Under the pieces are notes generated by a model, which worked only from the letters and a program-made list of their open reading frames with translations, was not told the DNA's origin and searched no databases. From Octopus vulgaris (Eukaryota): a DNA stretch of 64,000 nucleotides. Below are positions 1 to 64,000 of this stretch, piece after piece; positions within the stretch are counted from its first letter, which is position 1; every line of letters starts with the position of its first letter. The position numbers and the translations under genes were made by a program. The stretch lies in contig OX597828.1 in NCBI GenBank assembly GCA_951406725.2, positions 930,001 through 994,000 of the forward strand, in the 5' to 3' direction.

Positions 1-134
1 CATTTTTGCTAGTACATACGCGGTGAAGCTATACATTAGCGTCGTATTATTACGTTCGCTATTTCCAGTAAATATCGGTACTTCGTTGTGCCATATATTT
101 ACTTCTTTGTATATATATATATATATATATAAAT

Positions 135-388
135 ATAGTCCCCAGATCTCAATATTATTTATGGTGCATTTTAGAAAAACAAATGAGGAGTCAATATCCT
201 CCACCATCATCACTACAAGAACTGGAGACTGTTTTAGCTGAAGAATGGACAAAAATTCCTTTGGAAACTGAACGAGTCCATACCTTGTAGAATTCAAGCA
301 ATAATTACTGCAAAAGACAGACAAACACCATATTAAAATTAATTTTTTTGAAATTTTAAGGTGTTTCCATTATTTTGTCCGACCCCTG
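135..388 (+). mobile_element. Tc1-like DNA transposon, 3' remnant (transposase C-terminus and right TIR)
   Basis: Frame fragments EEWTKIP and RIQAIITAKDRQTPY* resemble the end of Tc1 transposases; ends ...ttttgtccgacccctg followed by TA. Confidence 0.6.
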
Positions 389-417
389 TATATATCTATA
401 CATATATATATATATTA

Positions 418-456
<39 letters not shown>

Positions 457-488
457 AATGTATAATAACATATGATGGTTAATTGTCA

Positions 489-575
489 GCTCATTACAAA
501 TGTTTCGTATGCATTTTTAAATAGAATAATACAATCATTACTTCATTACAAAAAACCATAATCATCAGATGAAGC
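489..575 (-). ncRNA. Type I hammerhead ribozyme motif with long stem II
   Basis: Minus strand reads tcat-CTGATGA-(about 55 nt, tatg/cata stem)-GAAA-CATTT-GTA-atga. Stem I is tcat/atga, the cleavage triplet GUA. The first stem II pair is mismatched. Confidence 0.65.
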
Positions 576-744
576 ATAATTTTAAAAACAAAAGAATTTA
601 TGAAGAAAATACAGCAGCAACATAGCTGAAGTCTGTCGAGGTGTACCATGAAATGAGAGAATAAGTAACAAAATTGGCAGTTGTGGGCCTGAAGTGGTGG
701 AGTTAGGTTAAGAATTTAGCTTGTGAAAGGGTGTAATATGATAT

Positions 745-1638
745 TTATGCTTTATACGATTTGCCAATTCTGACTGTTTTTCTTTGATTGCTTCCTCCAG
801 TTTCATTAGTTGTTGACAGTAAACATTTGATCGTTTGGTTCCTTGGAAGCAGCTCAAAATGCACAACACCTTTGTAATCCCACCAAATTGACAGTATGAC
901 CTGTTTTTTATGCAGTTTGGCTTTTGATATGTTTTATGCTGATTCATTACACTTGGACTGTGATCGTTTTCAATTGATGTTATTGTAGACAATTCATTTT
1001 TCATCACCAGTGATGATTCGTTTAAAAAAAAAGGTCGATTTCATTGCATTAGTGATGTATATTGCAAATATTGATTCATTGTGTTAAGTGAATCTCTTTC
1101 AATTTATGTGGAACCCAAATATTGAGTTTCTTAATGAGCCCAAGATATTTTAAGTGATTTTCAATTGTTGAGTGTGATACATTTAACCGCTCTACAATCG
1201 CTTGCACAGTTATATGACAATCAGACTCAATTATGGCTTTGATTCAGTCATCATCAACTTCAGTAGGTCGACCAGAACGTTGGTCATCTTTGAGTGAAAA
1301 ATCTCCAGAATGGAATTTTTAAAACCATTTCTGACATGTGTGTTCTGTTAAACAATCAACACCATAAACTTCACACATCTCTTTGTGAGCCTCGACAGCT
1401 TTCTTGCCTTTACGGAAATAAAAAAGTAAAATATGGCGAAAATGACCGTTTTTACACTCCATGTTAAAATTGACACTGAACTAACAGCTTTAAACAAAAT
1501 TACGTGCAATTTGCTTCTAAAGTAAGCTAGAAGTAACAGCTATCAACAGGAAAAAAATCATAACATTGACAAAAGTCATTCAAAAACATTGTTAACTATC
1601 TATTTGTGAATAACGAAATTATTTTCTTGCCAACCCAA
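745..1638 (-). mobile_element. Decayed mariner (Mos1-like) transposon, 5' two-thirds
   Basis: TIR end ...cttgccaacccaa|TA at about 1638; MECKNGHFRHILLFYFRKGKKAVEAHKEMCEVYG from about 1462; SNVYCQQLMKLEEAIKEK in ORF 708..1007; stops and frameshifts. Confidence 0.85.
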
Positions 1639-1699
1639 TATAGGTGTGTAAATAAAGCCAATTAGATATAGCATCGGGGTTTAGGTTTCACTAGTTAAG

Positions 1700-3290
1700 G
1701 CTAAAGATCAAAGAGAGGAAGGCAGAGATACCATTGAATTTAGGGGTATTCTGTGGATATAGGTTGAATGTGGGGGAGGATATGAATGAAATTAAATTAT
1801 TAGTTTTAACTATTGTAGAATTGTAGAGTTTTGTGCAATTATTTTATCTGGTAAAGGAGAGAAAGATGTAGTATGTTGATACAGATACAAATATGTTATA
1901 TGGGATAGTGGAGGCCACTTGTAATATGAGGAGATGTGCACTTGGAAAGGAATTATTACTGTAACAAATAAGGTGTCAGGAAATACCTGGTAGAATAGTA
2001 GTGTACTACCCCTCATTAAGGAGTTCAAGAAATAAAGGAGTTACATAATAAATTTCACCTAATACTGAGTTAGAGGAAATACCATATTGGATATCTAAGT
2101 AAGCTGGTAGTGGGCAGTTGTCTATTGATTAGCAATTTGGAATGTTATATAGGTGGCATTGATATCATTTAATTAGGTAGTATAATCACCATTGTTTGAA
2201 TCAGGTGCTGCAACTCTGACCAATAATCGTGGGTAAGAACTTTGGATAGTGTGTTCCTCATTACTAAACTTGCACAGCACAAATAAAGGTAGAATTGGAA
2301 AAGTGCTGGCTAGGGTGTGCAGGCTGTGATTTTTAGCTTAAATATTATCACAATCGCTTATGTGTAAACCACATAATAGGTAAACCACAAATAGAGTGCA
2401 GCTCCTCCACTCCTATTACATGAAACCCATAGCTTCAAAATATGTTGTTCACAAGAACTCAGCTTTGTCACACAACATGAAAATTAACATACTGATAGTA
2501 GACTTAGTTGGAATAATGAACAATGTGTCCCCACTATGCAAACCCTATGAAACAAAAAACATACACAGAACATGCAGCTCTCTGGATATGATCAGAAAGA
2601 TAGGGTTAGAGTATATATGTGGGGCTAGAAAGAAATTAGACAACATACATACATACATACACACATACATTAATATATGCATGCACTGACCCACACACAT
2701 GTGCACAAACAAACAAAAAGGAACGCAGTGTAAATAACAGCTATTGAAAAGGTTGCAATACACAACGAAAATTTTAGGAAAATAAGAAATAAGTGGAAAT
2801 TTTACAAGTGAGTGTGTTAAATTATAAGGCACAAAAAGAAAATGACTCTCCCCAGACACAACAGAACATGCTTCAACACTCAAACTCACATAAAGAATCT
2901 TGCAAACCAAATCCAAAAACAAAACACAAATGGAGTGATTAGTTCCTTCAATATCGCATACTATGCGAATAATGTTAACTGGGTTATATAGTAAGAGTGG
3001 TTAGGAAGTAATGGAAAAGGAGAATGAGAATATAAGAACTCAGATGATTAAGCAAACTTTTGGGTCAACGGAAGAGGGAGTAAATTTGATTGGCTCTAGG
3101 TTAAGACCTATTATAGGGGTTATTTAATGTCCTTAAAATATTTAAAGGTACAGGTAGCCATACTCATAGGGTTGGCTTTCTCTGTGTACACAACTGGAGT
3201 ATCCTATTTGATATTTAGCAACCACAGGTGGTGACCACAGGTTTATCTAACCCGACCTGGTGCATATTTTTTCAAGTACCTGATTCTATC
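1700..3290 (-). mobile_element. Possible highly decayed Penelope-like RT remnants
   Basis: Scattered peptide fragments (HQVGLDKPVVTTCGC near 3230-3265; HTTSFSPLPDKIIAQNSTILQ near 1810-1880) weakly resemble PLE RT motifs; no intact frame. Confidence 0.3.
2396..2640 (+). mobile_element. Penelope-like RT thumb-region fragment
   Basis: HSYYMKPIASKYVVHKNSALSHNMKINILIVDLVGIMNNVSP resembles the Y-x-KP...H..SAL...K...L thumb segment of PLE reverse transcriptases. Confidence 0.45.
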
Positions 3291-3359
3291 TGAATCCTTA
3301 ATATCCTCATATATATATATATATATATATATACAGACACACACAGATATATGTATATA

Positions 3360-4468
3360 TTAGGTTGTCCGGAAAGTTTGTGCTGATTTTTAAAGGAAAG
3401 AAAAAGGTCAATAAATACTTGCCATTACATTTTTAATCAACTAAATATGAACCATTTTGTTGCATAATCCGTCTCCATCTTTCTTTTAACTTGAAAATAC
3501 CCTCTTCCCAGAACTGAGGTGGTTTCATGGCAAAGAATTCATCAAGGTATCTTTTTACGTCATCCAAAGAATTGAAATTTTTACCATTAAGACTATTCTG
3601 CAGAGACATGAATAAGTAGAAATCCAAAGAAGCAATATCTGGTGAAATTGGAGGGTGGGGTAACACATCCCAGCTGAGCTGCAGCAATTTTTGTCTGGTT
3701 GCCTAAGAAATATGCGGTTGGAAAACAACACCCTTCCTGTTGGTCAATTCTGGACGTTTCTCTTGAATTGCTGTTTTTGACTCGTCCAGTTGTGCTTACT
3801 CCAGGATCACTTTCTCTGAACATTTCGGTAGATAATCCATTTCTCATCACCTGTCACAATTTGCTTTAAAAAAGGCTTGTTTTCATTCCATTTATAAAGT
3901 GAATCACAGATGGAAATGCGATCCAACTCATGTGGTACCCAAACATCGTAGCAATTTGTGTACCCAAGCTTTACCAGGTGCTCATGAACAACGAATTTTG
4001 ATAAGTTGAGGCTTTCTGCCAATTCTCGGGTTGTGCAATGTGGGTTATTCTCAATTAATGACTTGATTTGGTCATCATCTGTAGCGGATGGTCTGCCTGA
4101 TCGCTCTTTATCAATAAGGCTACAATCTCCAGCTTGGAACCTTGCAAACCACTTCCGTACAGTTCTTTTGGATAAAGAAACATCACCGTAAACTGCGCAT
4201 ATTTCTTTGGTTGCTTGTGAGGCATTTTTCCCTTTACAGAAAAAGAAAAGCATCAAGTGCCGAAAATGAACTTTCTTATCTTCCATTTTAAAGGGTTACA
4301 GAATTAACACAGGTTATAGGAACATAAACCTTCTTTGACGAAAAGATAGCTTAAACTGTGCTCTAAATGGAGGTGTAGTCAAATCCTATTTTATGGACTC
4401 AATACTGTTCTAAAATAAGTCGAAAGGTAAGCTACTATAAATCTGCACAAACTTTCCACACAACCCAA
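3360..4468 (-). mobile_element. Mariner element with both TIRs and a disrupted transposase
   Basis: TA-flanked imperfect TIRs (ttaggttgtccggaaagtttgtgc / gcacaaactttccacacaacccaa). ORFs 3807..4286 and 3433..3687 contain the HTH, WVPHEL, TGDEKW and HPPISPDIASLDFYLF motifs; the second catalytic Asp region is deleted. Confidence 0.95.
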
Positions 4469-4475
4469 TATATAA

Positions 4476-4515
<40 letters not shown>

Positions 4516-6041
4516 GCCCCTGGAAGCTCCTCTGTGCTGATGACCTTGCTCTAATTGCTGAGTCACTATCAGAACTAGAGGAGAAGTTTCAGGTGTGGAA
4601 ACAAGGATTACAATCGAAGGGCCTAAGAGTCAACCTAGCTAAAACCTGGCTTCCTAATAAGTAGGAAGGCAGACAAACCACAAATCCCTTCAGGTAGATG
4701 GCCCTGCTAAATCTGTAGAAAAGGCATAGGTAGAAACTCTATAAGATGTACCCAGTGTAAGCTATGGACACATAAAAGGTGCAGCAATATCAAAAGAAGG
4801 CTGACTGAGAAGATAGCTTTTATATGTGGCAGATGCTCAGGAGCAATAAACACTGAAAATGTGCAGAGAACAACTTCCGCCACATTCCAGGGAGAAAAAC
4901 TACAAGTCATTGATAGCTTCCATTACCTATGTGACCAAGTCAGTAGCTGGGGTGGATGCTCTGAAAGTGTACCTACTAGAATAAGTATAACCTGGGCAAA
5001 GTTCAGAGAGCTCCCACCTCTGCTGGTGACAAAGGGCCTCTCACTCAGAGTAAAAGGTAGACTGTATGACGCATGTGTATGAATGACCATGCTACATGGC
5101 AGTGAAACATGGGCCGTGACTGCAGAGGACATACATAAACTTGCAAGGAACAAAGCTAGTATGCTCCGATAGATGTGTAATGTCAGTGTGCATACTTGAC
5201 AGAGTGTAAGTACCTTGAGAGAAAAGTTGGACCTAAGAAGCATCAGATGTGGTGTGCAAGAGAGATGACTGTGCTGGTATGGTTATGTGGCGAGAATGGA
5301 TGAGGATAGCTGTGTGAAGAAGTATCACACCCTAGTGGTTGAGGGTACCTGTGGAAAAGGTAGACCTGGGAGAGGTGGTGAAGCATGACCTTTGAACATT
5401 AGGCCTCACCAAGGCAGTGATTAGTGACCGAGACCTTTGGAAATATGCTGTGCTTGAGAAGACCCAGCAAGCTTAAGTGAGACCATAACTCGTGGCCTAT
5501 GCCAGTGGTGTAACCAGCCCACTTATGCGTACTTTTCCTTCATTGGACACTCAACTCTGCTTGCGAAGACCTGTTGAGGCAAGTGAAATCAAAATCAAAT
5601 TCGATGACAGCACTGCATGACTGGCATCCATGCTAGTGGAGCGCTAAGAACACCATCTGAGCATGATTGTTGCCAGGGCCGCTGACTGGCTCCTGTGCCG
5701 GTGGCACGTAAAAAGCACCATCCAAGCGTGATCATTACCAGCATCGCCTTACTGGCACTTGTGCCCGTGGCACAGGAAAAACGTTTGAGCGAGGTCGTTA
5801 CCAGTGCCACTGGACTGGCTCCTGTGCAAGTGGCACATAAAAACACCATTTGAACATTGCCAGTACTGCCTGACTGGCCCTCTCGGAGTGGTTGGCATTA
5901 GGAAGGGCATCTAGCTGTAGAAACTTTGCCAGATCAGATTGGAGCCTGGTGCATCATATGGCTCGCCAGTCCTCAGTGAAACCGTCCAACCCATGCCAGC
6001 ATGGAAAGCGGTCATTAAATGATGATAATGATGATGATGAT
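4516..6041 (+). mobile_element. RTE-clade LINE, 5'-truncated decayed copy
   Basis: Starts at the PWELLYADD-like segment, then PHD-like cysteines, LSLRVKGRLYDACV, a repeat-containing 3' UTR and a (GAT)n tail; several stops. Confidence 0.9.
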
Positions 6042-6045
6042 ATAT

Positions 6046-9000
6046 ACAGGCAAGGAACACAGGTACAAGATTTTCTGGGCAGGGAACACAGACGGGGTTG
6101 GGGGCGTGGGTATACTTCTTGCGGAGAAATGGGTAGATAAGGTAATCGAGGTAGTCAGAGTAAGTGATAGAGTACTTAAGATTAGATTAGTGCTTCACCA
6201 TAGGTCAGCTACCATCATCTCGGCATATGCCCCTCAACCAGGGCTACCGGAAGGACAAAAAGACCAATTCTACGACACCCTATTGCAGACTACCTCGTTG
6301 ACAAATGACAGTGACCTTCTCTTTGTGGCAGGTGATTTCAATGGACATGTTGGACGGCATGTCGGGGGCTTCCATGGCGTTCATGGAGGCTACGGTTTTG
6401 GCTCTCGAAATGAGGAGGGAACCAGGCTGCTGGAGTTCTGCGATGCAAATGACCTTATGGTTTGCAATACCAACTTCAGGAAACCCACCTCTCACCTAGT
6501 CACCTACCGTTCTGGCAGACACACTAGTCAGATTGACTACGTCCTCGCCAGAAAGAGGGAAAGAGGGCTGCTTATAAATGCCAAAACCTTTCCAGGCGAA
6601 GAATGTACTCCTCAACATAGATTAGTAGTTAGCGACATCAGGATCAGAGCTAAATGGTTGCCCAGAAGAAGACCAGCTTGGAGGAGAAGGGTCTGGAAGC
6701 TTAAGGATCCTGCAAATGGACAGAGATTTTGAGACATACTACTCAAAGCCTTTGACGAAATAGAAGGAGATATAGCTTCACTTAATGTGGAAGACAACTG
6801 GAGATTTCTACGGGACAATCTGCTGACAGCCACTGACCAGATCTGTGGATGGAGCAAAGTCCCATCTCGACCCAGAGTAACGTGGTGGTGGAACAAGGTG
6901 GTTGACAGGGCTATTAGACAAAAGAAACAGGCTTGGAGGGAGTGGAAGAACGGTGGTAGCAGGGAATTGTATCAGACAGCCAGAAGGGAAGCTAGGAGAC
7001 AGGTGTATTTAGCCAGAGGGGAAGCGGATAAGAAAAAATTTGCCAATGTTCTGCGCCGTGAGGATGAAAGACTTGAGGTATTTCGTGTTGCAAGACAGTG
7101 TGTGAGAGAGAATCGTGATGTGGTAGGAGAGAAATGTGTCCGCATGGATGATGGTTCACTTGCGCTAAATGAGGATGCAAAGAGAGAGGTTTGGAGATGC
7201 CACTATGAAAGGTTGCTGAATAAAGAAAATGAATGGGATAAAGAGAGTCTGCCAAATGTCAACCCAACAGAGGGACCAGCCATCCAAGTTGACAGTTCCA
7301 AGGTAGTTAAGGCAATTAGAAGCATGAAGACAGGGAAAGCCCCAGGCCCATCAGGAATTACTGCAGAGATGCTCAAAATATCTGGCAGTGTCGGCTATAA
7401 CCTACTCACCCGTATAGTTAACCAGGTGATACACGAAGGGGTCAAACCCAATGACTGGTGTAGCAGCATACTAGTCAACTGTTACAAAGGTAAAGGAGAT
7501 GCCCTAGATACAAATAATTACAGAGGTATCAAGCTGTTGGATCAGGTAATGAAGGTTACAGAGAGGGTCATAGCCCAACTGATTAGGGAGAGAGTCAACT
7601 TTGACGAGATGCAGTTTGGTTTCATGCCAGGGAAAAGCACCACTGATGCCATATTTCTGGTGAGACAGCTGCAGGAGAAATATCTAGCAAAAGATAAGCC
7701 CCTGTACCTGGCTTTCGTTGACATGGAGAAGCCTTTGACAGGGTCCCCCGATCCCTTATCTGGTGGTCAATGAGGAAACTAGGGATAGATGAATGGCTGG
7801 TGAGGGCTGTGCAAGCCATGTACAGGGATGCCGTAAGTAAGGTTAGGGTTGGCAACATGTACACAGAAGAATTCAAAGTAGAGGTTGGGGTCCACCAGGG
7901 TTCAGTACTCAGCCCCCTCCTATTTATCATAGTCCTCCAGGCAATTACGGAGGAATTCAAGACAGGTTGCCCCTGGGAGCTCCTATATGCTGACGACCTT
8001 GCTATAATTGCTGAGTCACTATCAGAACTGGAGGAGAAGTTCCAGGTGTGGAAGGAGGGTCTTGAATCGAGGGGCCTTAGAGTCAACCTAGCTAAAACCA
8101 AAGTACTAATAAGTAGGAAGGTAGAAAATCCACAAATGTCTTCAGGAAGATGGCCCTGCTCGATCTGTAGAAAAGGTGTAGGTAGAAACTCTATAAGATG
8201 TACCCAGTGTAAGCTATGGACACATAAGAGGTGCAGCAATGTCAAAGGAAGGCTAACTGGGAAGATAGTTTTTGTATGTGGCAGATGCTCAGGAGCATTA
8301 ACCTCTGAAATCTGCAGAAAACAACTTCCGTCACTTTCCAGGGGAAAAAACTAGAAGTAGTTGATAGCTTCCGTTATCTTGGTGACCAAGTCAGTAGTGG
8401 GGGTGGGTGTGGTGAAAGTGTAAGAATAGCCTGGGCAAAGTTTAGGGAGCTCTTACCTCTGCTGGTGACTAAAGGCCTCTCGCTCAGAGTAAAAGGCAGA
8501 CTGTATGATGCATGTGTACGAACAGCCATGCTACATGGCAGTGAAACATGGGCCGTGACTGCTGAGGACATACGTAAGCTCGCGAGAAATGAAGCCAGTA
8601 TGCTCCGATGGATGTGTAATGTCAGTTTGCATGCTCGACAGAGCGTTAGTACCCTGAGAGAAATGTTGGACTTAAGGAGCATCAGTTGTGATGTGCAAGA
8701 GAGACAATTGCGCTGGTATGGTCATGTGGCGAGAATGGATGAAGATAGGTGTGTGAAAAAGTGCCAATCCCTAGCAGTGGAGGGAGGGAACCCGTGGAAG
8801 AGGTAGACCCAGGAAAACTTGGGCTGAGGTGGTGAAGCACGACCTTCGAACTTTAGGTCTCACTGAGGAAATGACCTGCGACCGAGACCTTTGGAAATAT
8901 GCTGTGCGTGAAAAGACCAGGCAGGACAAGTGAGTCCAGCCCACTTATGCATGCCTTTCCTCCCTTGGACACACAAAGACCTGTTGAGGCAAGCGAAGTC

Positions 9001-9535
9001 GATATCAAACCTCATCCGACGACAGGCACCTATGCCTACCCCACTTTGCTTGCGAAGACCTGTTGGGGCAAGTGAAATCGAAATCGGAATCGAAATTGAA
9101 CGAATCCTATGACTGGCACCTGGCAGATGCCAGGACCCCTGGACTGGAGATACGTAAAAAGCCCTATCCAAATCGTGGCCGATGCCAGCACCGCCTCGAC
9201 TGGCTTCCGTGTCGGTGGCACGTAAAAAGCACCATCCGAATCGTGGTCAAAGCCAGTGCCGCCTCGACTGGCTTCTGTGCAGGTGGCACGTAAAATGCAC
9301 CAATCCGACCGTGGCCGATGCCAGCCTCGCCTGGCTCCAGTGCAGGTGGCACATAAAAAGCACCCACTACACTCACGGAGTGGTTGGTGTTAGGAAGGGC
9401 ATCCAGCTGTAGAAACATTGCCAGATAAGACCGGAGCCTGGTGCAGCCTTCTGGCTTCCCAGATCCCCGGTTGAGCCATCCAACCCATGCTAGCATGGAG
9501 AACAGACGTTAAACGATGATGATGATGATGATGAT
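6046..9535 (+). mobile_element. RTE-clade LINE, near-complete APE endonuclease + RT + PHD ORF with few lesions
   Basis: APE motifs (SAYAPQ, GDFNGH, SQIDY); RT motifs (KAPGPSG, NYRGIKLL, QFGF, AFVDMEK, GVHQGSVLSP, YADD); C4HC3 finger; one stop at 6730 and frameshifts near 7730 and 8310; (GAT)n tail at 9515-9535. Confidence 0.95.
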
Positions 9536-9589
9536 ATATATATACATACATACACACACAGATATATATATAGACATACATATATATTT

Positions 9590-11152
9590 TTAGTTTCAGT
9601 CCAAGGACTGCAGCTATGCTGGGGCCGTTTACTTTGCTACACTTTTCTTAAACATCCTCTGATGTGTGACATTTGGTGGATGTGGAAGTTTGACATTGCT
9701 GCCCTCATCTGTGCTTCTTGCCTTGAGGTAGGTTCATCCAGAACTCTTGACAGAAGGAGATCTAGTTTTGTTTTGAAAAAGCCTACATCCATGCTATGCA
9801 GGTCTCTCAGGTTTTGTGGGAGGATATTGAAGAGCTGTAGGCCTTTGAAACCCAGAGTGTTGCAGTATCTGGTTCTGTATCCTGATGGCAATATTGGGGT
9901 TTGTGGTACTATACAGTGGTGTCCCATCCTTCTGTTTATGTAACTGACAATGCCAAAGTTTGACACAAGTTTTTCTAGGATTTTCCAGGTGGATATCACT
10001 GCATATCTTTCCCACCTTCACCCCAGGGAGTAAAATCTTAACTCTTTCAGTCTTTCCCGATAGCTGATATGTTGCATTGTGTCGACCTTCTTCATGTAAC
10101 TTTGCTGGATTGCCTCAAGTTCTGTTGCTAATTTTACACTGTTTGGTGACCACAGTTGGGAGCAGTAATCCAGACAGCTGAGGATTAAAGTCCTCCAGAG
10201 GTCAATCATGGTTTCCTTTTCTCTTGTTTTGAAAGTTCAAAGGATCCAGCCAGCCAGATGTCTGCATTTTATTGCCAACTTAGTAATGTGCACTTGGAAA
10301 GATGCATCATTACTCATGTTGATGCCCAGGTCAAGCACTGATTTTGATTCAGGAATTGGGATCCCTTCTCAGCTAGTGTATCCTATCTGCTTTTCATTGA
10401 GTTTCCTGTGTTGGTAGCACAGGGCTTGGAATTTTCCAGCATTAAACTGCACATTATTTTCCTCAGCCCAACTCATGTTTTAGATGCTCAATGTCTCCAG
10501 GGTCCTGCATCCTCTGAGAGACTTTTGTATTGTCTGCATAGCTAGCAAGGGTGGCTATCTGAGCAGCTGACAGCATATCAGTGAGGGCCAGTATGAATAG
10601 CAGGGGCCCCCAGAACAGTGTCCTGTAGAATACTACTCATTATCTGTGTTTCCTTGGAGGTAACCCCATTGACCACTATTACCTGACTTCTATCTCTTAG
10701 AAAGTCATGTAGCCATTCTCCAAGTTTTCCATCTACGCCAGGATTTCACAGCTTGTGGCAAAAAAATACCATGGTCAACTTTATCAAAGGCTTTTGCAAA
10801 GTCGAGGTATACCACATCCACATTTGAGTTGTTGAGCAGCTGCATCAGCACCCAGTCATAATGCTGCAAGAGCATATCAGATAGCTTCTTCCTGGTCAAA
10901 AATAATGCTGGGTGTCAGTCAACAAGCCATTCTCTTTAAGGAATGCAATTAATTTCCTTCAGACTATTCGTTCCATAACTTTGCTGAAGTGTGAGGTCAG
11001 AGAGATAGGCCTATAGTTTTTAGCATCTGCTCTACTTCCTCCCTTATGGATAGAGCATATTATTCCCTCCTTTAGTTTGTCCGGGAGTTTACCATTTGTG
11101 AGGAAGCTCTGAAAAAGTAGCTGCAATGGTTTTGCAAGGACTTGTTTGCATA
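9590..11152 (-). mobile_element. CR1-like LINE, 5'-truncated and decayed
   Basis: NYRPISLTSH, YLDFAKAFDKVDHG and DYCSQLWSP in broken frames; same family and tail as 24540-26418. Confidence 0.9.
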
Positions 11153-11307
11153 TATGCAAATATATACATATATATATTTGTTTTGCAAGATTTTTGATGT
11201 GAAATTGTGTGTTGAAACAAATATGGTTGTATTTCGGAATGGTCATTTTGCCAGTTTAGCCAATAAAAACACACGCACTATATATTTGGTGTTACTTTGA
11301 TTCAGCA

Positions 11308-11367
11308 TTATTTATTTTTTACATTAATCTTAATCTTAAGATTAAGATTAATGTAAAGAATAAATAA
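11308..11367. repeat. 60-bp spacer-less palindrome with one mismatch
   Basis: ttatttattttttacattaatcttaatctt|aagattaagattaatgtaaagaataaataa, centred between 11337 and 11338. Confidence 0.9.
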
Positions 11368-11623
11368 GATGTCCCAGTTGTATCTGATTCACCAAGTGTT
11401 TCAATTTTGTGTATGTACATACATTTACTTGATTGCAAACATTTATTAATGGTTTTTCCCTTTGTGTTGATGTGCCATTTTCTATCATTAACAAAACTGT
11501 CGGCATTTTTTATGACACATGGGTATGTTAGTTTTTTGGTTTTTTGGGGTTTTTTTTTTCTTGTTTCAGCTCAGAGATGGGGCTATGCTGATGCACCACT
11601 GTTATATATATATATAATCAATA

Positions 11624-11778
11624 TCATCATCATCATCATCATCATCATCATTTAGCATCCGTTTTCCATGCTAGCATGGGTTGGACGGTTTAACTGGGGT
11701 CTGTAAAGCCGGAAGGCTTCATCAGGCCCAGTCAGATTTGGCAGTGTTTCTACGGCTGGATGCCCTTCCTAACGCCAA
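11624..11778 (-). mobile_element. RTE 3'-tail fragment
   Basis: (CAT)n followed by the reverse complement of the RTE terminus (ccatgctagcatgg...ggatgcccttcctaacgcc). Confidence 0.85.
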
Positions 11779-11901
11779 TATATATATATATATATAACTA
11801 AACGTCCTCATGTTGTTGTGTTTTCATGTATGGATTAATTATATATATATATATATATAACTAAACAAAATTGTGCTCAGGAAAGGAAAGAAAGAAGGAG
11901 G

Positions 11902-11936
11902 ATTTAACATTTCGAGCGGAGCTCTTCGTCAGAAAC
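11902..11936 (-). ncRNA. Minimal hammerhead ribozyme motif, probably degenerate
   Basis: Minus strand reads gttt-CTGACGA-a-gagc-tcc-gctc-GAAA-T-GTT-aaat; stem I ttt/aaa, very short stem III. Confidence 0.5.
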
Positions 11937-12244
11937 ATAGGAAAAGGAAAGATCCGAGGAAGGGAAGGGACATAGAAATGAGCATGTGTGTGTGTATGCA
12001 GAATACATTTTGTAATATTTGTTGATAATCTGAGATAATTTCCATTGAATTATTGACTGATGAATCAGATAGAAAAGATGAACAATTTGAATAATTTTTT
12101 CTTTAATTCTGTTCAATCTATTCTTGATTTTCTGTTGGATACCACCAAAAAGATGAAATGGGAGCTGACTGCAATGGTGTCACTGATTTTAATGATAACC
12201 CTTTCTACCATAATCACAAAGCCTGACATTTTGGCGGAGAGGAC

Positions 12245-12418
12245 TTGTCGATTCTGTTGACTCCAATGTTTCACTGGTACTTAATTTATCGACCCCCGAA
12301 AGGATGAAAGGTAAAGTTGGCCACGGTGGAATTTGAACTTAGAATGTAGAGACAGATATGAAATGCTGCTAAGCGTTTTGCCCAGCGTGCTAACGATTCT
12401 GCCAGCTCGCTGCCTTAG
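12245..12418 (-). mobile_element. tRNA-derived SINE, second family
   Basis: Minus strand head aggcagcgagctggcagaatcgttagc with a B-box-like agttcaaattcc, then cctttcatcctttcgggggtcgataaattaagtacc. Confidence 0.65.
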
Positions 12419-12586
12419 TGATAATAATGATGATGAGATGGAATTTTAGCTATGTTCAACAGGATTAGTTGAAATACAATGGAAAGAAAAAGGAAGTTGA
12501 TGAGAGGGAAAAAAAAACATGGAGAAAGATGGAGGAGAAGATGAGAATTGTGAAAACAAATATGCTTTAGATGAAATCAATGAAAA

Positions 12587-13279
12587 TCATCTTCTCTTGG
12601 ATCTAATTCCTTTCCTTGGTGAGTTCTCAGGTGTGTTAGTCACTGATGAAATGGATTGGTAATTAAAATAGTTCCACAATTTTGCAAATTCTGAGGAATA
12701 CTTTGTGACAACAGCATAGTCTCTGATGATGGTCAAGTGTTCGTGGTTGACTGTGATTGCATCGGAAGTCCAGTTGAATGAGCCACTACACACGATTTTG
12801 TTGTCGATGATGACAAATTTGTGGTGCATGAGGTATTGTGTTTTATCAGTTCTGACAATTATACCTTGACTACGAAGTTTCCAAATCCACGAGTTGTTCA
12901 CATCTTCATACTCTCCATCAGTAATGAGTCTAATTGCGACTCCCATCGCGTTGAGTTTGATGAGGATGTCGATCAGATCGTGGCAGGAGATGATGTAGAC
13001 ACAGATGTCGATGGACTTCCGAGCTGAACACAACAACTGGAAGAGAAAACTCAGACTCGTCGGAGAACGAGAATAATGACAGGGGAAGCTTGTACAACCG
13101 GACTCGTCGGAAAAATGGGATTTGCAAGCAATTTGCTTATCGGGGAAGAATAGAACTTTGCTGCCAGGGAATCTCTTCCTTGATTTCCGCTTATTTCTCA
13201 CCTGCTTTATTAAATACAGGTAAAATATCGTCCCCGTTAGAACTCCCAAATAGAAAGACGTTGTCACGAACGTTGTCAT
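12587..13279 (-). CDS. PLD6: Mitochondrial cardiolipin hydrolase / Zucchini endonuclease (mitoPLD), single coding exon, about 230 aa
   Basis: Intact ORF: N-terminal hydrophobic anchor (FYLGVLTGTIFYLYLI) followed by a basic stretch, VLFFP, Cys/His zinc-wing region, ARKSIDICVY, and a single HKD motif MHHKFVIIDNKIVCSGSFNWT. Start placed at ATG 13279 (acaacATG); the ORF track extends to 13315 through low-complexity sequence. Confidence 0.93.
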   Translation of the reverse strand: MTTFVTTSFYLGVLTGTIFYLYLIKQVRNKRKSRKRFPGSKVLFFPDKQIACKSHFSDESGCTSFPCHYSRSPTSLSFLFQLLCSARKSIDICVYIISCHDLIDILIKLNAMGVAIRLITDGEYEDVNNSWIWKLRSQGIIVRTDKTQYLMHHKFVIIDNKIVCSGSFNWTSDAITVNHEHLTIIRDYAVVTKYSSEFAKLWNYFNYQSISSVTNTPENSPRKGIRSKRR

Positions 13280-13459
13280 GTTGTGGTGGTGTTTTACATA
13301 CAGATACATATACATATATTACCTATACAGATTTACATATATATGTGTGTGTGTATTAATTATGTAATGAGTATATACATGATGATGTTTGCATTTTAAC
13401 AATGAAAACAGTTGTAGGATTTAAAAAGAATTTATGAAAAATGTATAAAATCTTTACTT

Positions 13460-13465
13460 TTTATT
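13460..13465 (-). promoter_or_regulatory. Candidate AATAAA polyadenylation signal for SPRYD3
   Basis: The only canonical AATAAA I noticed on the minus strand between the SPRYD3 stop and the PLD6 ATG; the region is AT-rich so it may be chance. Confidence 0.3.
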
Positions 13466-14038
13466 ATTCTAAATATGTTGCTCTGAACATTCCTTTTACT
13501 CAATATATTTGCAAACTCATTCCATTTATGATTATTACATTGTAATAATATTATATTATATTATAATAATATTATATTGGAGTTTGGCAACATATTAATA
13601 AGTAAGCTCTTAAATTCAGTAGATATATTTTAGTGCTTAAGCACTAATTCAATATATAAATATTGTTCACACACACACACACACACACATACAGATATGC
13701 ATTTGTTAAAAGAAATCAAAGAGAAAAGAATGCAATACATACTGTACAGTTAATTATAGTTATAATGACAGTGAGAACTCTGGAATTTTCATAGTTGTTT
13801 ACTTTGAGTTTTGTGCTGTCCACTCATGAAAACTATTCATAAGCACCAATGCAAATCTCAGTCGAAACATCTGTGAAAAAATCTTACTCCTTCCACTGTT
13901 GTCATGTATATTTGTGTGTCTGTGTACATACACACACACATATACATGAGAGAGAGACACAAGCATACACACACATGCATACGCATGTACACTCACACAC
14001 ACTCACTCGCTCGCTCACACACACTTTTCTTCTTTTAA

Positions 14039-14173
14039 TTAGCCAGTTAATGGCCGTAAGTCCACTTTTACTTTTTCATCACTGCTCAACATGCCAATAG
14101 TTGGATAGAGACCATCCTTTGAAATTTTCATTTCCCGACTGCCAATTGTACGACCGTTTCTGGTGAAGAAGAC
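14039..14173 (-). CDS. SPRYD3: SPRY domain-containing protein 3, last coding exon
   Basis: VFFTRNGRTIGSREMKISKDGLYPTIGMLSSDEKVKVDLRPLTG* matches the SPRYD3 C-terminus as I recall it; polypyrimidine tract and cag acceptor at 14176-14174, phase 0. Confidence 0.9.
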   Translation of the reverse strand, partial: VFFTRNGRTIGSREMKISKDGLYPTIGMLSSDEKVKVDLRPLTG

Positions 14174-15779
14174 CTGACAAGAAGAAAAGGAATTGAGAAA
14201 TACGTAACTAGAAACAGTTTGCACTTCGAGAGAAAAGAAAAAAGAATGAAAATCTATTTGTAAAAACAGAAAAAGCATGAAAATCATTAAAAAATTTTGA
14301 TCAATAAATTTAATCTGTTTATTCAGAAACAATAAAAATTCTGTTGCAATCAAGCTTGTTCTTTTACTGGTTTTGAACATTGGAGTGTGCCGTAATGCAG
14401 CATTATTTTATTAACTCCAGTACTTGCATTTATTGACTTTGGAAAGAGGAAAAGCAAAGTTGGTTTGGTAGGACTTAAACTTATGTAAACAAATGCCCCA
14501 AAGTATTTCATCTTTAGCTCTACTTGTTCTGCCAACTGCTGTCCACTTCAAACCTGATGTAATGTTTTTGTGGTATGTATGTTCATTGCCTACCTACTAT
14601 GACCAACCACATAGTAGAATATTGATACTATCAGAATCTTAATCTATATTTATTATCTGTTTTTCTTTACTATCATGGGGTAGGCTGAATCTACTGTACA
14701 GTATATTGCTACTACTTTGTTTTCTGCTCTCTCTTCTGTGAGACCAGTACCCAGAGACCTGACTGATCTGACTACTTATGTTTTCCTGTCTGTTTCATCA
14801 CCCATTGGCATTGCATACTTATACTAGCAGAATCAGCTCTCTTGCTCACTTAGATTGTTTCATTTAATACCTAATCACTATCTCAGTTCACTAGTGCTCT
14901 GTCTTTCATGCAGGCAAACATTATATATTCAATGAATCATTTTCATCTCATTTAATCTCCAACCAGCCACTGCAGATCTACCATATTCAATGTCCATGTC
15001 TCACTACCATGCATTATTATGTTTCTTATATAAGTTTCAAAAAGTTTTGCTTTCACAACAGACACCCTATGTTACTAACAATGGAAACACCTTTCTGAAC
15101 AGCTTTTATTTCCGTATTCAAGCTACAGTACTTTTGCTGCAAAAAATTCCTGCACTGATTAGCTCACAATTAGTTTAGATAAATTAACAAATAATTTTGC
15201 TAATAAATTAACAAAGATCAACTCCTAGCATGCACCAACTTCTATTTTCAACTGATTCCTCTCTGCTTCTACTAATAACAACTTTTATGAAACCCCTTCT
15301 ACTCAGGCCAACCCAAACCACATGCCCCTGCTTTTCTGATCACACCATTTATATTTCACATCTCAGGTCTAGCATACACAGTTTCTGCATCCTTCCTCTC
15401 TAGAACTGTTATCTTCTAGAATTTCCATCCTTGGTTATGACCTTTTAACATACAGTAAACTACAGATGTTGAAACTTAATGCAAACTGCATAAAGGCTTG
15501 ATCAACTCTTTAGTGTACCATTCAAGGATGAAGAAAAATTCTGAAATGGAGTTTTGGGTAATGTTGGGGTTACTGCCAGCATTGAGCACGCTATAATTAA
15601 TGCAAGGAAGCCAGTCACTTGGGGTCTCTTTGAGGATTACATGTATATCCACATCGGAAAAGTATATTCCTAGTTAAGTATATGATTGACCTCCAATTTT
15701 GCAACTTTCAGCCAATCTGGTAGAAAGCAATGAGATTTGGTTGTAACTATCTGCACTACTCTGCTATTGCTGTACACTT

Positions 15780-16565
15780 GTATAATATCTAGGTGCCGGC
15801 GAAGAAGACAAGCATACTTTGCTGAAATTGTCTCTAATAATACTAAGTTGACTGAAATTGTATGTGTAGTGACTCTTTATGCAGTAAGGGTGGTCATGGA
15901 GTTAAGTTGATGGTACTTAATATCCATCAACAGCTGAACTGATGAAGGAAATCAGCATCCATGAGACAAGTAGTCTGCTGTTCCAGATTAAACATACAGA
16001 GGCTCTTGCTGAGGAAACAATGGACAATAATGGGGCTGACTCTTGCTACTTGTTTGAATGTAGAGGAGATTTCAGATAGATGATGTTCTGGAGAACAAGT
16101 ATTGTGAATAGTGGTTAATGCAGGGCAGGGGTGGGGTAAGGGTCGGACACATCCAAGGTGACAAGATGTGGAGAGAGAAGTGGGTCAGGGTGTGAGTGAT
16201 GGAGCTCCAAGGAACAAAGGTCATTACAATAGTGATAGAAAAGACAGGGAGGAGACAGAATGCCAGTGGCCAGAGTTGTCCATTGTAAATAGAGTGCCAA
16301 TTGGCTGAGTGGCCCTTCACTCAATATAACACAGGATGTCAGTGTGCATAGCAGCGGCACCCTCCTAGCTGTAGAAGCATTACTCCACTGAGCTTTGTTG
16401 AGTGTCAACAGCTGTTTGGGGCTAAAATGTCTTCTGGTCCTAAACAGAAGAATTTGGATGTGGTTTCTAGCTGTATTAAGGACAAGCTTTTGCCATGACA
16501 GACCATCAGTGATAATGAGAGCCAGCAGTAGAGACTGTGAGGGTACTAGCTGATTGGTATTCATG
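15780..16565 (-). mobile_element. Old non-LTR retrotransposon RT C-terminal fragment (CR1/Jockey group)
   Basis: LSWQKLVLNTARNHIQILLFRTRRHFSPKQLLTLNKAQ resembles the post-RT region of CR1/Jockey-group LINEs. Confidence 0.5.
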
Positions 16566-17082
16566 TTTAGAAGAGATTCCTTTCATTATTCTATCTATTT
16601 CATTACCATGTAAACATAGTTTTTGTCTTCCTGGGTCTTAAAACAAACTCATGTTCCTTCCTGCACATTCACTATTCGTTACCTATTCATTTATTCAAAT
16701 TTGTCACATCGTCACATATTTCTCTAATTTTGTCACAGATTGGCTGACCAAAAATTCTAAGATTTTTCAATTCTATTTCACTATTATCAGCAATTGCTGT
16801 TTCATTAAATTATGTTACCCAAAATCCCAAAAGAATATTTTTCTCCCTCGTGTTCTATCCCTGACCACCCTAACTCTGGCATCCTCTCTCTCTGTTTCAA
16901 TTACCACTTGCTTCGCCAACACTTCCCCCTCTTCCACCACCCCACCCTATATAAACTAGTGCACACACTACTCCATTTTAATAACTCCCCCAAAAAAATA
17001 TGAATCCAGAAGATGAAATTTTGCTATTTCACACTATACCCGCCCTCCTGCCCCTACCACCTGTATCGGAAGCCCCTATCCT

Positions 17083-18443
17083 CTAACTGGGAAGATAGTT
17101 TTTTGTATGTAGCAGATGCTCAGGAGCAATAAACACTGAAAATGTACAGAGGACAACTTCCGCCACATTCCAGGGAGAAAAACTACAAGTAGTTGATAGC
17201 TTCCGTTACCTAGGTGACCAAGTCAGTAGAGGGGGAGGGTGCACTGAAAGTGTAGCTGCTAGAATAAGAATAGCTTGGGCAAAGTTCAGAGAGCTCTTAC
17301 CTCTGCTAGTGATAAAGGGCCTCTCACTCAGAGTAAAAGGCAGACTGTATGACGCATGTGTACGAACAGCCATGCTACATGGCAGTGAAACATGGGCCGT
17401 GACTGCTGAGGACATGCGTAAGCTCGCAAGGAATGAAGCCAGTATGCTCCAATGGATGTGTAATGTCAGTGTGCATACTCGACGGAGTGTAAGTACCTTG
17501 AGAGAAAAGTTGGACCTAAGAAGCATCAGATATGGTGTGCAAGAGAGACTACTGCGCTGGTATGGTCATGTGGCAAGAATGGATGTGGATAGCTGTGTGA
17601 AAAAGTGCCACACCCTAGCAGTTGAGGGAACCTGTGGAAGATGTAGACCCAGGAAGACCTGAGATGAAGTGGTGAAGCACAACCTTCGAACTTTAGGCCT
17701 CACCAAGGAAATGACTACTGACCAAGACCTTTGGAAATATGCTGTGCTTGAGAAGACCCGGCAAGCCAAATGAGACCATAACCTCGTGATCTATGCCAGG
17801 GGCATAACCAGCCCACTTATGCATACCTTTTCCTTCTTTGGACACTAAACTCTGCTTGCGAAGACCAGTTGAGGCAAGTGAAATCCAAATCAAATCAAAA
17901 TCAAATTCGATGACTGGCGTCCGTGCTGGCGGGGTGCAAAGAGCACCATACAAGTGTGATCGCTGACAGAGCAGCTAACCGGCTTCCATGCCAGTTGCAC
18001 ATAAAAGGCACCATTCGAGTGTGATCGTTACCAGCATCGCCTTACTGGCACTTGAGCCCTGTGCTAGTAGGGTGCTAAGAGCACCATCCAAGCATGATCG
18101 TTGCCAGAGTGGCTAACGGGCTTCCGTGCCAGTGGCAGATAAAAGGCACCATTTGAGCATGATCGTTACCAGCATCACCTTACTGGCACCTGTGCTGGTG
18201 GCATGTGTAAAAAGATTCGAGTGAGGTTGTTGCCAGTACAGCCTGACTGGCCTCCATGCCGGTGGCACGTAAAAGCACCCACTACAGTCTCGGAATTGTT
18301 GGCGTTAGGAAAGGGCATCCAGCTGTAGAAACTCTGCCAGATCAAGATTGGAGCCTGGTGCAGCCATCTGGTTCGCCAGCCCTCAGTCAAATCATCCAAC
18401 CCATGCTAGCATGGAAAGCGGACGTTAAACGATGATGGTGATG
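17083..18443 (+). mobile_element. RTE-clade LINE 3' portion
   Basis: GLSLRVKGRLYDACVRTAMLHGSETW...LRWYGHVARM, 3' UTR repeats, terminal palindrome and GAT tail. Confidence 0.9.
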
Positions 18444-20505
18444 AATGGGAGAAAGAGAGTCTGCTGAATGCTGACCCAACAGAGGGACCAGCTATCCAAA
18501 TTGACAGTACCTCAGTAGATAAAGCAATTAAGAGTGTGAAGACAGGGAAAGCCCCCGGCCCATCAGGAATCGCCACAGAGATGCTCAAAATATCTGGTGG
18601 TGTTGGCTATAGCCTAGTCACCAGTATAGTCAACCAAGTGATACATGAAGGAGTCATACCCCAATGACTGGTGTAACAGCACCATAGTCAACTGCTACAA
18701 AAGTGAAGGTGACACATTAGATATAAATAATTACTGAGGCATCAAGTTGTTGGATCAGGTAATGAAGGTCACGGAGAAGGTCATAACCCAACTAATTAGG
18801 GAGAGAGTCAGTCTAGATGAGATGCAGTTTGGGTTTGTGCCAGAGAAAAGCACCACTGATGCTTTATTTCTGGTAAGACAGCTGCAAGAGAAATATCCAG
18901 CAAAAGATAAGCCTCTGTACCTAGCTTTCGTTGACATGGAGGAAGCTTTTGACAGGGTCCCCTGATCTCTTATCTGGTGGTCAATGAGGAAACGAGAGAT
19001 AGATGAATGGTTAGAGAAGTTTCAGGTGTGGAAGATTAGAATTGGAGGGCCTTAGAATCAACCTAGCTAAAACCAAAGTTCACAAATCCCTTCAGGTAGA
19101 TGGCCCTGATCAATCTGTAGAAAAGGCATAGGTAGAAACTCCATAAGATGTACCCAGTGTAAGCTATGGACACATAAGAGGTGCAGTAATATCAAAGGGA
19201 GGCCAACGGGGAAGATAGTTTTTGTATGTGGCAGATGCTCGGGAGCAATAAACACTGAAAATGCACAGAGAACAGCTTCCATCACATTCCAGGGAGAAAA
19301 ACTACAAGTAGTTGATAGCTTCCGTTACCTATGTGACCAAGTCAGTAGTGGGGGTGAATCCTCTGAAAGTGTAGCTGCTAGAGTAAGGATAGCTTGGGCA
19401 AAGTTCAGAGAGCTCCTACCTCTGTGGGTGACAAAAAGCCTCTCGCTCAGAGTAAAAGCTAGACTGTATGATGCATGTGTACAAACAGCCATGCTACATG
19501 GTAGTGAAAAATGGGCTGTGACTGCTGAGGACATGAATAAGTTTGCAAGGAATGAAGCCAGTATGCTCCACTGGATGAGTAATGTCAATGTGCATACACA
19601 ACTGAGTGTAAATGCACTGAGAGAAAAGTTGGACCTAAGAAGCATCAGATGTGTCGTGCAAGAAAGACGACTGTGCTGGTATGGTCATGTGTTGCGAATG
19701 GATGAGGATAGCTGTGTGAAAAAATGTCACACCCTAGCAGTTGAGGGAACCTGCAGAAGAGATAGACCCAGGAAGACCTGGGATGAGGTGTTGAAGCATG
19801 ACCTTCAAATATTGGGCCTCACCAAGGCAATAAAAGTGACTGAGACCTTTGGAGATATGCTGTGCTTGAGAAGACCCGACAAGCCAAGTGAGACCATGGC
19901 CCATGGCCTATGTCAGTGGGTGTAACCGGCCCACTTATGAGTACCCCTTATTTGTTCATTGGACAATGAACTTTGCTTGTGAAGACCTATTGAGGTAAGC
20001 GAAAACAAATCAAAATCTCTGACATGACCAATGACAGTACCGCCTGATCGGCACTCATTCTAGTAGAATGTTAAAAGCACATCCGAGTGTGATCGTTGCC
20101 AGGGTCACAGATTGGCTCCCGTGCTGGTGGCACGTGTAAAGCACCATTCGAGCATGATCATTGCTGGAGTCACCCTACTAGCACATGTGCCAGTGGCATG
20201 TGAAAAACAACATTCAAGCGTGGTCGTTGCCAATGCCGCCGGACTGGCTTCCATGCAGATAGCAAGTAAAAAACACCTTTTGAGCATGGTGGTTGCCAGA
20301 ACCACCTGACTGACCCTTGTGCCAGTGTCATGTAAAAGCACCCACTACACTCTCAGAGTGGTTGGTGTTAGGAAGGGCTTCAATTTGTAGAAACTTTGCC
20401 AGATCAGATTGAGCCTGGTGCAGCCTCTGGCCTACCAGTCCTCAGTCAAACCATCCAACCCATGCCAGCATGGAAAGCGGATGTTAAACGATGATGATGA
20501 TGATG
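18444..20505 (+). mobile_element. RTE-clade LINE, 5'-truncated with an internal deletion, directly after the previous copy
   Basis: Begins at the EWEKESL segment (compare 7231); RT motifs with the YADD region deleted near 19013; PHD remnant; (GAT)n tail at about 20490-20505. Confidence 0.9.
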
Positions 20506-20724
20506 AAAGAAAATGGTTGGCATGGCCCCAGTGGAGGGTGCTCTTAAGGATTGTGTTTATAGAATCAATGCAGGTTGATTTTTCTGATACTGAATGAATA
20601 ATACAAAAAAACAATAGTATGTCTGAACAAACCTTGCTTAATGTAGTCAAAACTGGGCTCCACAGATTTCCATTGTCTAAAATTTCTGATAGGGTAAAAT
20701 GTCTCATTTGCTAAAATAATTTAC

Positions 20725-21090
20725 ATGCTTCTCAACCACATGGTTCAGGGTTCAGTCCCACTGCCTGTGTGGCACCTTAGGAAGTGTCTTCAACTATAAG
20801 CTTTTGTCAACCAAAGCCTTGTGAGTGGATTTGGTAGATGGGAACTGAAAGAAGCCCATTGTATATATGCCTATGTGTCTGTGTTTGTCCCCCATCCCTA
20901 CTGCTTGACAACTAGTGTTACAGTGCTCATATCCTCATAACTTTGTGGTTCATCAAAAGAAGACCAAGAGAATAAGTACCAGGCTTTAAAAAAATAAGTC
21001 CTGGGGTCCGTACATTCAACTTAAAATTCCTCAAGGTGGTGACCCCGCATGGTCGCAGTCTAATGACTGAAAGAAGTAAAAGATAAAAGG
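20725..21090 (+). mobile_element. tRNA-derived SINE family 1, decayed
   Basis: gggttcagtcccactg B-box, body and tail match 23269-23697. Confidence 0.8.
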
Positions 21091-22329
21091 TAAAAGAACA
21101 TATGACAATAGCAAAACTCAAAATATATACATGAGATCACTACAACTTTCAATTTGTCTTGTGAGGATTAGTTGGATCCCTACCAGACTTTCTGAGCTTT
21201 GTTTTGTAAACAGAAAAAAAAGCTATTTGCAACACAGGTTTCCACAATCATTACAACAGAGAAACTCACACAGATGTTTCCTGGCATGACCACTGAAATT
21301 GCCACCTATAATAATGATATCTGTGTAATCAATTCTTTTTATAACCAGCACAAGGACTTTAGAAAGTTGGAAGTGTGTGTATGTATGTCTGTGAATGCAT
21401 GTGTGTGTGTGTGCATGCATATGTGTGTGTGTGTGTATGTATCCATGCATATTTACATACGTAAGCAAGCATGCTTGTACACTATGTACTATCAATTGAC
21501 TTTTCAGGAAAAAATATATTTGAATGGTTTCTTGTTGCTCTCTCTCTAGGTATGCATAGAACCTAATAATATAGACCTAAATAAACTGAAATACCCATAA
21601 AAAGATTTAGCTTGAAATGGAACTCTGTTAAAAATTCTAGTGCGACATTTGAAAATGGAAAAACTCATGGTGTTAGAGTTACAATAACTCTTCCAGTTTG
21701 CAACTAAATAATTTGTCTTTAACTCCTTTTCACATAAAAATTGATCCCAATTTATTTTTCCCAACAAGATGTTTATATTTAGAGATTGAAGTTTCAAGGG
21801 TCAACCTCAGTGAGTTCTGATAAAAATTATCTTTCTGACAGTTGTTATTCTGTATCCTTAAAAATTTCATATTCAAACTTTATTTATAAAAAACTTTCTG
21901 ATCTACACTAGTGGGCTGGCAGGGTCCCTTTTTAAAGTTATGCAACTTTTACATTTTTTATCTAAATGATTTTATATCTCATGATTTTTATTGTCAATAG
22001 TTTATGTATGCACACACACACATTTTGAGTTTAGAATTTCCAGTCATATGGACATTATAGCATAAAATATTGTCATTGGGAGCCAACTGGACCCCACTGG
22101 CCTTCTGTGAAATTATTTTTTTCTGTTTTTTTTTCAGACATTCTGATGAACTATAAGTCAATTTTCTTCATATTTGTACTGGTATGAATCGATATACTAA
22201 ATAATTATGTTTTATTTTATATTTAGTGCAATATGTATAGTTCATAAAACTATGAAAAAGTGCTAAATTTCTTGTTCTGTATCATGCACTCAAACATATA
22301 TGAAAATAAAGTTCAGTGGTACTATTTAC

Positions 22330-22502
22330 CCGAACACAAGTTTCTGAATGTTGTTTTTCCCATATCTCGTTGTCTTCAGAACTACTATCACTGAAATCAG
22401 CCAAATCTGTGACATCTTCAGGAGAGTTTGATACAGAGCCCTGACTGTCTAGGTCCACAGTGTAATCCCGAGGAAATGAAATACCACAGCCCATTCGGTC
22501 AC
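22330..22502 (-). CDS. SPRYD3: SPRY domain-containing protein 3, penultimate coding exon
   Basis: (G)DRMGCGISFPRDYTVDLDS...EKQHSETCVR; tttcag acceptor ending at 22503 and GTAAAT donor at 22329; joins in phase 0 to the 14173 exon across an intron of about 8.2 kb. Confidence 0.88.
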
Positions 22503-22790
22503 CTGAAATTAAACCAATCAGTAAATTAAATTCATAACTTGCATTTTTTAATGCATCACCTCACTTTCTGTTTCATTTTGTATGATATCCCTCCCCTCTG
22601 TTAGGAGGCACAAGCACTTATACACACACATGTACAAACATGATGGAAACTTCCACCTACCAAATTTAATCACAGGGCTTCGGTTGGCATGTGGCTATAG
22701 CAGGAGACACTTGCCCAAGGTGCCATACAATGGGACTGAACCCAAAACCATGTAGTTGAGAAACAAGCTTCCTAACTACACAGCAATGCC

Positions 22791-22824
<34 letters not shown>

Positions 22825-23120
22825 GTAAGAGGTGGGATATAAATATCCAGGGAGATAACACATTAATCTATGTAAAGTGCCATGGCCAGTTTCTTCTGAT
22901 GGTCCATTTTAAGGTATATTTCCTAAAAATTACCATCTGATGCTACAGTTTGTCTCCTAGCTACTTAGAGTGTAAAATCACAATACTGATAAAGAAAACA
23001 AGAATTTGAACACCTAGACTTTCTACTTGGTTCATTCATAATAATTGTCAGATATGTGTCAATTGCAAATTGCTGCATATTTCTTTGCAGGGATTTATAC
23101 TGCATAATTTGTACGATCTC

Positions 23121-23438
23121 TTCAGGGTGAATAAATATGTAATTGTTCAAGGAGTAATTTTCCCTGTTATTAGTTTGAATCAGGCTTGGTAGTGGTTGCA
23201 GTAAATCATGTTGTTCAATGATGAACTGCTATTCACAACTGATTCTTTGTGTAAAAATCTGGTAGTATAGGCGTAGGAGTGGCTGTGTGGTAAGTAGCTT
23301 GCTTACCAACCACATGGTCCCGGGTTCAGTCCCACTGCGTGGCACCTTGAGCAAGTGTCTTCTACTATAGCATCAGGCCGACCAAAGCCTGGTGAGTGGA
23401 TTTGGTAGAAGGAAACTGAAAGAAACCTGTCGTATATA

Positions 23439-23493
<55 letters not shown>

Positions 23494-24180
23494 GTATATG
23501 TTTGTCCCCCCAACATCGCTTGACAACTGATGCTGGTGTATTTACGTCCCCGTAACTTAGCAGTTCAGCGAAAGAGACTGATAGACTAAGTACTAGGCTT
23601 AGAAAGAATAAGTCCTGGGGTCGATTTGTTTGACTAAAAGACAGTGCTCCAGCATGGCCACAGTCAAATGTCTGAAATAAGTAAAGAAGTAAAAGAGTAG
23701 CACCAGCAGCAGTCTTTGTAGATGTTGACAAATTTTACTGGACTGTAGGAGAGTGGTTATTTATAGAACACTTTTCCTTTGAATTATTCTACATTCCTTA
23801 TAGTCACACTGTATTTCAAATAGATTTCAGAGTTGGTTGCTCTGAATTGTGATAGAAATAGTAGTGGGTCATTACAGGTCAGTATGTACTATGTGGTTAA
23901 TAAAATGAAGTAGTTAATTGTAAATTTTATAATACTTTTTTGAATTTAAATTACAATTATTGTTTTAAAGAGTTGAATGGCTAGAATTACATGGTTCTTG
24001 CATTCTATTATTCGTATTTTTTTAAAAAATAAGACATTTGTGCAAGCAATTAAAACTTTGAAATAAATATTTGGTATAATAATTCTAGGCTTTAATTTGC
24101 TACAACCACTACCAAACCTGATTCAAACTAATAACATGGAAAATTACTCCTTGAACAAGGACATATTTATTCACCCTGAA
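23121..24180. mobile_element. Putative MITE or foldback element with inverted repeats of about 86 bp
   Basis: 23121-23206 is the imperfect reverse complement of 24095-24180; the interior is non-coding and interrupted by a SINE. Confidence 0.65.
23269..23697 (+). mobile_element. tRNA-derived SINE family 1, full length
   Basis: A-box-like tggctgtgtgg, B-box ggttcagtccc, internal (TA)/(TG) tract, tail cagcatggccacagtcaaatgtctgaaa plus A-rich repeats. Confidence 0.88.
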
Positions 24181-24539
24181 TATTTTGAATCGTTTTGGGT
24201 TTGAAATTATTATTATTGTTGTTGAAATATAATTATTTATTTATAGTTTCTTGATAGTTATTTTGGATCTTTTCCTTTTGATGGACGGAATTTTCTAGTT
24301 AACTAAACAATTCGAAACTTCGTATACTGGTAGAATGTGTCAAAAGAAAACATTATTGTAAACAAAATTGAAAACAAAATTGTAATTTAGGCATATTATT
24401 GTTTTGTTTTTGTTGTTTCTGGCCCTTCAAAACCATGGGAGAAGCCTTTTCGGTAAAAAAAAATAAAGAAAATATTCAAAAAATATCGTTAATATTTTTA
24501 TTGGGCAACGAAATTCATCGATTTAAGAGATATAGCTGT

Positions 24540-26418
24540 TAGTGCACTACAAGATAGGACCCCTCCTCCAAAAGGATGGCTCCCTCACAGACAGTCCAAC
24601 TATGATCAGTGAGATGCTGAATGACCAGTTCAAAAGTGTCTTTACCACCCTGTTGGAACACAGACAAGTGAACGAACCAGTGGACTTCTTTGCCGCCTCA
24701 CCTATAACCAGCGAGGCAGTTACAATAGAATGTATTGACATTAGCGAAAAAGATGTCCTACTAGCCATAGATGAAGTGGACACAAACTCAGCTGCTGGTC
24801 CAGATGGTTTCCCAGCCATCCTCCTCAAAGCGTGTAAGCATCCCCTGGCAAAATCCCTCCAGATTCTCTTCCAGAGCTTTCTTGCAAATGGCAAACTGCC
24901 AAGCAAGCTGAAGGAGGGAATAATATGCCCAATACATAAAGGGGGAAGTAGAGCAGATGCCAAAAACTATAGGCCTATCTCTCTGACTTCACACATCAGC
25001 AAAGTCATGGAACGGATAGTCAGAAAGAAACTAATTGCATTCCTTGAGGAAAATAACTTGCTGAGTAATACCCAGCATGGTTTTCGACCAGGTAGGAGCT
25101 GCCTGACCCAGCTCTTACAGCAATATGACTGGGTGTTGAGGCAGTTACTCAACAAATCAAATGTGGACGTAATCTACCTTGATTTTGCAAAAGCTTTTGA
25201 CAAAGTGGATCATGGTATGATATGCCACAAACTACGTGACCTCGGCATAGCTGGAAAACTTGGAGTGTGGTTGCATGACTTCCTGAAAGATAGGAGTCAG
25301 GCAGTAGTGGTTAATGGAGCCACCTCTATGAACACACAAATAGTGAGCGGTGTTCCACAGGGCACTGTCTTGGGACCACTACTTTTTATAGTGGCCTTCT
25401 CAGATATGCCCTCAAATGCCCAGATAGTCACTCTGGCAAGCTATGCAGATGATACAAAAGTCTCAAAAAAAAACAGAACCCCAGCGATGTTGCACATCTG
25501 CAGCATGAGTTGGACTCAATTTACAGATGGGCTGAGGATAATAATATGCAGTTTAATGCTGAAAAATTCCAGGCCCTGCGCTACCAGCATCCAAAACTGA
25601 ATATTAAACTTACAGGATACACCGGTCCACAGGGAATTTCAATCCCAGAGCCTGAGTCTGTGAGGGACCTGGGTATGGACATGAGTGATGATACCTCTTT
25701 CCAAGTGCACATTACCAGGATGGCGACAAAGTGCAGACGACTGGCTGGGTGGATCCTATGAACATTCAGAACCAGAGATAAGGAAACCATGATGGTCCTC
25801 TGGCGGACATTCGTCCTCAGTCGCCTGGATTACTGCTCACAGCTATGGTCACCCACCAGTGTAAAATTAACAGCGGACCTTGAAGCAATCCAGAGAAGAT
25901 TCACAAAGAAGATCGTCTCTTTGCAACAGCTCAGCTACTGGGAAAGGTTGAAACAGCTAAGACTCTACACCCTGGAGAGAAGACAGGAGAGGTATGCAGT
26001 AATATATGTCTGGAAGATCCTGGAAGGAATTGTGCCAAATTTTGGCATTGTAAGCTACACCAATGCTAGAAGGGGACGACACTGCATAGTGCCAAAGATC
26101 CCAGCAATGCCATCACGCTTCAGGACCAGCTTCTGCAACAGCCTGGGTTTCAAGGGCCCACAGCTTTTTAATATTCTCCCAAAGAGTCTGAGGAACTTGC
26201 ACAAAGTAGATGTAGCGGTTTTTAAATCAAAGCTGGACATCTTCCTGTCAAGAGTCCCAGATGAACCTACCTCACGGCAAGAGGTGCAAATGAGAGTAGC
26301 TGTATCAAACTCCATTCTTCACCAAGTGCCACATATTAGACGAGGTTTGTCGTAATAACAGTGTAGCACAAAACGGCGGTGCATCAGCATGGCCGCAGCT
26401 CTGAGCTGAAACTAGAAA
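24540..26418 (+). mobile_element. CR1-like LINE, 5'-truncated, RT nearly intact
   Basis: AAGPDG, NYRPISLTS, QHGFRPGRSC, YLDFAKAFD, SGVPQGTVLGP, YADDTK, DYCSQLWSP; one frameshift near 25470 and one stop at 25759. Confidence 0.93.
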
Positions 26419-26432
26419 AATATATATATATA

Positions 26433-27740
26433 CTAGCAGAGATACCCAGCTTTGCCCGTGTTACATGCAATTGAGGAATTAGACTTTTTTGTTATATTTT
26501 CTGTAATGAACTGGAATATCTATGTTTTGAATTTCATCAAAGTCGCAGATGAGGGTTATTTCCTCTTTACACACCTTAAAAAAATTGTAATCATGCCACA
26601 TGTATCCCATACTACTGATTTTTATGCACATATTCCAAAATTCCAGTCTTATTGAACCTGTTAAAAGGATTTTACTCCTGAAAAATGAAGGTCATGGAGC
26701 TCTAAAATATGAGAGTTAAGGCCCCTGTTGGGGGTGAGTGTCTTAATGTCAAGCAGAGAAGTTGAATTGTTGAGAATCTTTTTAACTTGGGTCTTATATC
26801 TATTGTTTGAATTTCATTGAAATAGGAAATATATGTTCACTGGGTTTGTAAAAGAGAGCAAAGCTACAGGAAACCAAAAGATGAATGATCACAATAAGCA
26901 GTCAGCTACCCTACCCTAGTCGTTACCACTCCCAATATAGGATTCCTCACCATCCAGGTGACAGGCACAGCTGTAAGATGCATTACGAATCTATAGCAAT
27001 TGGAAGGGCGTGACCCAACTGAAATAAACATTAACAACTGTGTGACATGAGGGCTAAGGAGAAATGAAAGTTGGAGTTTGCAAATGACCACTATACTGAT
27101 ACGTAACTGGACAGAATAAATATACAATCTATAAATGTCTTTGAATAACCAGTCACTCATCTGGGAAGGCCTTGAAATCAATGTTACCATGTGGGGACTA
27201 TGTGTGACCCAATGATAATAAAAAGACTGAAAGGAGATCTGCAATCAAATAACTTTACTCAACACTTTGCAACTGAATCAGTGGAAGCAAAGATGCCTCT
27301 CATTTACTTGACAATTTATGCAGCACATTGCAGAAATCACAATCTATGTATATGTCAAAGCAAGCTCTTACACTGTTGTACCACTGAATTACAAATAATG
27401 CTCATCTTCTATGCTCAGATGACCCCACAGCTTCCAAGAGTACAACTATTCGTCTTTGCTTAGATAAAATGACAAAATTGTGGGTGTTAAGTCCCGATGA
27501 AGGGGTCTTTCTAACTTCTAAGAAGATGAAATTTTATAATTACTTCATTTGTGCCTAATATCTATGGTACAAATTTCATCAACAGCAAGAATATATGAAT
27601 TGTCATGGGGTTTATGGCCCTTAAGCATAGAATATAATTTCCAAATTTCATAAAGATCCATTCAGTACTTTTGACGTAGTTTTGGATCATAAAAGAAATG
27701 ACTAAAATTTGGGACTTAAGGCCCCCATTAGGGTGTTATA
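26433..27740. mobile_element. Old Helitron-derived sequence (minus-strand CTAG end at 26433; possible helicase traces at 27150-27460 on +)
   Basis: ctagcagagatacccagctttgcccg resembles the Helitron 3' ends elsewhere in the window; the peptide traces only faintly recall late Pif1 helicase motifs. Confidence 0.35.
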
Positions 27741-27754
27741 TATATATATATATA

Positions 27755-27758
27755 GATT

Positions 27759-27818
<60 letters not shown>

Positions 27819-27830
27819 GATATAGATATA
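27755..27830. repeat. (GATA)n microsatellite
   Basis: Direct observation. Confidence 0.95.
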
Positions 27831-27847
27831 CACACACACACACACAT

Positions 27848-28098
27848 ACAAAGATAAATTGATAGATACAACTGAGTGGGCAAACAAAAATATGAGACAC
27901 AGCCTAGTGCTTATTTTATGTTGATAAGCCCGGTACTTATTCTATTAGTTTGTTCTTGTGAAACCAGTAAGTTATGGGGATGTAAATAAATGAACAGCAG
28001 TTGTGAAGCAGTGATGAGGGCGAAACACAGAGACAAAGACACACACATACACATACATATATATACAATTGATTTGTTTCAGTTCCTGTCAATGAAAT

Positions 28099-28144
<46 letters not shown>

Positions 28145-28530
28145 ATATATATACACACACACAAAGATAAATTGATAGATACAACTGAGTAGGCAAACAA
28201 AAATATGAGACACTGCCTAGTGCTTTTTTTTCTTTTGATAAGCCTGGTACTTATTCTATCAGTTTCTTGTGAAACCAGTAACTTATGGGGATGTAAATAA
28301 ACAAACATCAGTTCTGAAGCAGTGATGAGGGAGAAACAGAAAGAAACACACGTAGACTTACATATATATACAATAACTTTCTTTCAGTTTCTGTCTACAA
28401 AATCCACTGACAAGGCTTTGGTTGGTCTGAGGCTATAGCAGAAGACACATGCCAAGTTACCACACAGTGGGACTGAACTGGGTACCATGTATTTTGGAAC
28501 CAAGTTTGTTACCACACAGCCATACCTGCA
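27848..28530 (-). mobile_element. Decayed SINE family 1 sequence with a local duplication of about 310 bp
   Basis: aaagataaattgatagatacaactgagt... occurs at about 27850 and 28163; reverse SINE head near 28440-28530. Confidence 0.7.
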
Positions 28531-28750
28531 CCTACGTATGTGTGTGGGGGATGTATGTATGGGTGTATATATGTATGCATGTATATATGTGTATATATAT
28601 GTGTACATATTACATGTACATCTATATATATACATATACATCTATACAGAAATACATCTATACATATACGTGTATATATATACAGCTATACATATACATG
28701 TATACATATACAGCTATACATATACATGTATACATATCTACATATATACA

Positions 28751-28810
<60 letters not shown>

Positions 28811-28812
28811 CA

Positions 28813-28847
<35 letters not shown>

Positions 28848-29866
28848 TTAGAATGAATTCACAAATAAAGAATAAAATCTCTCTATACTATAATATTTAT
28901 TAATAAAATAACTATATATATATATATATATACATCTATATATATATACATCTATATGTATACATCTATATATATATATATACACATGTAAATTTAAATT
29001 TAAAATAATAAGGGTGAAAAATTGAATATAAACTTGATTAATATGAATTTAAAACCAGTGGTGTAGCATATAAGACCATAGCAGATCTTCTAGCATAATG
29101 GATGTCCAGTTACAGTTCATACCTGTTATATAATAATTTCACTTAAACAGTTTCAGTATTAAAGTGAAAGCATCTGACATTACAATATAGAGATGTTTTT
29201 GTTTCACTTTTGACACGTAATACTGAAATAGTGGAGAAGATATAATATTGCTGTGGGCACGCACTAGGCAAAAAGTTAAAACTTTTTTTGCCCATGACAC
29301 TACATGGACCCTAAGTAAGACATGTGTAACATTTGAATGAAATTGGTTGTGTAGTTCTCAAGCTTTAGGGATTCCCACAGACAGACACACACACATTCTC
29401 AGTTTTATATATATAGATATACATATAATAAATATATATATATGAGCAAAACACCCACCTCCATCCAATGGACGGTGCTGAGTTGTCAAACATTTAAACC
29501 AAATTTTCTCAAAACAACTTGTACGACTATCCCACAGACCTCCCCTTTGAGAAACACTGATTTAACCTAAATTTGAGACAACAAACAGGCCGGCTTTTTT
29601 GTGCAAACTGCATGTGCATTTTTCTAGCATACACGTAGTATCGATTGCAACAGCTGATGTACTTGCATGTACAAATGTACGGTCCCAAGGCTTTATCGAT
29701 CGCATTCTCACCTGGAATCGATTTTAGTAATTTTTTCAAGACTAATACACGCTCTGATACTGTTGGTATCTACATATCAAATTTGAGCTCTATCAGATGG
29801 AGGATGCTCGAGATCCTAGAAGACACAAACACACACACACACAGAACAGATTTTATATAATAGATG

Positions 29867-29901
<35 letters not shown>

Positions 29902-30025
29902 CAAAATTTAGATTCAGATGAATATGGTACTTAAGTCAAAGGCACCAGAATTTTGTATGGTTTTATCCATATAAATCAAATGGGGTGATTATAATCAAAA
30001 TAAGCAACAAGTATATCCAAGGTAG

Positions 30026-30113
30026 AGCAGTACAATTGTTTCATGCTACTTCATTTTATTAAACACTGTAAGTATTACATCAGTTGTAAAATGTCAAGCA
30101 ATCTTCAGCCACT
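30026..30113 (-). ncRNA. Type I hammerhead ribozyme motif with long stem II
   Basis: Minus strand reads agtgg-CTGAAGA-t-tgct...catttta...taaaatg...agca-t-GAAA-CAATT-GTA-ctgct; palindromic stem III ACAATTGT, triplet GUA. Confidence 0.7.
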
Positions 30114-31216
30114 TATAGAATTTTCCAGTCAGACAGACAATGCATATTCTTATCTCTATTTCATTTGCCAACATTATAAAGAGGGTAGATATATAGACAG
30201 AGAGGTTGATTTCATTCTTAAGAACATGATAGTAGCAAATTCACTCTTTGACTGTAGATTTTATCATTGAGTTTACTTTGTTATTTAGATCTGTCAGTGG
30301 GGAAGGGGGATTTTATTTTTGGTTGGATGGAGACAAAGAATATTTTCTATTTATAGATATAGGAAGGAGTAGTACAAATGTCAAAACCATAAACCTATTC
30401 CCATTTGGAGGAATTCAGTTAAGACATATTTGAATGCACTAAGCAAAAAGCTAGTATGTTGTAGTTAGAGAGGTAGGGGATCATACACTACTAGTGCTCT
30501 AGATGTTTTAATGTCCCTCACCATTTGAAATCCAGATTCGATATTAAGAAATCTAAGTAAATATTCCTTAGACAATTTCCTAAAGAATTTCAATAAATAT
30601 TAGAATCTTATATAGGGATAAACATAGTAGTGTACATACATTAGAATGTATTTACTTGTCTATACGATGCATGATATACCCAATGTAATATATTGTTCAA
30701 TGGTGTTCATTAATGTATTTTGTGCATGTGAATAGTATGTACAATTTGCTTATGTATATCTATGTATGTATATTTGTATATTTTTTTTATATCTTCTTTC
30801 CTGAGCGTCCAATAATACTATATTTGTTCCACGTCCTCGCGTTGTTGTGTTTTTTTGTGCTTTCTTGTTTGGATTAACTATGAATATGTATGTATTTTTG
30901 GATATTTGTTTATTATTTATTTGTATATATTATATAATAAGTGCAGCATGTTTAGTATATCAATAGTATTATTATTAGTATTATATTACCTATTGATTTA
31001 TATAATGTTTTGCTTGCATTTGAGGTTCTCATTTCTAAATTATGTAACATTGTAATATCCGTAAGTTGATGAACGAGCTGAATTTGTTTCTCCATTTTCT
31101 TATTTGTATTATATATATAGTATATATATATAATATATATGTATGTAGATATATAGGTATATACATAATATATATATATATAATATATATATAATATACA
31201 TATATCTATATATTTC

Positions 31217-31890
31217 ATCATCATCATCATCATCATCATCATCGTTTAACGTCCGCTTTCCATGCTAGCATGGGTTGGACGGTTCAACTGGGGTCTGGCA
31301 AGCCCGAAGGCTGCACCAGGCTAGTCAGATCTGGCAGTGTTTCTACAGCTGGATGCCCTTCCTAACGCCAACCACTCCGAGAGTGTAGTGGGTGATTTTA
31401 TGTGCCACCAACACAGGTGCCAGATGAGGCTAGCAGACAGCCACGCTCGGATGGTGTTTTTTATGTGCCACCGACACAGGTGCCAGACGAGGCTGGCGAA
31501 TGGCCACGATCGGATGGTGTTTGTTACGTGCCCACAACACGGAGGCCAGTCGATGCGGTACTGGCTACGGTAACGTTCGGATGGTTTTCTTATGTGCCAC
31601 CGGCACTAATTTTCAAGGATACAAATTCCATTGATGTTCATCTATTTTGATTTGGTTTGATTTGATTTGATTTGATTTTTGATTTTCACTTGCCTCAACA
31701 GGTCTTCACAAGTGTCACAAGAAGGAAGGTATGCACAGGTGAACTGACTACGTCGCAGGTAGGGGCCACGGGTTATGGCTTCACTAGTCTTGCCGGGTCT
31801 TCTCACGCACAGCATACTTCCATAGGTCTCAGTCTCTAGTCATTTCCATGGTGAGGCCTAACGTTCGAAGGTCGTGCTTCACCACCTCGA
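31217..31890 (-). mobile_element. RTE 3' end fragment (ORF end, 3' UTR, tail)
   Basis: Reverse complement of the RTE 3' region with (CAT)n. Confidence 0.88.
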
Positions 31891-31925
31891 CATATATATA
31901 TATATATATATATAATATATATATA

Positions 31926-32083
<158 letters not shown>

Positions 32084-32125
32084 TATATAATATATACATA
32101 ATATACATATATATATATATATATA

Positions 32126-32504
32126 CTAGCAGTATCGCCCGGCGTTGCTCAGGTTTGTAAGGGAAATAACTATAAAGCCTTTTTAGAGAGTTATAGCCAA
32201 AAAATAGGAAAAAAAATGTGAAAAAAATGATGGTAAATTTTTTTTTGAGAGTTAAAAAAGGTCGAGTTGCGTCCCCTAGACAGTCTGTGGTTTGTGTTTC
32301 TGATTCTCGACCCCATGTCGAATTTATCGATTTTTTTTCAGAACTGGGGGAACTTTTCAAAATTTTCGCTCCGTTAGTTTTGAATTATGACATTGGGTTA
32401 TGTGTGTGTCAAGTTTCATCAGAATCGGTTGAAAGCAGTGGTCAGGGTGAGGGTACAACCTGACAGACACACAGAAACACACACAGACAAACTGCCGTTT
32501 ATAT

Positions 32505-32509
<5 letters not shown>
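32126..32509 (-). mobile_element. Non-autonomous Helitron
   Basis: Minus strand begins TC and ends with the hairpin cctgagcaacgccggg then atactgCTAG|T; lies in a TA tract. Confidence 0.8.
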
Positions 32510-32544
<35 letters not shown>

Positions 32545-32562
32545 TATATAATATATATATAT

Positions 32563-33335
32563 CATCATCATCATCATTTAGCATCCGTTTTCCATGCTAG
32601 CATGGGTTGGACGGTTCAACTGGGGTCTGTGAAGCAGGAAGGCTTCATCAGGCCCAGTCAGATGTGGCAGTGTTTCTACGGCTGGATGCCCTTCCTAACG
32701 CCAACCACTCCGTGAGTGTAGTGGGTGCTTTTTACGTGCCACCCGCACAGGTGCCAGACAGAACTAGCAAACGACCACGAACGGATGGTGCTTTTACATG
32801 TCACTGGCACGGGGGCCAGGCGAGGCTGGCAAAGGACACAAACGGATGGTGCTTTTACGTGCCACCAACACGGGGCCCAGACAGAGCTGGCAAACGGCCA
32901 CAAAACGGATGGTGCTTTTACATGTCACCGGCATGGGGGCCAGGCGAGGCTGGCAACGGACACGAACGGATGGTGCTTTTACATGCCACCAACACGGGGG
33001 CCAGACAGGGCTGGCAAACAGCCACGAACGAATGGTGCTTTTACGTGTCACTGGCACGGGGGCTAGACAGAGCTGCCAAATGGCCACAAACGGATGTTGC
33101 TTTTACGTGTCACCTGCACGGGGGCCAACTGATGCTGGCAACGGACGCGAACGGATGGTGATTTTACGTGCCACCGACACGGAAGCTAGACGGGGCGGCA
33201 CTGGCAATGACCACGATCGGATGGTTCGCTTAACCACAGCTGCAATTCCCACTGATGTTGATCGACCTCAATTTGGTTCTGTTTTCTGATACATGAATTG
33301 ATTTCGCTTGATTTTCATTTTCACTGTTCGCACTG
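32563..33335 (-). mobile_element. RTE 3' UTR fragment with about 8 tandem 57-60 bp units
   Basis: Unit ggtgcttttacgtgccacc...ggggccag...ctggcaa...cgaacggat repeated at 32724-33225 next to the RTE terminus. Confidence 0.85.
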
Positions 33336-33339
33336 TTCT

Positions 33340-34327
<988 letters not shown>

Positions 34328-34837
34328 TCTATATATATAAAACTGTAGTTGTGTGAGTGTCTGTCCCCTTCGATTTAGATTCCTAACTACTCCCACATTT
34401 TGCGGTGCAGTTTAACCAAATTCGAGTATCTTATAGTCGTGATTCATATCGAGCCCGTCTGAGTATTAGCGCGCGTCTACGATGAGTCTACGATTTAAAA
34501 AATAATTTAACATCATTTTTTATTCCATTTTAATGCATAAGTTTTCGTGTGTCGATGGCGGCGGAGTTGGCGTCCATGGTCACACCTGCACCTGTTTGCT
34601 TCTCCCCCTTCTTCCCTCCCTCGTGAAGCTGTGGGGAAGGGAGTGTAAGGAAATCAACATCGTAAAGCGTTGTCAAGGAGACCAGCGTTCTTTTAGAACG
34701 ACTTCATGGCTTGAAGACACCAAAACAGAAATGGCTAAGAAAGCCCGAATTGGCATCTATAAGGGAAGTAACTCCCTAAAAATGCTTATATAGTTATTTC
34801 CCTTAAAAACCCGAGCAATGCCGGGCAATACTGCTAG
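34328..34837 (+). mobile_element. Non-autonomous Helitron, family A
   Basis: A|TCTATATATATAAAACTGTAG...cccgagcaatgccgggcaatactgCTAG|T; homologous to 58178-58815 in reverse. Confidence 0.88.
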
Positions 34838-34867
34838 TATATAATATATATATAATATATATAATAT

Positions 34868-35408
34868 CCCCTACCTGGGACGTAGTCAGTCCACCTGTGC
34901 ATACCTTCCTTCTTGTGACACTTGTGAAGACCTGTTGAGGCAAGTGAGAATCGAATCGTATCGAATCAAATCGAACCAAATCAAAATAGATGAACATCAA
35001 TGGAATTTGTATCCTTGTGGTACCAGTGCCGGTGGCACATAAGAAAACCATCCGAACGTGACCGTAGCCAGTACCGCAATGACTGGCCTCCGTGCTGAGG
35101 GCACGTAACAAACACCATCCGAGCGTGGCCGTCTGCCAGCCTCGTCTGGCACCTGTGTCGGTGGCACATAAAAAACACCATCCGAGCGTGGCCGTCTGCC
35201 AGCCTCGTCTGGCACCTGTGTCGGTGGCACATAAAATCACCCACTACACTCTCGGAGTGGTTGGCGTTAGGAAGGGCATCCAGCTTTAGAAACACTGCCA
35301 CATCTGACTGGCCTGGTGCAGCCTTCGGGCTTCCCAGACCCCAGTTGAACCGTCCAACCCATGCTAGCATGGAAAGCGGACGTTAAACGATGATGATGAT
35401 GATGATGA

Positions 35409-35410
<2 letters not shown>
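34868..35410 (+). mobile_element. RTE 3' UTR and tail fragment
   Basis: Closely similar to 31217-31765 in reverse orientation; (GAT)n tail. Confidence 0.88.
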
Positions 35411-35487
<77 letters not shown>

Positions 35488-35530
35488 TATATATATATAC
35501 ATATATAATATATATATAATATACATATAT

Positions 35531-35595
<65 letters not shown>

Positions 35596-35619
35596 TATGA
35601 TTGATTGATTGATTGATTA

Positions 35620-37328
<1,709 letters not shown>

Positions 37329-37337
37329 CATATATAT

Positions 37338-37600
37338 CATCATCATCATCATCATCATCATCGTTTAACGTCCGCTTTCCGCGCTAGCACGGGTTGGACG
37401 GTTTGACCGGGTCTGGGAAGCCAGGGGCCGCACCAGGCTCCAGTCTGAATCTGGCAGAGTTTCTACGGCTGGATGCCCTTCCTAACGCCAACCACTCCGT
37501 GAGTGGATTGGGTGCTTTTTACGTGCCACCTGCACAGGGGCCGGAGGGTCCGGCATCGTCACGATCGGTTCGAGCATTTTAACGTGTCAGCGGCACGGGG
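37338..37600 (-). mobile_element. RTE-type 3' tail (variant subfamily) terminating the GC-rich body and monomer array
   Basis: (CAT)n plus the reverse RTE terminus, continuous with 37600-38466. Confidence 0.85.
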
Positions 37601-37605
37601 GCAAC

Positions 37606-38466
37606 GAGGTCCGGGGTACTTTGGGGATCGGGGTACTTTGGGGATCCAGGGTACTTTGGGGATCCGGGGTACTTAGAATGGGTAGGGGGTATGTGGAATT
37701 GCTGCAGAAAGCAGCCCGGGTCTTTGTAGTCACAGCATTTATCGTCACTGAGTAACGTAATTAGGTAGAGGAAAGAAATACAGATATTCTAGAGTTGAGT
37801 TGGGGAGGGGGGTCCAGTTGAGGCGGGTAATATAGGGAGCAACCAGTGGGGAAGGTTGGGGTAAGGAGGAACGATGGCAGGAAGGGTTGGTGTAGGTTCC
37901 TAAGAAATAAAGACATTCGTTATCGTCACTGAGTAACGTTATTAGGTAGAGGAAAGAAATACAGATATTCTAGAGTTGAGTTGGGGAGGGGGGTCCAGTT
38001 GAGGCGGGTAATATAGGGGAGCAACCAGTGGGGAAGGTTGGGGTAAGGAGGAACGATGGCAGGAAGGGTTGGTGTAGGTTCCTAAGAAATAAAAACGTAG
38101 GATATTACGAGGCGGGAGGGTACTAAAGGGGATGGTCGGAATGAGGCAGTGTCAGGAGGAAGCGTAAGATCGGTGGGCAGTTGATGAGCTATGGCGCTAG
38201 CAGCTTGTCTTTTCACAGTGAAAGCATATGAGGAGAAGGGGTAGTGGGGGGAGGAGGAGGGAGTAGGGCGTACCCGGTGTAGATGAGTAAGGCGTATCCG
38301 GTGTAGATGGTGAGAACAGGGTATACTGGTATTGGTGGTGGGGGGTGAGAACAGTGTTCACCGGTATTGGTGGTGGTGGCGGTGAGAACAGTGTTCACCG
38401 GTATTGGTGGTGGGGGTGAGAACAGTGTTCATCGGTATTGGTGGTGGGGGTGGGGGGGCGGGCGCA
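37606..38466. repeat. G-rich segment with nested direct repeats (about 18 bp x4, 183 bp x2, 30-36 bp x4)
   Basis: ggtactttggggatcc repeats at 37606-37675; duplication 37740-37921 / 37922-38095; ggtgagaacagtgttcaccggtattggtggtgg repeats at 38308-38450. Confidence 0.85.
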
Positions 38467-41400
38467 CCGCCAATGGCTGAAAGATGGGAAGAGATGGGAT
38501 TACGGCTTGAGGTAGCCTAAGGTTAAATTTTGTAGAGAGAGAGATAGGAAAGATAAATCAAGTTATGGCGAAGGCTTGAAAGTAGCCTAAAAGGTTAAAT
38601 TTTCGTAACAATGTATGAATAAACGTAGTAACAACGAATAAAAATAGTAAGATAAATTTTTAAGAACTTGCTGCGGGCATCGATCGGGAGTTGAAATTGA
38701 AGAAGAAAGTAAGTTGAATTGGGAATTTAAATTGCAGAATCGTAATGGTAATGGCGATTTTCAAGTTTTAGCATAAGAAGAAGAAGAGGAGGAAAAAGAC
38801 CGCCAATGGCGGAAAGATGGGAAGAGATGGGATTACGGCTTGAGGTAGCCTAAGGTTAAATTTTGTAGAGAGAGAGATAGGAAAGATAAATCAAGTTATG
38901 GCGAAGGCTTGAAAGTAGCCTAAAAGGTTAAATTTTCGTAACAATGTATGAATAAACGTAGTAACAACGAATAAAAATAGTAAGATAAATTTTTAAGAAC
39001 TTGCTGCGGGCATCGATCGGGAGTTGAAATTGAAGAAGAAAGTAAGTTGAATTGGGAATTTAAATTGCAGAATCGTAATGGTAATGGCGATTTTCAAGTT
39101 TTAGCATAAGAAGAAGAAGAGGAGGAAAAAGACCGCCAATGGCGGAAAGATGGGAAGAGATGGGATTACGGCTTGAGGTAGCCTAAGGTTAAATTTTGTA
39201 GAGAGAGAGATAGGAAAGATAAATCAAGTTATGGCGAAGGCTTGAAAGTAGCCTAAAAGGTTAAATTTTCGTAACAATGTATGAATAAACGTAGTAACAA
39301 CGAATAAAAATAGTAAGATAAATTTTTAAGAACTTGCTGCGGGCATCGATCGGGAGTTGAAATTGAAGAAGAAAGTAAGTTGAATTGGGAATTTAAATTG
39401 CAGAATCGTAATGGTAATGGCGATTTTCAAGTTTTAGCATAAGAAGAAGAAGAGGAGGAAAAAGACCGCCAATGGCGGAAAGATGGGAAGAGATGGGATT
39501 ACGGCTTGAGGTAGCCTAAGGTTAAATTTTGTAGAGAGAGAGATAGGAAAGATAAATCAAGTTATGGCGAAGGCTTGAAAGTAGCCTAAAAGGTTAAATT
39601 TTCGTAACAATGTATGAATAAACGTAGTAACAACGAATAAAAATAGTAAGATAAATTTTTAAGAACTTGCTGCGGGCATCGATCGGGAGTTGAAATTGAA
39701 GAAGAAAGTTTGAATTGGGAATTTAAATTGCAGAATCGTAATGGTAATGGCGATTTTCAAGTTTTAGCATAAGAAGAAGAAGAGGAGGAAAAAGACCGCC
39801 AATGGCGGAAAGATGGGAAGAGATGAGGTTATCCTAAGGTTAAATTTTGTAGAGAGAGAGATAGGAAAGATAAATCAAGTTATGGCGAAGGCTTGAAAGT
39901 AGCCTAAAAGGTTAAATTTTCGTAACAATGTATGAATAAACGTAGTAACAACGAATAAAAATAGTAAGATAAATTTTTAAGAACTTGCTGCGGGCATCGA
40001 TCGGGAGTTGAAATTGAAGAAGAAAGTAAGTTGAATTGGGAATTTAAATTGCAGAATCGTAATGGTAATGGCGATTTTCAAGTTTTAGCATAAGAAGAAG
40101 AAGAGGAGGAAAAAGACCGCCAATGGCGGAAAGATGGGAAGTGAGGTAGCCTAAGGTTAAATTTTGTAGAGAGAGAGATAGGAAAGATAAATCAAGTTAT
40201 GGCGAAGGCTTGAAAGTAGCCTAAAAGGTTAAATTTTCGTAACAATGTATGAATAAACGTAGTAACAACGAATAAAAATAGTAAGATAAATTTTTAAGAA
40301 CTTGCTGCGGGCATCGATCGGGAGTTGAAATTGAAGAAGAAAGTAAGTTGAATTGGGAATTTAAATTGCAGAATCGTAATGGTAATGGCGATTTTCAAGT
40401 TTTAGCATAAGAAGAAGAAGAGGAGGAAAAAGACCGCCAATGGCGGATGGGAAGAGATGGGAAGTGAGGTAGCCTAAGGTTAAATTTTGTAGAGAGAGAG
40501 ATAGGAAAGATAAATCAAGTTATGGCGAAGGCTTGAAAGTAGCCTAAAAGGTTAAATTTTCGTAACAATGTATGAATAAACGTAGTAACAACGAATAAAA
40601 ATAGTAAGATAAATTTTTAAGAACTTGCTGCGGGCATCGATCGGGAGTTGAAATTGAAGAAGAAAGTAAGTTGAATTGGGAATTTAAATTGCAGAATCGT
40701 AATGGTAATGGCGATTTTCAAGTTTTAGCATAAGAAGAAGAAGAGGAGGAAAAAGACCGCCAATGGCGGAAAGAGATGGGAAGTGAGGTAGCCTAAGGTT
40801 AAATTTTGTAGAGAGAGAGATAGGAAAGATAAATCAAGTTATGGCGAAGGCTTGAAAGTAGCCTAAAAGGTTAAATTTTCGTAACAATGTATGAATAAAC
40901 GTAGTAACAACGAATAAAAATAGTAAGATAAATTTTTAAGAACTTGCTGCGGGCATCGATCGGGAGTTGAAATTGAAGAAGAAAGTAAGTTGAATTGGGA
41001 ATTTAAATTGCAGAATCGTAATGGTAATGGCGATTTTCAAGTTTTAGCATAAGAAGAAGAAGAGGAGGAAAAAGACCGCCAATGGCGGAAAGATGGGAAG
41101 TGAGGTAGCCTAAGGTTAAATTTTGTAGAGAGAGAGATAGGAAAGATAAATCAAGTTATGGCGAAGGCTTGAAAGTAGCCTAAAAGGTTAAATTTTCGTA
41201 ACAATGTATGAATAAACGTAGTAACAACGAATAAAAATAGTAAGATAAATTTTTAAGAACTTGCTGCGGGCATCGATCGGGAGTTGAAATTGAAGAAGAA
41301 AGTAAGTTGAATTGGGAATTTAAATTGCAGAATCGTAATGGTAATGGCGATTTTCAAGTTTTAGCATAAGAAGAAGAAGAGGAGGAAAAAGACCGCCAAT

Positions 41401-42259
41401 GGCGGAAAGATGGGAAGTGAGGTAGCCTAAGGTTAAATTTTGTAGAGAGAGAGATAGGAAAGATAAATCAAGTTATGGCGAAGGCTTGAAAGTAGCCTAA
41501 AAGGTTAAACTTTCGTAACAATGTATGAATAAACGTAGTAACAACGAATAAAAATAGTAAGATAAATTTTTAAGAACTTCCTGCGGGAATCGATCGGGAG
41601 ATGAAATTGAAGAAGAAAGTAAGTTGAATTGGGAATTTAAATTGCAGAATCGTAATGGTAATGGCGATTTTCAAGTTTTAGCATAAGAAGAAGAAGAGGA
41701 GGAAAAAGACCGCCAATGGCGGAAAGATGGGAAGTGAGGTAGCCTAAGGTTAAATTTTGTAGAGAGAGAGATAGGAAAGATAAATCAAGTTATGGCGAAG
41801 GCTTGAAAGTAGCCTAAAAGGTTAAATTTTCGTAACAATGTATGAATAAACGTAGTAACAACGAATAAAAATAGTAAGATAAATTTTTAAGAACTTGCTG
41901 CGGGCATCGATCGGGAGTTGAAATTGAAGAAGAAAGTAAGTTGAATTGGGAATTTAAATTGCAGAATCGTAATGGTAATGGCGATTTTCAAGTTTTAGCA
42001 TAAGAAGAAGAAGAGGAGGAAAAAGACCGCCAATGGCGGAAAGATGGGAAGTGAGGTAGCCTAAGGTTAAATTTTGTAGAGAGAGAGATAGGAAAGATAA
42101 ATCAAGTTATGGCGAAGGCTTGAAAGTAGCCTAAAAGGTTAAATTTTCGTAACAATGTATGAATAAACGTAGTAACAACGAATAAAAATAGTAAGATAAA
42201 TTTTTAAGAACTTGCTGCGGGCATCGATCGGGAGTTGAAATTGAAGAAGAAAGTAAGTT
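38467..42259. repeat. Tandem array of 317-333 bp monomers, 11 full copies and one partial
   Basis: ccgccaatggc recurs at about 38467, 38800, 39133, 39466, 39796, 40117, 40434, 40757, 41076, 41393, 41710 and 42027; units are nearly identical with a purine-rich + strand. Confidence 0.97.
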
Positions 42260-42281
42260 ATATATATATATATATATATGT

Positions 42282-42325
<44 letters not shown>

Positions 42326-42327
42326 GT

Positions 42328-42875
42328 ATCATCATCATCATCATCGTTTAACGTCTACTTTCCATGCTAGCATGGGTTGGACAATTCACGGAGGGCTGGC
42401 GAACCAGATGGCTGCACCAAGCTCCAGTCTTGATCTGGCAGAGTTTCTACAGCTTGATGCCCTTCCTAACGCCAACCACTCCGAGAGTGTAGTGGGTGCT
42501 TTTACGTGCCACCGGCACGGGGTCAGTCAGGCGATACTGGCAACGACCTCGCTCGAATCTTTTACACATGCCACCAGCACAGGTGCCAGTAAGGCGATAC
42601 TGGTAACGATCACACTCGAATGGTGTCTTTTACATGCCACCGGCACGGAGGCCAGATAGCCACTCTGGCAACGATGACACTCGGATGGTGCTCTTAATAC
42701 CCTACTAGCATGGGGTTCGAATGCCAGTAAGGTGATGCTGGTAACGATCACGCTTGAATGGTGACTTTTAAGTGCTACTGGCGGTTAGCCACTCTGTCAA
42801 TGATCACACTCGTTTGGTGCTCCTTGCACCCCGCTAGCACGGACACCAGTCATCGAATTTGATTTTGATTTTGAT
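42328..42875 (-). mobile_element. RTE 3' UTR and tail fragment
   Basis: Reverse complement of sequence like 17890-18440. Confidence 0.88.
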
Positions 42876-42998
42876 ATATATACTAACACAAACACAGGAC
42901 ACATCAGCTATTTAAGAACAAAACTCTTAAGAACCATAAGTATATATAATATATATATATATATAATATATATATAATATACATAATATATATATAAA

Positions 42999-43038
<40 letters not shown>

Positions 43039-43050
43039 AATATATATATA

Positions 43051-43094
<44 letters not shown>

Positions 43095-43127
43095 TATAAT
43101 ATACATAAATATATATATATAATATAT

Positions 43128-43236
<109 letters not shown>

Positions 43237-43452
43237 CATATATATATACATATATAATATATATATATATATAATATATATATAATATACATATATATAT
43301 AATATATACATATATATATATAATATATATAATAAACATATATATAATAGATATAATATACATATATATATATAATATATACATATATATATAATATATA
43401 TAATATACATATATATATATATAATATATATATATATATAATATACATATAA

Positions 43453-43486
<34 letters not shown>

Positions 43487-43862
43487 GGTTATAAAATGAG
43501 ATAGGGGTTGAAAATTCAACCCACCATGGGATAATATATATCCAATATACTGCTAGATAGGTACCCAACAAAATTAATACATAGATGTTAAAAATTGTCA
43601 AGCAATCAGTTCATCTATTGTATTAAATGGGTAAAGGTAATAATATTACCGTAAATTAATACTACAAAATTAGAGAATGGAGAAACATACTTAAATCAGT
43701 AAAACATCAACTATCCGATGATACTCAATCCATACTTTAATACACCATTACATATGAGTAAAGGCAATATATAAAATGAAATGAGATATACAGTAATAGT
43801 AAAAGTAAAAAGATAAAGAGATATAAGTAAAAAATTTCAAATATAATATGCAAATAAATCAA

Positions 43863-43975
43863 AACTGACAGCTGTTTCGGCAGTGAGGACAGTCATACCT
43901 CATTTAACCTATAAGCCATAAAGGCAGGTATAAATGAGGCATTAACAAGGATGCCCCACGGCCTCTTCAGAGAAT
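43863..43975 (-). ncRNA. Type I hammerhead ribozyme, sense to the GIY-YIG ORF
   Basis: CTGAAGA at 43970-43964, 85-nt stem II, GAAACAGCTGTC ending at 43867. Confidence 0.8.
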
Positions 43976-44329
43976 TAAATTAAATTTGTTATAATAGTGA
44001 AAAATATTATATAATCATATACATATAAATATAAAAATATAAAAATGTAAAATATAAAAACTTATACATCATAATGCTACACTTATATAATATAATACAC
44101 ATTTGTACAAAAAGGAAGGTAAACAGAACAAAATAAAACAAAATATATAACAGTGTATATATTAATATTAATAAGTACCGATATTATACATATTTGGCTA
44201 ATAGTTTTTTTTATAAAAAAAAAAAAAAAAAAAAAAAAAGGGCTAACACATATGGAGATGAAAAATAATAATTAAATCCGTGGTACAGTTCATAAAATTC
44301 TAAAGCTATAAAAGTTAATAAAAATTACT

Positions 44330-44381
<52 letters not shown>

Positions 44382-44643
44382 TAATAAAAATAGATACAGT
44401 TAAGTTAGCACCAAGTCCATCCTTTCAAGATCGAAATAACTATGAGTTAAGAAATGCTGACCACTAGGTAAAGAAAATTTAGATTAATTCGATTGGCTAT
44501 TGGTTTGAAATTTAAATCACAAAAGAAAATTATACGGTTGGTTAGTCAAGGAACGCCAATATTCACACACGCATCTACAGATCAATCGCACATACACACA
44601 TAGTTATATGTATATACATACATACACATATATACATATATAC

Positions 44644-44674
<31 letters not shown>

Positions 44675-46155
44675 CATACACATACATACACATACATACA
44701 CATACACATACAACAACTAGCACTTAGATAAACAAAAAGGGAAGCAACTATGCTAACATTTAGTCCTTCAAAATTATAACTGAGTCTCAATAACAAAAAG
44801 AACCATCCATGCATTCTATAAAATATTTAATTTAGATATAAATATATTTTTAAATATCAGTATGTTACTAATTCAGATAATTATTTCATGGGTAACTTAA
44901 AATTTAAAACACCGGTTTGTTGCAGAGTAAACATACGGTTGTTAGGTTTATCGTAAGTTTGTTATGATTTTAAGTATGCTAAATTATAAAATATAAAATA
45001 TAAAATATATATTAATTTAAATATTATAAATAAGTCACTTATTAACTTAATAAATATAGTGCCATAATATACCAGTTTAGGCATTAAAGAATAGAAGGGG
45101 AAGTATTAATGTAAACGCTTATGAGAACATCACAGAAATTTTAAATAAATTTTATATTATAAAGACTTAAGATGAAAAGAGATAAAATAAATAAAAAGGA
45201 ATAAATACGAAGGAATAAATACGGTTATACACATAATTATAAGTACAAACTAGTATATATGTATTCATATATTATTAAAATTAAATAAAAATAAATGATA
45301 GATATGTATGTATAAAACTACACCACTATAAGTAAATAAGTAAAAAATAAATAGGTAACAAATTAGATGACTTGATATGTATGTAAACATCTACACTTAA
45401 ATAGGCAAATAAATAAATAAATAGAAGACTAGATGCAAAGATTGATAATATTACAATAAAATGGGAAATAAATAAAAATAAATAAAGTGAATATATATAT
45501 TTTATATTGTTGAAAGTAAATATGTATGGAAGGATAGTTTAAAGTACAGATCCAGAGGACTATAGATATAAACTAAATATATGAGGCTGGTAATAATTAT
45601 AAAGCAAAATGCATGTAAATGAGAAAATGAAAAAAATGAAAAAGGTTTATCAGTGAATAGCATAAGATACAAATTAAGGTGAGTACAAAAAGGCCAAATA
45701 TATAATAAAAACCTTCCAAATAAACACATACAAAAAACCTATAATCTCAACCTAAACCCACCAAACTCACAAAAGGCTCTCATATATTACATATTATACA
45801 ATATCATTACATTATCTAGAGCTAGGTATCTAACCAAGATATACATATATACTATGCAATATACTATGCAATATTGGAAAACTTCAAAAATCACACATTA
45901 CAAGGCAAATACCAAAATGAATATGTTATTTTATGTCATATTGCATTTCTCTTAAAAAAACAAACAAAAACCCACATACAAAAACCAAGAAACCAATAAT
46001 ACTAGACACATCCATTAATTATTATACAAATGTAGCTATAAAAATTATAAAATTATGAAATTTATAAATTGTATACTTTAGAATTATAGAAGACCACAGG
46101 TATATTTAGTTAAAGAAGGGAATTAAAAAATTAATAATAGTGGAAGTGCTAAGTT

Positions 46156-46500
46156 CTATTTGAATCTAGAAAAGGTGAACGGTAGCCTATGGATACAAAA
46201 GAAGTTTTTCTCATTAATGTTGTTAATAATTTGCCGACCCGCTTTAATAATGAAGAAAATTTCATTAATACATAGAGAGCATTTTTTATTTTTTCCATTA
46301 TACACAGGTGCTGAAGTTAGTATTTTCCAGTTTAATCTAAAATCTAAGTTCTTACTTTTAAGTTCCCAAATGTATGCACTTAGCCCTGTAGAGTACATTC
46401 TATTTTTATTCCTAAAAGTATATCTGTGATAATTCCATCTTTGTTTTATGCTATTCATAGTTGCCCCGATATACACCCTACTACTCAATTGTGTATCTAC
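46156..46500 (-). pseudogene. GIY-YIG endonuclease C-terminal portion of the Penelope-like element
   Basis: VDTQLSSRVYIGATMNSIKQRWNYHRYTF...TGLSAYIWELK...WKIL...KCSLCINE...INNINE...CIH shows YIG, the catalytic Arg, the Glu and Asn positions and a Cys/His cluster. The GIY strand is lost at the 46500/46501 inversion junction. Confidence 0.85.
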
Positions 46501-47213
46501 AATATAAAATTTATTTAAAATTTCTGTGATGTTCTCATAAGCGTTTACATTAATACTTCCCCTTCTATTCTTTAATGCCTAAACTGGTATATTATGGCAC
46601 TATATTTATTAAGTTAATAAGTGACTTATTTATAATATTTAAATTAATATATATTTTATATTTTATATTTTATAATTTAGCATACTTAAAATCATAACAA
46701 ACTTACGATAAACCTAACAACCGTATGTTTACTCTGCAACAAACCGGTGTTTTAAATTTTAAGTTACCCATGAAATAATTATCTGAATTAGTAACATACT
46801 GATATTTAAAAATATATTTATATCTAAATTAAATATTTTATAGAATGCATGGATGGTTCTTTTTGTTATTGAGACTCAGTTATAATTTTGAAGGACTAAA
46901 TGTTAGCATAGTTGCTTCCCTTTTTGTTTATCTAAGTGCTAGTTGTTGCTTGTGATTATGTATGTGTATAAGTGTATGTATATACATATAACTATGTGTG
47001 TATGTGCGATTGATCTGTAGATGTGTGTGTGAATATTGGCGTTCCCTGACTAACCAACCGTATAATTTTCTTTTGTGATTTAAATTTCAAACCAATAGCC
47101 AATCGAATTAATCTAAATTTTCTTTACCTAGTGGTCAGCATTTCTTAACTCATAGTTATTTCGATCTTGAAAGGATGGACTTGGTGCTAACTTAACTGTA
47201 TCTATTTTTATTA

Positions 47214-47283
<70 letters not shown>

Positions 47284-47633
47284 AGTAATTTTTATTAACT
47301 TTTATAGCTTTAGAATTTTATGAACTGTACCACGGATTTAATTATTATTTTTCATCTCCATATGTGTTAGCCCTTTTTTTTTTTTTTTTTTTTTATAAAA
47401 AAAACTATTAGCCAAATATGTATAATATCGGTACTTATTAATATTAATATATACACTGTTATATATTTTGTTTTATTTTGTTCTGTTTACCTTCCTTTTT
47501 GTACAAATGTGTATTATATTATATAAGTGTAGCATTATGATGTATAAGTTTTTATATTTTACATTTTTATATTTTTATATTTATATGTATATGATTATAT
47601 AATATTTTTCACTATTATAACAAATTTAATTTA

Positions 47634-47746
47634 ATTCTCTGAAGAGGCCGTGGGGCATCCTTGTTAATGCCTCATTTATACCTGCCTTTATGGCTTATAG
47701 GTTAAATGAGGTATGACTGTCCTCACTGCCGAAACAGCTGTCAGTT
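47634..47746 (+). ncRNA. Type I hammerhead ribozyme, inverted copy
   Basis: ct-CTGAAGA(47639-47645)-ggc...gcc-GAAA(47731-47734)-CAGCT-GTC-ag; palindromic stem III ACAGCTGT; predicted cleavage after 47742. Confidence 0.8.
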
Positions 47747-48208
47747 TTGATTTATTTGCATATTATATTTGAAATTTTTTACTTATATCTCTTTATCTTT
47801 TTACTTTTACTATTACTGTATATCTCATTTCATTTTATATATTGCCTTTACTCATATGTAATGGTGTATTAAAGTATGGATTGAGTATCATCGGATAGTT
47901 GATGTTATACTGATTTAAGTATGTTTCTCCATTCTCTAATTTTGTAGTATATAATATATATATAATATACACAATATATATATATATAATATATATATAA
48001 TATACATATATATATCATATAATATATATATATATAATATATATATAATATACATAATATATATATATAATATATATATAATATACATATATATATAATA
48101 TAATATATATATATAATATATATATAATATACATAATATATATATATAATATATATATAAAATACATATATATATAATATATATATATAATATATATATA
48201 ATATACAT

Positions 48209-48240
<32 letters not shown>

Positions 48241-48241
<1 letters not shown>

Positions 48242-48438
48242 GCAGGTGGCACGTAAAAAGCACCCACTACACTCACGGAGTGGTTGGCGTTAGGAAGGGC
48301 ATCCAGCTGTAGAAACATTGCCAGATTAGACTGGAGCCTGGTGCAGCCTTCTGGCTTCCCAGAACCCTGGTCGAACCGTCCAACCCATGCTAGCATGGAG
48401 AACGGACGTTAAACGATGATGATGATGATGATGATGAT
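48241..48438 (+). mobile_element. RTE 3' tail fragment
   Basis: Nearly identical to 9341-9535. Confidence 0.88.
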
Positions 48439-48454
48439 ATATAATATATATATC

Positions 48455-48865
48455 TCTCTTTTTCGCTTTTATCTTTTACTTGTTTCAGTCATTTGACTGC
48501 GGCCATGCTGGAGCACCGCCTTTAATCAAGCAACTCGACCCCGGGACTTATTCTTTGTAAGCCCAGTACTTATTCTATCGGTCTCTTTTTGCCGAACCGC
48601 TAAGTGACGGGGACGTAAACACACCAGCATCGGTTGTCAAGCAATGCTAGGGGAACAAACACAGACACACAAACAAACACATATATATATATATACATAT
48701 ATACGACAGGCTTCTTTCAGTTTCCGTCTACCAAATCCACTCACAAGGCATTGGTCGGCCCGGGGCTATAGCAGAAGACACTTGCCCAAGATGCCACGCA
48801 GTGGGAACTGAACCCGGAACCATGTGGTTGGTTAGCAAGCTTCTTACCACACAGCCACTCCTGCG

Positions 48866-48868
<3 letters not shown>
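48455..48868 (-). mobile_element. tRNA-derived SINE family 1, full length
   Basis: Reverse complement of the 23269-23697 family. Confidence 0.9.
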
Positions 48869-51451
<2,583 letters not shown>

Positions 51452-51518
51452 TTTCCTCTATTTACATAATATTGAGGTCTCTTTCTTTCTTTTGTTATCT
51501 TACTGTATTTACCAATAT

Positions 51519-51575
<57 letters not shown>

Positions 51576-51635
51576 CAGAGATGTACTTGCATAGCAAGTG
51601 ACTTGATCTGAGATCGTGTGCTGGAACGAAAACAG

Positions 51636-51892
51636 TTGCACCGTTGAAGGTGTTTATAAGCCATTTAAGAAACACACAAAAACCATTAGATTCACTTCAA
51701 CATTTAAATTTAATTTGTCAAAATATTTTCGTCGCTTTGAGACCTCGACCTGTTAGCACGATATTTTTGTCAGTGAACAGGTCGCGGTCTCAAAGCGACG
51801 AAAATATTTTGGCAAATTAAATTTAAATGTTGAAGTGAATCTAACGGTTTTTGTGTTTCTTAAATGGCTTACAAACACCTTCCACGCTGCAA
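51636..51892. repeat. Foldback with arms of about 118 bp and a loop of about 21 nt
   Basis: ttgca..ccgttgaaggtgttt...cgacctgtt mirrored by aacaggtcg...aaacaccttccacgctgcaa. Confidence 0.9.
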
Positions 51893-52239
51893 TATATATA
51901 TATATGTATGTATGTATGTGTGTATATGTGTATGCATGTATATGTGTGTGTGTGTGCGTGTCTGTGCTTGTGATTGTCCTCCACCACTGCTTGACAACGA
52001 ATGTTGGTTTGTTTACATCCCTGTCACCTAGTGGTTTGACAAAGGAAACAGATAGAATAAGTACAATGCTTACAAAAATAAAACTGGAGTTGATTCATTA
52101 AACTACAATTCTTCAAGGCATTGCCCCAGCATGGCCACAGACCAATGGCTGGAAAAAGCAGAAGAATAAAAGAATACATTCTCTGCTTTGGCCTTATGTT
52201 CAAGGCATGAGAAAGCTTGAGTTTACAAGAGAAGGCCTA

Positions 52240-52505
52240 ACAGACCTGGTAGAAACAGCAGCCAAATCTCCCTCAAATCACACCTTACTGTCTTATGTAT
52301 GTATATATATGAGCCAATGAGGGGGACTTCTACATGGTAGCTAGATCTGGTAGAAATAGCAGCCAAATTTCCCCCAAATCACACCTTGCTGTCTTATCTA
52401 TATATATATGTATGTATGAGCCTATGAGGGAGACCCCTACATGGCAGCTAGACATGGTAGAAATAGCAGCCAAATCTCCCTCAAATCACACCTTACTGTC
52501 TTATG
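52240..52505 (+). repeat. Three tandem units of about 100 bp (SINE-tail-like)
   Basis: tggtagaaatagcagccaaatctccctcaaatcacaccttactgtctta repeated; also at 55410-55677. Confidence 0.8.
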
Positions 52506-52554
52506 TATGTATATATATATATATATATACAAGCCACTACGGTTATTTAATGTA

Positions 52555-53007
52555 AAGTCTTCCTCAAATCACTCTCGCTATTTACTCTCTTCCAAGAACA
52601 TTTTCACTCACTCTTATCTCTTAGCTTCCCATACATTTTACTCATGTATCTATCAGCGTCATAGACAGAAACAAATATTACATCGCTATCGCCATCGCCA
52701 TCGCATTCTAATTTCTACCTGTCAACACACAGTGAATTAGTTTCACTTTATTCGTTGCACACTGTGTGTGTGCGTTTGCGTGTGCTGTAAACCAGACTAA
52801 GAAAAGCATTTGACATACACACCAGAATGTGAGTTTTCTGTAAATTTTGCTTAATTCGAGTTTAAATTTTAAAAACTGGACCTGGCATGACCCGATGCAT
52901 TCTACTCTTAAAAATGCTAGGTAAATTGTAATTGAAGAAATCCTATTTTGTAGATTTCTATAACTGACAAAGGGAGGCAGATAAAATCTGCCTTTTATAA
53001 TAAGAGA
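52555..53007 (-). mobile_element. Helitron-like family B, 5' portion
   Basis: Minus strand begins TC(TC)TTATTATAAAAGGCAGATTTTATCTGCCT; homologous copies at about 55895-56200, 57100-57876, 59683-60059 and 62600-63052. Confidence 0.6.
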
Positions 53008-53192
53008 TATAATATATATAATATATATATAATATATAATAAGAGATATAATATATATAATATATATATAATATATAATATATATATATATATAATATAT
53101 AATATATAAATATATATATAATATATAATATATATATATATATATAAATATATATAATATATAATATATATATAATATATAATATATATATA

Positions 53193-53247
<55 letters not shown>

Positions 53248-53405
53248 AATATATATATAATATATAATATATATATAATATATAATATATATATATATAT
53301 ATATAATATATATATAATATATAAATATATATATAATATATAATATATATATAATATATAATATATATATAATATATATATAATATATACATATATAATA
53401 TATAC

Positions 53406-53616
<211 letters not shown>

Positions 53617-53620
53617 TATA

Positions 53621-54270
<650 letters not shown>

Positions 54271-54272
54271 TA

Positions 54273-54729
54273 CTAGCAGTATCGCCCGGCGTTGCTCGGG
54301 TTTGTAAGGGAAATAATTATATAAGCATTTTTAGAGATGTAAAGTATAATAGCCATCTCAATATGGCTAACCACAAAGGGGAGGGGTGTTACTGTAGCTT
54401 TTTACGTTCTGAGATTTAATAATAAATTTTAGAGAGTTACTTCCCTTATATATATCAAAAATGGATTAAAAATGGGAAAAATTGATGGTAAATTTTTTTT
54501 TAAATCGTAGACTCATCGTAGACGCGCGCTAATACCCAGACGGTCTCGATATGAATCACGACTATAAGATACCTGGTTTTGGTTAAACTGCACCGCAAAA
54601 TGTGGGAGTAGTTAGGAATCTAAATCGTAGGAGACAGACACACAACCTCACTTTTATATATAAAGATTTCCTCTATTTACATAATATTGAGGTCTCTTTC
54701 TTTCTTTTGTTATCTTACTGTTTTTACTA

Positions 54730-54760
<31 letters not shown>

Positions 54761-55677
54761 AATATATATATAGTTACAGAGATGTACTTGCATAGCAAGT
54801 GACTTGATCTGAGATCATGTGCTGGAACGAAAACAGTTGCAGCGTTGAAGGTGTTTATAAGCCATTTAAGAAACACACTCGTCGCTTTGAGACCGCGACC
54901 TGTTAGCACGATATTTCTGTCAGTGAACAGGTCGCGGTCTCAAAGCGACGAAAATATTTTGGCAAATTAAATTTAAATGTTGAAGTGAATCTAACGGTTT
55001 TTGTGTGTTTCTTAAATGGCTTACAAACACCTTCCTCGCTGCAATATATATATACACATATATATATATATGTATGTATGTATGTATGTGTGTATATGTG
55101 TCTGCATGTATGTGTGTGTGTGTGTGCGTGTCTGTGCTTGTGATTGTCCTCCACCACTGCTTGACAACGAATGTTGGTTTGTTTACATCCCTGTCACCTA
55201 GTGGTTTGACAAAGGAAACAGATAGAATAAGTACAATGCTTACAAAAATAAAACTGGAGTTGATTCATTAAACTACAATTCTTCAAAGCATTGCCCCAGC
55301 ATGGCCACAGACCAATGGCTGGAAAAAGCAGAAGAATAAAAGAATACATTCTCTGCTTTGGTCTTATGTTCAAGGCATGAGAAAGCTTCAGTTTACATGA
55401 GAAGGCCTAACAGACCTGGTAGAAACAGCAGCCAAATCTCCCTCAAATCACACATTACTGTCTTATGTATGTATATATATATGAGCCAATGAGGGGGACT
55501 TCTACATGGTAGCTAGACCTGGTAGAAATAGCAGCCAAATTTCCCCCAAATCACACCTTACTGTCTTATCTATGTATATATGCATGTATGAGCCTATGAG
55601 GGAGACCCCTACATGGCAGCTAGACATGGTAGAAATAGCAGCCAAATCTCCCTCAAATCACACCTTACTGTCTTATC
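54273..55677. repeat. Second copy of the 1.4-kb block 51059-52504 (Helitron A 54273-54666, foldback, SINE pieces)
   Basis: Colinear near-identity with scattered substitutions and a deletion of about 55 bp in the left foldback arm near 54878. Confidence 0.9.
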
Positions 55678-55763
55678 TTTCTGCTACTTGGATATAGGTG
55701 TTATATTCGTCGTAAAAAACTTTCCTATCACACACTCACGCACACACACACACACACACGCAC

Positions 55764-55811
<48 letters not shown>

Positions 55812-56202
55812 GTTAGCTTACAATTTTATTTATATATTTGCATGTCTATGTGTGGAAAGAGGAAGTGGGAGGCAGAATGAAAGAATCACTCACTACAGTA
55901 AGTGAATTACTTTCATTTTATTCGTTGCCCACTGTGTGTGTGCGTTTGCGTGTGGTGTAAACCAGACTAAGAAAAGCATTTGACACACACACCAGAATGT
56001 GAGTTTTCTGTAAATTTTGCTTAATTGGAGTTTAAATTTTAAAAACTGGACCTGGCATGACGCGATGCATTGTACTCTCAAAAATGCTAGGTAAATTGTA
56101 ATTGAAGAAATCCTATATTGTAGATTTCTATAACTCCCAAAGGGAGGCAGATAAAATCTGCCTTTTATAATAAGATAAAATCTGCCTTTTATAATAAGAG
56201 AT

Positions 56203-56271
<69 letters not shown>

Positions 56272-56292
56272 TATATATATAATATATATATA

Positions 56293-56691
56293 CTCTTTAC
56301 TCTTTTACTCTTTTACTTGTTTCAGTCATTTGACTGCGGCCATGCTGGAGCACCGCCTTTAGTCGAGCAAATCGACCCCGGGACTTATTCTTTGTAAGCC
56401 CAGTACTTATTCTATCGGTCTCTTTTGCCGAACCGCTAAGTGACGGGGACGTAAACACATTAGCATCGGTTGTCAAGCAATGCTAGGGGGACAAACACAG
56501 ACACACATATATATATATACATATATACGACGGGCTTCTTTCAGTTTCCGTCTACCAAATCCACTCACAAGGCATGGGTCGGCCCAGGGCTATAGCAGAA
56601 GACACTTGCCCAAGATGCCACGCAGTGGGACTGAACCCAGAACCATGTGGTTGGTTAGCAAGCTACTTACCACACAGCCACTCCTGCGCCT
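56293..56691 (-). mobile_element. tRNA-derived SINE family 1, full length
   Basis: Nearly identical to 48455-48868. Confidence 0.9.
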
Positions 56692-56705
56692 ATATATATA
56701 TAATA

Positions 56706-57099
56706 CTAGCAGTATCGCCCGGCGTTGCTCGGGTTGTAAGGGAAATAACTATATAAGCATTTTTAGAGAGTTATAGCCAAAAAATAGCAAAAAAAATGCA
56801 TTAAAAATTGAAAAAAAATTAAGGTAAATTTTTTTTAAATAGTTGACACATCGTAGATATTTTTGAGAGTTACTTCCCTTATATAAAAGCGAAAAAAATG
56901 CATTAAAATGGAAAAATATGATGGTAAATTTTTTTTAAATCGTAGACTCATCGTAGACGCGCACTAATACCCAGAAGGGCTCGATATGAATCAGGACTAT
57001 AAGATACCCGCTTTTGGTTAAACTGCACCGCAAAATGTGGGAGTAATTACGAATATAAATCGAAGGGGACAGACACACAACTTCACTCTTATATAAAGA
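56706..57099 (-). mobile_element. Non-autonomous Helitron, family A
   Basis: TC start at 57099; hairpin and CTAG end at 56706. Confidence 0.85.
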
Positions 57100-57876
57100 T
57101 GCTTATTTTTTTCAGTCATAGAGTTAGATTTATGAAGGTCTTCAGTAGAAAATCCTTCGAATTCTGACTCGCTGCTTGATATAATGAAATTCGTATCCAT
57201 TTTTTGTCAGAATTACAAATTTTGAAAACACAATAGGAACAAATTTCGGAAAAAAATATCCCATAATTCACGGAATTAAAATTACACTTCGATTTTTGTA
57301 CAAAACTGTATTTGAAGTGTTTACGAAGTATAATACGTGTTTTCACGAATGTACTAAAGAGATTTACTGATATTCTCATTTAAATATGAATAGGTAAATT
57401 CGGGCGGTTTGGTAACGAAAGGGTTTATATAAGTCTCGTCTGTTTATACATAAACACTGTTTCATAGTTTCAGTTTAGTCTTCCTCAAATCACTGTCGCT
57501 AATTTACTCTCTTCCAAGAACATTTTCACTCACTGTTATCTGTTAGCTTCCCATACATTTTACTCATGTATCTATCAGTGTGATAGACAGAAACAAATAT
57601 TACATTTACTTTCATTTTATTCGTTGCCCACTGTGTGTGTGCGTTTGCGTGTGGTGTAAACCAGACTAAGAAAAGCATTTGACACACACACCAGAATGTG
57701 AGTTTTCTGTAAATTTTGCTTAATTGGAGTTTAAATTTTAAAAACTGGACCTGGCATGACGTGATGCATTGTACTCTTAAAACTGCTAGGTAAATTGTAA
57801 TTGAAGAAATCCTATATTGTAGATTTGTATAACTCCCAAAGGGAGGCAGATAAAATCTGCCTTTTATAATAAGAGA
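57100..57876 (-). mobile_element. Helitron-like family B, longest copy
   Basis: Shares the family B 5' end and continues into a short ATG-initiated acidic peptide before meeting the family A copy. Confidence 0.55.
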
Positions 57877-58106
57877 TATATATATATAATATATATATAT
57901 AATATATATATAATATATATATATATAATATATATATGTATATGTATGTGTATATATAATATATATAATATATATATATATATATGTATATATAATATAT
58001 ATGTATATATCTATATATATATATGTATATATAATATATATGTATATATCTATATATATATATGTATATATCTATATATGGTATATATATATAATATATA
58101 TATGTA

Positions 58107-58177
<71 letters not shown>

Positions 58178-58815
58178 CTAGCAGTATACGCCCGGCGTTG
58201 CTCGGGTTTGTAAGGGAAATAACTATATAAGCATTTTTAGAGAGTTATAGCCAAAAAATAGCAAAAAATGCATTAAAAATGGAAAAAATATGATGGTAAA
58301 TTTTTTTTTAAATCGTTGACTCATCGTAGACATTTTTAGAGAGTTACTTCCCTTATATAATAGCGAAAAAATGCATTAAAATGGAAAAAAAACGATGGTA
58401 AATTTTTTTTAAATCGTAGACTCATGTAGACGCTTTCTTAGCCATTTCTGTTTTTGGTGTCTTCAAGCCATGAAGTCGTTGTTCTAAAAGAACGCTGGTC
58501 TCCTTGACAACGCATTACGACGTTGATTTCCTTACACTCCCTTCCCCACAGGTGCAGGTGTGAGCGTGGACGCCAACTCCACCGCCGTCGACACACGAAA
58601 AATTATGCATTAAAATGGAATAAAATATGATGTTAAATTATTTTTAAAATCGTAGACTCATCGTAGACGCGCGCTAATACTCAGACGGGCTCGATATGAA
58701 TCACGACTATAAGCTACCCGAATTTGGTTAAACTGCACCGCAAAATGTGGGAGTAGTTAGGAATCTAAATCGAAGGGGACAGACACTCACACAACTACAG
58801 TTTTATATATATAGA
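58178..58815 (-). mobile_element. Non-autonomous Helitron, family A long variant
   Basis: TC and CTAG termini; internal GC-rich segment shared with 34328-34837. Confidence 0.88.
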
Positions 58816-58889
58816 TATACATAGCGCAGTAGTGGTGAGATGTGACAGCAAAGAAAAGCATACATTCACTCTCTGCATGCAATTAGACT

Positions 58890-59425
58890 CGGAAAGTTCG
58901 TGAGGAACCCATTGACCCAATTTGCTGACTTTTCCGATAGCACACAGGTCTCAATGAATGGTTGAATGACCAAATCCAAGCTTCTCTGCTAGTTCCTCAA
59001 CAGTTACGATGAGATTTTGTTCCACCAGGGTTTTCAGGATGTCCTTGTCGAGTTCTACAGATCTTTCAGGATGAGGCTCGTCTTCTAGGCTGTAGTTTAT
59101 GGCTCGGAATTTCTGGAACCACCATTGACACTGCCTTACGCTTATTGTCCAATCCCCATATACTGCATTAATATTTCTTGTACTTTCCGTTGCGTTGTTG
59201 TCTTTATTGAACTCATAAAGCAAAATATGCCAAATATGCTCCTTTGTTACTTCCAACATAGCTTTGAAAAAAATAGCTGTTAAAATCGAAATGCACTCTT
59301 CAAAACTTGCACTATGAATAAGGACAAGATAAAATTACTACCTGCTTTTATAGCAAGTTAATATAAGTAGTTTATCCCATTCCCCTCTGACTTTTAGTTC
59401 AAGCTGTTGAAAAAACCGCATTATT
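58890..59425 (-). mobile_element. Mariner element 5' half, decayed
   Basis: ORF 58951..59259: KEHIWHILLYEFNK...INAVYGD...CQWWFQKFR...SLEDEPHPER (HTH domains). Confidence 0.85.
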
Positions 59426-60084
59426 ATATATATATACATACATACATACATACATATACACACACACTCTCTCTCTCACACACATGCACACATTTATATT
59501 CTGTTATTCTTTTATATGTTTCAGCCTTGAGGTTGTGGCCATGCTGGATCATGTGTGTGTGTGTGTGTGTGTGTGTGTCTATCTGTCTGTCTGTCTGTCT
59601 GTATATATGTATATGTATGTGTGTGAATAATAATATTTTCAACAGATGTGTTGCAAATGTATCTGATTGTTCTCAAGCTTCAAATTTACTCTCTTCCAAG
59701 AACATTTTCACTCACTCTTATTTGTTAGCTTCCCATACATTTTACTCATGTATCTATCAGCGTTCATGGACAGTAACAAATATTACATCTAGTTTCATTT
59801 TATTCGTTACACAGTGTGTGTGTGCGTTTGCGTGTGCTGTAAACCAGACTAAGAAAAGCATTTGACACACACACCAGAATGTGAGTTTTCTGTAAATTTT
59901 GCTTAATTGGAGTTTAAATTTTAAAAACTGGAGCTGGCATGACGCGATGCATTGTACTCTTAAAATTGCTAGGTAAATTGTAATTGAAGAAATCCTATAT
60001 TGTAGATTTGTATAACTCCCAAAGGGAGGCAGATAAAATCTGCCTTTTATAATAAGAGATATATATGTATATATATAATATATA

Positions 60085-60680
60085 CAGGTGTATCAAGCTG
60101 TTGGATCAGGTAATGAAAATCACGGAGAGGGTCATAGCCCAACTAATTAGAGAGAGAGTTAGTTAAGATGAGATGCAGTTTGGGTTTGTGCGAGGGAAAA
60201 ACACCACTGATGCTATATTCCTGGTAAGGCACCTGCAGGAGAAATACCTAGCCAAAGATAAGCCCCTGTACCTGGCTTTTGTTGACATGGAGAAAGCCTT
60301 CGACAGGGTCCCCCGATCCCTTATCTGGTAGTCAATGAGGAAACTAGGGATAGATGAATGATTAGTGAGAGCTGTACGAGCCATGTAAAGGGACGCTGCT
60401 AGTAAGGTGAGGGTTGGCAACGAGTACAGTGAAGAATTCCGGGTAGAGGTAGGGGTCCACCAAGGTTCAGTCCTCAGCCCCTTCCTATTTATCATAGTTC
60501 TCCAGGCAACAACGGAGAAATTCAAATCAGGATGCCCCTGGGAGCTCCTCTATGCTGATGATCTTGCTCTAATTGCTGAGTCACTATCAGAACTGGAGAA
60601 GTTTCAGGTGTGGAAGCAAGGATTAGAATCGAAGGGCCTTAGAGTCAACCTAGCTAAAACCAAAGTCCTAATAAGTAGAA
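60085..60680 (+). mobile_element. RTE-clade LINE internal RT fragment
   Basis: QFGF, AFVDMEKAFDRVP, GVHQGSVLSP and YADDL with stops. Confidence 0.9.
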
Positions 60681-60794
60681 TCACAAAATTTGAATGTAAT
60701 TGGTTGTGTAGTTCTCAAGTTTTAGGGAAACACAGACAGACAGGCACACATTCTCAGCTTTATATAGATAAAGATATATATATATATATATATA

Positions 60795-61152
60795 CTAGCA
60801 GTATCGCCCGGCGTTGCTCGGGTTCGTTTCGACCCGCTAGAATTGTAATTTTGAAAAGTAAAAATTTTGTGAACATTTTTCTGGTCGAAATACACCGAAA
60901 AGTGGCGACACAGCATTGAAAAAATCGTAAAAAATAGGGATTTTCATAGAAAAAAGCATCTTTTTGATGTAAATAATTTTTGGTGTTAACATGGTCCGAT
61001 TTGAATTTTATGTTCTACGGAAGGAAGAGCAACCCTTCTTCTATCATACTCTCAATTTTGGTCAACTTGCGCCGCAGGGTCTCGGAGGAGATAGTGTTAG
61101 TTGAAGGTTACCAAACGTGGCGCACACAGACAACTTTAGCTTTATATAGAGA
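60795..61152 (-). mobile_element. Non-autonomous Helitron (family A 3' end with a different body)
   Basis: Same ctagcagtatcgcccggcgttgctcggg end; TC start at 61152. Confidence 0.78.
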
Positions 61153-63052
61153 TAACACACACACATTAATACACATACATAGACACACACACACATGTAT
61201 GTATGGATGTATATATGGGTACTTGTATCGCAGAGTGGTCCTGGTTGCGCACACGCGGATTCGCGCGTGCGAGCCAGACGTAGGTACTCGATACTTGATC
61301 GCCCTTAAATAATTACTTTTTTTTACAGAAACGCGAATGTATATAACGCGCAAAATTATTCCGTAGAATTTATCAAATTAAATAACGCAAAATTGATATA
61401 TTTTTTTGAAATTGCAAATTATTTAGAATATAAAAATCTGGCTGCTATTTCTAGGTGCCTGAGTAACAACCTCGCGGATTTACAGATAAATGAATTAATT
61501 ACTATTTTACAGAATAAAATTAAATAATTCTTGAAAATTAATTAATATTAATATTTTTTGAACAAAGTAAATAATTTTTAAAACTTAAATAATAATTTTT
61601 TTTTACACAAACGCGAACGGGGAAAAGGGGGTGGCGAATTCGATTTTTTATTTTCGTTGAATGAATATAAAAAATGTATAATATATGTTGTACATACCTA
61701 AATTTTTTCTTTATCATGACATTGTAGCAAAATAGTAGTGAATTATATAAATACCAGCAGTACATTTTTTTTTTCTGGGGTATTTTTTTCAACCTCGTCA
61801 CATATTTGCCCTTTCAATTTAAACAAAGTCTTAATTAAGCAATTACGGCAGCTTAGCAATGGTTTCAATACAGGCGTGACATCTGTATCTCAATTGTTCA
61901 AAACCCTTCGAATTTTTTCGCATGTGATGATATCATAGTGAAAACTTTCAATTACGCGCGCTTAGAAGTACGCTCGCAAATTAATACTACCAAAATTTTG
62001 AAGTTCGCAATCCGCTTGTGTGTGTGTGTGTGTGTGTGCGTGCTTTAGGTGTACATAGGTATGTGTTTTTGTGTGTGTGTGTCACTGAAGCCATACATAC
62101 ATATATACATACATAACCTCTCTCTCTCTTTTCTCTCTCAGTCACTCACTACAAAAAGTGAATAAAAAAGTTCAGTTATTTCTGTCTTTCACTCTCTGTG
62201 TCTCTTTACACACACTAACAAAAGCACTTCACTTACACACCACACTTTCTGTGTCGCACAACCCATCAAACACACACACACACACACACACTCACGCACG
62301 CACACATGTACATCAATGCTTTCGGAGTGAAATGTTAAAATATTGAGTTTTCTCAAACTTTGTCTTAATTGGGGGTGAAATTGAAAGAAATTTGTTATGG
62401 CATGACCGAATGGAGTACTTTGAAAAATCTTAGGTAAACTCTAATTGAAGAAATTGTGTGAGGAGTAAATCGTTATGTATTTATTTGTTTCTGTTTGCTG
62501 TGTTTTTTTTTTTTTTGAGTAGTGGTTTAAGGTACACTTGCAAAGAGAAAGTGGGAGAAATTATGTTGATAGCATGCGTGATCCGTTTTATAGAAATACT
62601 TTCAGTTTAGTCTTCCTCAAATCACTCTGTCGCTATTTACTCTCTTCCAAGAACATTTTCACTCACTCTTATCTCTTAGCTTGCCATACATTTTACTCAT
62701 GTATCTATCAGCGTCATAGACAGAAACAAATATTACATCGCCATCGCATTCTATTGTCTACCTGTCAACACACACACAGTGAATTAGTTTCGCTTTATTC
62801 GTTGCACACTGTGTGTGTGCGTTTGCGTGTGCTGTAAACCAGACTAAGAAAAGCATTTGACATACACACCAGAATGTGAGTTTTCTGTAAATTTTGCTTA
62901 ATTGGAGTTTAAATTTTAAAAACTGGACCTGGCATGACCCGATGCATTCTACTCTTAAAAATGCTAGGTAAATTGTAATTGAAGAAATCCTATATTGTAG
63001 ATTTCTATAACTGACAAAGGGAGGCAGATAAAATCTGCCTTTTATAATAAGA

Positions 63053-63896
63053 CTAGCAGAATTGCCCGGCATTGCTCGGGGCTGAATTGCTTGAAAGTAC
63101 TGTTAATGATTGCACTGAATTATGATGATTATTCAGGCAAATATTGAAATAAGCTTACGGTGGGAGATAAGGACTTAACGCCAAACGTGTGCCATTGCAT
63201 TGTTTTGGGGGAACCAAATTTCTGATGAGCATTATAGGGGCACTAACTTTAAGTTTGAGAAAGTGTGGTGGTAGTCCGGGGTGCTCAAAGGAATTGAGTA
63301 CCTCTATTGGATAGTTGATGACGTCCTCTGGGTCAGGAGTTGTATCGATAGACTGATATACATCGACTTCCCCAGGAATGAGTTTTAGCATTTCATCATT
63401 AATATGGTGAACAGTTTTATTCCTCGGGGCCAGTATAGCCTTTTTGCCAATCCAATCCATATTCTGATAATTAGCTTGTAAATCTGGGAACACTGCATCT
63501 CTGAGATCAGAAGGCGTCTTAACAATGGTACAAATGGAATCGATGGCAATATTACCATTTTCATCCCCTGGTATTTTGCCTTCGCCAAGTGCAAGGAGGG
63601 TGTGAGGAAATGCTGGTGATGTGATATTACGTCGCATATGAGCACGCATATTGGTGTGAAGTTTGAGAGTTACTTCCGTTTATTTTAAAAAATATGCATT
63701 AAAATGGAAAAAAATGATGGTAAATTATTTGTAAAATCATAGACTCATCGTAGACGCGCGCTAATACCCAGAAGGGCTCGATATGAATCACGACTATAAG
63801 ATACCCGGTTTTGGTTAAACTGCATCGCAAAATGTGGGAGTAGTTAGGAATCTAAATCGGAGTAGACAGACACACAACCTTTCTTTAATATATAAA
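63053..63896 (-). mobile_element. Helitron deletion derivative carrying a Pif1-family helicase fragment (about 63155-63670)
   Basis: LKLHTNMRA...LLALGEG...KAILAPRN...IN...YPIEVLNS...GLPPHFLKLKVSAPIMLIRNL...CNGTRL between a family A 5' region and a hairpin+CTAG end. Confidence 0.92.
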
Positions 63897-63913
63897 TACA
63901 TACATACACACAC

Positions 63914-63944
<31 letters not shown>

Positions 63945-64000
63945 TACATGCATACATACATATACACATAAACCGAGTAAAAAATTTCAGTTATCTCTCT

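Follow-up and report, generated by a model that had tools for sequence, protein, structure and literature searches.

An intron-less PLD6/Zucchini copy with a LINE tail lies downstream of SPRYD3 in Octopus vulgaris

SPRYD3 and the neighbouring PLD6 open reading frame

The DNA analysed here, referred to below as the window, is a stretch of 64,000 nt of Octopus vulgaris (assembly GCA_951406725.2, contig OX597828.1, positions 930,001-994,000, read on the forward strand). Its minus strand carries the 3' end of SPRYD3, followed by an open reading frame for PLD6/Zucchini. SPRYD3 is a multi-exon gene that occupies about 160 kb of C15, and the window holds its final two exons only, the remaining ones being found outside it at C15:1,036,391-1,103,548. 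The following features are present in this part of the window:

22330..22502, minus strand: penultimate coding exon of SPRYD3 (tblastn with SPRYD3 proteins; splice sites read directly, with a phase-0 donor at 22329)
14039..14173, minus strand: last coding exon of SPRYD3, including the TAA stop codon at 14041-14039 (protein matches, tblastn and run contigs)
13440..14038, minus strand: 3' UTR of SPRYD3 (contigs over 13706-14174 and 13473-13537; the end near 13440 is predicted from the AATAAA)
13460..13465, minus strand: AATAAA, predicted poly(A) signal of SPRYD3 and the sole one in the spacer, 186 nt before the PLD6 ATG
12587..13279, minus strand: PLD6/Zucchini open reading frame of 230 amino acids, single exon, HxKxxxxD motif intact (Pfam, PDB match, homologue alignment)
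13067..13069, minus strand: codon 71 of this frame, His changed to Arg

The last SPRYD3 exon gave 21 protein matches, of which those that are named are SPRY-domain proteins, mostly SPRYD3. Contigs of runs X1, X5 and X7 cover 13706-14174 and continue outside the window, as expected for spliced transcripts. Those over the distal part of the UTR end at 13473 (X2) and 13485 (X17), near the AATAAA, but these ends are not counted as evidence for the transcript end, because no DNA contig extending past them was observed. The original prediction had described an intact single-exon PLD6 frame starting 759 nt after the SPRYD3 stop on the same strand, behind a SPRYD3 intron of about 8 kb; all of its coordinates hold, and the intron (22329-14174) measures 8,156 nt. 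Equally accurate was its picture of an AT-rich spacer with one AATAAA about 180 nt ahead of the PLD6 ATG (13279) and without a recognisable transposon: the spacer has a GC content of 29%, contains microsatellites only, and gave no blastn match (low-complexity filter on) to the rest of the window or to seven 10-kb loci.

Upstream of the penultimate exon, positions 22503-64000 fall wholly in one 84-kb SPRYD3 intron. This intron holds two stretches of a second LINE type that bears a reverse transcriptase (24602-26355 and 35691-37020) and a frame at 63155-63649 that we take to be helicase-like. A strong strand asymmetry extends over 4-5 kb at 37500-42000 (GC skew about 0.5, AT skew about 0.24), which likely reflects a tandem repeat within the intron. 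Two further frames, at 58951-59259 and 3807-4286, are presumably mariner-like.

The assignment of the frame at 13279-12587 to PLD6/Zucchini is borne out by its match to Pfam PLDc_2 (E 9.5e-29) and by its best PDB match, 4ggj, described as 'mitochondrial cardiolipin hydrolase' (E 1.7e-31). The residues of its single HxKxxxxD...GSxN motif (H152, K154, D159 and G166-N169) are invariant in 27 of 27 sequences, and residues 7-25 at the N-terminus are hydrophobic, nearly identical to those of orthologues in the homologue alignment, and anchor-like. The protein thus has in common with Zucchini/PLD6/MitoPLD (PDB 4ggj, 4gel) a hydrophobic N-terminus, a single HKD motif and three conserved cysteines (C52, C62 and C67), whereas in the window copy Arg takes the place of the conserved histidine in the Cys-Cys-Cys-His wing. 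This residue, H71, is His in all 26 other homologues, and its counterpart in 4ggj is the histidine of CPCSLPH. We take His71 to be the wing histidine with the zinc role.

The window PLD6 as a processed copy of a two-exon C2 gene

A search of the genome with the PLD6 frame returned five matches, namely the frame itself, two exons of a parent gene on C2, and, with 42-46% identity, two exons of an older C2 paralogue. Alignment to the parent delimits the following features:

11623..13295, minus strand: whole processed PLD6 copy, consisting of about 16 nt of 5' UTR, the coding sequence, the 3' UTR and a LINE tail (aligned to both parent exons; 5' edge within a few bases)
13296..13360, no strand: TA/TATG microsatellite that borders the insertion on its 5' side, containing the proposed AG acceptor and in-frame upstream ATGs at 13315 and 13309
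12864..12865, minus strand: exon-exon junction from which the parental intron is gone (parent/copy alignment)
11779..12586, minus strand: 3' UTR derived from the parent, containing short repeat remnants at about 12247-12430 and 11790-11960 (alignment to parent)

The parent is 96% identical to the window copy in exon 1 and 92-93% in exon 2. Its GT..AG intron of 3,291 nt, in phase 1, is exactly absent from the window copy. Homology is confined to the transcript, beginning about 16 nt ahead of the ATG and reaching 11623; the copy has thus carried along about 960 nt of the parental 3' UTR, while the DNA upstream of the parent, including two CCGGAA-type motifs, is absent. The window PLD6 is therefore, with near certainty, a retrocopy of the C2 gene. 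The original prediction had offered a retrocopy as a fallback, which the exact intron loss vindicates; new with respect to it are the extent of the inserted unit, down to 11623, and the two-exon parent on C2.

An assembly artefact or a DNA-level duplication appears extremely improbable. The genome is repeat-rich and both junctions of the copy lie within microsatellites, as such an origin might predict, but the exact loss of the intron, 24 differences between the two coding sequences and flanks that are unrelated argue against it. So does run X15, whose DNA shows, over window positions 12809-12962, an intron-less path alongside an intron-bearing one with loose ends that fit the intron ends.

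The intron is ancestral, since the older paralogue has one at the same position. This paralogue (C2:10,141,471-10,150,878, plus strand) lies 134 kb from the parent, is 41-48% identical and keeps both Cys-Cys-Cys-His and HKD. Octopus carries two ancestral Zucchini-like genes, and the working octopus PLD6 gene is likely the C2 parent. For annotation, the PLD6 on C15 should not be taken as the orthologue or as a member of an operon-like pair.

The main proposal of the original prediction, a bicistronic, read-through or alternatively spliced SPRYD3-PLD6 unit, finds no support in these data, and that such a unit has evolved here seems highly improbable. Like eukaryotic bicistronic and read-through transcripts, the two frames are closely spaced (759 nt) on one strand, and an intervening transposon is not recognisable. 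However, the insertion is young, and the spacer places between the frames the AATAAA and 26 ATGs, six of them past the AATAAA and two of these six in frame with PLD6. The adjacency that was to be looked for in relatives is not conserved: annotated PLD6 and SPRYD3 genes lie on different scaffolds in three of three octopods (PLD6/SPRYD3 scaffolds, in Mb: O. bimaculoides 192.5/58.2; O. sinensis 207.9/59.5; Argonauta 57.3/32.0), a comparison of annotated genes by scaffold that gives indirect evidence and would miss unannotated copies. An AG is indeed present where an acceptor had been suggested (13324-13323), but joining it to the phase-0 SPRYD3 donor leads into frame +1 relative to PLD6, and within 13280-13460 the sole AG that is in frame runs directly into a stop codon. 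A weaker point against a joint unit is that none of 14 longer PLD6-like proteins contains a SPRY domain; no literature pairing SPRYD3 with PLD6 was found in a search weighted towards open-access texts. No run contig bridges the two genes, although contigs cannot show absence; positions of about 13291-13430 are without contig cover, though part of them was skipped as repeat. Some read-through may nevertheless reach the copy at a low level, for instance in gonad.

The LINE tail and the proposed route of insertion

The 3' end of the processed copy consists of a LINE fragment, and a broken LINE with the same tail is found elsewhere in the window:

11623..11778, minus strand: 5'-truncated LINE 3' end inherited from the parental UTR and ending in (GAT)9 (alignment to parent and to LINE copies in the window)
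6019..9535, plus strand: broken LINE with endonuclease, reverse transcriptase (RT), PHD finger, a 3' region of about 950 nt and a GAT tail (Pfam Exo_endo_phos_2, RVT_1 and PHD)

In the parent the LINE fragment is 155 nt long, lies in sense orientation about 800 nt after the stop, and shares with the window copy its 5' truncation point and diagnostic letters. The fragment is 81-97% identical to 11 other copies in the window. Because the tail trails the C-terminal RT motif in four of four motif matches (by 902-1,029 nt, plus strand), it represents the 3' end of this LINE. By resemblance, we take the family at 6019..9535 to belong likely to the RTE clade; the ESM Atlas returned no clade for it. 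RTE families are described as recently active in O. vulgaris in two reports (PMC13282606; PMC9115989). The LINE 3' end at 32561-32704 (minus strand), 97% identical to the tail fragment of the copy, belongs to the same young subfamily, and upstream of it lies a tandem minisatellite (about 32740-33190).

A DNA search with the unique part of the UTR revealed a third locus, at C27:28,997,784-28,996,806 (minus strand), and the junction of UTR and LINE, searched as a pattern (control 0), occurs at exactly three loci in the genome: the C2 parent, C15 and C27. The C27 copy is 5'-truncated and retains the last 12 nt of the coding sequence; it spans the UTR and finishes at the same LINE tail. It has an exact target-site duplication of 25 bp, situated in a TA microsatellite and beginning right after the last GAT. 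This copy does not span the intron position, and its RNA origin rests on the tail, the truncation and the duplication. It also has letters in common with contigs of X1, X16 and X17 that are absent from the C15 copy and from the parent of the assembly; judged from these letters, the C15 and C27 insertions are therefore likely two events from different donor haplotypes.

At the 3' end of the window copy no poly(A) tract is present; the number of GAT units is five in the parent, seven in the C27 copy and nine in the C15 copy. The first AATAAA of the parent is found 1,128 nt after the stop and the tail motif earlier, at +944, so that priming on poly(A) would have copied further. Across about 134 kb surveyed, a TA repeat comes after 9 of 23 tails, or 7 of 21 once the copy and the parent are set aside, compared with a background of 7.6%.

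From these patterns it is very probable that a LINE reverse transcriptase recognised the LINE tail within the PLD6 mRNA. The proposed route starts from the sense LINE fragment in the parental 3' UTR, through which a spliced PLD6 transcript extended, as the copy itself documents. The LINE protein would then bind the tail and prime on (GAT)n at a nick in TA-rich DNA, a step supported by the two copies ending at the tail, their longer GAT runs, the missing poly(A), and the duplication and truncation on C27. At C15 the product retained the full coding sequence and none of the parental upstream DNA, and a few million years of drift would have followed, during which His71 was replaced and the function of the protein presumably lost. 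Chance would suffice for a landing about 150 nt past the predicted SPRYD3 poly(A) site, because the tails favour TA repeats and the C15 flanks are TA-rich. Three observations count against such tail-driven priming. The C15 copy has no clean target-site duplication, only degenerate TA-repeat matches; a CCAUG/CAUGG hairpin appears in four of four tail folds, yet is no stabler than in shuffles (z -0.3 to 1.5); and two ATTAAA signals precede the tail in the parent.

The missing C15 duplication would also be compatible with retroposition of the ordinary poly(A) type (L1/Tx1-like) or with a cDNA captured by repair, the ending at the tail then being a coincidence or the result of internal priming on a TA run. 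In favour of this explanation, TA repeats lie behind the tail in the parent and in the copies, and L1-Tx1 families have been recently active in O. vulgaris (PMC13282606). We nonetheless regard it as quite improbable: each of the two copies stops at the tail, has a longer GAT run than the parent and carries no A tract, and the C27 duplication starts directly after the last GAT.

The tail-driven route has relatives among known systems. In SVA 5' transduction, a transcript begun at a host promoter reads through an embedded element and carries along spliced upstream exons, and mobilisation uses L1 and poly(A); the octopus element differs in being a LINE remnant of 155 nt within a 3' UTR. Processed retrocopies made by L1 (PMC5470649; PMC5131818) resemble the octopus copies in exact intron loss, a retained 3' UTR, a lost promoter and a dispersed site, and the C27 sister copy also in its 5' truncation with a target-site duplication. 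In contrast to them, the octopus copies are without poly(A), both end at the LINE (GAT)n within the UTR, and they stop about 170 nt short of the first parental AATAAA. SINEs that depend on stringent LINE tails, such as platypus snoRTE/PlatSINE1 (PMC7245038) and RTE-tailed SINEs (PMC6007223), likewise join host RNA to a LINE 3' end and are moved by the LINE; they also share the repeat tail and a target joined via A/T microhomology. Differently from these SINEs, what is carried in octopus is a spliced mRNA that includes a complete protein-coding sequence, present as two copies rather than a family and devoid of an internal promoter.

Recognition of the tail by its cognate protein has been demonstrated for zebrafish L2 (PMC4176376), and for RTE elements base-pairing between the repeat tail and its target has been discussed (PMC6007223); a duplication flanked by RTE in Schistosoma is DNA-level and thus a different route (PMC3434034). 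According to reviews, LINEs that recognise their own tail restrict which host RNAs become retroposed (PMC5470649), and the drivers of retroposition outside mammals were largely unidentified (PMC5131818). That both insertions of this mRNA end at a LINE tail embedded in it suggests a simple way past the limit set by tail specificity, with the prediction that octopus retrocopies derive from genes whose 3' UTRs carry LINE tails in sense orientation. Note also that the cargo is a nuclease of the piRNA pathway, duplicated by elements that it is expected to silence. No title or abstract on a tail-driven mRNA retrocopy in octopus was found in an open-access-weighted search of article texts, though supplementary retrocopy lists may bear on this.

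Possible constraint and probable decay of the C15 copy

Parent and copy differ by 14 synonymous and 10 non-synonymous changes, giving a dN/dS of 0.185, which is not proof of function because changes on the parent branch and between alleles are mixed in. Branches were assigned by hand from the run contig tables (all rows but four), and the 30 differences of X17 were reconciled with its counts. With two sites shared with X2 excluded, the copy branch received 6 synonymous and 7 non-synonymous changes and the parent branch 7 and 2 (Fisher P 0.20). Six synonymous among 13 changes on the copy branch is marginal (P 0.04-0.12). Five of the seven non-synonymous ones fall in the variable C-terminal tail, and His71Arg is the sole one in the nuclease core, where 4 synonymous changes stand against 1 non-synonymous (neutral P 0.008-0.021). 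Amino-acid changes on the copy branch amount to 7 per 542 sites (1.3%), similar to the UTR rate; private UTR changes number 19/942 in the copy and 5/942 in the parent (1.3-2.0% versus 0.5%). After 13 changes, a frame free of stops is expected by chance with a probability of 0.52-0.63, counting substitutions only. At a rate of 0.0036 per million years, the value given in PMC13282606, the copy would be roughly 4-6 million years old, which is a loose figure.

Expression can be viewed through contigs from 7 of 24 listed runs, which are of unspecified tissue and none of which is on record as RNA. These contigs show spliced SPRYD3 and spliced PLD6 of the parent type. Every PLD6 contig of X1, X5, X7 and X2 (presumed RNA) and of X17 (RNA or DNA) agrees with the parent at all 12 copy-private sites, but this is not evidence of silence, because contigs drop rare variants and the animals may lack the insertion. 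The intron-less path of X15 and X16 (one study) has four letters of its own relative to the window, all four synonymous, and is without the window-private letter at 12929; its source may be this insertion, a different one, or a parental allele that has no intron.

A retrocopy of the same origin could instead have become a functional young retrogene, transcribed by read-through beyond the SPRYD3 poly(A) signal or from a local start, perhaps in the germ line, and encoding a mitochondria-anchored protein with an altered zinc wing. The intact frame with its anchor-like N-terminus and HKD motif, the pairwise dN/dS, the 4:1 ratio in the core, the position on the strand of an expressed gene, and the intron-less path in X15/X16 would all fit such a fate. 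The intact frame, the dN/dS, the core ratio and the synonymous X15/X16 letters are, however, hints that could reflect either constraint or inherited allele differences; synonymous letters may be donor-allele variants, since parent-type contigs differ mutually at many sites. Furthermore, the lone core change strikes His71, an open frame would survive by chance about half the time, the excess of synonymous changes is marginal, and the parental promoter DNA was not copied. We therefore consider a functional retrogene unlikely and decay of the copy, on balance, probable. The combined account, in which a retrocopy of the C2 gene, likely primed on its LINE tail, landed likely by chance past the SPRYD3 poly(A) signal and is probably decaying, appears to us quite likely as a whole.

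A broader combination, which we likewise regard as unlikely, is that LINE tails in octopus 3' UTRs act as export tags through which a LINE specific for that tail copies entire host mRNAs and generates retrogenes independently of poly(A), Zucchini being duplicated repeatedly and the copy beside SPRYD3 being expressed by read-through and partly constrained. The Zucchini duplications would then comprise the two insertions and a further intron-less form in other animals.

Two minor observations concern the PLD6 3' UTR. Seven clustered changes at 12418-12432, at the edge of a short repeat, are present in the window copy and absent from the parent and from C27, and possibly result from conversion by another repeat copy. 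In addition, two divergent haplotype classes of this UTR, 93% identical over 276 nt, are seen among the window (11965-12586), the C27 copy and runs X1, X16 and X17; X1 shows both classes, whereas over 469 nt of the SPRYD3 UTR there are 0-3 differences.
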